Assembly: GCA_951406725.2 (NCBI GenBank)
Contig: OX597818.1
Coordinates: 8,246,001-8,310,000 of the forward strand
Reading direction: 5' to 3'
Origin: Octopus vulgaris
Lineage: Eukaryota
Length of the DNA stretch: 64,000 nt
In this document: piece by piece, positions 1-64,000 of the stretch
Layout of the letters: each line of letters starts with the position of its first letter
Position numbering within the stretch: the first letter of the stretch is position 1
Position numbers and translations under genes: made by a program
Notes under the pieces: model-generated
The model's input: the letters and a program-made list of their open reading frames with translations, nothing else
Told to the model about the DNA's origin: nothing
The model's database searches: none

Positions 1-156
1 AGAAAATTCGACAAAACCTGTTACTCTGAGTTTCCCGTTGCCGTTCATCGGACAGTTTTTGCTAGCAAAACTGTTCATCGGACAGTTTTTGCTAGCAAAA
101 ACTGTCCGATGAACGGCAACGGGAAACTCAGAGTAACAGGTTTTGTCGAAATTTCT
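1..156. repeat. Near-perfect palindrome (inverted pair of a Penelope-type terminal repeat) with an internal ~28-bp direct duplication
   Basis: Bases 1-63 are the reverse complement of 94-156, centred on GCTAGC; GTTCATCGGACAGTTTTTGCTAGCAAAA occurs at 43-70 and 73-100. The element probably extends left of the window. Confidence 0.85.
102..139 (+). ncRNA. Minimal type I hammerhead-ribozyme-like motif (variant core); mirror copy on the - strand in the left arm
   Basis: Stem I CUGU (102-105)/ACAG (136-139); core CCGAUGA (106-112, U4C variant); CG-GCAA-CG stem II; GAAA (123-126); self-complementary stem III ACUC-A-GAGU; GUA cleavage triplet at 133-135. Confidence 0.55.
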
Positions 157-171
157 GCTGCTTTAAATAAA

Positions 172-204
<33 letters not shown>

Positions 205-212
<8 letters not shown>

Positions 213-708
213 AAACTGTAGTTGTGTGAGTGTCTGTCCCTTTCGATTTAGATTCCTAACTACTCCCACATTTTGCTGTGCAGTTTAACCAAAAGCGGGT
301 ATCTTATAGTCGTGATTTATATCGAGCCCGTCTGAGTAGTAGCGCGCGTCTACGATGAGTCTACGATTTTAAAAATAATTTAACATCATTTTTTATTCCA
401 TTTTAATGCATAATTTTTCGTGTGTCGATGGCGGCTGAGTTGGCGTCCATGGTCACACCTGCACCTGTTTGCTTCTCCCACTTCCCTCCCTCGTGAAGCT
501 GTGGGGAAGGGAGTGTAAGGAAATCAACGTCGTAAAGCGTTGTCAAGGAGACCAGCGTTCTTTTAGAACAACGACTTCATGGCTTGAAGACACCAAAGCA
601 GAAATGGCTAAGAAAGCCCGAATTGGCATCTATAAGGGAAGTAACTCTAAAAATGCTTATATAGTTATTTCCCTTACAAACCCGAGCAAGGCCGGGCGAT
701 ACTGCTAG
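205..708 (+). mobile_element. Non-autonomous Helitron
   Basis: Begins in a TA run with ATAAAACTGTAGTTGTGTGAGTGTCTGTCC; ends with a GC-rich hairpin (CCCGAGCAAGGCCGGG, 681-696) shortly upstream of CTAG (705-708) followed by T, the canonical Helitron 3' signature. Confidence 0.75.
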
Positions 709-849
709 TATATATATATAATTTCATTTAATTAATCAAGGAACTAAAGCCCCTTAAGGGATGCGAGCATTCTAGTTCGCCGGTTTATCCGAGCGTTCAG
801 AGAAAACAAGGTATAGGAGTTTATCACCGAAACGTATAGGCATTTAAAT

Positions 850-1163
850 ACACCTTTTTAAATAAGAAAATGAAGAAAATGCATTCAAATTTACGTACGT
901 ATGTTTATATTTAAAGATATTCATATGTGTACATATAAACTCCTACCTACAGCTGTTTCAATACACAAATCTTGAATTTCAGAATTAAAATTCCATATTC
1001 AGTAAATTGATTATATATGGAATTTTATTTCTGAAATTAATGAATTTATCATGGAAACAAATGTAGGTAGGAGTTTCTATGTATGAATTTGAATATCTTT
1101 AAATTAAAACATCTGTGCGTAAGTTGTTTATCCATTTTCGTCATTTTCTGATTTGAACAGGTT
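850..1163. repeat. Degenerate ~310-bp inverted repeat, probably a Penelope-derived head-to-head pair
   Basis: Matching arms include AAACTCCTACCTACA/TGTAGGTAGGAGTTT, ATTTAAAGATATTCA/TGAATATCTTTAAAT and AAAATTCCATAT/ATATGGAATTTT. The - strand of the left arm reads GAAACAGCTGTA, the 3' half of a PLE-type hammerhead. Confidence 0.75.
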
Positions 1164-1168
1164 TACAC

Positions 1169-1225
<57 letters not shown>

Positions 1226-1439
1226 CGTGTGTATGTGTGTGTGTGTGATTATGTATGTATATATATATACTGTAGATATGTCAAGGTAAATACATAAATA
1301 TGTATAGGATATATATATATATATATATATATTGTGTGCATATATTTGTGTGTATGTATATGTATATATGTGTATAGGTATATGTATATACAGTTTATAA
1401 AAGAGTAAACATGAAGCGCTTTTTGTATTATGAAGTTCA

Positions 1440-2060
1440 TAAGAAATAATTATATTAAGAACTCCTTGTTCCTTGCACTGAAAAAGACATCGAAATTTGG
1501 TTTTTATACCAGTGTCCAATTTGCATGAATTTTCGTACTTGTTATTTTACTTGGGATAATATATTCTTGGAGCCTGTCAAAAATGGTGCAGTGGAGTGTG
1601 CTGCTGTCAAAATTTGTATGGCGCACTGAGATACCACAACCGAATTGGTTACCGTTAATTTTATTGGTCAGTCAAATGAAATTGAGCAAATACCTTATTT
1701 TGTCTCAATAAATTATATATATATGTGGTATCCTATAGAGGAATGTGTATTATCAAGGTATATATATGGCAATAATATCATTCTATATATTCAATAACAG
1801 GCATTTTGTAAGAATTAATTATGATGTGTTCTATAGCAGGTATATATGCTGGAGAATATTTATAAATTTGAACATAAATATCTGAATAATAGATTTCAAC
1901 TATTAGCTTCAAACCTGCTGCTGCTTCACTGTTGTATCAATATGTAATAGATGACGCAGATCTTTAAAAAGTTACTAAAGAAGACACATCCGTTCTTCGT
2001 GAGGTGATTGTTGTAACATATTCTGTGATATATTTGTTTCGGAATTTAGATGTGTCTTTT
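1440..2060 (-). pseudogene. Possible heavily decayed Penelope-like RT remnant, perhaps continuing to ~3300 beyond the SINE
   Basis: Only weak motif-like traces on the - strand (resembling D..SLYTNI and GIPMG); no ORF. Confidence 0.25.
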
Positions 2061-2072
2061 TTTCACTACTAA

Positions 2073-2645
2073 TATTCTTTCCTACTCTAGGGACAAGGCC
2101 CGAAATTTTGGAGGCGGGGACCAGTCGATTAGATTGACTGCAGTACGCTACTAGTACTTAATTTATCGACCCGAAAGGATGAAAGGCAAAGTCGACTACG
2201 GCAGTATTTGAACTCAGAACGTAAAGACAGACGAAATACCTATTTCTTTACTACCGACAAGGGGCTAAACACAGAGAGGATACACAAGGACAGACTAAAG
2301 GAATTAAGTCGGTTACATCGACCCCAGTTCGTAACTGGTACTTATTTTAATCGACCCCGAAGGGATGAAAGACAAAGTCGACCTCGGCAGAATTTTAACT
2401 CAGAACGTAGCGGCAGACGAAATACCTATTTCTTTACTACCCACAAGAGGCTAAACACCGAGAGGACAAACAAGGACAGACAAACGGATTAAGTCGATTA
2501 AATCGACCCCAGTGCGTAACTGGTACTTATTTAATCGACCCCGAAAGTCGACCTTGGCGGAATTTGAACTCAGAACGTAACGGCAGACGAAATACTGCTA
2601 GGCATTTAGCCCGGCGTTCTAACGCTTCTGCCAGCTCGCTGCATT
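2073..2645 (-). mobile_element. tRNA-derived SINE with Meta-like core; concatemer of head + 2 A-units + terminal B-unit
   Basis: A-box-like GAGCTGGCAGAA..GTTAG, B-box-like GAGTTCAAATTC, core GCCTTTCATCCTTTCGGGGTCGATAAATTAAGTACCAG; units joined by AAAGAAATA|GGTATTTCG. Confidence 0.85.
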
Positions 2646-3539
2646 TCACCTGGTTTTCTAACGTTCCTGCCAGCTCACCGACTTCCACAACTCTTCCACA
2701 ACTATCGTTATAACTACAAATTAGTTATCCCGAAATGCAGAGTATTAGCATGAGTATGTCGTAATTAATGTTTAGATTTAGATGTTATGCATACTGGTTG
2801 AGTTTTCAGTGATTCTTCAAGTAACGGAAACACGGTTAATCTAACTTTTGTATTGCTATGCACCATTACGAGTAATTAGCTATCCCACTTTTTCAGATAC
2901 TTTACACATTCACTTCATAATAACTAACGTTTCAGCTGCATGATTATATTTAAATTCCAATCAAGATCGTTAACGGCTTCACTTCGTGGTTGAACTTGTC
3001 ATATTATTTGGGTTTTAAGTCTTATATCATGTTGCTCTTCTGCGTTTTGTTGTCTATAAATAAATTCTTGCAATTGAAGTCTTCTTTTCCATTGTTCAGA
3101 ATGTTCGTGTTGTATTTGAGTAGCCTAAATTTCTCTATATCTTTTTGTGGCTAGCAGTAGAGTTTCCCAAAATATTTTACGGTCTTTGAGTACTGTAATT
3201 TATTTGTCTTTGATACCAAGTATTACGCTCATCTCTTTTAGCTACTCTGTATCCTCCGATTCTTTTGCGGCAGAAGACTTTCCATTTCTTAGGCGGCATA
3301 CTCACATGTAACAGCAAGCAATAATTAACTATAATTACTTAGTAATTGAGTGAGGAAATCTAGCAAAACAATTTAAAGAAAGATGTTTATGAAAACATTA
3401 GATTGGCAGCAAATCTCTAAGTTCTCTAATAGAATTTTACGCTCGACTTAAGAAGTTGCCAGAAAAATAAAGATTTTTGGTAAACGTACTATGTTGATAA
3501 AATGTAGTATGACATATATTAATTAGAGAAGTTTAAATA

Positions 3540-3925
3540 GGTTTCAAATGTTCACATAATGCCAGCAATTTCAGGGGAAAGTTGATTCCATCAACACCAG
3601 TGCGTAACTGGTAATTATTTAATCGACCCCGAAAGGATGAAATGCAAAGCCGACCTCGGCGTAATTTGAACTCAGAACGTAAAGGCAGATGAAATACCTA
3701 TTTTTTACTACCCACAAGGGGCTGAACAAAGAGGGGACAAAAAAGGAAAGACAAACAGATTAAGTCGATTACATCGTCCCCAGAGCGTAACTGGTACATA
3801 ATTTATCGACCACAAAAGGATGAAAGGCAAAGTCGACCACGGCGGAATTTGAACTCAGAACGTAGCGGCAGACGAAATGCCACTAAGCAATTCACCCGGC
3901 ATGCTAACGATTCTGCCAGCTCGCT
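3540..3925 (-). mobile_element. Same SINE family; head + 1 A-unit + B-unit
   Basis: Same head and core as 2073-2645, with a slightly degenerate copy of the same junction near 3690-3705. Confidence 0.8.
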
Positions 3926-6900
3926 GTACTCAGAAAATCATTATACCGGAGAGAAAAAATTCAAGTCGTTTCAAACAAAAGTTAAACAAACGAACAAAAA
4001 TCGAAATAATAGTATTCTTTAATTTGCAATTGTAAATAAGCTGTTCGCCTGAAACTATAGGAAACGTATCATCTTCTAAAGGTGAAAATATCAGTTTTGC
4101 GGGGTTTCCTATATCAAGGACACGAACAATCACACATCCTCGCACGCATATTTATAAATAAGCTAAACACACACACACACACAGAGTTATCTATGAGCTC
4201 AAGCAAGTTGACTCTATAGACAAATGAGTGGAATGAAGAAACATATCTAAGAGAAGGAAGAAGTGAGATATGAAACCAGTGAGGTAGGAAAACGAAGTAA
4301 AATAAAGACATCCATAGAATATAACTGACAGAAAAGAGAGAGAGGAAATGTACAAAAATTACAGAGAAAATATGGTTTAGAGTGTGGGTGTTAGAGAGTG
4401 TGTGAATGGAAAATGAAAGTTTTGGTGAAGACACAGCAAAGAATGTGAGAATATATGGCTATGCTAGAGATAAATGATCGGAAGAAAAGAAAGAATGGAG
4501 GATGGGGGAAATATAGACGTGAGTAGAAAAGCTGAAAAGGGATACGGAATAGAAATTATCATGAAAATTAGAATCAGATACGAAAATGTAAATAAAAATA
4601 TGGTAAGATAGATCGATACATAGATGGGCAGATATATATAAAAATTTGCATCGAACTTTCTATCTATCAATTTATCTATTTATCTCTCAGGCAGCAGACA
4701 CACATACATGCATACATACATTATGAGATAGAGAGTCAGCGTTAGGGTGAAAGAGGGAGATAAAGAGAGAGAAACAAAGAGTGAGTGAGAAATAAGATTA
4801 GAGATGTAGATATAGAGAAGACGACTACCGATATATACAAAGATACTCAAACAAATTCATACAGACAGAAGATACATGGTAGAGGGGGAAGGCATAAAAT
4901 TATATAATGCCTTTTAAATATCTCGCAAACATTTTCTCTAAGAACAGTTGGTGAGAGGGCAAAATTCCAAGGAAAGAAGAAAACGAGTATTTTTCTTCCT
5001 TTTGTTCGGAAAAAAATTGCAAATAGTGTGAGAAATGGGACGTGTTTATGTTAAGACTGAAGAAATAATGTGTACGAAAACATTGAATTTTGTAGTTTTA
5101 TTCACCATCTTGAATTTTATGAGCTTTTTATTTTTTCCATAATTTTCCGTTTCAGAGTTTTTATTAATATTTTGTTGTTTTCATATTACTAAAGCTTACA
5201 CACCAATATTGAATAATCAAAGAATTGATAGTGAACAGATAATACATTTTCCTTTTTTTTATCTTTTCATATAACCATTATCTTCTGAGCTTTCATCTTA
5301 TAATACAGTTCTCAGGACACATACACAAATCAGAATAAAAGAAATATGTCAATAAAAAGAAACAGTATTGCCAGAGAGCTGCTGGGTGATGCACGATATT
5401 ATAGCTAGAAAGAAATAACAAACTCAGACCAAAAAAGAAATCAGTATGTATTTGTATTTTCCTTAGAAAAGGCGGAAGCATTGAAAATTTCCATTCTGTT
5501 CCCCATCATTAATTTTCTGTATATTTTTTCATTTATAGTTCAGTGTGAGTGTGGTGAGTGTGTGCTATTTTATTATTTAGTTTCGAAATTAAGCCAAGTT
5601 TGTGCAACGCTCTAGAGCATTTCAGAATGGACGGATGGATGGTGGACAGAAATATTTTCTTGCCCGTATCATCACCACTACAGTCTGATGAACAATGCAA
5701 GAAGAAAGGTTGAAGTGACCATACATAGTTTTGTGTAACGTACACGTCCCTTTCAGATGGTCTTTAATAAACATAAACCCTGAAAGCTTGGTCTAGATCG
5801 AAAATGGAAAGAGGGTAAAAGAAATAATCAAGTAACTAATGCACGTGAGCAAGAGAGAGAGAGAGAGAGGGGAGAGGGAGAGGGAGAGGGAGAGAGAGAG
5901 GTGGAAGAAGAGAATGGATATGGGTTAATATCAAAGCAATCATATTATTTTCTTTGATCTTAAGGGTTAGCTTCAACTAGTATCATAAAAAAAACATGCA
6001 ATGCAACAACGTTACACGGAAAAATACAGTCACAAAAATAAGTCTATTCATGAGATCTAAAAATGTTTACAACCGCAAAAAGCACATATGCGAATCGTAT
6101 TTGAATACATATTTATAACCATCGAATATATATTATTGAGCCTGTCTATGGTAAACAGAATATTCATGTATTTACATGCAATTTAGTCATCTATGATTAT
6201 TGGATAAAGAAGAAAGTAACACACGCACGAACACAAACACACATACATACAATATACATTCAGGAAAAGTGTGTTCAGACATCAGAAAACAAATTCGGCG
6301 ATATGACTAACAAAATGATTTTTACATAGTCTAAAAACGGAATACAATATAGAAAGAGTAAGAAATGAAAACTTATTTGAAACCCCACATCATGTTTTTT
6401 TTTGTTGCTATTTTCTTGTTTGGCAGTCATATATTTGAAATGTATTAGGGAAGGTTGGGCTATATTAAGTCCATATTTGATGTACAAAACAGACCAGTGT
6501 CGCATACTGTAATCATGCAGTGACATACACATTAGAAATAAATACCAGTATCCCGATGTCATCAACATCACCTCCAATATAGGTTTAAAGTCAGCCAAGT
6601 AGCTAACAAAGAATTGACCAGCCTCGAACGGCTAGAAATAGTAGCTAATTCTACCTCCAAGTACGACACGTTTTTCAACTGATAACGTCTATATTATCAA
6701 TATTCAAAAATCATGCTTTTTTAAGTGTCAACAGTTAAAAAAATTGCAATTTTCTTGCATGCATGCCGAGACATGCGGACACTCATCAACACATGCACAC
6801 AGGTGAATCCCTTGTATTCACACGCACTCGCATGCGCGCGCACACATATGCATATACACACTCATTTCCAACTCAACATAAGTTAATTTTATTTTACCTG

Positions 6901-8029
6901 TCACTTCGTTTGTTCAAATTGCTCCCATTTTAATCTTGGGACCCCTTCCACTCAGTGTTTGCGTTTCTATCTATCTTCATCTTTCTGTCACATTTTCTCT
7001 TACCTTACATTTTTTCTTGTTTGGCGATCATATATTTGAGAGTGTCATCTCTGTGGATACTTTCCCTTCAGCTCATCACTGGAAACTACCACCTGCTTTC
7101 ACGCTCTGGCCTCTGAACTTCCTCATTTTAATTGGCTTAGTGAACAAGGCAATTTTTCTTTTTTTATGCATACTTCAAGGTAATTTCCGAACACTCGTTC
7201 ACTTTCTCACTTTTCCTTTTTGCAAATTATTTATCGTAGTACTGGCGTATGTTTTGTTTTATTTTTATTTTAAAATGCTATTTTTGTTCTGTCCAAATAC
7301 TAAAACTTATCCATATCCTGATTTTGTGTTTTCTCTCCCCTGGTCACTAAGAATTTACTGTATATTTATATACTTCCAGTCTTTTCTTATTCGTTTCCAC
7401 TGTATCAGTTTCCTAATGACGGTATGCGATACTTGTTGACGCCAGAGGGCTGGTTTCGTTTCTAATGCACCAAAACACTGAAAAACCTCTGGGTTGATAC
7501 TTGATGAGTTATATTCTGTTTGTTATGGTCTGACCGTTTATGTATTTTCTTTCATTTTAGATACTGATACAAGCAACATCATGTCCTCACACCATGCTAT
7601 ATAGATTATATTGAATATTCGCTTACATATGGATCTAAACCTCGTTGATTCAAAATTCAGCCTAAGCTTATGATCAGATGAAAGCCATTGAAAGAAATTG
7701 ATGAGCTGCTTTTTGGGATAAAAATTTATATATGCATCTCGCATATGTGTTTAGTTCTCAACAGGACATTATCACTCTGTGATGTTTCGCTCCTGTGGGA
7801 TAGCGTATCATCATACGCTGCATATACAGACTGTGAATACCATATATAATCATTCTCATACGTATTTACCACAATTCACACTTCGTCGGAGCCGCAAAAA
7901 AAAAAAAAAAAACGAGGAAAGGGCATCCCATATGGAATGCCATGAAGATCACACAATACTAAACCTGTTGGGCAATGGGGTAAAACTATTGTGTTGTCAT
8001 TTTGTAAAGTATTAATAGCAGGTAAAAGT

Positions 8030-8200
8030 GATGAACTTCTCGAGGAAACACCGGATGTCAATGAACATCAAATGGCTGGCCCAATCCAGAGGGTTTTCAT
8101 TGGACCCATAAATTATCAGCTATGGCATCATAATGTGACTGAGAAGTATTGGTTGCTGCAGGTAAACTTTGGACGTGTCGTCAGCCGAGACCTTCCAAGA
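8030..8200 (+). pseudogene. Possible Tc1/maT transposase C-terminal remnant
   Basis: WP...(D)PINYQLW..TEK resembles WPPxSPDLNPLDYxLW; no TIRs recognised. Confidence 0.2.
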
Positions 8201-8795
8201 TACGGATGGTGTAACGGAAGTGTTCTGCATCACCTCACCTGATACACAAACATTGATCATAGGATGAGATATGCAGGACATCTGCTATCACGCGCAGGCT
8301 GATTTCGTCTATCAGCTACGTCCATTGTAGAGATAATCCTGCCATATTTCTTTGGGTGTCCGTGGCGGAAAAGATTTATAGATATTTTACGACTGAAATC
8401 AAACACTTCTTCATTCCTTCAAGACCTTACTAACTTCCTCATGTTTCAGCTGAAGGAAAAGTTGCTCCTTAGCTAATTTCTTGTATTGTAATAAACATGA
8501 TCCGAGTAAAGCATGAACCATAGATTGCAGTAGAAACCTGGGAAGAACAATTTCATTTTGGATCCGATTCCCCGTTGTCTTCATGGGTTTTCCAAGTTTA
8601 TCTCGTGGCTATATACTCCGCTTGGGAAAGCTTTTTTTTGATTTTTTTTATTTATCCTTTTCTAATCATTTGTATATAATCCGGATGTTTTCATCCTGAA
8701 TTGTCCTCGATCATAGTGAGTTATTTAACTTGAGAATATATAGCTTCTCTTGTGATGAATTATGGTATCATTATAATTAATATTATTATTATTAA

Positions 8796-9015
8796 AGGCG
8801 ACGAGCTGGCAGAACCGTTAGCACGCCGGGCAAAATGCGTAGATGTATTTCGTCTGCCGTTACGTTCTGAGTTCAAATTCCGCCGCGGTCGACTTTGCGG
8901 GGTCGATAAATTAAGTACCAGTTACGCACTGGGGTCGATGTAATCGACTTAATCCGTTTGTCTGTCCTTGTTTGCCCCCTCTATGTTTAGCCTCTTGTGG
9001 GTAATAAAGAAACAA
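8796..9015 (+). mobile_element. Same SINE family; A-type monomer with a small internal deletion
   Basis: GGCGACGAGCTGGCAGAACCGTTAGC head, GAGTTCAAATTC box, tail TTTAGCCTCTTGTGGGTAATAAAGAAA; lies next to ATT repeats. Confidence 0.85.
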
Positions 9016-9619
9016 ATTATTATAATTTTACTTGCAATCTGCATGTTTGTTACAGTCACAAGTTGGCGTTCACAAATCTACCGTAGATATATTTTTCCTT
9101 CCTTGTTTTTCGTTTTTTGTTTATTTCTTGTTTTTTGTGTTCTTTACTTACATATTTTGAAGTTGATGACGCCGACCTTCTTCGAGTGTTTCAACAGCGG
9201 CTCCACGGCATTTTTTATAAACCACACTAGGCTTACGTTTGCTTCGATGCAGTCCTGGCAATTAATCAAACCTTTCCCACGCTTTGTTTCGGTATCATTC
9301 TAGAGTGGAAGTCTTCGTGTACTGTCAACATATTTCTGGTCTAGGTATCAGGTTTTTTCCATTTCTCTCTGTTGCAATTTTATAATTCCCGCTTCATACC
9401 GAAGTGATATTATTACTCACGTAATAACTGCTTAGAATTTATTCCCTCTAGTCAAATTCAAGCGCAACAACTAGCTCAGTCTTTCGGAAATACTCCGTTC
9501 TCAGTTGATCTTTCATTTCCTTTTCCATTATCTCGTTGCACTGTAATACTCAAAGGTATTTGTATCCTTCCGTTTCAAATACCTTGGTGTACTAGCGAAT
9601 TATTATTATTATTATTATT

Positions 9620-12600
9620 CTATGTTTGACTTTTGCTTTATGTCTGTACAAGTTGGCTCCAAGTCTCACCCAGAGACCTCAAGAAACAACAGGTGGGAAG
9701 TTCACGTTGTTGTTATGCCTAGTGTGCCAAATATTTGGGTTTTTTTTCTTTTGGTGTTGTACTAGTGAATGTCTAAAACATAAATTTAAAAGTAAAAAAA
9801 AGTTTGTTTTAAACCTTGGCATTACATAGAGAGTATTTTGCGTAGGATATGAGCAGTTCCCATGAGCTCTATCTTTTGAATTTCTGCCATTTTGGGGTTT
9901 CCTGGTATCTGAGTTAGGTAGCAATCAGCCCTTTTCGCTATCATTCCCAGGGCACCTATGACAACAGGTATTGTTTTAGTCTTCAAGTTCCACATTTTGT
10001 TGACAGATACGTTTATATCGATTGGGACAGTCATATCAATGAGGAGGCATGTTCTTTGTCTGAAGTCTTTCAATATAATGTCTGGCCTATTTGCATCTAT
10101 CTTCCTGTCAGTTTGAATGGTGAAGTTCCAGAGGAGTGAGATGTGGTCATTTTCAAGCACTGGAGGTGGATTGTGTTCCCACCAGTTTTTTTCATGGGGC
10201 AAATCCAGGCTTTTGAAAATTACCAGTGAATATATTGTGCAGCTCTATCATGCCTGCTGAGGTACTCTGTAGGCGCTAGAAGACTGCATTCGGAGACAAC
10301 ATGATCAATGGTTTCATTTTGTTGTCGGCATACACGACATGTTGGGCTACTGCCGGTCTTTAATATGTTGGCCTGGTAGTTTCTTATTGGTAGGCATTGA
10401 TCTTGAGCTGCTATGATGAACCCTTCTGTTTCAGATTTTAAGCCAGAGGCCATTAGCCATTGATGGGTCAAGGCTTTGTCAATATCTGCATTATTCGCTT
10501 TCTTTAGGTATTTGCCATAGAGAGGTTTTTCTTGCCATTTATTATTCAGAATGTCTAAGGCCGCAATTTTGGCACGGGTTTTCATGCGCCTAGCTTTTTC
10601 TGTGCTTGTTACTTGTATGTCTATCTCTAATTCCGAAATTTGCTGTATTCGGAATTCACTTAGATATTCCTTTGCCCGATTTGTTACTGAGTATGCTGCT
10701 TTCTTGTTTTCATCTTTTGAGGTGTCTAGGCCAATTGTAGCAATCTTCATTGTTATTGCCAGTTGCAAAAGACCACGGCCTCCCTCTTTTCTTGGCAGAT
10801 AAAGTCGTTCTGTATCTGCCTGAGGGTGGTGCATTCTATGCATTGTCAACGGTTTTCTTATTTTTCTGTCCAGCTGACATATTTCAGTAATTGACTAGTT
10901 AACGATATTGAAACTGTAAGTCACGACTGGTATGGCTAATGCATTGATCGCTTCGATCCTGTTTCTTGCATTCAGCTCTGTCTTGAGTAATGCGCTCACT
11001 CTTCGATAGCATTCTCTCCTGATCCTTTCCTTCATCTCTGAATGCCTTATTCCGTTCCCTTCAATTACCCCTAGGTACTTGTAGCTCTCCGCTGGGTCTA
11101 GTTCTTTTATGACATTCTGCTGGTCAAGGTTAACGTTAGATGTTTCTGTCATTTTTCCTTTGATAAAGGTAGCTTTTGCACATTTATCGAGGCCGAATTG
11201 CATTCTGATGTCGTCACTGAATTGTTTGACTATCGCTAGTAAGCCCTTGAGTTGTTGGTCATTTTTTGCAAAAAGCTTTAAATCATCCATGTAAATGAAA
11301 TGATTTATATTTTTATCAAACATTTTATACCCGTACTGTGCGTCATTGAGCAGTTTTGAGGGAGGTATTAAGGCTAAACAAAAGAGGAGTGGTGACAGTG
11401 AGTCACCCTGGAAAATGCCACACGAAATTTTCACATCACCAGCATTTAGGGATTCATTGTTACTGTTCAGAGTTAGTGTCGTACTCCATGATCTCATACT
11501 TACAGTCAAAAGTTTCGCAGAGTAGGTGTTATCTTATACATTTCCAGGCATTTCCTAATTCAGCTATGTGGTAGGCTATCAAAAGCCTTTTTATAGTCTA
11601 TCCAGGCTATTGATAAGTTTTTGTGTCATTTGTGACAATCTTCTAAGATCATTTTATTGATGAGTAGTTGATCTTTACAGCCGTAGGATCCACGTTTACA
11701 TCCTTTCTGTTCATTAGGGAATATGTTGCTGTCTGTTAAAAAACTATAAGTATATTCCGTCAGGACAGATGTTAGCGTTTTGTACATAGTTGCTAAGCAG
11801 GTTATGGGTCTATAGTTTTTTGGTTCATTTGTTTCTTTACTTTTTGGAAGCAGGAATGTTAACCCATTAACAAGCCAAGGAGGCATCCTACTAGGGTGTT
11901 TCAAAACATTGTACAGTTCTGTTAGCAGATCATGGCTCTCTGGGAGGGCATTCAGCCAGAAGTTAGGAATTTTATCCTTTCCTGGAGACTTCCATTTGCT
12001 TGACCTCATGAGAGCAGATCTTATATCTTCTACCGTGACACCCTCCCACTTTTGCACTTCTAAGGGGTCCATTTCTGTAGATATTCTGTCAATCCAGGGG
12101 GCCTTTTCGTTGTGTGTTTTTTCTTCTGCCCAAATTTTATTCCAAAATCCCTGCACTTCTTTTGATGGTACAGACTTTATAGTAAACGCTGTTTTTCCTA
12201 TCTTCCTGTAAAAATTCTTGGGGTTATCTTTGAACATGTTGTTGTCCTTGAAAACTCTAATACGCTTTTCATACCTTGCTATGCGGGCAGCTTTGGCAGA
12301 TACCTTTTGTTTGATGGTTTCTATGGTGGCATCAATATCAAGTATAGTTCTCATATTGTATTTTTTCCGCGATTTTGGGGTTTTTGTAGGTTTGGTATTC
12401 TTGTGAACCCTAAGGTTTTTCAAATATTCAATGTCAGATCTAAATAGTTTAATTTGTTGTTGCAGACACTCTTGCCAAGAAGGCTTTTTGTGGAAATGTT
12501 GCCGTTTTCTAATCTTTACACCACATAGGATCGTTGAGATTTTCGCGGATGCATAGTGTACGTGGTTGAGATTTGTGATATCAACATCATTAGCTGAAAT

Positions 12601-13590
12601 TATATCCTTAAGTGCAAGCCGGATTTTACCAATTATTTTCATGTTTTGGTTAGAGTTGCGGATTTTAGGTAGTGTATCACGTTCATCCTTGCTGGTTTCT
12701 TTAATTTTCAGCCATTCAATCATGATTTGATTTTTTAGCTCATGTAGTAATTTTGGGTCAATATTTGTGTGACTTTCTTTATCTATTTGATGTTCATCTG
12801 TCTTAGTGTTTATGATTGGTTCAGGGAGTATTTCACTTTGCCTATCACTTATACTAAATCTTTCAATCCTTACTTCGTTTTTATCAGCCTTGGGCTGGTC
12901 TATAATTATTTCCTCTGTATTATCTTCTCTAGCTGTAGCGTCGTTCATTTTATCCGATATTGCTTGTCTAACTTGATCAATCTCTACTTCAGTCAGTAAT
13001 TTTTTTTTTATAATGTTTCTTCTGACGTTGGCAAGTTTGTTACTGTCTATGTAGGGTCTTACTCCAGGGTGTTTCTGTCTCCAGTTTAAGTATGTTTGTA
13101 CAGTGTTAGATTTATCTATGGGGAAATATATAGCATGGCAGAAGGCCTCAAGAACTTCTTTATTATCTTCCCTAGACCATTTTCCTTCTTTTTCTTTTGA
13201 TTATTTGGTGACGAGCATGGATGGCCATCTGTTGGGATATTCCGGTTGTGGGGTACGTCCAGCTCATGTGTGTTGGGAAGATTTGATCCAGTAGCCGATT
13301 TTTCAATCAGAATTTGGTTCAATTTTTGGGTACGTGGTCTTTTGTAGTCCGCTCGCAATTACCTTGAAACTATAGTCCGTATGTAGTACTCGGGTCTTGG
13401 AGGGAGGATGACCTCCCTTTGCAAATAACACAAGGGCACTGAGATAGTGTCTAAAGTCCTTCTGGTGACGTTGATCGCCTGGGGCTAAAGGCATCAGTAA
13501 CATCCCCCCCTTTCCAGTGGCTAGCCACATTCAGATGGCTAATACCCCTTACGTTGTCGAGTGGTTACTGTTTATATCTCGTTCAGAGAT
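9620..13590 (-). mobile_element. R4/Dong-clade non-LTR retrotransposon (copy A), apparently full length but inactivated
   Basis: ORF pieces carry RT motifs (KSPGKD, NYRPITCL, EQKGC, GIFQGDSLSPLLF, YMDDLKLF, YKYLG), CCHC finger CRVC..ETIDHVVSEC, RHDR and REL endonuclease RPDI..LIDMTVP. (AAT)n flanks both ends (9599-9619, 13591-13602). Confidence 0.92.
9822..13300 (-). pseudogene. Disrupted single ORF of copy A (RT + zinc finger + REL endonuclease)
   Basis: Collinear fragments at 13116-13358, 11626-12948, 10895-11509, 10220-10849 and 9822-10202, separated by stops, frameshifts and small deletions. Confidence 0.9.
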
Positions 13591-13602
13591 TTATTATTAT
13601 TT

Positions 13603-13769
13603 GTCTTGAAATTGTTTCTTGTTAACACAACGTTTCGGCTAATATACATTCAAGCCTTCATCAGGTGTCTTGGGAAAATTTTGAACCTTGATTCTCATTC
13701 TTAAGGCATTTTCGATATTGTTGTTTTTATTATTATTACTATTATTATTATTATTATTATTATTATTAC

Positions 13770-13845
<76 letters not shown>

Positions 13846-13898
13846 TTATTTATTTTTTTATTCCGATCACTGCCTGGAATTTTGGGGTTAGTAGCGCG
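13603..13898 (-). mobile_element. tRNA-headed short element with internal (AAT)n and hammerhead tail (copy 1, 5'-truncated)
   Basis: The - strand reads GCTACTAACCCCAA..TTCCAGGCAGTGA, then (AAT)n, then ATCGAAAATGCCTTAAGAATGAGAA..CCCAAGACACCTGATGAAGGC..GCCGAAACGTTGTGTT; homologous to 13907-14155 plus 17689-17930. Confidence 0.8.
13624..13669 (-). ncRNA. Minimal type I hammerhead ribozyme with intact core
   Basis: GACAC-CUGAUGA-A-GGCU-(loop)-AGCC-GAAA-C-GUU-GUGUU: stem I GACAC/GUGUU, canonical CUGAUGA (13658-13664) and GAAA (13633-13636), palindromic AACGUU in place of stem III as in dimerising PLE hammerheads. Confidence 0.8.
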
Positions 13899-13906
13899 GT
13901 TATTAT

Positions 13907-13988
13907 TAGTGGTTAAAAGCGCGGGCTACTAACCCCAAGATACCTAGTTTGATTCCAGGCAGTGACCTGAATAATAATAATAATAATG

Positions 13989-14023
<35 letters not shown>

Positions 14024-14078
14024 TAATAATAATAATAATAATAATTATTATTATATAATAGTAATAATAATAATAATG

Positions 14079-14155
<77 letters not shown>
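13907..14155 (+). mobile_element. tRNA-headed short element, copy 2, 5' part (head + (AAT)n), interrupted by Dong copy B
   Basis: TAGTGGTTAA (A-box-like), GGG-CTACTAA-CCC anticodon-like arm, AGTTTGATTCC (B-box-like), then (AAT)n; inverted relative to copy 1. Confidence 0.75.
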
Positions 14156-14156
<1 letters not shown>

Positions 14157-17100
14157 TGGAGTACACGGAATCAAGACAGTAGGCCCTATTTGGACGAGAA
14201 CAAATTAGCAAATGTGAGGAGGGATATCCTTAGAAATAACAGACTCACAGACAGTGAAATAAGCGCGATCAAGCACGCAACGGAAAATGACATAAATATA
14301 AGACACAACGGAAGTGAAGAATCAGATGAACAGTATAGCCCGCCACGAGGCTTAATTGAAAGACTGCCATCTGACCAAAGTACGCAAAGGCCTGAAGATA
14401 CAAGAAATTATATTGTACCTGTTAAAGATAGCCAGGAAAACGAAAAAACAACAGTAACTGAAGATCTCGCATTTGCTGAAGAACACAGAGAGTCTATGGC
14501 AGAAATGAGGCAGAAAATCATGAATACGCTTGAAGTTGTAAGACATACAAGTATGAATGATAGAGAATCACTTCATAAACTCTCAAATACAAACCAAAAT
14601 AAAAAAAACAAATCCAAATTGGCAACTATGTAACAAATGAAATAATACGAGAATTAAAACCTGATTTTACTGAGGTAAATGAAATTATTTACGCTTCTGC
14701 TAGGGCAATTGAAACCAGCTGTATGCCCCCGAAAAAACAAAGAAAACAAAACCTGGGAAGAAATCAACCCTTGAGAAGTAAAATTGAAAAAGAGATTGAA
14801 TTTATGAGAGGGGAAATATCAATATTAAATGAACTAATATGTGGAAATGATGTAAGATCCAGAACAGGAAGAAAGATGAAGAGAAAATTTGGATCCTCAC
14901 CAAGAGAAGAACTGATATCAATAAAAGAAACGCTGAAACAAAAAGTCCAAGCAAAAGCCCAAAGAATACGAAGATTTGAGGAGAGAAACAAGTTTTACAA
15001 GCAAAATAAGCTGTTCACATCCAATGCCAAAAAATTTTACAGAGAAATAGGGAAGGAGAAAGTAACCGTTAAAGACCCCCCTCCCATGGAAAAAGTTCAA
15101 ACTTTTGGAAAAGGATTTGGAGTGACAAGAAGACGTACAACATAAATGCAGACTGGATTATACAAACTGAAGGATCCTACCAAAATTTACAACAACAAGC
15201 ATGGGTAGACATCACAATAGCAGACCTAAGAAAGGCACTCACGAAGTCCCATAATTGGAAATCCCCCGGTAAAGATAGGGTGCCGAATTTCTGGCTCGCA
15301 TCGCTCCCATGCGCACACAGTAAGTTAGTTCAGCTGCTCAATGGAATTATGAGAGACCCAAAGAAAACACCTGAATGGTTAGCAAGTGGCATTACTTACC
15401 TACTCCCAAAGAATAACGAAACCAACCTTCCAAAAAACTATCGGCCTATAACCTGTCTATCCACCACGTATAAAATCATAACATCTATCCTGGCGGAAAA
15501 AACATATGCATTCATGGAGAAGAACGATATTTTCCCCATTGAACAAAAAGGGTGCCGCCGAGGCTCTTACGGATGCAAAGATCAACTGCTAATCAATCGT
15601 ATGATCCTTGAGTACTGTCACAACAAGCGCAGAAATCTCAGCACCGCATGGATTGACTACAAAAAGGCCTTCGACAGTATACCGCATCCATGGATCTTGA
15701 GATCGCTGGATATCTTCAAAATTTCCCCTGTGATTTCAAACTTCCTGTAGCACAATATGTCGTTGTGGAATACGAATCTCCAATTATACCACTCTAATGG
15801 AGTACTTGCCTCAGAAAATATAAACATCAACTGTGGAATGTTTCAAGGTGACTCACTTTCACCTTTAATATTCTGCATAGCCCTAATACCACTTACAAGT
15901 GAATTAAACAGAACAGGGTATGGGTATAAAATTGCCAATAAAAAAATAAGCCATCTATTTTATATGGATGACATAAAACTTTATGGTAAAGGCAATAATG
16001 AACTTGAAGGCCTATTGTGCACCGTGAAAGCATTCAGCGATGACATCGGGATGGAGTTTGGACTAGAAGTGTGCCAAGGCCACTTTCCAGAAAGGGAAAG
16101 TGAAGACCACAAATTGAGCCGTGTTAGATGTTGACACTGTCATTAGAGAGCTTGAGCAAGAACAAACATACAAATATTTAGGGATAAATGAAGGCTCTGG
16201 TATTCAGCATGCAAGGATGAAAGAGAAAATCAGGAAGGAATGTTATAGGAGAGTTCGTGCAGTCCTGAAATCTGAACTAAATGCACGTAACAAGGTGTTA
16301 GCAATAAATTCCTTAGCAGTTCCAGTTGTTACTTATAGCTACAATGTGTTGAACTGGAATATGAGTGAAGTAAAGAATATAGATAGAAAAATACGCAAAC
16401 TGCTGAGTTGTAATAGGATGCACCACCCAAAGGCAGACGTAGATCGCCTTTACCTTCCCAGAGCCCAAGGAGTTCGAGGCCTGATCCAATTTGAACTAGC
16501 TTACAAAACAACCACAATTAGACTGGCCAAATATCTCGAAATATCGAATGACTGGATGCTAAAGCTCGTGGAAAATCACGAGAGACGAAAGAAGCTTCAT
16601 TCTATCATAAAGGAAAGCAAAATATTTGCTATTGATCTCGTGCAGGATACCCAAATTGAACAACCAGAGGGAAGTACGGCAACTATTGTTGCAAAGAAGG
16701 TGAAAATGATGGCAATGAAAAAAGCGCACGAGCAATTGGCTGATAGGTGTGAGGAGAAACCTCTGCACGGCAAATATGTGACCCGCAGCAAACAAGCTGA
16801 TGTTGACCAGAAGCAAACCCATCAGTGGCTACGGAGCTCAGGGCTAAAAGCAGAGAGCGAAGGTCTCATCCTGGCTGCTCAAGATCAAAGCCTATTAACC
16901 CGGAACTACCAGGCCAATGTGATGAAAAATGGAGCAGACCCAAAATGCCGATTCTGCAACGACATGATTGAAACAGTGGACCACCTAATCTCTGGATGTA
17001 AAGTCTTAGCACCAGTGGAGTATAAATTAAGACATGACAGAGTTGGCCAATATCTCCACTGGCTAATAAGTCGGCATTACAATATCAAAAGTGCCGACAA

Positions 17101-17512
17101 GTGGTATAATCACCACCCTGTGGCTGTAACTGAAGGAGAAAATGTAACCATTCTGTGGCACTTTCCAGTACATACAGACCGAACCATCAAGGCCAATAAA
17201 CCAGATATTGTTGTGAAAGACCAAAACAATAAAGTTTGCTTATTGATCGACATGAGGATCCCCTGTGATCATAATATCTCAGCGAAAGAGTTTGACAAGC
17301 TCAGAAAATATAAAGACCTACTCATTGAAATTGAGAAAATGTGGCATCTCAAGGCGGTTACAATACCAGTGATCGTAGGAGCACTAGGAATGATCAAGAA
17401 GGGAACCGAAAATTATATGAGAATGATCCCTGGCTTACCATCCCTGCAAGAAGTGGAAAAGATTGTCTTAACTGTTACATCACACGTATTGAGAAGAGCA
17501 TTGTCGATGTGA
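14156..17512 (+). pseudogene. Disrupted ORF of copy B
   Basis: Fragments to 14633, 14723-15145, 15280-15750, 15757-16134 and 16121-17512; frameshifts near 14620, 15105 and 16070 and a TAG at 15748-15750. Confidence 0.9.
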
Positions 17513-17688
17513 GAACTGTTGCTGCTCATGTATTTTAATTAAACTTTAAAAAAAAAAAAAAAAAAAGTGAACGAACTACTGAGTTTGGTTTAATGGCCTA
17601 CCAATGCATACTATGAGTTTCTTTGCCCTAGGAGTCGGGAAGACACTCGGCAAGAAATGGAAGCAAATTTGAAAGAAGAAAAAAAAGG
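14156..17688 (+). mobile_element. R4/Dong-clade non-LTR retrotransposon (copy B), 5'-truncated, a different family from copy A
   Basis: Starts mid-ORF (W..RPYLDENKLANVRR, matching an internal segment of copy A); RT motifs with YMDD at 15961-15972; CRFC..ETVDHLISGC, RHDR, KPDI..LIDM; (AAT)n on both sides. Confidence 0.93.
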
Positions 17689-17930
17689 TAATAATAATAA
17701 TAATAATAATGATAACAGCAACAACAGCAACGACAATAATAATAATAATATCAATAATAATAATAACAACAACAACAACAACATCGAAAAATATCTTAGG
17801 AATGAGAACCCAGCTTCGAAATTTCCTTAAAACACCTGATAAAGGCTGGAGGGTATATCGGCAGAAATGTTGTGTTCACTACAAACATGATGAGAACAAA
17901 TATCCGTCAATTGTAACTAATGTTCATAAT
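17689..17930 (+). mobile_element. tRNA-headed short element, copy 2, 3' part with degenerate hammerhead (17831-17876)
   Basis: (AAT/AAC)n, then ATCGAAAAATATCTTAGGAATGAGAACCCAG..AACACCTGATAAAGGCTG..GAAATGTTGTGTT, matching the tail of copy 1; core mutated to CUGAUAA. Confidence 0.8.
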
Positions 17931-18083
17931 ACCTCATGTATTAAATATAGAACCGCATTATCGTTTAAAAATTTGAAATGTTTTCAAGAAATTAAGAATT
18001 TTTCGCTTGAATTAAAATTTTAAGGGCAAAGGGACTTTATATTCTTAGATACACTAGCCGACCTATGCATGGACATAGTATTA

Positions 18084-18139
<56 letters not shown>

Positions 18140-18149
18140 CATCTATCTA

Positions 18150-18192
<43 letters not shown>

Positions 18193-18236
18193 GTTTAAAT
18201 ATTGGCTAAACTGGCAATATGACCATTCCGAAATAT

Positions 18237-18294
<58 letters not shown>

Positions 18295-18682
18295 TAGAAG
18301 TAAATGTCATGAAACTTAACATTAAAACATTTATCTATTTTAGCCGAACAAGAATTATTTTCCTAGGACATGCAAACATATACTTCACATGAAACGTAAA
18401 TAAAGGCTCATTCCTCGAATATCTTGATATTACTCAATCTACGTCTACATTCCATCTAAATATATAAAAGAAATATATAAGAAATTTCAAGAACATCTAT
18501 ATTGACAAGACTATATATTTTGTTAGTTTGCTTCCAATTGTCTTACAATTGTTAATGCATGTGCATAAAATGAGTGTGCGCGTGTTTGTGTCTACATATG
18601 TATATATATATATATATATATATATGTATCTCTCTCTCTATATATATATGTATGTATATGTGTGCATATATGTATGAATAAA

Positions 18683-18753
<71 letters not shown>

Positions 18754-19616
18754 GTGTGTGTGTGTGTATGTATGTATGTATTTATGTAATTATGCTAGAT
18801 GCCATCGAAGGAAAATAAGCACAGAGAAAGATATATACGAGAAACAAGATTTATAAAGAAATCGAATGTACAAAAAGTATAAGAAAAGTACGCAGCTTTT
18901 AGAAAAAGGCTAATGTTATTAACGGAACATATTGAATCCCAGAAACTGAAGTGTAAACTTTACTCATAGTTATTTCTTTTGACAGAATTTACCTGGAAAT
19001 ACTTACTCTTAGACATCTCGGAATCAGAAAAGCTGTCTCAGAAATAGTATGCAGTATTAGAAATCTAGAAGAAAATGGAAAAAACAAAAAAAACTTATTG
19101 AATAAAAGACGCATATAGCCTTTCTTAGAAAATGATTTTCATTTATCTTTCGACATTAACTGGAGCATTTTCAGTGAATCTTTCTTATATACATGCAAAC
19201 ACCCATACAAATGTACACACACTCAAACACACACACACACTCATGCGCACACACACTAAAGCGCACACACACAGGCACATGCAAACACTAGCACAAATAA
19301 TTCAGAATGTATATCGAAATGGATTCTAAATGGACTGAAAATATAACATCTACGTCTGATAATCCAGATTATATGATAATTATTAGTTTTTGGGCGATTT
19401 GTTATCATTATTGTGACACTAAATATATTTCTACATAAATATATTATATTTGTCTAATACTGGCAGGGAGAAATCATCTTAAACTAAGTAAGTATTTTTT
19501 CAATAAATGGTTTATTAGCATTATTGTCATCCACCTACTCTCCTCCCTCTTCACTCTCCACCTTCTATGTACCACAATCATTATTGTAGTAGTAGTAATA
19601 GTAGTAGTAGTAGTAA

Positions 19617-19673
<57 letters not shown>

Positions 19674-19772
19674 GAAGACGAGGAAGAGGAGGAGCTGTAG
19701 TAGTATGTAGTCGGGCTAGTTGTGGTTTCGTTTTTATTTGATACAGCAAAAATTCTAGTGTAAATCACACAG

Positions 19773-19856
<84 letters not shown>

Positions 19857-19859
<3 letters not shown>

Positions 19860-21935
19860 TAAAACTTAGATAAAACTTAGATATGTTTCGACCAGAGATT
19901 GGTCCAGGCCATGTCTAACTTAATAGCACCACCTGATAGGATTATTCGAATCCTGTTTAAGTCAAGTTTTGTTCAAGTAGTGAGTTCTTGTTGGGTGAGT
20001 TGTATCCAATTATGGGTGGCTTATCTGGTATTCTTTGAAGGAATCTATCCAGACTCTGTTTGAAGTTGATGGGATCCTTTTCCTCTTTGATCTCCCTCGG
20101 GACAATGTTAAATAGGGCAGGGCCTGTTGAGGAAAAGAAATTATGTTGCAGTGTACATGTTTGTTGTAATCTTGAATTTGGCAGGGGACGTATAGCCCGT
20201 GGTCCAAGTCTCGGATGAACCTTGAAGCTAATGTTTAGGTCGTTTGGGCAAAGTTGGCGGTATATTTTCCACATCGTACAAATGATGTACCGCTCACGGC
20301 GACGCTGGAGGGAGTAAAGTTTCAAGGCTTTAAGGCGATCCCAATAGTCGAGAGCAGCCATGCCTTCAATTTGTTTAGTGAGAGCCCTCTGGGGTGACTC
20401 AATTCTGGAGATGTTTTGTCTTGTGTGAGGAGACCACAGTGGGCAGCAGTATTCAAGGTGTGGCCGTACAAAGGATGAAAAAAGTGGTATGATGACACCT
20501 TGTTCTCTGGACAGGAAAGTTCTTAAGATCCAGGAACTCATCCTACGAGCTGTATCGACCTTCTTGTTGATGTGTGCACTTCAACTGAGATCGTCATCAA
20601 CAATTACACCCAGGTCTCTGATATTGTTAGAGGCTGTGAGCGGTTCCCCTGAAGGAAGAGAGTATGGTTGTTTTAGTGAGGAATTTCTTCCAAAATGCAT
20701 CAGCTCAAATTTTCCCTCATTCAGTTGCATTTTGTTTCTGTCTGCCCATTGACTCACAGCATATAGGTCAGACTGGAGTTGAGTTCGGTCTGCTTCATTG
20801 ACGATTTGCTGGAGCTTAGTGTCATCAGCGAATATTTTCACTTTGCAGTGATGTACGCCACTGGAAAGGTCGTTTACATAAATTATGAAGAGTAGCGGAC
20901 CCAAAACAGTTCCCTGGGGAACACCGCTGGTGACTTTTGCTGGGTTTGAGTGGACTCCATCAACTACAACATGTTGTGTTCTATTCGCTAGGAAATACTG
21001 GATCCAGTGTAGAACTTTTCCACGGATTCCAACATTTGCCAATTTTGAGAGTAGGATGTTATGGTCTACCCTGTCGAACGCTTTACTGAAGTCAAGGTAT
21101 ATGACGTCAGAGTTCGAACCTGTTCCCAAGGCTTTGAGTACATCTTCAATGTGGTGTCAGAGCTGTGTTAAACAGTCCCTGCCACAGCGAAAGCCATGCT
21201 GATTTGAATTTAGGAGTTTGTGGGTCTCCAGGAAGTCAGCTATCCTTGATCTTAACACTCTTTCAAACACTTTAATGATGTGGGAGGTGAGTGAGATTGG
21301 GCGATAGTTGACTGCGAGGGACCTGTTTCCCTGTTTGAAAACCGGGATGACCGACTGGGATAGAAACTTTTTCGGTATATAACCTGCGTCTAACGAGTTT
21401 CTCCAAAGGTTGGTCAGAGGGACTGCAAGTTGATATCTACATTCCTTCGGGAGACTGGCGGGAAATCTATCAGGGCCTACAGCAGAGTAATGTTTGACCT
21501 CATTTATTGCTGCTACGATGTCGGTGGCAGTGATGGTTATGTCTGCGATTTTGTGTTGGGAGTCAGCTTCGTTCGTTTCCCTCAAATCAATATCAGTGGG
21601 AACACTGAAGACAGAGCAATATTGTTTCTGCAGTATTTCTGCCATTTCTTTAGCATCGTGTTGGGGAATGCCGTTTCCATCAATCAATGGCCCAATAGGT
21701 GAGACAGTGGTTCTATGCTTATTTGCATAAGAATAGAACACTTTTGGGTTCTGTTTGATGTTTTTGATTACCCATTGTTCCTCCACAGCTCTTTGATTTT
21801 CAATGGAGGTTTTCATGTTAGTCTGCAGATGAAGTTTTTCCAGCTCTAGTCTTTTCACTGTTGTTGAATGTGGATGTTGCGTGTGGGAATATTTTAATTG
21901 GTTGATTTTTTTGTTGAGTCTTTTGATGCGCCTGT
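19857..21935 (-). mobile_element. CR1/L2-group LINE, 5'-truncated (RT and C-terminal region)
   Basis: NYRPISLTS, QHGFR, YLDFSKAFDRVDH, GVPQGTVLGPLLF, FADDTKL, RDLGV, RPHLEYC, YSLQRRRERY. One frame broken by only two TGA stops (21157, 20581). 3' stem-loop GACCA-ATCTC-TGGTC and (TCTAAGTTTTA)2 tail; (TA)n on both sides. Confidence 0.9.
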
Positions 21936-22006
21936 ATATGTATATAAAATTTTAAATTTTATATATGTATATATGTATATATACATATGTTATATATACA
22001 TGTATG

Positions 22007-22050
<44 letters not shown>

Positions 22051-22068
22051 AATATATATACATATATG

Positions 22069-22125
<57 letters not shown>

Positions 22126-23629
22126 ATCACAAAAAGTTATGTATGTACGTATGTATTTGTATACTTATATTACAGCTGCAGTGTACGAAATGATATTGGC
22201 ATGCTTAATTCCTTCGGTTCATTGTATCTTTTTGTAATTTACTAACGTTTTTAAAATTCATCTCAATTTTAAAATTCACCATAAATACCATCGCTGATCC
22301 CCAATCTCATAGTTCTGTCACATTTATATTTTGATGTAATTTTCTGTGTGTTCCATGCTTGTAGGCTCAAAGCATTGCATTGTTTGTTTGTCTGTTTAGT
22401 TGCAGGAGCTACAGGTAGTTAGAATCGAATAAAATTATAAATGGGACGGAGTATCATCCCGACACCAATACTACTGCTATTATGAGTACATATTGTTTCA
22501 TTTTTATTCTATTTGTGTGCCCCTCCTTGAAATAATGCATAACACACGTAGAATTGTACTATTATATTAATATATAAATAACACTAAACTTGCCTACACT
22601 AAAAAACATAAACGGATGTATTTTCCGTATTTATGATTACTTGAAATTCTCCGTGTTCAGTATATTATTCTCATAAAGGCTCTGTTTCTAAATGTAATTA
22701 GGCTTAATTTACCAATTTAATAAATAATAAATAAAAGTTTCTAACATCTAATCTACTTCGGTATCATGTCAACAACCTGCACTAAGTCAACAATTTACAA
22801 TCGGAGATAAACTGTATTAAAATATGTGCAAATTCAACTATCGAATATGCTTTTCATTTTTAATGATGAATATACGCTGAAATATCTGAGAAGAATCGCT
22901 CCTACGGTTATCATTAGTAGGAACTCATCTTCAGAGATGAAATTATGAGCAACATTTACAACAACTAAATCATAGATTATACCCGTCGTCAGAAGTGAAT
23001 CTTTCTTTCTATATCTGAATTCACCTGCCTTTTGCCTATTTTATAGCTACGGGTAAAACATGTCGGTCTGCTGATTTATGTTGTCGCTATTTAAGACATA
23101 GCCTTAATACCTTAAATTTTGACACATAAATAGAGGTGTAAGTCAGTCTGGTGCAACGATCAACACATCCACTCGCTATCAAACATTTGTGTAGATATTA
23201 CTGAATGTTTTTGCTTAATATTTTTTGTCTCTATTTAGAAGTTTATGACAGCCCCAAACTATACAGCTTTAAATATAAGTGATTTTAAATGTTTGGACAT
23301 TTAATATGGCTTTTGTGCCAAGTGAAACAGAAACCTATATTGCACACGTAGAAAATCTTTATTTTGACAATGTCGTAAATTTACAACACTCTAAATGTCT
23401 TTCACATCATCATATAATTTTATTTGTTCGTTTAAGTGGTTTATCTTTTCAACATTATATGATAATATCAGTTGTCATAGGTATTTCTTAATTATCGTTA
23501 TAAAAAATATAAGAGAATATAAATGATCGTATCTTCTAGAGTAAAAGAAATTATGACATCCCACTTTAGGATATTGAATATATATCAAAATATATAAGTA
23601 CATGAAGATATGATTACGATGCTGGTGAA

Positions 23630-23649
23630 GGCGATGATGATGATGATGG

Positions 23650-23714
<65 letters not shown>

Positions 23715-23715
23715 A
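23630..23715. repeat. (GAT)n microsatellite
   Basis: Directly visible; source of the poly-His/poly-Met pseudo-ORFs. Confidence 0.95.
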
Positions 23716-25534
23716 CGACGACAGCGGCGACGACGTGTTTGATGACAAGAATGATAATATTTGTTAATGAAGCACGAGACCAATTATCGGGAGAATATCA
23801 GATGATTGCATCGACTGTAGTATTTTACTGGAACTTTATTTCCTCGACTGTTGTTGGTTGAAAAGAAGGATTGAAACAATACACACCACCAAGCTCATTT
23901 ATGAATTAACAAGTAGGTCCTACTTCTTGAATATATCAAACATGTCGTTGTATGAAAAGACGATTTCGAATTTGAAATGATTTAATCTATGAAGAGGAAC
24001 TGGCAGAGTGCTTCCAGAAAAGAAATCAAATGCTCTACTTATTTTGTCAATCCACAATGACGATAACCATGAAGAATTATGTTTGTCATGACAGCAATGA
24101 TTGTCATATATAAATTTTTAAGAATGAAATCCTACGCCCAAACACAGAAAATTAATTCACCGTGAATTATCTTCTACGTATATCGAAAGCGGCGGTGTGT
24201 AGTCATTATTGTATAGCATGAAATAATTTAGACTTAACCATAGCGGATAGTATCAAATATAAGATTGAGAATGCTAATTCATGACGGACTACTACCAAAG
24301 AGTTGTATTGTGTGAATTTACAGTAAATCTAGTGCACCACAGAAACGGATACTCTGCTGTAAATGAAATGGTTCATGGATAGAACTCAAAAGGATGCACT
24401 ATCCAAAGTTTTAGCCATTGCCATCTCATTTACCTGTCTGTAGAGTCATTATTTTCTACAGTTTCTAAATCGGGTTGTTCAGTTCTTTCTTTATTATCAT
24501 TCTTTAATATCATTTTCAGTTAAGAATATATTTACAGAAATTCTCTACATTATCGTAAATCGTTGTTTATGTAGACATTGTTGGCGAGTTCTATTCACTT
24601 AATCAACTAAAGAATGAGTACAACTTTACTTCTAATATCTACACTCTAATCATTGCCATTGTCTTGACGCTGTTGCTTAGCTCATTACTGCAGTATTCCA
24701 ATTAAATTGGTTACGCTGATAGATGACACTGAAATTTGTTAATCAATCGTTTATGAAAAGGATTTGGGTCACATGTTCTTTAGTGGGACTATATCAGTAA
24801 TGATGCGTGCAGGGTATATCTCGAGACACAGAATGTAGAATGTATTAATCCTTTCATTCTATTACTATTTGATATTTAAATATTAGCGATGGCAAAAATT
24901 TATACAAAAACATTTAACTCTGCTTCATTCTACTTAGCCATACAGACTTTTAAGATATGTCTAAGAACACTGATGTGTCGTTTTTGTTTTCCTAAGACGT
25001 CGACGGCAAATTGTAAGTCAATTTAGACGTACCTTACAACTCCATTTAGGGGGCTTTAGTATTTCAGCTTTAGTATTTCAGCGGTTAACAATAACAGTAG
25101 GTGAAAATGTCATGCACAGTCTCCTGTGCAAGTTGTTTTGGTTCAAATTCATGTATATACATATGTATATCAGTTATTGTGTGATTTGGGCAGATTTTTA
25201 CATATTCTTTGGTTCAAATGCATGCGTCTTATCACTAAACAATTTCTATAGCTTAACGTTTTCCAGAATGATGAGATATTCATCAGCATAAATTCCACTA
25301 GGCCCACCATTTCATTCGTTTTATTATTTAGACTGCTAGTGACCACACGTTTCCTACATATTCAGCAGATACTAGATTGTTGCACTTGATATCAAGAGAG
25401 CATTCACTATCTCTTATGGGAACATATAGCCAATGTTATGTGTTTATGAAGTTTATGCTTTTTTTCATTTTTTGATGGAAAGACTTCTTAATATTTCACT
25501 GAATTGCTGTGTGTCTCGACGGATCCTTTTGCTG

Positions 25535-26242
25535 CGAACCCAGGTCCAATTTGAGTGATTATTGGCCCACTGAAGAAGTTTTTCCATATTTGCTTTAGAA
25601 CCCCATGGCTTCTTCCTGGCTTTACAGCCTTTCAGACAGTACTCTACAAGCCTTCTTCTAACAGTTCTTGTTGATATTTGTGAAGTAATTGCCTCGTTGA
25701 AGCCCGCACGGAGCTCCGACGATGTTTTTTCTCCTGCTTCTGAGCGGCTGATGGATGATTAATCTGTCATCACGAGGTGATGTAACCTTTTTTCTACCTG
25801 TTCCTTATGTAGTCTTCACATGTTTTGTCTCTCTGAAGCGCTTGAGAGTCGTTTGCACTGCACATCGCGAACATTTCATCTTCTGAGCAGTTTGATTTAG
25901 AGATAATGAGATACAATTTGATTTCGCTCATACTCACTCAACTCCCTTGTTTTAGGCATTTTACTGTTTATTAACTCCATCTACAACGAATTTTATCATA
26001 AATCTCTGAAATAATCAAGGAAACATAATTTAAGTTTGGACGTTGGTCTTTCTCATAATTGGTTACATATTCACAGTACAGTATAAAAGCGGTAACTGAT
26101 GCTTAAGGAGGGTCAACCAGATATCACAACTATTGTATATTCTGAAATATGCCACAATTTACCATGTGCATGAGTTTCATTAACATTGAGATAGCAGAAC
26201 CCCAAAAACAATGGGGTGGCCAAATACTTTTGGCCAAGGTTG

Positions 26243-26243
<1 letters not shown>
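25535..26243 (-). mobile_element. Tc1-family DNA transposon, 5' fragment (one TIR + transposase N-terminus)
   Basis: TIR-like TACAACCTTGGCCAAAAGTATTTGGCCACC next to (TA)n; translation MPKTRELSEYERNQIV..GRKKVTSPRDDRLI..STRTVRRRL..ARKKP..WA..H.NWT with stops and frameshifts. Confidence 0.8.
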
Positions 26244-26297
<54 letters not shown>

Positions 26298-27111
26298 TAG
26301 CTATTAACGACAGAGGCATTTGTAAAGAATGTTAATTAGCATATTCAATTCACCTGAATATGTTGCGGTAACGCCTTGGAATGCAGAAGACATCTATAGT
26401 TATCATTTCCTGTAGAGGACAAATGTTAAAAAGCACAGGGAACGTCTGTTATCGATATTTCTTCAGAACTGGCTGATGATAATGTTGCATCACTGTATTA
26501 CGCATTTCACTGTGTTTCACTGTATTGCGCATCGTCGTAAACAGTCCGCCAAATATTTGATGCTAAGTCGATGAAAATTGTTTCGGGGTAAAATGATATT
26601 GCTGTCACGAAAAGCTGATGGGTTGTACATATGCATAGATGCATGTATACATGGATAAATACATACATACATGCATACATACATGTGTGTCAGTGTGTGT
26701 GTATGTGTGTGTGTATCAGTGTGTGTATGAGTGTGTGTGTGTGTTTGAAAGCAAAACAAGTGTCAATAAATAATTAGTATCGTAGGCGAATTTCTTCATA
26801 AGTTTTCTGTAGATAAAAATTATCATGTTAACAAATATTTAATCTGATACGAAAATCTGTCACCACTCCGATTTGTAAATCCGCAGTCCAGCTACGAACT
26901 TAAGATGGTATGTTGTTACGGAGCGCTATAGAAAATGTACACAGTTAGTGGATATTATACGCTCTTCGAAGGTTTATAAATGTCTTAGTTACATACTGGA
27001 GGGTAATATTTCCATAGTTAAGCCGTATTACTCGATCAATCCATGCTCACTCTGTCTCTGTTTGTCTGTCTGTCTGTCTCTCTCTCTCTTCCACTTTCTT
27101 TCTTTCTCTCG

Positions 27112-27161
<50 letters not shown>

Positions 27162-27461
27162 CAGTGAATGTTTTTGTACATGCTAACCATGAGACGTAAC
27201 AATTAATAATTTTATTTGTACCAAAATGTACTGTAATGAAGAAATGGTTAATGAATGTTTTTCAATCCGGTAGCTCATAAACAGCCATTGATGTTATGAA
27301 AGCTGGTGGGTCGTACACATACATGCCTGCAATCATTTCTCCCACAAATCCATATTTGCCTCTTAGAAAGGAAAGGAACTATTTGACCATTTATTCCAAC
27401 GTATCCACAAATACAGAGTGTTGATGGTCTCTTTGATATTTTCCAGACATCTCTTTTACTC

Positions 27462-27671
27462 ATTTACTTATTCAGTCATTTGACTGTGGCCATACTGGAG
27501 CACCACCTTTAGTCGAACAAATTGACCCAAGGACTTTTTCTTTGTAAGCCCAGTACTAATTCTATAAGTCACTTTTGCCGAAACGCTAACTTACGGGGAC
27601 GGAAACATACCAGCATCGGTTGTCAAGCGATGTTGGGGGGGACAAACACGGACACACAAACATATACACAC

Positions 27672-27715
<44 letters not shown>

Positions 27716-27860
27716 GCATATATACGACGGGCTTCTTTCAGTTTCCGTCTACCAAATCCATTCACAAGGCTTTGGTCGGCCCGAGGCTACAGTAGAAGAC
27801 ACTTGCCCAAGTTGCCATGTGGTTCGTAAGCAAGCTACTTACCACATAGCCACTCCTGCT
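27462..27860 (-). mobile_element. tRNA-derived SINE, second family (octopus OR/OK-like), with internal microsatellite
   Basis: GCAGGAGTGGCTATGTGGTAAGTAGCTTGCTTAC head, CTTGGGCAAGTGTCTTCTACT core, GGTGCTCCAGTATGGCCACAGTCAAATGACTGAA tail. Confidence 0.85.
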
Positions 27861-29012
27861 CACTAAAGTTTAATATGATGCTAAAAACAATAGCAAGAAA
27901 AAAAATAAAGTTGTTACATCTGCCTTTGTTACTGCCCCAAATAAAACTACTAGATAAACGTTCTCTCATTTTTCACTGTACAATTAAAATATATCAAGTA
28001 TTCTTTTTACATGTAACCGAAATTAAAGTACAATTGATTAAACCATAACAACTGAAATATGAACCTTATCATTTATGTTACATTTGTTGTTGTGAAACCA
28101 AGATTTAGCTTTTCTCAAGCCTACAGAAGATTGCTGCAATGAGCATCTAGAATTTTTTATATTTGCACTTACATTTTATCTAAGATCGGGGAGATTTGGT
28201 CCATTCTAGATAAGTCCCCCGTAAACGTCGATTCGTTGAATTACAAAACATAAGCTGTCTCCAAGTCTATTCAATCCTCTACAATTAAGTAGGGGTGTAA
28301 TAACTATTGCAAAAATAAATTATGAAAGATCAAGATACGGAATGCATGTTGTAATTTTGCACAAAAGTGAGCACTTATGTAAAATAGAACAATTAGTTAA
28401 GGAGATTATATTTAGATATAAGATAGTAAATCGAATCAACTAATACTAAGTATACAGAGGATATTTCAGTTCGTACAAAATAAAATCAAATAAAAAATAT
28501 AACACTATCATCTGAGCGTAGTTGCGCGCGCATATTTGCTTTTAGATAGCTTTATATCGTGTACTGTTTCGTGATAGTAAAATCGACGGAAAAGTAGACG
28601 CACATAAATGCAAATATATATACATGAATACATGTGAGCATGTACGTATGAGTTTGTGTGTGTGTTTGTATGTGTATGCGTGTGTAAGTGTGTATGTGTG
28701 TGTGAGATTGTTTGTGTGTGTACATATACATATAGATTTAAAGAAGAAACAAGATAAGTCAACGGTGTGTGATCGTTAAGAATTTGTGAATACTATTGAA
28801 TGGATATTTATAAGTATGTTGTCATCTTAAAGTTTATTTAACCCAAGTGTAACATAAACCAAGTAAGGAAACGTTTTATTGCTAACTGTGATGGGATATG
28901 TGAATCTGCTTCTTGTAAACTAAAATAGAAATGATGAATGGCACAGATTCAATAAAAAAAGTGAAGAGGAATGGACGAATTTGAAACAAAGTTTGCATGG
29001 TATATAGAGAAG

Positions 29013-29051
<39 letters not shown>

Positions 29052-30197
29052 AAATTTGAGTATGGATATGTCTTTATAATTGGTGAATTAAAAAGGATTC
29101 GCTTTCCTTACATTGAACGACTGTAAATAATTGAAGTTATTAAATCAAAATGATCAAGAAAAATAGTAAAACAAGTGTTAAAACAGAATGGAGGAGGAAG
29201 TTTAAGAGTGGGGAGCATGTGAGTGAGTTGCTGGGAATGAGTTTAGTAGAATACAATTTGGGAGAGAATAAAGGAATGGCAGAATGTGAAAAAGGAAGAT
29301 GAAATAGACAAATTAAATGAACTATAGTAGATACACAATTACATTGGTTTGCCGAATCTCGTACACCATTTATTTTGATTTTATTTCTATCAGCCAACAT
29401 ACGAAAGACAAAGCAGCATCTTTGTGGCGCCATGCACGATACCTAAAATGCTGCTGGGTTCTGTAATTGACTGTAAATCGGCAACAAATGAAAGAAAAGC
29501 GGCAAAAGCAACACCGGTGATTGTAAGAAGTGCATTATCAACGACAGCAACAACAAAGCCCAAGATGATAGTGGCAGAAATGGCGAGCCCCTAGTGAATG
29601 AAGAGATAAAATTGCAGTGACGGGGATAATGGAAAAGAACGGAAGGCAGTGACGTGTCAGTATAGATTCATTAGTATAGTCGCAGGAGACTAGGTATTAT
29701 GATGGTGTAAGAGAGTGAGAGAAACAGAGATAATGATTGAAAATATAGGTATGTATATATGTATGTATGTAAGAAAACGTAAGTACATGTATATTTCAAA
29801 AATTGACTAGAAAAGGTTACTGATGATAATTATTGACTAGAAAATTATAGATATATTTGCAAACAACCATACACTCACACTTCAAATATACAAACATATA
29901 CAAACATATGCACGCACACGTATATATGACATATATGCATTTTGTTATCTGTCATGAGAGGTGGTGATATAAATGTCTCATTCAAGCGTGTGGAACTTTT
30001 CCTGCTCTTCGAGTTCTGAGAGAAAGGTCCGCGACGTCTTTTAGGCTAAACTCGAGTTTTCTTACCTTTGTCTTGTACATTTATAAAGACGTGCAGACGT
30101 AGAAAGCGAAACGATTTAACACCGGTAAAATGCAGATTGAGCAGATAATTCCCGATATAGGAAAAAGAAAGTTTATAATAATCAAAGAGGCCATAAA

Positions 30198-30415
30198 TAT
30201 TGGTTTCAAATTGTGACACAACGCCATGGATTTTTAGTGAAGGGGTAAGGTCTATTACGTCGACCCCAGTGCTAATATGAAACTTATTTTATCGGCCTCG
30301 AGGATGAAACGCTAAGTCGTCATTGGTGGAATGTCAACGCAGAACGTACAGACGGACTAAATGTTGCTAAGCATTTTGATCGGAGTTGAAACGATTCTGC
30401 GAGCTCACCGCCTTA
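30198..30415 (-). mobile_element. Meta-core SINE, degenerate B-type monomer
   Basis: AAGGCGGTGAGCTCGCAGAATCGTT head and decayed core and tail on the - strand. Confidence 0.7.
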
Positions 30416-31199
30416 AGGAAGGTCATAAAAATTGGTACATATGTGACACAATCACAGAAGGCATATTTTACAGTTACCATTGTTTGTTTGATGCTGGCAT
30501 TGTTTGTAGGTCAGCGTGATAAACTACGCTATGCATACATGTTGATGTTAAAATTTAGGTCTACAGGCAATAATTTAACTATTACAAGAAATAAGATGTA
30601 ATATATAACTGAGGCAATTCAATCAGACACAGAAATGTTTTAGGAAATGTACTGACATTAATTCGTGTTTGAATGTAAGAAACAAAGTATCGAAAGTGGC
30701 AAATCACAATCTACAAAGAATTTTCCTTGTAATCTGTACCGAGTGTTATCAGTTGAGAAAGAAATAAAACGCTACTCGAGTAAATAACATATACGGTATG
30801 AATTCATAACAAATTTCTTTAGGAAAATTCGAATGGAGCCTAAATACATATACAAATTGTTTTATGAGTGTGACATATTTCGGCTTTGTTCGCTCCCCAG
30901 ATCGGAGATTAGACATTAGTAGTGCAGCCACGTGGTATTTTAAGACTATATATTGGATGATATATAATTGCGCTGATAAATTGTGTAGGTGATGTGTAGA
31001 GGGGCATTCACAATGATGTGTTATGTACAGTTGACCCAAACATCTATAGTATCAGTACTATCATGTACGAAAGGTAAAACTTATACAACACACACACACA
31101 CATACACACATACGCTCACACACACAAACACACACACCAAAAAAAAACACACACACAGGCAAACGTACATTTACACACATCCACACATCCACACGATTT

Positions 31200-31335
31200 C
31201 CTCATATTCTTTTCACTTGAAGAGCGTAGGCTCGAAACGTAATAGACATTCTCTTTCTCGAGCGTGAAACTAATACACCTGTTTCTTGTTCATACATCTG
31301 TCTTCATTTCTTGTTTTTCTGTGAATTTCAACTAT
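31200..31335 (+). repeat. Short Penelope-type terminal repeat with decayed hammerhead-like motif
   Basis: ..TTGAA-GAGC-GTAG-GCTC-GAAAC-GTA: stem II, GAAA and GUA are present but the CUGA box is degenerate. Confidence 0.45.
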
Positions 31336-31345
31336 ATATATGTGC

Positions 31346-31410
<65 letters not shown>

Positions 31411-31446
31411 CGTGTGCGTGTACAGATGGATGCATGTATATACTAT

Positions 31447-31660
31447 ATTGGCTTCAAATTTTGGCACAAGCCAGCAGTTTCGTGAGACAGAATACGTCCA
31501 TTATATCGATTCCAGTAGAATACTGGTACTTATTTCGTCGACTTCGGAAGGATAAAAGGCAAAGTCGACCTCCACATATATTGAACTCAGAATGAAAAAC
31601 GGATGTAATGCCGCTAAAAATTTTCCACGTTACACTAACGACTTTGCCAGCTTACCAGCT
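31447..31660 (-). mobile_element. Meta-core SINE, degenerate B-type monomer
   Basis: AAGCTGGCAAAGTCGTTAG head; GGTCGACTTTGCCTTTTATCCTTCCG core. Confidence 0.7.
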
Positions 31661-31719
31661 TAATTTATCTGTCTATGTATATTGACAAAACAACTAATTC
31701 CATTGTCTTTATTTTCTGT

Positions 31720-32917
31720 TGTGTAATTATCCAAATTATTTCCGACATCTCTGTAGAATTCTGAAAAATTTGGACACATTAAATAAATTGGCTTTAAATG
31801 CAGTGCATTAGGTATACCAACCCCAGAGCGATTGCCTGTTGTCATTTTTGTGCCAGAAGCTCAATTATACACTTATAACATTTGATTGGCTTAGAAGCAA
31901 ACTATCCGTGCATGCAATTTCAAACAATGTTGAACCTAATTCCGTACAAGAAAGGAACTACGGATTGGAAAATTTGTCTAACGATGCAAATTCCGGACTG
32001 TAAGGCCATGTGAGGCACTATTTCCAGGCCTCAAGAATAGGTTGGGGAATTCTCCTGCTGTAAGAGTGCACATTTTAGATGGATTAATTCCGAATAGCGG
32101 GCTTCCATAGCATTACATACTGGCTGTAGTTTTTGAGTATAAATAACTGGGACAATCCCGAAGTGCAACACGTACTCGAAATGCTATTAAATACCCAACA
32201 AACCGCTCTTGTTTGACAACAGATTCTGAAGCTTGTCAGGAGCGATGTTACTAATTCCTGTTATTACAATTATGAGAATAGATCTAGTTTTATCCTCAGT
32301 CACAATCTGATACAAAACATGAGTATCTCGCTGATATGCCAACAATAATTTGCAAATGTCTGTATGTCATTGGGTCTGGTCAGTTTGTCAGGAGCTTCTC
32401 AACAGCATCTCTTCAGGAGGGCGAGCTTACAGAGGTGTCGATTGACAGACCCTTGTGTATGACCGTATCCTGCCAACAATGTTTCAGTGAATGTAATTGG
32501 CTATTGGTCAAATTTTCAACAAAGACCTCATCTTTCACAATAGAAGGCATCCCTGACTTGATTTATCTTCGAGGAGGCTAGTGCCATCTTCTTTGAAATA
32601 TCTTAACCAGATTTGTAGGTTTGTAGCACACAGTCGTTGACAGTTGTGTATTCCTCGTCATTAGTCTCTTTTGCCGCTGCATTTGCACTGAGTCCTTTAT
32701 CACGCAGGTACCTTAAAATGACTTTAATTGGGCAGTTTCCACACATTATCAAAAGCTTAAGATAAAGAATAAACAATGTTGATATATGAAAATAAAGAAT
32801 AAGTAATTCAACAACCATTGGACAATATCTTGTAACAAACTAAAAGATACAGCATAAAGATACAAGCTGTCAGAGAATATTAGTGAAAAGACAAAACTTC
32901 TTTTGACTCAATCTAAT
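31720..32917 (-). mobile_element. Mariner-family transposon relic
   Basis: TIR-like TATTAGATTGAGTCAAAAGAAG; decayed HTH (YLRDKGLSANAAAKE..W.RYFKE..LEDK), IVTEDK (cf. IVTGDEKW) and PH..YSPEFASLD (cf. YSPDLAPSD). Confidence 0.7.
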
Positions 32918-33042
32918 AATTTATCGACCCCGAACTTATAAAAGTCAAAGTTGACTACGGCAGAATTAAACTGAAATCGTAAAGGCGGTTGAAGTGTTAA
33001 TATTTTGTTTAATATGCAGATAATTTTGCCAGCTTACTGCTT
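32918..33042 (-). mobile_element. Meta-core SINE, partial
   Basis: AAGCTGGCAAAATT head and CGGGGTCGATAAAT core; cut at the mariner end. Confidence 0.55.
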
Positions 33043-33053
33043 TGAAGAATAAC

Positions 33054-33095
33054 AATAAAATAATAAAGATGATGATGATGATGATGATGATGATG

Positions 33096-33126
<31 letters not shown>

Positions 33127-33130
33127 CAAC

Positions 33131-33195
<65 letters not shown>

Positions 33196-33198
33196 GAA

Positions 33199-33257
<59 letters not shown>

Positions 33258-33345
33258 AGAAGAAGAAGAAGAAGAAGAAGAAGAAGAAGAAGAAGAAGAA
33301 GAAGAAGAAGAAGAAGAAGAAGAAGAAGAAGAAGAAGAATGATAA
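33054..33345. repeat. Compound microsatellite (GAT)n(AAT)n(AAG)n
   Basis: Directly visible. Confidence 0.95.
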
Positions 33346-33349
33346 TTAT

Positions 33350-33910
33350 AAATGCCCTGATGCAGTACCAGGCAGTGGCCTTCATGGCTTCTGATCTTAA
33401 CTGATTGGAAGTGGTTTTATGTACATCGATTTGTCTTGGTATAAAAGATGGGCTACAGCAAATATTCTGCTCAATACCACAGATTTACTTGTCAGTTGTT
33501 TGACCTTATCCAGTTGAGCATGTCCCTTAGTGGCTGACGATATGTACATCTCTGATCACAAGCAGAAGTAGTGGGGGAGCATCATAGCCATGTGTTAAGA
33601 GGGATGCTTCGGGTTTTGAATAATTCACCTCTGGAGGCATGGTTGTTTCGTTCAATATCCTTAAACAACCCTTATTTAGGGACCTTTTGAGCGGGATGGG
33701 TTACTCAAACAGAAGAACATTCTAACTGGGCCCCACCTGCAAGGTCATGTGCTGTTTATCTTGATATGAGATCACCATGTCGCGCACACATGGTTGTGTT
33801 GCATGTGCTTGGTGTACCCTTATCAGACGGGTAGTCATGATGGGTATACTGGGGTTCGTATGTTTTACTCCAGTGTCACTTTGATGGCATGTACTGCTCT
33901 CTCACTCAAT
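33350..33910. mobile_element. ~560-bp non-coding, higher-GC segment embedded between microsatellite tracts; class unknown
   Basis: Sharp boundaries against (AAG/AAT)n on the left and (AAT)n at 33911-34122 on the right; no ORF, TIR or tRNA head recognised. Confidence 0.45.
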
Positions 33911-33912
33911 AC

Positions 33913-34048
<136 letters not shown>

Positions 34049-34058
34049 AATAATAATC

Positions 34059-34123
<65 letters not shown>

Positions 34124-34349
34124 GTCTTGCCATTTCCACTTACAATTCGGAGTACTTGGTAATTTTTTTTCAACCTCTTTACTCTGAACATTCATGTCAT
34201 TAATATGGCTACATCGATGTTGTGACAGTATTAGTCTCTTTTTTTCAATATGACACTATCCGGCCGGCGGTGTTCCTTTGAACAGATTCTGCGTTTGTGG
34301 GTGTCAGGTGTTTTATAGATTTTATACTTTACTGACTTGGTACCGAGAA

Positions 34350-34560
34350 GACTGTATGGAATGCGAGAGGGCAATGTAAATGTGATACAGTAGTGATCGG
34401 AGCGTTAGGCTCAATTCCATTGAAACTTCAAGACTTCTCAACGCAACTGGAAATCCCAAACAAGATTGATGTCTTCCAAAAAGCAGCCGTGTTGGACACA
34501 GCGCACACCTTAAAGGGAGTGTTATTAGTCTGAGGTCCTTGCTGTGACTTGACAGATGCT
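34350..34560 (+). pseudogene. R4/Dong-clade 3'-end remnant
   Basis: VVIGALGSIP...FQKAAVLDTAHTLKGVL-stop, homologous to the C-termini of copies A and B. Confidence 0.75.
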
Positions 34561-35541
34561 TAAAGACTCCTGTGCATTTGTATGCCTTTAATGTACAATC
34601 GCTGCATTGCGTCCACCTATATCAGACCTCATGCTTAGGAATGCGTACGCCACTTTATCTGATTATGGTGTCTGTTAATTTTTTTACATTTCCCCTTTGG
34701 TTTTAGATATCTGATTCAAGAAAGGTCTCAAAAAGGCATATATGTCAAGGGAACATATTTTGTGGGCATATTTTGGTAGTAAATACAGAAAGTGATGTTT
34801 CATTGGTTTGGTTATTGGTGAAACGAATTTCTCTATATAGTATTTCCCAAGCAATATTACCTCCTAATGTTGAGCACGGATATTTGATTGTTTTCTTTTC
34901 CTGTTGTTTTTTCTAGTGTGGTTTTATGATTTACCGGTTTAACGGGATTCATTTCAGTTATGTGTGGGTTTAGCGTATAGTGGTTTAGATTGTATTTTTC
35001 TGATGTTGGCTACATTTAGTGTGTGTTTTAGTTTTGTATGTTTATTATGCTACTATCAGGGATTTCTGTTACTCGAGGAATCTATTGATATTTTGTTAAA
35101 TGACGTTGATAAGTGAGCATTCTGTGTCATGGTGGACCACATTACACTGTCCGCTTTTGAAATTTATAAGTATCCTTTCCATCCGTTCTCGGATTGCAAG
35201 CCGTGCAATAAACATTCATTTCTCACCCATGAAGTGTCCGACCACACATTCCTTATTAGGTAGGCTTTGGTATTAGGGCATTTTAATTTGTGCCCATATT
35301 TTTGATATTTCTTTGATTCTTTAAGTTTTTTTGGGGGGGTTATTTTCGGGTTTAATGGTTTGTTAGTAAGATTTATTTTTCGACTTATGTCTAGATTAAA
35401 TATTGTGCATCCAGTAAGAATATATCTAATTTTAGTATAATTTCAAACAAAGAGTGTTCGGCGATCTTTTTCTATTATTAAATGTTCTACATGAATTTTG
35501 GCTGGAAGTATAACGTGAGTGGTCATAATAGGCGTTGCTGA

Positions 35542-35609
<68 letters not shown>

Positions 35610-35629
35610 TTGATGGTGATGATGATAAT

Positions 35630-36390
35630 CCGTACCGCATTCATGGATCTTAAAATCGGTGGATATCTTGAACATTTCTCCTGCGAATTCAAACTTCTTG
35701 AAGCACAACATGTCAATGTGGGATACGAATCAACAGTTGAACCACTCTAATGGAGTACTGACCACAACACATATTAATATCAGTTGCGGCATTTACCAAG
35801 GTGACTAACATTCATCTTTAATTTTCTGCACAGACCCTTTCAAATGAACTTAACAGAGCAGGGTATGGAAATGAATTGGCGACAAAAAAACATAAGTCAT
35901 CTATTTTACATGGATGGCTTAAAACTCTATGGCAAAGAAAATAATGAGCTTGAAGGATTACTACGCACAGTGAAAGTATTCATTGATGATATTGCGATGG
36001 AATTGGTCTTGATAAATGTGTCAACGCCTCTTTACAGAAAGGGAAGCTAAAGAACTCACATTCAGTGAAGTTGGATTTTGACGCAATCATAGAGGAACTC
36101 GAGCAGGAATAAACTTACAAGTACCTCGGAATTAAATGAAGGCTCAATGATTCAACAAGCAAGTATGAAAGTGAAAATCAGGAAGGAGTGTTACAAGGGA
36201 GTTCGATCAGTCCTAAAATCCGAATTAATGCACCTAACAATGTGTTAGCTATGAATTCCTTAGCAGCTCCGGTTGTTAGTTTCAATTTCAATGTGCTGAG
36301 CTGGAATATGAGCGAAATAAGGAAGCTTGACAGGGAAATCTGTAAGCTACTAACTTGCATATAATGCACCTTCCAAAGGCAGACGCAGAA
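35630..36390 (+). pseudogene. R4/Dong RT fragment related to copy B
   Basis: PHSWIL, CGIYQGD, ISHLFYMDGLKLYGKENNELEGLL, YKYLG, PKAD; follows a (CTA)/(GAT)n tract. Confidence 0.85.
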
Positions 36391-36628
36391 ACAATTCTTA
36401 TAATACTTGGCGCATTAGGTGTGATGAAAAATAACATTTACCTAAATATATAATCGAAACACCAGGCCTTACAATTATATTAAAACACAGAGAAAGTATA
36501 GTACACACATCCTACGAAGAACACTTTCAAAACCGTGTAAATAAGAACACCGCAACAAAACAACGCACGTATCCAAGTTACACCGGGTGCAGTAAGATCA
36601 GGTGATAAAAATAAGACTTCTGTAAGAA

Positions 36629-36680
<52 letters not shown>

Positions 36681-37189
36681 TTAATAATAATAATAATAAT
36701 AATACCGGTGTCGTTTAACATGTGAGTGCGATAAAACACAGCTCTGAAACCTATCCGAAAACATCGAGAATAAAGACACGGAGCCAAAAATAACTGACAA
36801 AGTTGTGGACTATATCCGAGTAAGTAATACTCATCGAAATCTATTTTTATTTTCAAATTGAAATTATGTATTTTAATTGTATATCATCTCCATTGCTCGG
36901 ACAGCACTTGTAAACACGGTCGCCACATTACAATCCAGTCAACACCAGACCATCTCCGTCCCTAAACACAATGCAACAAAAAAATAATACCAGTATTATT
37001 CAACTGAAGTATAATAGTCGAGGAGTACCTAATTTATATTTGCTACACACAAAGTATGAAAAACGACACGTGTAAAAAAATTTAACACCAGAAATTACGG
37101 ACCGGTACCTTACGAAAATGAAGACCGTTAAAATAAATGGCCGGACCTTATTTCTCAGGTCCTGCAAATAAAATCGAAAAAGCATAAAT

Positions 37190-38700
37190 GGATAAGTGAG
37201 GAATATATTTCATTCATACACGCTTATTTTACTTTAGTGCTCTGCCCAATGAACGAAAATACAACAATGTATAAAAGTAAAATCTTGAAGAAAAATAACC
37301 TAGATAAAGACTTGGATACAGCAATGAACCCTAATAAACTAGCTAACAAATGAAGATATATTCCCAAAAATAAAATATCAGAAATTGAAATAGAACACTT
37401 AAAAAGACAAATGCATCAGGAAAATATTGATAGTAACCACACAGCAATGCCAAATAATATCAGAAGCACTGGGACTGTACAACACGTAACAAGTCCAACA
37501 AAAACGAAGTAACAACGAAAGACAACAAACCCAGACCGTAGAAATGTATAATGATGAGCAAAATGCAGCAAACCAGAACACCACAGACAAAAATATGAAC
37601 GTGGGGGGGATTCGAAACAAATCTAAAACCCGGAAACAGTGAAGGAGAAATTAACGATTTAATATTCTTAAAATGAGCATAATCAAAGAATTGAAAACCA
37701 CAGATATTAGTATGGGCCACCGATATTACCTCCCAAAAATGAAAATTGATACTATACCAACATCAATAATAAATAGCATGAACCTGGCCGTCACAGAACT
37801 AATAGCCACAGAAAAAAAATGTCAATACGACCAGGCTAAATGTTATAATAGTTGCAGCAGCCGCTGTGGCCACGAAAGAAGTGGGGTACTCCCTCAAACA
37901 CATCCAAACAGGAGTATCACCACCCAAAAAAATCCTGTGGATAAATGATATCCAGACAAAATACACAAGAGTAAAGATCTATCAATCCATAACGAAACTA
38001 GCAATCAAAATTATTAAGTAACAAGTAGAGAACAAAAATACTACGTAAATTCAAAATTACAGAACAAGGTATACTTTAGGTAAAAGATCAGCTAAAGCAA
38101 GATATCTTCATCAAAGCACAAAGAATCCGCCGGTATGAGAAACGCCGTCGTTTCTTTGCAGAAAACAAACAGTTCAACTCCAAACACAAAAGATTCTACC
38201 AAGAACTTGCGAAAAATAAAACAGACATCAATACCCTACTAACAGCAGAAAAAGTGGAAAAATTTTGTAAAAATAATATGTTCGGCGAAGGAACTACCTG
38301 AAACATGCTGTAGCAAAATAACGGACTCAGCCCCTGAACCACTCCGGACCCCATTAATGAATGAAGAGGTCATTCAGGCACTGCAAAATCTAAGCAACTG
38401 GAAGGTACTCGGGCACGATAAGATCTCCAACTTCTGGTTAAAAATAAAGAATGACACATAAAAATCTGGCTGAGAAATTTCATGACACACTAGCAGTGCC
38501 AGAGACAATGCCTGAATGGCTTATGGAAAGGAAAACTATCTTAATTTCTAAATCCACTGAAACGATAAACGCACAAAATTACAGACTGATAAAATGTCGC
38601 CCTACAATTTTCAAAGCCTTTACTACATTAATAGCGCGGAGAATGAGCAAGCATCTGGAAGAAAAAAACCTGTTTCAAGAGGCAGAAGGAATGCAGGTAA
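37190..38700 (+). pseudogene. R4/Dong N-terminal to early-RT remnant
   Basis: NKLAN, KAQRIRRYEKR, KRFYQEL, NWKVLGHDKISNFW, PEWL, QNYRLIKC; many stops. Confidence 0.8.
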
Positions 38701-39391
38701 AATATTTATTTCTAAACATTAACAATTTTTAAGTATCTTAAACCATGCTGATGGGAAATGAAGATTAAGTTACTTTCTGCTTATTCGTTGTTCTCAGCGG
38801 TGTAGGTGGTATTTGTCATGTAACATATACCTTTTCTGCGTTATGTCATTGTTTGGTGTACTTGTCTATGTAAGTTCACGATAGCTAAGTCACATATATA
38901 AATAAATAAAGAACTATTTTGTGCAGCGGTGTATCTTCTCTGATTCATTTATAAATTTTGTGTACACTCGCAGTCATATTTCTTGCTGTTTTATTGGCTT
39001 ACTAAATATGACAATTTAGTTTTTATTCAATATTCTTTCATTGTGTTTATTACATCACTTCGAAGGTTGTTGGGTAGAAATTTTAAGATGAAATTTATCA
39101 CTGTTACTTGCAGGCACAATGACAACGTGGATATTTCCTAAGAAGTGCTGTGTGATAGGTAAGTGTACAGGTTTGATGATAATAAGGATTATAATTAAGA
39201 TGAGGATGTCAATGTCAAAAACACTGTTGTTGTTAAGGATGATGAGTATCGTTATGAAATAATGATGTAAAATAATTGAAAAGAAACATTTAATCTGGAA
39301 TATGATGATGCTGTTGCTGTTGTTGTTGCTGGTTGTGGTTTTGAAGATAGAGAAAACAACTATGGTATTATTCTTGCTATTCGTATGGGGA

Positions 39392-39393
<2 letters not shown>

Positions 39394-39481
<88 letters not shown>

Positions 39482-39575
39482 GATAATAGCAACAACAACA
39501 AAAACAACGACCTCGAAAACAACAACAACAATAATAATTGTAATAATAAGATGACGGTGATGAGGATGATGATAA
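39394..39575. repeat. (AAT)n/(AAC)n/(GAT)n microsatellite within a decayed triplet-repeat zone (~39170-39850)
   Basis: Directly visible. Confidence 0.9.
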
Positions 39576-41526
39576 CACTGTCAATGTTGATAACATTTGT
39601 AATGGCAATAATTGGGGTGAGGAAGGAAAGGTAGATGTAAAGAAGGTGGGTCTTGTCATGTGATCGTTATTGCGATATTTGTGAGTTATTTCACATGACT
39701 ATGGCGATGTCGATGACACGCTGGTAGCAAGGAATAGTGAAAATGGCAGGTAGTGATATTGTGGAGATATGGATATTTGTGTTGCAGTTGTTATCGATCA
39801 AAATATTGGTAATGACGATTCTGACGATGATGATGCTGATGATAGCCAATCATGACAAAACGTATGTAAGGAGGGGAAAAAAAAGACTGAAGTGCAAAAA
39901 AGGAAAAATAAACAGCAGATGGCTCTTAAACACATACGCTGCAATTACATGATATAGATTGTATCGCAGTAAAACCAATTATGGTTGTTACTTTGTTCCT
40001 CCCAGTAAGGAAGCTCATTTCAATCACAACTAGGGTAATTTTGAAAAAGAGGATGTGCTCCATCACCACCTTTCTCTTTCCTTCGACTTTCTCTTAATGC
40101 ACATTTATACAAAAAAACATACATAGGTATGTAAATAGATACACACATGCATATATATGTGTGTGTGAAGGTATGTATATGTGTGTATATATATATATAT
40201 ATGTATGTATATATATATGTATATATATATATGCATGTATGTATATATATATGTATATATATATATATTTATATATATATATATATATATATGCATATAT
40301 ATGCTTGCATATATGCTCCTGATTTTGCATGCATCAATAGTAACGCCAAGAGACACACCTCCCATAGACATCATGATAGATACATCTAATGATGCAAAAG
40401 AAAAGTACTTTGATTGTGGCAGAAACAATTTTGAGCGTATAACCATTTATATCTTGTTTTTACTTTTTATGTGTGTTTGTATCTGCCTATATTTTACTTT
40501 ATTCAATTGAATGCTTGTATAGTAGAGATTGTTGCCTATATACCAAAACCCATGTGAATTTTCAGATGAGTGGTCAGCATTATCTGATTCAGTGCACTGA
40601 ATACTGTGATGCTCATAGAGATTTCAGTAAAATGACATTATTTTTCAGATAGTACAAAGCAAATTTGCAGTTGTGTATAAACAGTATGTTGTATGAATAT
40701 TTTAGGCTACCCTGCACAATTATTTGCATCAAATGGATGTTCTTTACGATGTGATGTATTGTATTTGCAGTGTCTGACGGTCATCTATATTCACCGAAAC
40801 ACTTCGACACTATGTGACTCGTGTTCTTCCCATCTACTCATCAACCAGTTTTGTCAAAACAATAATCTGGTTTCTGCACGACAACAAGAGTGGATTGTAA
40901 TCTGTGTTTAGTTAAAGAGTTACTTAGAGTTATGGATGGATATACATCTGAAAATGTATTTTTAGGTGATAAACGTCCTACGTTAATGATAAAATGTTTT
41001 GTTGATATGAGCAGTTTTCTTCCATGCTTCACTACTTGTAAGTAATCGCTTCGGTATTGCTTTACTTTGATACTGACAGGTATTGTTAATATTGTCATAT
41101 ATGCTCATGTATAAGACTTTGTGCTCTACTTGGAATACTGATCACCAATTGATACCAGATTCATTATTCCATTGCCAAGATCATCGCTAGAATACGCGAA
41201 TGATCATCATAATCATGTTCTTTAACCATTATGTTCGCTGCTCCTCTGAGGAGTGCCATAGCTTTTGCTTCCCGGCATGCATTTACAGTTAGTTCATCTC
41301 GTCAACTTCAGTCGAGCAAAAAGTGAAGTCTGTTAGACATTCCATGAATTTGCCAACAATTCATTAACATCAGTGAAGACGACCTCAGTGAATTAGCCAT
41401 GACAAGTTCATTGCATGTCCTATTCATTTCTGATGGATGACTGAAATTTTAATGAGATCCCACAAATGTAGAATGATAAATTACAAAATAATTTATCACT
41501 GGTGTACATTAGTGTTACTAACAAAG

Positions 41527-42014
41527 TATATAATGTAGGCCTTTATGTCTAGAAAAAGAAATCAATCTTCCGATAAAACATTCCATAAAGTCATACTCAA
41601 CGGAGCTTCTAGAATATGAATTAGAAAGTATTGAAGATGTGTTTAAATAAGAAGTACATACACATGTGAAAATGTACTCAAAAACACGCGTACATATATG
41701 TATCCATTCATCTTCTTCCCCACTATCCTGCAGAGATTTGGGGTAATTCTACCCCGCAACTCCTCCATAGTGACCTATTAGAAGCACTAAATCTCATCAA
41801 AATTTTAGGGTCAGTTATCGGTCCCAAACACAAAAATGTTCATATATGTATACGTGTTTGTGAGTACATTTTCACATGTGTATGTACTTCTTATTTATAC
41901 ACATCTTCAATACATTATAATTCACATTCTAGAAGCTTCGTTGAGTATGACTTTATAGAATGTTTAATCGGGAGATTGATTTATTTTTCTAGACATAAAG
42001 GCCTACATTATATA
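41527..42014. repeat. Long inverted repeat: ~174-bp arms with ~140-bp spacer (MITE-like or PLE-type inversion)
   Basis: 41527-41700 is the reverse complement of 41841-42014 with scattered mismatches (e.g. TATAATGTAGGCCTTTATGTCTAGAAAAA); TATA at both outer ends. Confidence 0.9.
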
Positions 42015-42439
42015 TTTGAAAATGACCATGATATTCTGATAGGCTGGCGTATGGAATTTGAGCCCCGTTATCTAGTAATCGGAAACCCCGAATGTGTAAT
42101 TGGGTATTTTAAGCTTTAACTTTTATATAACTTATGCACATAAAATAAGCAACCATATTGAATTTTTCTTGCAAATTACTTCGTGTAACAGCGCCAATTT
42201 TCCCGATCTGCAGTGTTTGGCATCGGTAAACGCACAGATATTATGTAAAGTGTAAAACACTAATTATATTTTCTACTTTCATATTATTATACACAATAAC
42301 ACACAGAGACACACAGATACACTCACTCTCACACGCACACAAACATATGTAATCATATACACGCTCATATGTATGTATGTATGTGTGTGTGTATACATAT
42401 ATATACATACATAAAATATGTATATATAAAAATATGTAT

Positions 42440-44400
42440 GTATACTTTTAATAACAGTTCAACGCAACTGCATACTGGAAGTTTCACATGCTCGGAGGCC
42501 AAACCTGTCTCATCAAATAAATAGCTATGACTAAAGAGAGTAGCATCACATTCTAGATGACTTCCAAACGAATGTTCTCTATTTGTCAAAACAGGTCACG
42601 TGGGGTTATTGATCGGAAATCGTTATCAGTTCATTTCTTTTTTCTTACGTCCAGACTATTACACCTCTTTCGGTTTTCCTGATCCATTTCTTAATTTCAC
42701 CAGACTGGCACTGATGTGACATAGGTAGTCATAGATGGGTCTATGAGATGAGATGAGTCAGATATAAGCTCTATTTTCTAGATACAATCCCATTAGTATT
42801 AGTTGTTGTTAAGTCAAGAATTAATACATCACCCACGTTTATATCCTTTGATTCAACAAAGTCGTCAATCAATTAGGAAAATAATAAACAGTACATGATC
42901 GAGCAAGCTGCTTTGCACAGCTTCTAATTTTAAAGAGACATCCGTGGTGCCCTTCAACACAGAAATTTCTGTTTACATTGTCGAAAACGTCTCACGTCAA
43001 GCAATAAAAGACATCGTCTTATAATTTGGCACGTAATCCAACTGAATCTTCTATGTAACGAATTTCAATTAGAATATGTTTCTATGCATGCAAACGCTGC
43101 GTTATTACCAAATAGTACATTGCTGCATAGTGTTTTCTGATAGAGTGAACAAGATTTTCAAAAATGAACAGGGTCTGATTCTTCCCAATAATCGAAACAA
43201 TCAACAAGTTTTCCTACTTTGTTAAAAATATGTTGATGGTTGAACTAATTTTAGCATACATTTCTGGCTTGTAAATATATCAAATGACTGAAAATTTGCA
43301 AACGTTATTCAATGAGTGTTAATGAATCCTCTGATTTCGTTGGTTTATGTATCTAGCTAAATAGTCCAGTATTGTTGACTAGCCTTTCAGTCAAGGTGTG
43401 GTCTGTTATAATTTAGGAGTTACCTTAGAAATATTCTCAAGGTCATAAAGTACGTTATTTCAATACCTGACTAAGAAAGGTATTTATTCTTTGATCATTT
43501 GAAATCCACTAATCGTTTCTCAGTGTACGCCTCATTGAGGAAATGCCACTGATTCATTATAGACGTTTCTGGTGAGCGATATTCCAGGAGATACTTTGTA
43601 CTTCGCTTCATATTTAGAGAGCTTATGTTTCTTCAGTAGTTCTATGTAAACTAATCATATTTTCGCCTTGTATCCTTTAAAACAAAATAGAATATTCAAG
43701 TTCAATTCTACTCGAGACGATAGCCCTTTTTGAACTTTCCGTTTGATAGCTAGATTATAGTAAACCTTTAGAAACATCATGACTGTCGAGTTGTAATTGT
43801 GCATTTTGGTATTTAGCGTTCCTCCGCCTATAAATTGTATACTTACAAATCTTATATTTGTGTTTACATGAGTTGGTGCAACACTCAGCTATTCTTCAGC
43901 CAAGTAATTGTTAATAAATGAATCTAAGATATGTATGTGAAGAATTTAGTCACAAAGATTCAAGTTTCCCCGCAGCATTTTCCAGTTCATTCATTTCATG
44001 TGTTTGTTTTATTCCTCCATATATTTCATTGATGAAAATCATGTATGAAGAGATTCTGTTTTGTCTTTGGTATTATAGTCACAGTTTTAAAGAATATCAC
44101 ATAGAAATTGATTTCCAGAGGGTAGAGTACATGCATGGTTTTCAAGCAATATGTTATACTGGGTTCCGCAATGGGACTAGGATGATGCTTTTATTGCTCA
44201 GTAATTCTGAAAGTTGTCTCAGTGGAGCAAAAGTAAATTTTATCCAAAACAAAGCTCTTTACTTGATTGTAAGTTCTAAGTGAAATTTCATAAATGAATA
44301 AAAAATGTCAACACACACAAAGCCCATCATATAGAGGCTTTAGAATCTAGTGTCTAGTGTCATACTTTCATGATGGTATTATCTGGTATTTTACTTGCTA
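42440..44400 (-). pseudogene. Possible very old Penelope-like element
   Basis: Faint RT-like traces (FRYID-like near 43050) and a 3' hammerhead-like UUGAUGA..GAAAC-UUCCA-GUA at 42472-42516; no ORF. Confidence 0.3.
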
Positions 44401-45962
44401 CTATCAATCAGCTAGCCCATATTCTGCATGATTCTTCGTTGCAATAGCGTTGCTATAAGAAATATTTTGGCAAGCCCGGCTTCTTTTCAAAGAACTGTAA
44501 AAGTCGTAGTGTTGAAGGTACAATTTTAAAACTGTCTCTAGCCAAGTAGATTAGATAGATAAACGAGATTCTGCGTGTGGAAACGTTTCGTATGACAGTG
44601 GCCATAGTGGAGAAGAAGAAACATGTATATAAGATAGCGGGGTACCGCACAAATCATACTAGCTAAAATATGCGGTGGTTAAAAAGAAAAGATATTCTTA
44701 ATACCTTGGATTCGTGAACTTAGTTTAAATATCAGCACAAGATGATAGTACCCGAAAGAGCTTAGTGGAAGGATCAACTGTATATAAAACGGAGAATTAA
44801 ATAAGCTGAAGACTGCTGGAATGAGATTTTATTGAAAATGGTTCAATAAGAGGAATAAGACAGAATCGAACCTCATATCTCTAGGATTTACATGGGTGAG
44901 AGAATGATCATAAGTGATAGGTGTTTAAAAGATTATTAAAATGTATAACCATTAAATGAATAAATGTTTTAAACGGATGGCTTATTATATAATTAACAAA
45001 TTAAATAGAAACATATTATCTAATAAAGTAAATAGATTAAGTAAATAGATTGTTGAGTAATTTTTGGCATAATTAAATATTTAAAGAGATGCTTCATGAA
45101 TACTAAATTTTTTAATAAATGATACAGGATACGTAAGGGGATATATGAAGCCAAATGTTATATAGCAGGGATATTCTAAGGGTACATGCAGCTGAGATGG
45201 GATGGGGGGTGAGGGTGTTAAATTGAATAATATGGTATTATTATGTGGTGTTGCATGATGTAACTGTATAAGGAATGTAACATGGAACACAATTATGGTT
45301 TTCTAGTTGTGAATAATTCTCAGCTTCTAACTGTTGGAGCCTCCGGTTTTAGCATATTCAAATATCCTCAATAAAAGCCCAGAATCCCAAATGGAATTAT
45401 TGAAAGTAATTAGAGGCTAATACGATGTCGCAAAAGCAGACCCAGCAGAAGCTTCACGCAGAATATTCATAGAATATTGCTATGCGGGATGGAAATCCTT
45501 TTGTGCGAAACATGCATCAGGTACGAGCTTGTTATACACACACACGCACATATACATAAAGAGAGAGGGAGATGGGGTGAGAAATGTGTGTGTGTGTGTG
45601 CGTGTGTGTGTGTGTGTATGAATGTGTTAGCGAATGTATATGTGTCTGGGTATACAAACACATTTCTTTATGTCGAAGATTTATTATTAATAATACGTAA
45701 AGTATTATCAATAAAGAATGACGCTCGTCAGTCGTAGTCGACGATGAGGAAGGACATCACATGGGAGAAAAGGACAGGTCATGAAGTGTCCGGCTATGGT
45801 TGATCAGTCAATCTATTCTTGAGAGGACACTGACGCAGATCAGGCATTATCGGTGTACAGAAACTGAGAGCATGGAGTTGGCTGTGGACTTACACAAGGG
45901 CCTAGTAGCCAAAGTGTTGCGGTCAAGATCGCGAGTTCTCGGTGAAGTTTATTTGAATTGGC

Positions 45963-46048
<86 letters not shown>

Positions 46049-46109
46049 TGTGTGTATCTGTGTGTGTGTATCTGAGTCTGTGTGAGTGTGCGTGGATTTT
46101 TTCTGGTAT

Positions 46110-46405
46110 GTCTTGTTTCAGTCATCAGTCATTAGGAATTAGACAGCGGCTACGCTTTGAGCAACGCTTCAAAGACAACTGATTAGACCACGTTACATAT
46201 ATGTTTAAGCGTAGTACTTATTCCATCGGATACTTTTGACGAACTGCTACGTTACCAGAAAGTGAACACACTAGTGCCGGTTCTCAGTTTCAGCTTTCGT
46301 CTACCAAATAAACGCATAAAGCGGTAGTCGAAGAGAGTTGCCTAACGTGCCACGCAGTAAGGCTGAACCAGAAACCATGTGGATTGGATGAAAACTTCTT
46401 ACTAC
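46110..46405 (-). mobile_element. Second-family SINE, degenerate
   Basis: CCAATCCACATGGTTTCTGGTTCAGCCTTACTGCGTGGCAC head and ATGACTGAAACAAG tail. Confidence 0.65.
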
Positions 46406-46449
46406 ATACATAGATAGGCAGATAGCTTGCTAGATAGATAGATAAATAC

Positions 46450-46486
<37 letters not shown>

Positions 46487-46512
46487 ATGCATGCTGATAT
46501 AAATACCTATAC

Positions 46513-46579
<67 letters not shown>

Positions 46580-46845
46580 TATATATACACTTATGAATTT
46601 GTGTTGCATTCATATTTTTGCCAAATAAACAGACGCACTATATATACGTTCTTCACTCGTTTAGTCTAGAAGAAGCGGAGCAGGAGCACGCAAGTGAACG
46701 GAAAATGTCGGTGAAGAGGTAACAGATGTTTGATAAAAAATTCAGGTCAGTGGACATCAGTTAAAATAAGAACAGTAATAAATGGGTGAAGAACAATTTA
46801 TATAGTGCGTGTGTTTACATACATGTTGACATATAATTACATATA

Positions 46846-48446
<1,601 letters not shown>

Positions 48447-48583
48447 CGTATACATACATTCACTCAAACACACATGCGCGCAGCCTATCCCCAATAAAAC
48501 ATATGTACATATACGCACATTATAGGTAGTTCGATAAAAATTGCTCTAAGAAAATTTACCCTTCTGCTTATCAACTTGATATG

Positions 48584-49483
48584 TTGGGTCATCCTATAAA
48601 TAATACGGATTTTTCAATTGCATGAATTGAAAGTCGGAATGGGATAAATTAAACAACCTGCATCAACTTGCTATAAAAGTAGGTAGTAATTCTAACTTAT
48701 ATTTTATCCATTTCTTAGTCCAAGTTTTGAAAAGTGCAGTCCAATTTTGACAGTTATTGTTTCGAAGCTATAATGAAAGTGACAAAGGAGCATATTCGGC
48801 ATATCTTGCTTCATGAGTTTAATAAAGGCAACGACGCAACGAAAAGTGCGAAGAATATTAATGCAATGTGTAAGGATCAGACAATAAGCATAAGCCAGTG
48901 TCTACTGTGGTTCCAGAAATTCAAAGTCGGAAACTACAGCCTAGAAGACAAGCCACATCGTGGAAGATCTGCAGAGCTCGACGAGGACGTCCTGCAAACC
49001 CTGGTGGAATAAACTCTCATCGTACATGTTGTGAAAGTAGCAAAGAAGCTTGGATTTGATCATTCGACCGTTCATCGACACTTGTAAACAACGATCTTTA
49101 GTTTCAAGACGGAAAGTGTACACCCATCAGGATAATGCTTGTCCTCATACAGCGAGAATGACATCCCAAACGCCGGAGTAGTTTGAATGGGAAACGATGC
49201 TCCAGCCAACGTATTCGATGGATATTGCTCCATCTGATTTCATTTATTTCGCTGTTTTCAAAATCATTTGGGCAGAAAAAATATGAGTTCTGTAGACGGG
49301 ATCAGAACAGTACTGGAGGAGTATATTCCGTCATGTCTAGCCGATAGATGGAAGAACATTGTAGAACATTAAGGGGAATATATTTTAAATTAAAAAATAA
49401 CTTTATTTGTCTTCATTTTGAAAAACGAAGTATAAGAAATAAACGAAGTATAAGAAACCGGGGTTATTTATGGAATGACCCAA
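48584..49483 (+). mobile_element. Mariner transposon, internally deleted derivative
   Basis: TIRs TTGGGTCATCCTATAAATAA / TTATTTATGGAATGACCCAA+TA; HTH MKVTKEHIRHILLHEF..WFQKFK..LEDKPHRGR; HQDNACPH and YS.DIAPSDF; the first catalytic-Asp region is missing. Confidence 0.9.
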
Positions 49484-49617
49484 TACATTAAATTTAACAC
49501 GCTTTGTATTTACTGTATTCGCAAATATCCATTTTTGAGATCCTTGTATCCAATATACTTTATATGCAACGCTAAAATATTCATTGTTGAAGGATTTTTG
49601 ATACATTTTTCTTTTAT

Positions 49618-49928
49618 TCTTTTATTTGTTTCAGTCATTTATCTGTGGCCATGCTGGAGCACCGCATTTAGTCGAACAAATAGACCCCAGGACTTATTCT
49701 TTGTAAGCCAAGTACTTATTCTGTCGGGCTCTTTTACCAAACTGTTAAGTTACTGAGTCGAAGGCACGCCAACACCGGTCGTCAAGCGATGATGGTGGGA
49801 CAAACACAGACAAACACACACACATATATATAGTAGAAAACACTTACCCAAGGTGCCATGCAGTTGGACTAAACCCGAACGATGTGGTTGATAAGCAAGC
49901 TTGCTACCGCTCAGCCACTCCTGCGCCA
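49618..49928 (-). mobile_element. Second-family SINE
   Basis: GGCGCAGGAGTGGCTGAGCGGTAGCAAGCTTGCTTA head; GGTGCTCCAGCATGGCCACAG tail. Confidence 0.85.
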
Positions 49929-50330
49929 TGTTCATCATGCCATTGCAAATCTTACTTATTTGACCTTGTTCTTCTATCTTTCTCTCTCACTCCCTTCCTC
50001 ACCCACTCTCTCTCGCTCACTCTCTCTCTCTCTCTCTCTTTCTCCACTCTCCTACTGTATTTGAGTGGTCTGTCAACTTCCTGAAACATTTAAAAGCACA
50101 CTTTTCAAGGTGGCAATCTTTTATTGTCCAACGTCACCATATTCTTGCTCGAAAACCATAAATTGAGGTTTATAATCTTTGGCATGTAGTCTGTTCCTTT
50201 TCACAGTTTCCTCAACGCTTTGAAGTAGGTATTGACGTTTGTGATAGCATTGAATTAAAGAGCTATATTATTTCCATAGTCTGCATATGTGATTCCATAT
50301 GAATAACAGAGTTTGTTTTTTCAAGGAACT

Positions 50331-50331
50331 G

Positions 50332-50393
<62 letters not shown>

Positions 50394-50545
50394 TGTAGCA
50401 GCAGCAGCAGCAGCAGCAGCAGCCGCAGTAGGAGGAAGAAGAGGAGGAAGAGGGGAGGAGGGGAGGAGTAGGAGGGGGGTAGCAGCAGTAGTCGTGGTAG
50501 TGCTGGTGCTGGTGGTGGTGTTTGCAGTAGTCGTAGTAAAAGCAG
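50331..50545. repeat. (GTA)n(GCA)n(GGA)n compound microsatellite
   Basis: Directly visible; a similar tract resumes at 51525-51630 after the SINE array. Confidence 0.9.
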
Positions 50546-50547
50546 TA

Positions 50548-51500
50548 AAAGTCAGTGACCTGAGAGAAAATTTAGCACGCCGATCGAAATTATAAGCGGT
50601 ATTTCGACTGCCGTTACGTTCTCAGTTCAAATTCCGCCGAGGTCGACTTTGCCTTTCATCCTTTCGGGGTCGATAAATTAAGTACCAGTTACGCACTGGA
50701 TTCGATATAATCGACTTTATCCGTTTGTCTGTCCTTGTTTGTCCCCTCTGTGTTTAGCCTCTTGTGGGTAGAAAAGAAATAGGTATTTCGACTGCCGCTA
50801 CGTTCTGAGTTAAAATTCCGCCGAGGTCGACTTTGCCTTTCATCCTTTCGTGGTCGATAAATTAAGTACCAGTTACGCACTGAGTTCGATATAATCGACT
50901 TTATCCGTTTGTCTGTCCTTGTTTGTCCCCTCTGTGTTTAGCCTCTTGTGGGTAGAAAAGAAATAGGTATTTCGACTGCCGCTACGTTCTGAGTTAAAAT
51001 TCCGCCGAGGTCGACTTTGCCTTTCATCCTTTCGTGGTCGATAAATTAAGTACCAGTTACGCACTGAGTTCGATATAATCGACTTTATCCGTTTGTCTGT
51101 CCTTGTTTGTCCCCTCTGTGTTTAGCCTCTTGTGGGTAGAAAAGAAATAGGTATTTCGACTGCCGCTACGTTCTGAGTTAAAATTCCGCCGAGGTCGACT
51201 TTGCCTTTCATCCTTTCGAGGTCGATTAAATAAGTACCAGTTACGCACTAGGGTCGATATAATCGACTTAATCCGTTTGTCTGTCCTTGTTTGTCCCTTC
51301 TGTGTTTAGCCCCTTGTGGGTAGTAAAGAAATAGGTATTTCGACGTTCTTTAGGTTCTGAGTTCAAATTCCGCCGAGGTCGACTTTGCTTTTCATCTTAT
51401 CGGGCTCGATAAATTAAGTACCAGTTGCGTACTAGAGTCCATCTAATACACTGGCTCCTCCCCCAAAATTTTGGGTCTTGTGCCTAGAGTAGAAAAGAAT
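50548..51500 (+). mobile_element. Meta-core SINE concatemer: head + 4 x 184-bp A-units + B-unit
   Basis: Units start at 50598, 50782, 50966, 51150 and 51334 (exact 184-bp period); the last unit has a different tail ending GTGCCTAGAGTAGAAAAGAAT. Confidence 0.92.
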
Positions 51501-51593
51501 AGTTATAGAAGTACAAGTAGCATTAATAGCAGCAGCAGTTGTAGTAGTAGTAGTAGTAGTAGTGGCATCATCGGCAGCAGCAGCATCAGCAGC

Positions 51594-51630
<37 letters not shown>

Positions 51631-53633
51631 CCCTCATCAGTTCTATAGAAACCTAGCTAATCAATTTTGACAGGCTTTTCGGCAATGATTTTTACGCATT
51701 TAAAAAGAAGGGACTATTATGTAACGCGTCCCATTTTTCAGACGGTGGATTGTGCCGACTTCTCTACTTAGCATAGGTAAATGATTACAAGATATTGGTG
51801 CCGTTCACTGGATAAAAGCAAGTTTTGACATCACAGTCTATTATACACCAACACTCACCCAGGTTACAGGCGAGTAAAAGAATTAATTTTCAATTTATGA
51901 GATTGATAGGCCTTATATTTTATCATGTATTGTCTTATTTAACTGGACTCCTTCGCATAAATTGCCATTCAACTGTAAAATTATGAACATAACCTTTACT
52001 TGATGAGGTTCTTCAGAATATTCCACCCAAATATTTTCACTCGGGGGACTAGGGTCTATGGCAATAGTCACGGAGTATGTTACTATGTGGGTTTCAACTA
52101 GATGCGTCATTTGTGGAGAATATATGATTCACTCTATGATAGTTTCATAGGTCTGTTAAACGTTTGAGAAAACTAAAAGCAATGATGGACGTAGTAATAT
52201 TTATGAATGCACGGATTTCCACGCTTGATATTTGAATATTTAATGACCCAAAAATAAGCAAAATCCTGTGGAAGTGGATGCGCGCGAAAACTATTTTTAG
52301 AGCAAGGATGAATATACTCTGCTAAAAGATGAGTTGTATTCTGACTGCTTTTCCATCATTCTTAGCCACACGAAAAGATCTTGAGAATTAGAATGACTTA
52401 ATTTAAAACAAAAATGGAAAAAATAGTGCTTTTTAAGAGTAACAAATGCCATTAAAATATAATTCAATAATACAAAAGGTAACAAATAATTATCAACGTA
52501 TTACAGCATTAAAATTGTATAGAATACAGTTGAATGTTACCTTAATACAATATAATCATAAAGCAAGTCTCATTGACTATTGATAATATATTAAAGGTAA
52601 TTTGTGAAGAAAATGTTTGAAATACTAATGTGTGTTATATTCAACTGGATTATGGCTTGATTTCGTGGAAAATCCTGTGAACAAGTGAAACAGGAATCCG
52701 GATTTGTATAAAATTCTGCACGACAATAATCTGATCAGAAGATTTCAAAGGCTTAAGAAGTTTGTAGACGGTGAATTTGCTTGATATTCTGTGAATGATA
52801 GACGTTTTTATTTAGTTTATATCTGTGGCTATTGTTCTAGTTGGTGATAATGCTGTGTCGTCTTTTCTCTTAGCTATAACTGCAAATATAATGAAGTGAA
52901 TTTTCTCAAATGAGATGAAGACGCAATTACAGTACACAGAAATGTGTTATTTCATTTTACGTCATCCAAAATACACACACGTTAAACAAATACAAGCAAT
53001 TTATTTAAAGTCAACGTATCGCTTGAGTGTGGTAGTTCTACAGTTATCGCACTAACATGTTTACACCATTTATACAGATATTTAGCTAACTCCTTAATAG
53101 TTAAACAGAAAATACAAATACTAAACACAGCCTGTGCTTATGTCATATTTTAATGTTAGTCATATTCCAGGATAAGAAGATTTCAAAATCTGCTATTCCA
53201 TTTGTAAAATTTGTGCAACAGATTTGACATTGAATGTTATAATTGGTTTCAAAAGCCTAGTTTAGTTAATGAAATGTTCGAGAAGAATTAATTTTCTTTT
53301 CTTTCGGTTCAGGTATATTGATTGAGTGATTGAGGCTTAGAAGCGGTACTGACCACATAACTAGAAGTTACAGTGTTATGATTATAGTCATTATTGATTT
53401 TCATACCTCAGCCAATTAGCTAATTAGAGATTTTATATATATCACCCAATTAACAACCGGCAGCAGGACATCATACAGGCTCAAAGAGCAATTGTTTCAA
53501 TACAAATACCTTATATGCTTATGAGATGTGTATATATGCAGTCAATATATAAGAGAAATTATCGCAATGTCTCGTAATAAGTAAATTTCAGGATGACCAT
53601 GCAACATTCTACGAATGGAAAATGTAATATATG

Positions 53634-53711
<78 letters not shown>

Positions 53712-54229
53712 GAACTTGTGTAAATATGTATAGAATTTGTGTAAATTGAACTGATATATTATCAGTTATATAAAGTTAAAACATGGTCTGATTTTCACGT
53801 TTATGGTATTTTAATAAAAAAAACATAATCTTTTTCACAATGTTGAAGTGTTTTAAACATTAAAACAAAAAATATCGCGTAATGTTCATAAAGTTCAATT
53901 AGTGCTTTCATACTTTCGTAGTAATCATCAAATGTCAAAATGATTTTAATTGACAGTTGAGCCGTTGACAACTATAGTAAAATTAGTGACTTCTTTTTTG
54001 TACCACTAAGAAGGCTCCAAGAAGCCCAATGTTTGGACTATGGTTTTGACAAATCCCTATGCAGCTTAAAAGTCACAGTTTGCCGGGCACGCCCAACTTT
54101 ATTTTAACCAATTACCTTGCGGTTTATATGTAGTGGTTTTATGAGCGTTTTTATTTCAGTTGATGGGAGTCTTCTGTAATTTGTTTATGTGTTCGAGATA
54201 TTTTTTCCTACACATCATTAACTGGTTGT

Positions 54230-55140
54230 TAAATTATTGTTGGTATTTCCATTCAGAGCAGGTTGGAACTTTTTAAGAAACTGTTTTTCTTTAATATTTC
54301 TTCTTGCTACAGTGTCATGTAGTTTTTAGAAAGGAAAAATTAGAATAATTTTCTGACGACATGATTCTATTAGTTGACTCAATGGAATTTGTAGAACACA
54401 GGTTTTTCGGATTTCATGTCTGTGGACTCGTGAGCGTTCCGATAATGCATTCCTTGTCTCGCGAATATATAGCTCCTCGCAAATTGGGCATTTAATGCAG
54501 TAGATCAAATTTCTACTTTGCAGTTCGTAGTCGCCTTTGCGAAAATCTGTCCATATTTTGTTCTAATATATTTACCAGTATGCATGTATTGACATGTTAC
54601 ACATCTGTTATCATTAAATTTGGCTATTGTGAATGTTTTATCCTGTTTGTTCATGTTTAATTTTGCCTTTGTTAATAGTTTCTTTAAGTTATGTGGTTGC
54701 CTTTCACTTAAGATAAGTATTTGATTAGTTATTATGTTTTGTATTTTTTTCCTTTGTTTTATGATGGGAAAATTCGTTTTGATGATGTTCAGAATGCTTT
54801 GGTTGTTCGGATTGTTTGTTACTAAATGGCATTGTGTGCTGTTGATGTGTTCGTCAATCTCGTGTTGACCTAAGTTGCTCTATAGTTTTTTTTTTTTTTT
54901 TTTGCTCGTTATATACTATTTTCTATAAGTACGAGAGGGTAGTTTGCCTGAACAGAAATACTTTGAGTTCAATAAGTATTCTATAATTTCATAGTATTTG
55001 GATTATATAATATGCTACAAATTTTCCTGGCTAGAAAGAACTGAATTTTGCGTTTTGTGGCATGATTTGAAATGTAATAACTGGTGTGTGTCTGTGCTTT
55101 TTTCATAAATATCAGTTGTGATTGAAGTGTTGTTTTTAAT
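54230..55140 (-). pseudogene. Penelope-like element fragment (RT C-terminus + GIY-YIG endonuclease)
   Basis: TDIY..TDTHQ.LHFKSCH, KRQPHNLKKLL, RCVTCQY, IYCIKCPICEELYIRET..LSERSRVH. Confidence 0.8.
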
Positions 55141-56469
55141 TATGTAATGCGTGTGTGTGCGTGTGTATATTGAAAATTGTAATGGCTACATTTTTATGAG
55201 TAATATGAATATAAATATTATATTGGTGATATTTTTGTTGGTGTCAAGCTGCAATGGAACGTAGAACCATGAACATCACGTTCTCACTCGAATTTAGTAT
55301 ATCTGTATTACTGAATCGAGAGAAACTTACAAAATGAGGTAATATATATATATATATATATATATCATATCTGTTATTAGGCTAGAATTCGCAGCATGAC
55401 TGAAAGAAAATGAATAATATTTAATACAAGTTTGGAGGTTTTCACTCTAATTTGCACGTCATGTCTTCCATACTTTATTTGTAATTATTCTATTGTAATA
55501 TTTTACATTTTTAAAGTTTTCGCAAAAGAAATCTGATACCTATATTTGATATCTATATTATCTTAGCACATATTTTTTCACAATGGCTGGCTTTGCTAGA
55601 CGTTATACAAAAAGTCGTCTCCAATATTGAATAGAATTTAATTATCAGCATTTTCACACACAAAACGTTGTTACTTTTTTCCATCTGTATTTCTGTCACT
55701 GACCTTTTCTGAAAGAACTAAAGTAATTATTCAAAAATATGTAGTCCAAAGAATGTTTAACCGTTTTGTTATAACATATGTGAGGAAATACACTAGTTAA
55801 GTGCCTAATTTTGTAAACAATAAATTCCACATAGGTATTTGATAAAACTGGCATTTGGAATTTAACAACACTTTTCTTACACGGAATACTGATCAAGTTG
55901 ATATTTTTATAAAATTGTAAAAACTGCATCTTCAAAAACGTGGTGCAGTAGGTTAGATTAATAATTCTAAATAGGTATATAATTCATCATGGAAAGGAAT
56001 TTGGTTTAAAAATGCTGATATTCCTCACACGTAAGGTATACATAGCCGGTGAAAATAATGTAAAACAATAGCATATACCCACAAGGAACATATCAGTGAA
56101 GAATGCAAATATATCTCCATGTGATCTAGTGCTAGCTTATTTGTAACCTCTGGAACGATTTGTGGTATATGCCTACTTTGATTTCGTTTCTCTTAGACTA
56201 AGGAACAGTCGTAAAATACAACATGCGAATTTTCATGTAACTAATTTGTTCCTGGATGTAACATGAGTGAAAAACGTAAGGGGTGTTCAATTATGATTCA
56301 AAATCCTTTGATCATACGTTTGATTAATTAATGAAGCCTGCTCCAAGCAATAGAAATGTGTGTGCTACAATATTCTGCCAAGCGTTCCCCTGAAGTTAGC
56401 AGATTACTAACTTCAGTACCAAGAGTATAACAGCCATATTATCTGTTGATTCTATTGAAATCATGCGCA

Positions 56470-56990
56470 TATTTTCACTTATCCCCTCACCACTATCCAC
56501 ACCGCCCTTGCCAGAGCACTTTCGATAGACTGTGCCTCTGCTCTCTCTCCCCGAACTCACCGCATTGTTACACGTTTCCCCTCACCTACCACTCCTCCAC
56601 CCTGCCTTTCCAACGCATCATTCTCCGAGCCTTCAGGCGACTCCAGTACGACCACTCCACTGCACCTATCTTCCTCAACCTACCCATCCCTTCCTTCAAA
56701 CGAGCCTACATCCTTCTGGTCCACAGTTTCTTCCCTAAGCCCAACTCCCAAACTATCTCGTTCGCCTGCTCCCGACCACGCTGCCTACCTCTCCCACACT
56801 ACCAACATCCCAGGCACCCATCATCGTCTCATTCATATCACTGACGTCATTTACTGCATCTCCTCTTCCTGTTCTTCTCTGAACATCGGTCAAACGAGAC
56901 GCCACTTGCCTGACCGGTTCGCGGAAGACCTCCCAGACATTAGACTCGGCAACGACACCCCGGTCTTGCGTCATTTGTGAAGTAAACTCG
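56470..56990 (+). pseudogene. Penelope-like element fragment (linker + GIY-YIG), different family
   Basis: LTYH..LPFQRIILRAFRRLQ..SFKRA..LVHS..CSRPRC, then IYCIS..CSSLNIGQTRRHLPDRFAE. Confidence 0.8.
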
Positions 56991-57508
56991 GTGACGGCAT
57001 TCAGCCCACTGCCTCAAAAATGTAACTGCTAGCTCTCATTGCGCACGCAACCGTGTACTGTCATCTGTTTTGCGCCGTAATATATGCTATTGTAAACATG
57101 CTAATGTCTTTTCTACTTCGGTAATATTTTAATCTAATATTCCAGTGATACATATTTACAGGTAAATATTACCATTCACCTTCGCTTATATCTTGCATTG
57201 TGAAATTTTGCCTCATAGCTTTTTACTTTCATGTCTATCTCCAACGCAATCATATATTATTATATGACTTCAGATTTTTCATTAAATTTCCTTTAAACGA
57301 CATTTTATTTTGCGTGTTATATTTATATAGACGAATTAAATGAAAAAAAAAACTGACAGTCAAGGGGACTATAAATTACTGGAACCAAACTAAAATATGT
57401 TATAGAAATTAGTGAATGAGACCCAAAAAGTTAAAGCTATCTACAATTTGTAATTATGTATTTTGCGAATCTGTAGACAGCCACATTCTCAGTCAGGGAC
57501 AGACAAGT

Positions 57509-57553
<45 letters not shown>

Positions 57554-57602
57554 TGTGTGTTTAGATGAATAAATAACTTAAATAAATCAGTACGTTAAAC
57601 AT

Positions 57603-57640
57603 AGGCGCAGGAGTGGCTGTGTGGTAAGTGGCTTGCTTAC
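57603..57640 (+). mobile_element. Second-family SINE, 5' piece, split by an insertion
   Basis: AGGCGCAGGAGTGGCTGTGTGGTAAGTGGCTTGCTTAC; continues at 59698. Confidence 0.85.
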
Positions 57641-59697
57641 TTCCGGTTAACCAGAATGCAACACTAGTTGGTCTGGACTGTTACAGTGAGAAGATGTGAG
57701 TTTCGGCTCCGTGAATAGAAAAAAGAACAAAAAGAAAACTTGTCATTTATGGCTCGCTATAGCGAGCAAAATACTGGGTTCTCATCACCGTAACGCTGAA
57801 TTAAGAATATTTGCTTGAAACTTCGTTTTGTAAATTCTAGTGGGCGTATCTCGCCAGAAAAATAAGAATAAGCCATTTGGATTACCTTTTTGGATTATCT
57901 TTTGGTAGTATTGTACAAAGGATTCCCTGTCTGTGCTATTTGTGATGTTTTTCTTTTATTTTTTTCCTTCTATTTATTCTTTCTTTCTAAATTTTGGTTC
58001 ATTATTTTCATTACTTTAATTTGAGTTTCCTCCCCTCTTTTATTTTGTTTTATTTTTATTTTGTTTAATTTGTTGGCAGACTGTCTTTTGAACTACTTTT
58101 GAACTGTTTTTTTTTGACATGGCAGAGAAAGAACTTAAAAAGAAAAACTCTGTCTTACAGTGGGAAATTAATCCGCCTAAGCAGTGGTTAAAAGATATGG
58201 AGGAGAAGACGATGGTACATAGAACTTATTCTAAAGTTCTTAATTACATCACCGTCTTCCCAAAACAAGTCATAAAAAATGAACTTAAAGAATATTTGTC
58301 CTCTTTAAAATATATATTCCGTGGTGTCAAACATGCAACCGCATGGTTGCTGTTTGACAACGGGGAAAAGGCTCGCCAGTTTGCAAGTCAGCCTTTAGAA
58401 GGTAAGGAAATTCTGTTTCTTCCGTCATATTGTGGAAGAAATTAATACGAGCCTGGGTATGTGGGTTACCCCCAGGCACCGAAGCGGATTGGAAACAAGA
58501 TACCATCCAACGGAGACTGGGGAAAGGCGGGCCCAGGCTCTTAAATGTAAGGGTATTGCCGGCGGTCGATTGGGAAGGGTCAAAAGCGATTTTGACCCTG
58601 TGGACCCCATCGGCCGCAACAGATCTGGTTTTTCCAGATTTCATGAAAATGGCTGGCTGCAGGTATCCGTGATACTTGAGGGACATCCTCGCAAGTGTCA
58701 CATTAAAAGTCCACATTAAAAGGAACTGCCCCCAGGACCATGGTATGGTCCTGGAACAGTCACTAGGTTCCACCTCCCCTACCCGCTCAAAGGGAGAGGT
58801 GGATGTAGTCGAGGAGGCTTCAGCCTCCTCAACTCAAAAAGCATTAAAAAGGAAGAAGGCGGGCAACAATAGTTGCCCGCCGAAGAAACCTAAGGCTTCA
58901 GGAGGCGGGAGAGGGTCTCCGAACAAAGCGGAAGAGCTCGACTCTCCCGAAGTCAGGAAGGAAACAAAAATAGAAGGAAGAAGAACGGGCCATCTCAGCG
59001 GGGAGATGATGTGCCGTCTTCATGTCCCGAAGTTGTGCCACCCACGGTGGAAGAAACCACCCGCACCCTTAAAGATGATCAATTAATTATCTTTTTCTAT
59101 AAGGGCGGGGAGGTAGAAAAATAGTAGAAGAACATAAAGAGACAGTAGATATGCCCTTCACACGGGATCCCGAATGGCCTCCACAGGGAGCTGTGGAGGT
59201 CATAAGTTTTCCCTTGTGGGAAAGGCTTAAAGGATTTGAGGAGGAGTGTCGCATATGGCCGGGTGGCCCTTACACGACTTGCATGTCCTACATGAGTGAG
59301 GCATGGGAAATGGCGGGATACAGGAACTCAAGCGGCATTGAAGATAATGATGAATATATCGATGGATATATCGAAGAGTAGGAGGTGAAAGACCCTCGTT
59401 ATAGGGTTTGAAACCTCATCTTATAGTATTATTTGTAGTGGTTTATAACCTCAATTGTGTGTTTAAAAAAAACATGTTAATTAAGAGGTTTTACTGCCTC
59501 CTTCTTGTAGGAGGTTTGAAACCTCATATGGATTTTTAAAAAAAGAAAATATGTTTTCGAGAAAAATCCAATCGGCGGGTGTTGGGTTTCGTCTCTCATT
59601 TATTCATTCTATTTCATTTTCATTCATTAATGTGTTTGTCCAGCCCACAAAGCTACACACTCTTTGTACTGTCTATGATGATAAATTTTATGAAATA
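57641..59697 (+). mobile_element. ORF1-only (HAL1-like) non-autonomous retroelement, ~2.06 kb
   Basis: 15-bp TSD AAGT(G/A)GCTTGCTTAC (57626-57640, 59698-59712); ~480-nt 5' UTR; one disrupted ORF; ends at AATAAA; no RT or endonuclease. Confidence 0.75.
58119..59381 (+). pseudogene. Gag/ORF1-like protein with damaged CCHC knuckle, basic linker and unassigned C-terminal domain
   Basis: Overlapping ORFs 58119-58445, 58430-58672, 58432-58719, 58676-59086 and 59151-59381 join through frameshifts; VILEGHPRKC-HI..HIKRNCP resembles CX2CX4HX4C; KRKK..PPKKPK basic patch. Confidence 0.65.
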
Positions 59698-59985
59698 AAG
59701 TAGCTTGCTTACCAACCACTGGTTCCAGGTTCAGTCCCACTGCGTTGCACCTTGGGCAAGTGCCTTCTACTATAGCCTCGAGCCAACCAAAGCCTTGTGA
59801 GTGGATTTGTTAGACGGAAGCCCGTCGTGTATATATATATATATTATGTATATGTTTGTGTGTCTGTGTTTGTCATCCCCCCCACCATCGCTTGTCAATA
59901 AGTCCTGTGGTCAATTTGCTCGACTAAAGGTGGTGCTCCAGCATAGCCTCACTCAAATGACTGAAACAAATAACAGAAATGAATA
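59698..59985 (+). mobile_element. Second-family SINE, 3' piece
   Basis: TAGCTTGCTTACCAACCAC..GGTTCAGTCCCACTGCG..CTTGGGCAAGTG..GGTGCTCCAGCATAGCC..ATGACTGAAAC. Confidence 0.85.
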
Positions 59986-62091
59986 ATGTAAATAAAGAAA
60001 GAAGCTAAATGAAAAGAAAATATATATAGATAGGGTCTAATTAGATAGGTGCAAGAAATATAAGTATAGTGTGTATGGAGTTGTAACTGTATAAAAGTTA
60101 AAGTGTTAAAAGAATTAAGAAGTAATTCATATGTAATAAGCTGGGTTCTAACTGTTTCTGTATTAAGTGCACCTCAATGAATTAAGCTGTTTTTTTTTAT
60201 ATCAAATCATGTTGCTCGTTGTTCGTGTTATGAAATTTCAGCATGAGATGGCGAGATGAGATACAACTCTGGGTTGAAAGATGATACAATTTTAATCTTA
60301 TCGTCTTACTAAATTCCATTTTTAGATTGGAAAATAAAGTGAGATAATTGGAAGTTTGTGTATATAGTAACAATGTTATAAGTATTCCATAATTAATGTC
60401 TTTAGGAACGAAATATCAGATAATACTGTCCTAGATACATCAGATATTTTGAAGTAGCTCTGGTTTTGTGCCGAATGACAACTACAATAACGACTCCATT
60501 TATGAAGTGATTTAAATAATGCATATATTTTCACTCTAACCAAATTTTCAAAATTTGAAAACACATAGAAAACAAATTAAAGGAAATACATTATGTTGCT
60601 GGAAAAAAAACAAAACGCTTTTATCTGACATTTTTCCTTTTTTTTTTTTTTGCGGGTTCATATAAATTATCTGCATCAAATAAATCACCTCAATGCAGAT
60701 AATCTTGAAAACGTCCAATAGAAACATTAACAAAAGCAGAGAGGTTTGACATTTTCTTTCTTGTGAAAGGTTTAGATGAGAAAATAATTATGCAAGTTAA
60801 AAGTTCTAAATACAATAAGTTTTATATCACAAAAGGCAAAAGGAATTGATTCTATCTATTCCTAGTAACTGCAACGCTTTGTTAAAAATTATATTTTCTT
60901 TCTTTATTTTTTTTTGCATTGTATGACTAAACGGGAAAATGAAAGAAAATATGTCTTGTAAAACTGGAGAGATTTTTCTATTTAAATATATATTTTAAAG
61001 CCACCTATAATTTCTTTTTCCATATACCTTTTCATATTTTTGATAAAATACGATATGTCTCTTGTCAAAGAAAGTTAAGTGAGATAGAGATAAATTTCTA
61101 AACCTTTGCAATATAGGAAATAATAAAGCTTGGATACATATTTTTTTCTCCTTTCGGGCAGTTTTCAAAATCCATTGTATTCGAAACATTGCTTGATAGT
61201 TACCTAGGTTCAGCATTGACGAATATCGGTTTTTAACACAATTACCTTTGTTTGTAGATATTCTCTGCAATTCAGAAGACGCTTGTAAAAGAACTGGAAA
61301 ATTGCAATATTAACTAGTGTTGACAGGCTAATTCTGCGAATGGATTTTAGCTGACAAGCTGAATGCTGTTTTGTGAAACAGTAATGTCAGGCATTCTCAA
61401 GAGGCCAGTTCTCCACATTCTCCTAGTTACTTACAATCACTGCTAGTGTTTCTTTAATACCAAGTTATCCAGGATTTTCCATAACAGCCACTGACATTCC
61501 TCAAATCTTACTAACAAGAAAATATATTGAGATCTGCTGAAGGCCGGTCTTGACAAGTTTTCTTATTGGCTGCTATCACAATAAAGTGTTTAGTCTCAGC
61601 AAAACCTCAAACTGAATTAAACTTATTTCTACTACTTTTAACTTGATTACCAAGTCGCAAACTGGTAGAAAGATATTTTCAGATTTATTTGTATTTACAG
61701 AAAAGTTGGAATGGCGAGTAAAATTCTTAATTCGATTTACTTTGATAATTGAAGTATGTCAGTGATACTTACACATTCAAAGGGAAAATGTCAACAATTT
61801 TTACAAATACTTTATTTCTACTTCTGTTTATTGCTTTTACGTATCATTCTTCCTTTCTATTTGTCATCCTATTCTAACGCCACGTCGTAAACTAAGTATT
61901 TACAGTAGGAAGGAAACGCAAAATCCATTCCAGAAATGATCAATTCTCAGATATGCTAACATTATACCTTCGATAGCAAAATGTCTAGTTGCTAATGTGA
62001 CAGATTGGGTATATCTATATATGTGTGACGTGCGTGCAAGTGTCTGAGAATGTGTATGTAAGTATGAGTCTCTTTCTATCTTTATATATAA

Positions 62092-62149
<58 letters not shown>

Positions 62150-62152
<3 letters not shown>

Positions 62153-62510
62153 GGCGCATGGCTAGGTGGTTAGAGCTTCGAAGTTACGATCGTGAGGTTG
62201 TGAGTCTGATTCCCGGGCCGGGTTGCCTGCCGTGCTCTTCAGCATGACACTTTGTTTCACGTTGCTCCTGTTACCTCAGCTGTAGAAATCAGATGCGACA
62301 TCGGTGGTGGCAAGCTCTATCGGCATTTGCCTTTCCCTTGGATAACATGGGTGGCGTAGTGAGGGGAGGATGGTATGCGCGGGCGACTGCTGGTCTTCAA
62401 TAAAATCAACCTCAGGTTGTGCGTTCGCCGATGAGGCGACTTTGCTCCCAGACTTGTACCCCGGAGGTGCACCTCCTACGTGCAACGATGGTCACTCGTG
62501 ACCGACGGAA
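62150..62510 (+). mobile_element. tRNA-derived SINE, third family
   Basis: GGCGCATGGCTAGGTGGTTAGAGC (A box), GAGTCTGATTCCC (degenerate B box), core GCATGACACTTTGTTTCACGTTGCTCC..CTCAGCTGTAGAAAT. Confidence 0.75.
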
Positions 62511-62529
62511 TCGAGTAGAGTAGCCTATA

Positions 62530-62987
<458 letters not shown>

Positions 62988-63002
62988 TACATATACACAC
63001 AA

Positions 63003-63500
63003 CTATATATCCATTTTAAAATTCACTGTCTGTGTGCCTGTTTGTGTGTTTGCGTGTTAGTGTGAATCTCCTCTATGCATGGTTAATTTCGCATGAAGGT
63101 TTTTTCATTACTCGAGGAAAGTTCTCGGGGTTCAAATTTTGGCCCTTGCCCACATAGGGGGCTGTAGCCGCACGTTCTTTACAACCCTTCCGATTTTTTT
63201 CCGCGTATTCCTAAGTTTTAGATGACGGAGATTCCGAATATGCTAATAAAACATGTTTTCGAAATTTTGAATTCTCCTCGCCCCACCAAATTTTAAATTT
63301 TTAGCTTATTTGCAAGTTTTATTTTTTGTTTCAATCTAGGGGGAAAACACGGAGAAAATAATTTTAATTCCAATTTTTCAATCAAGACATTTATCCACAC
63401 ACCCATCGCCATTCCACCCAGTTGTCTAACACTGAAAATGAACTGCTAAAAATAAAAGCTAACTGTATGAATTTTTCTGTTTGTGTGTGCGTACGCGCAA
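63003..63500 (+). mobile_element. Possible Helitron/Helentron-like non-autonomous element, 5' part
   Basis: Follows a TA run and opens with TAAAATTCACTGTCTGTGTG..., similar in layout to the start at 205; no 3' CTAG hairpin identified. Confidence 0.3.
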
Positions 63501-64000
63501 CAATTTCTACAGCTTATACGAATGAACAGAAAAAGTAAAGAGAAATATGTTTTATGTACCTGTCGTATACGTCCGTTTCAGTTTTTTTTCGTTTTAAAGG
63601 TAAACGATTCTGATAGAAGCAAACACTATTGAATAATTTACCGTCATAAGTCTTCGACACCCAATTTTTTTTAAAGTAAATTAAACGCTTTTTAATTGTA
63701 ATAATGAAACAAGGGAGGAAGTCCGTACCACCAAAATTAATTTCTCTCGCAAAAGAGACAGTGATATTTTCTCTATTTTTCTATATTTAATTAAAAGAAA
63801 AATATGTTGTTCACAAAAACGTTACAATTTTACTAATTCATCGATCAGTCACTGAACCAGGATTTTAATTTCATTTCATACACACTATGCTACCATTTGT
63901 ATGGAGAATTGCAAACATGGCATGTAAAGATAACTTATTTTAATAGAATTTTTATAAGTACATTTTCGTAAATGTTTTTCTTGTACCCCTCGCCCCCACA

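Follow-up and report, generated by a model that had tools for sequence, protein, structure and literature searches.

We conclude with high confidence that the insert described here is a dead copy of an ORF1-only, non-autonomous LINE at one particular base of a SINE, likely inserted with the enzymes (endonuclease and reverse transcriptase, EN/RT) of an autonomous L1/Tx1-group LINE that is found at the same base. The insert lies in the window, by which we mean the whole 64,000-nucleotide stretch of Octopus vulgaris DNA that was analysed. By sequence inspection, it measures 2,057 bp (57641-59697) and splits the SINE head between 2 copies of a 15-bp sequence (Table 1), in agreement with an earlier sequence-only reading that had claimed an ORF1-only insert of about 2 kb with a 15-bp TSD. 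The frameshifted ORF of roughly 400 codons with a zinc-knuckle remnant that this reading had described has approximately 421 codons, and comparison with sister copies places its frame breaks near 58440, 58668, 58700, 58970, and 59110, the one near 58700 taking out the middle of the CCHC knuckle. The insert had also been said to lack RT, and a tblastn search with the ORF2 of the partner LINE indeed found no match inside it. The terminal AATAAA reported earlier is present (59694-59699), but it is partly target DNA, its last 2 bases being the first 2 of the downstream target copy, and the element lacks a poly(A) tail; 2 extra A residues were seen in only 1 of 47 on-site 3' ends. Identification as an LTR element or a DNA transposon was rejected because the sequence shows no evident terminal repeats, copies truncated at the 5' end exist, and the ORF is homologous to LINE ORF1.

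Table 1. Features of the interrupted SINE and other elements of the window.
Feature	Position in window	Strand	Remarks
SINE head, 5' part	57604-57625	+	A-box-like TGGCTGTGTGG; last bases GGT, the junction marking the inferred first nick
Upstream copy of the 15-bp duplication, AAGTGGCTTGCTTAC	57626-57640	+	Distal bases probably from element RNA
Element 5' UTR, first bases TTCCGGTT at 57641	57641-58118	+	Subfamily with start TTCCGGTTA
ORF1, approximately 421 codons (ATG 58119 to TAG 59381)	58119-59381	+	At least 5 frame breaks in this copy
ORF1 N-terminal part, 2 predicted RRMs and CCHC knuckle	58140-58741	+	Model of sister copy L121; Pfam zf-CCHC below cutoff
ORF1 C-terminal domain, approximately 90 aa, W-P-x-Q motif	59060-59381	+	Predicted small alpha/beta fold; no significant match
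Element 3' UTR, ending ...GAAATA at 59697	59382-59697	+	Sequence
AAGCTAC, complement of the target's first bases	59650-59656	+	In about half of the junctions examined
Predicted 4-bp 3' hairpin	59670-59683	+	TGTC..GACA in the family, one mismatch in the window copy
Downstream copy of the duplication, AAGTAGCTTGCTTAC	59698-59712	+	Target-derived; one difference from the upstream copy
Rest of the SINE, with internal deletions	59713-59969	+	B-box-like GGTTCAGTCCC (59728-59738), body, microsatellite, 3' part
Same SINE, whole or fragmentary	27471-27855; 46138-46406; 49626-49920	-	
ORF2 C-terminus remnant, very old	7967-8470	+	Partner's kind, 25% identity; no SINE copy detected beside it
Decayed RT-encoding LINE	9825-13200	-	PD..D-like motif near end, presumably a restriction-like endonuclease
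Decayed RT-encoding LINE, opposite orientation	13971-17509	+	PD..D-like motif near end, presumably as above
Decayed RT-encoding LINE	19960-21951	-	By its motifs, we take it to be CR1-like

A search with the insert alone gave 30 fetched loci, 21 of which match it end to end at 85-93% identity (the self match is 100%), and the insert is therefore not a chance sequence. Family size is a lower bound, 40 of the 2,094 candidates seen having been scored. The copies form a shallow tree and differ on average by 4.1% from the column majority; in some, the element starts 10 nt later or with a different 5' UTR. Their ends were checked together with the presence of ORF2: the 21 loci run end to end at approximately 2.05 kb, and none of the fetched copies has an ORF2 downstream of the window-type ORF1, as copies of a LINE that had suffered a one-off deletion in the window would. 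The flanks were not random either. Searches with insert DNA or protein located 48 distinct 3' ends, of which 47 lay on the same SINE base and the 48th has a deletion into the SINE body; the preference for the SINE, which had been raised as a possibility, is thus near-absolute. Genome-wide, 42 exact 3' ends were found, of which 37 are followed by AAAGWAG, 2 by mutated SINE targets, and 3 are not clearly on target.

An autonomous partner sharing the 3' end, which the sequence-only reading had suggested looking for, was found at the same SINE site. This 5.45-kb element encodes a CCHC ORF1 and an EN-RT-zf-RVT ORF2 (Pfam domains zf-CCHC, Exo_endo_phos, RVT_1, and zf-RVT), and the best PDB match of its ORF2 is human L1 ORF2p (E 3e-48). 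The last approximately 35 nt and a hairpin are common to the ORF1-only families and the partner, a short stretch only, and both kinds of element occur in common arrays (L192). Approximately 80 of 150 scored endonuclease matches are at least 95% identical, and 13 have frames of 1,140-1,150 aa. The 14 young partner copies were picked by frame length and not by their flanks, and in all of them both ends lie at the SINE site. None of 6 more diverged autonomous copies (61-88%) showed both junctions there, one of them having a target-like 3' junction. Three autonomous copies stand in tandem within one SINE at L216-L217 (G000:C9:2.663-2.682 Mb). Judging from architecture and target choice, the partner is an L1/Tx1-group LINE and likely a member of the Tx1 clade. 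Its layout of 2 ORFs, with a CCHC ORF1 and an APE-RT-zinc finger ORF2, is that of the Tx1 clade but also of other L1-group elements, and is not diagnostic alone; the preference for a target sequence, a trait of the Tx1 clade, is seen in the 14 young copies. Searches with the partner returned no named Tx1 references, and no full-length named relatives of its ORF2 at E≤1e-60. The abundant partner is younger than the window family (approximately 4% diverged). In a quick tree, a long branch separates the window ORF1 type from every partner ORF1, so the window family did not arise by recent deletion from the partner as it now exists.

The window family is one of many at this site. The first 51 of the 260 filled sites comprise 23 with ORF1 but no ORF2, 7 with ORF2 remnants (none of them with the window-type ORF1), and 21 without a protein match, which are short, truncated, or interrupted inserts. 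Complete ORF1-only elements measure 1.5-2.3 kb and have at least 12 different 5' ends, and 7 of 20 sister loci keep unbroken ORFs of 392-427 aa. Different families are found in head-to-tail stacks with target sequence between the units. The quick tree groups 17 ORF1s, the window family and an O. sinensis protein among them, in a single clade on a long branch (SH-aLRT 100) and places a second ORF1-only type elsewhere, which suggests 2 origins of the ORF1-only elements. This second, apparently separately derived type (L065:7620-9100 and L103, minus strand) is approximately 1.5 kb long and has a partner-like 3' UTR; it opens with the same bases as the window family, and no WPxQ domain was seen in it. 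5' UTRs are exchanged between families (L024, L025, L127, L135, L136, L139, L144, and the upstream element of L028), and some window-family copies bear a 5' end resembling that of another family. The first 30 nt of many families often contain GCGCATG(C/T)GC, TTCCGG, or GACGTG, which we take to resemble NRF1, ETS, and CRE/E-box sites, respectively, a hint at internal Pol II promoters. No sequencing run containing the young sister family is recorded as RNA; contigs from 4 presumed-RNA runs contain parts of this family at low depth, at which strand, start, and level are not readable.

The encoded protein is homologous to that of LINEs. A profile of 24 ORF1-only rows, built without partner rows, matches the partner ORF1 with an E of 5e-19; identity to the partner ORF1 is 23-26%. 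A model of the N-terminal 200 aa from a sister copy has a pLDDT of 83 and gave tandem-RRM matches (best E 3e-5), with a TM of only approximately 0.3 owing to a difference in domain orientation. The RRMs are followed by the CCHC knuckle (below the Pfam cutoff), a charged linker, and the domain of approximately 90 aa with its conserved W-P-x-Q. We therefore regard the ORF as a homologue of LINE ORF1p, predicted from the model to be a 2xRRM and CCHC RNA-binding protein. The C-terminal domain, which the sequence-only reading had found unfamiliar, stayed so in every comparison made: there was no match in Pfam and none in Foldseek at E≤0.001, the best Atlas match was 0.76, the best VIA-align Z was 4.7, and there was no profile match to the C-terminus of the partner ORF1 (a 3-row alignment). 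Selection on ORF1 had been proposed as a further check. Between families, dN/dS has a median of 0.18 (range 0.08-0.36; N-terminal part, 92 of 95 pairs, unsaturated), indicating purifying selection; the C-terminal domain is weakly constrained (pN 0.51 versus pS 0.60). Within-family values of 0.34-0.52 are biased by the selection of stop-free stretches and were set aside. These data bear on the idea that the ORF1-only elements arose repeatedly from autonomous LINEs through single deletions, or are retrocopies of a host RNA-binding gene, with no selected protein. The broken ORF of the window would fit that idea, as would the nearest named proteins, which are annotated as uncharacterised gene models of Octopus and Argonauta; octopus annotations list such ORF1s in this way. 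The constant length and ends across copies, the dN/dS of 0.18 across families, the separate ORF1 clade, and the homology to LINE ORF1 rather than to a host gene speak against it, leaving it next to no probability, and we consider it refuted.

A genome-wide count found 16,273 and 21,129 exact empty SINE heads for 2 variants; exact filled junctions, counted for the first variant, number 260. Site occupancy is therefore approximately 1-2%, a rough figure only because the empty and filled search patterns differ in length. A- and B-box-like motifs were seen by eye in the SINE head; ARAGORN made no tRNA call in the window, and Rfam found no tRNA match on one empty SINE copy. The preference for an anticodon-like region that had been proposed holds for the 5' junction, but the 3' junction, which likely marks the first nick, is found immediately 3' to the A-box-like motif; the anticodon-equivalent position was set here from the positions of the boxes and not from a tRNA match. 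Because the insertion parts the A- and B-box-like motifs, the SINE copy that is hit would likely be silenced.

Occupancy of one base by so many copies could result from repeated insertion or from amplification of SINE and insert as one composite unit, the shared site then reflecting descent from one or a few events. Young families do sit mostly in one SINE variant: 11 of the 14 partner copies are in the TAAC-type, and a third variant, AAGAAG...TTCC, holds one family group (L147-L149, L151, L155-L157, L159, and L160), in which both duplicates match the variant. Moreover, L155 and L160 carry an identical two-unit array (a full element and a truncated unit of approximately 490 bp), which shows that whole arrays can be copied, as some probably were. 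This array may have moved as one RNA or been duplicated. Against the composite unit stand 5 inserts of 35-350 bp that are 5'-truncated and abut the SINE head directly, with duplications varying from 8 to 16 bp, and the presence of at least 12 different 5' ends, 2 ORF1 types, and an autonomous element at the same base. In 36 full-length copies, SINE tails differ from the majority by 7.2% and inserts by 4.1%, although SINE flanks may seem older through CpG content and mixed subfamilies. In the same copies, changes in flank and insert showed no co-variation (Mantel rho 0.05, p 0.165), in a test that left out 9 of 45 family-cluster rows for their length or a missing SINE tail and used only 133 SINE bases. 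One family also sits in several SINE variants. Look-alikes within SINEs that automatic junction detection had also picked up (cluster 0 and a number of singletons) were removed. Altogether, the truncated copies, the more diverged flanks, and the lack of co-variation favour independent targeted insertion, which fits best, over hitchhiking, and make amplification as a unit quite improbable.

The 3' end of the element meets the target at GGT^AAG, directly after the A-box-like motif, and the 5' junction lies 15 nt further on. Because the standard TPRT model places the priming nick at the 3' junction, we take GGT^AAG to be this nick. The 3' hairpin reads TGCC..GGCA in most families and in the partner; 92.6% of cells are paired, with 9 double changes, and 0 of 500 shuffles scored as high, a score inflated by related rows and obtained for a hairpin chosen by eye from the same sequences. 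In 10 of 64 elements, the 2 duplicates disagree at a base that is diagnostic of the subfamily, compared with 1-2 in a hand estimate from decay. In 9 of the 10 discordant cases, the upstream copy follows the element family (L016 is the exception), while the downstream duplicate follows the target SINE and not the family. All 14 young partner copies have ..CTAAC at the 5' side, though 3 of them are in TTAC-type targets, and a partner trimer that occupies a different target type has its own variant plus an extra T at all 3 of its 5' junctions. The pattern in the trimer could also have arisen by tandem duplication. From the way the upstream duplicate follows the family, we infer that full-length RNAs start in the donor's upstream copy and template these bases, so that the upstream 15-bp copy is probably in part RNA-templated and element-derived.

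These observations can be combined into a candidate mechanism. Pol II would transcribe the element from a promoter within it, since T runs would stop Pol III, and the RNA would be packaged by the element's own 2xRRM-CCHC ORF1p. The partner ORF2p, acting in trans as the shared site, shared 3' end, and mixed arrays suggest, would bind the 3' hairpin, nick the bottom strand at GTGTGGT^AAGTAGC, and prime reverse transcription. The top strand would be cut up to 15-16 nt downstream. The first bases of a full-length RNA, derived from the donor's upstream target copy, would anneal to the overhang of the target and thereby determine which distal bases the new 5' copy receives. Every insertion would leave a usable target, which would account for the tandem stacks. 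RNA-DNA or RNA-RNA pairing, through SINE read-through or a short 3' UTR motif complementary to the target, might instead be the main basis of targeting, with a smaller part played by the endonuclease. Of 106 AAGTAG junctions, 60 have AGCTAC, the complement of the target, 28-95 nt upstream of the element's end (3% in the shuffle background), and 5 of 8 AAGAAG junctions have AGCTTC; the final bases of the element pass straight into the target with no poly(A). However, the 5 AGCTTC cases belong to one family and thus count as one event, the motif is mismatched at 2 of the 8 AAGAAG junctions, and the exact motif is absent at 46 of the 106 junctions, including those of one window-family subfamily. 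The downstream duplicate tracks the target SINE, not the family, and site choice set by the endonuclease is the rule stated for the Tx1-type group in excerpts of PMC4494074. We therefore consider targeting mainly by pairing unlikely and retain a partner endonuclease as the probable determinant of the site.

HAL1 has an L1-type ORF1p and a poly(A) tail, and in R2 and R1, a co-transcribed target sequence aids integration. The octopus system resembles R2 and R1 in that its 5' junction seems to be templated by bases at the start of the RNA that match the target; it differs in that its target is a dispersed SINE and not rDNA, its endonuclease is of the APE type, and templating is deduced from junction variants only. 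ORF1-only LINEs known from excerpts of PMC5786205 and PMC5753468 are HAL1 (L1 clade), HeT-A (Jockey), and Ag-Sponge (CR1). As in these, the octopus element has one ORF1p-homologous ORF, no ORF2, and a 3' end shared with an autonomous LINE, and there is apparently more than one origin, the octopus set having 2 ORF1 types. In contrast to them, its partner is of a mollusc L1/Tx1 group, its target is a strict single base, poly(A) is lacking, many families coexist, and the protein has an extra, unmatched C-terminal domain. The label HAL1-like given to the insert is therefore apt for a passenger of the HAL1/HeT-A type (ORF1 homology without ORF2) but not in the strict sense, as the octopus element does not belong to mammalian L1, its ORF1p is modelled as 2xRRM and CCHC, and it has no poly(A). 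Like HeT-A with TART/TAHRE in Drosophila, it is ORF1-only, under purifying selection, probably dependent on a partner RT, and arranged in head-to-tail arrays at a fixed kind of place, whereas HeT-A adds to chromosome ends and serves its host, and the octopus site is interstitial with a TSD (excerpts of PMC5537684).

Tx1 LINEs that target transposons are described in excerpts of PMC4494074: Xenopus Tx1 inserts in Tx1D, and crocodilian Tx1-Mar, with its passenger SINEU-3, in Mariner-N4_AMi; there, truncated copies decided for independent insertion of SINEU-3 (Kojima). The octopus system shares with them a transposon as target, a TSD of approximately 15-16 bp, non-autonomous passengers at the same site, tandem copies that sandwich the TSD, and truncated copies that reveal independent insertion. 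It differs in that the target is a SINE head and not a DNA transposon or LTR element, the passengers encode protein, and one base in one orientation is used instead of 2 regions. By analogy, the octopus element may act as the passenger of a Tx1-type LINE with a specific site, in the manner of HAL1 or HeT-A. In the excerpts available of the O. vulgaris repeat paper (PMC13282606), active L1-Tx1 families are named without targets. Each component has a precedent, in HAL1/HeT-A and in transposon-targeting Tx1, respectively; no description of the combination, nor of a SINE-targeting or an ORF1-only LINE in octopus, was found in the literature searched, with Repbase, Dfam, and supplements outside its scope.

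By these results, the SINE head joins the known targets of site-specific LINEs, and ORF1-only passengers are placed in the L1/Tx1 group outside mammals. As a tentative picture, drawn by analogy and rated less likely than not, this may be a system of 3 tiers: a LINE on a SINE landing pad, target-matching RNA bases that track the turnover of SINE subfamilies, and long-lived protein-coding hitchhikers whose C-terminal domain might help to capture the partner enzyme or, like HeT-A Gag at telomeres, to reach the site. The many diverged ORF1-only families, a young partner with unbroken ORF2 frames, and empty targets that number tens of thousands and fall into several variants make 2 questions testable in octopus: what makes non-autonomous LINEs retain ORF1p, and by which route a LINE insertion acquires its 5' junction.
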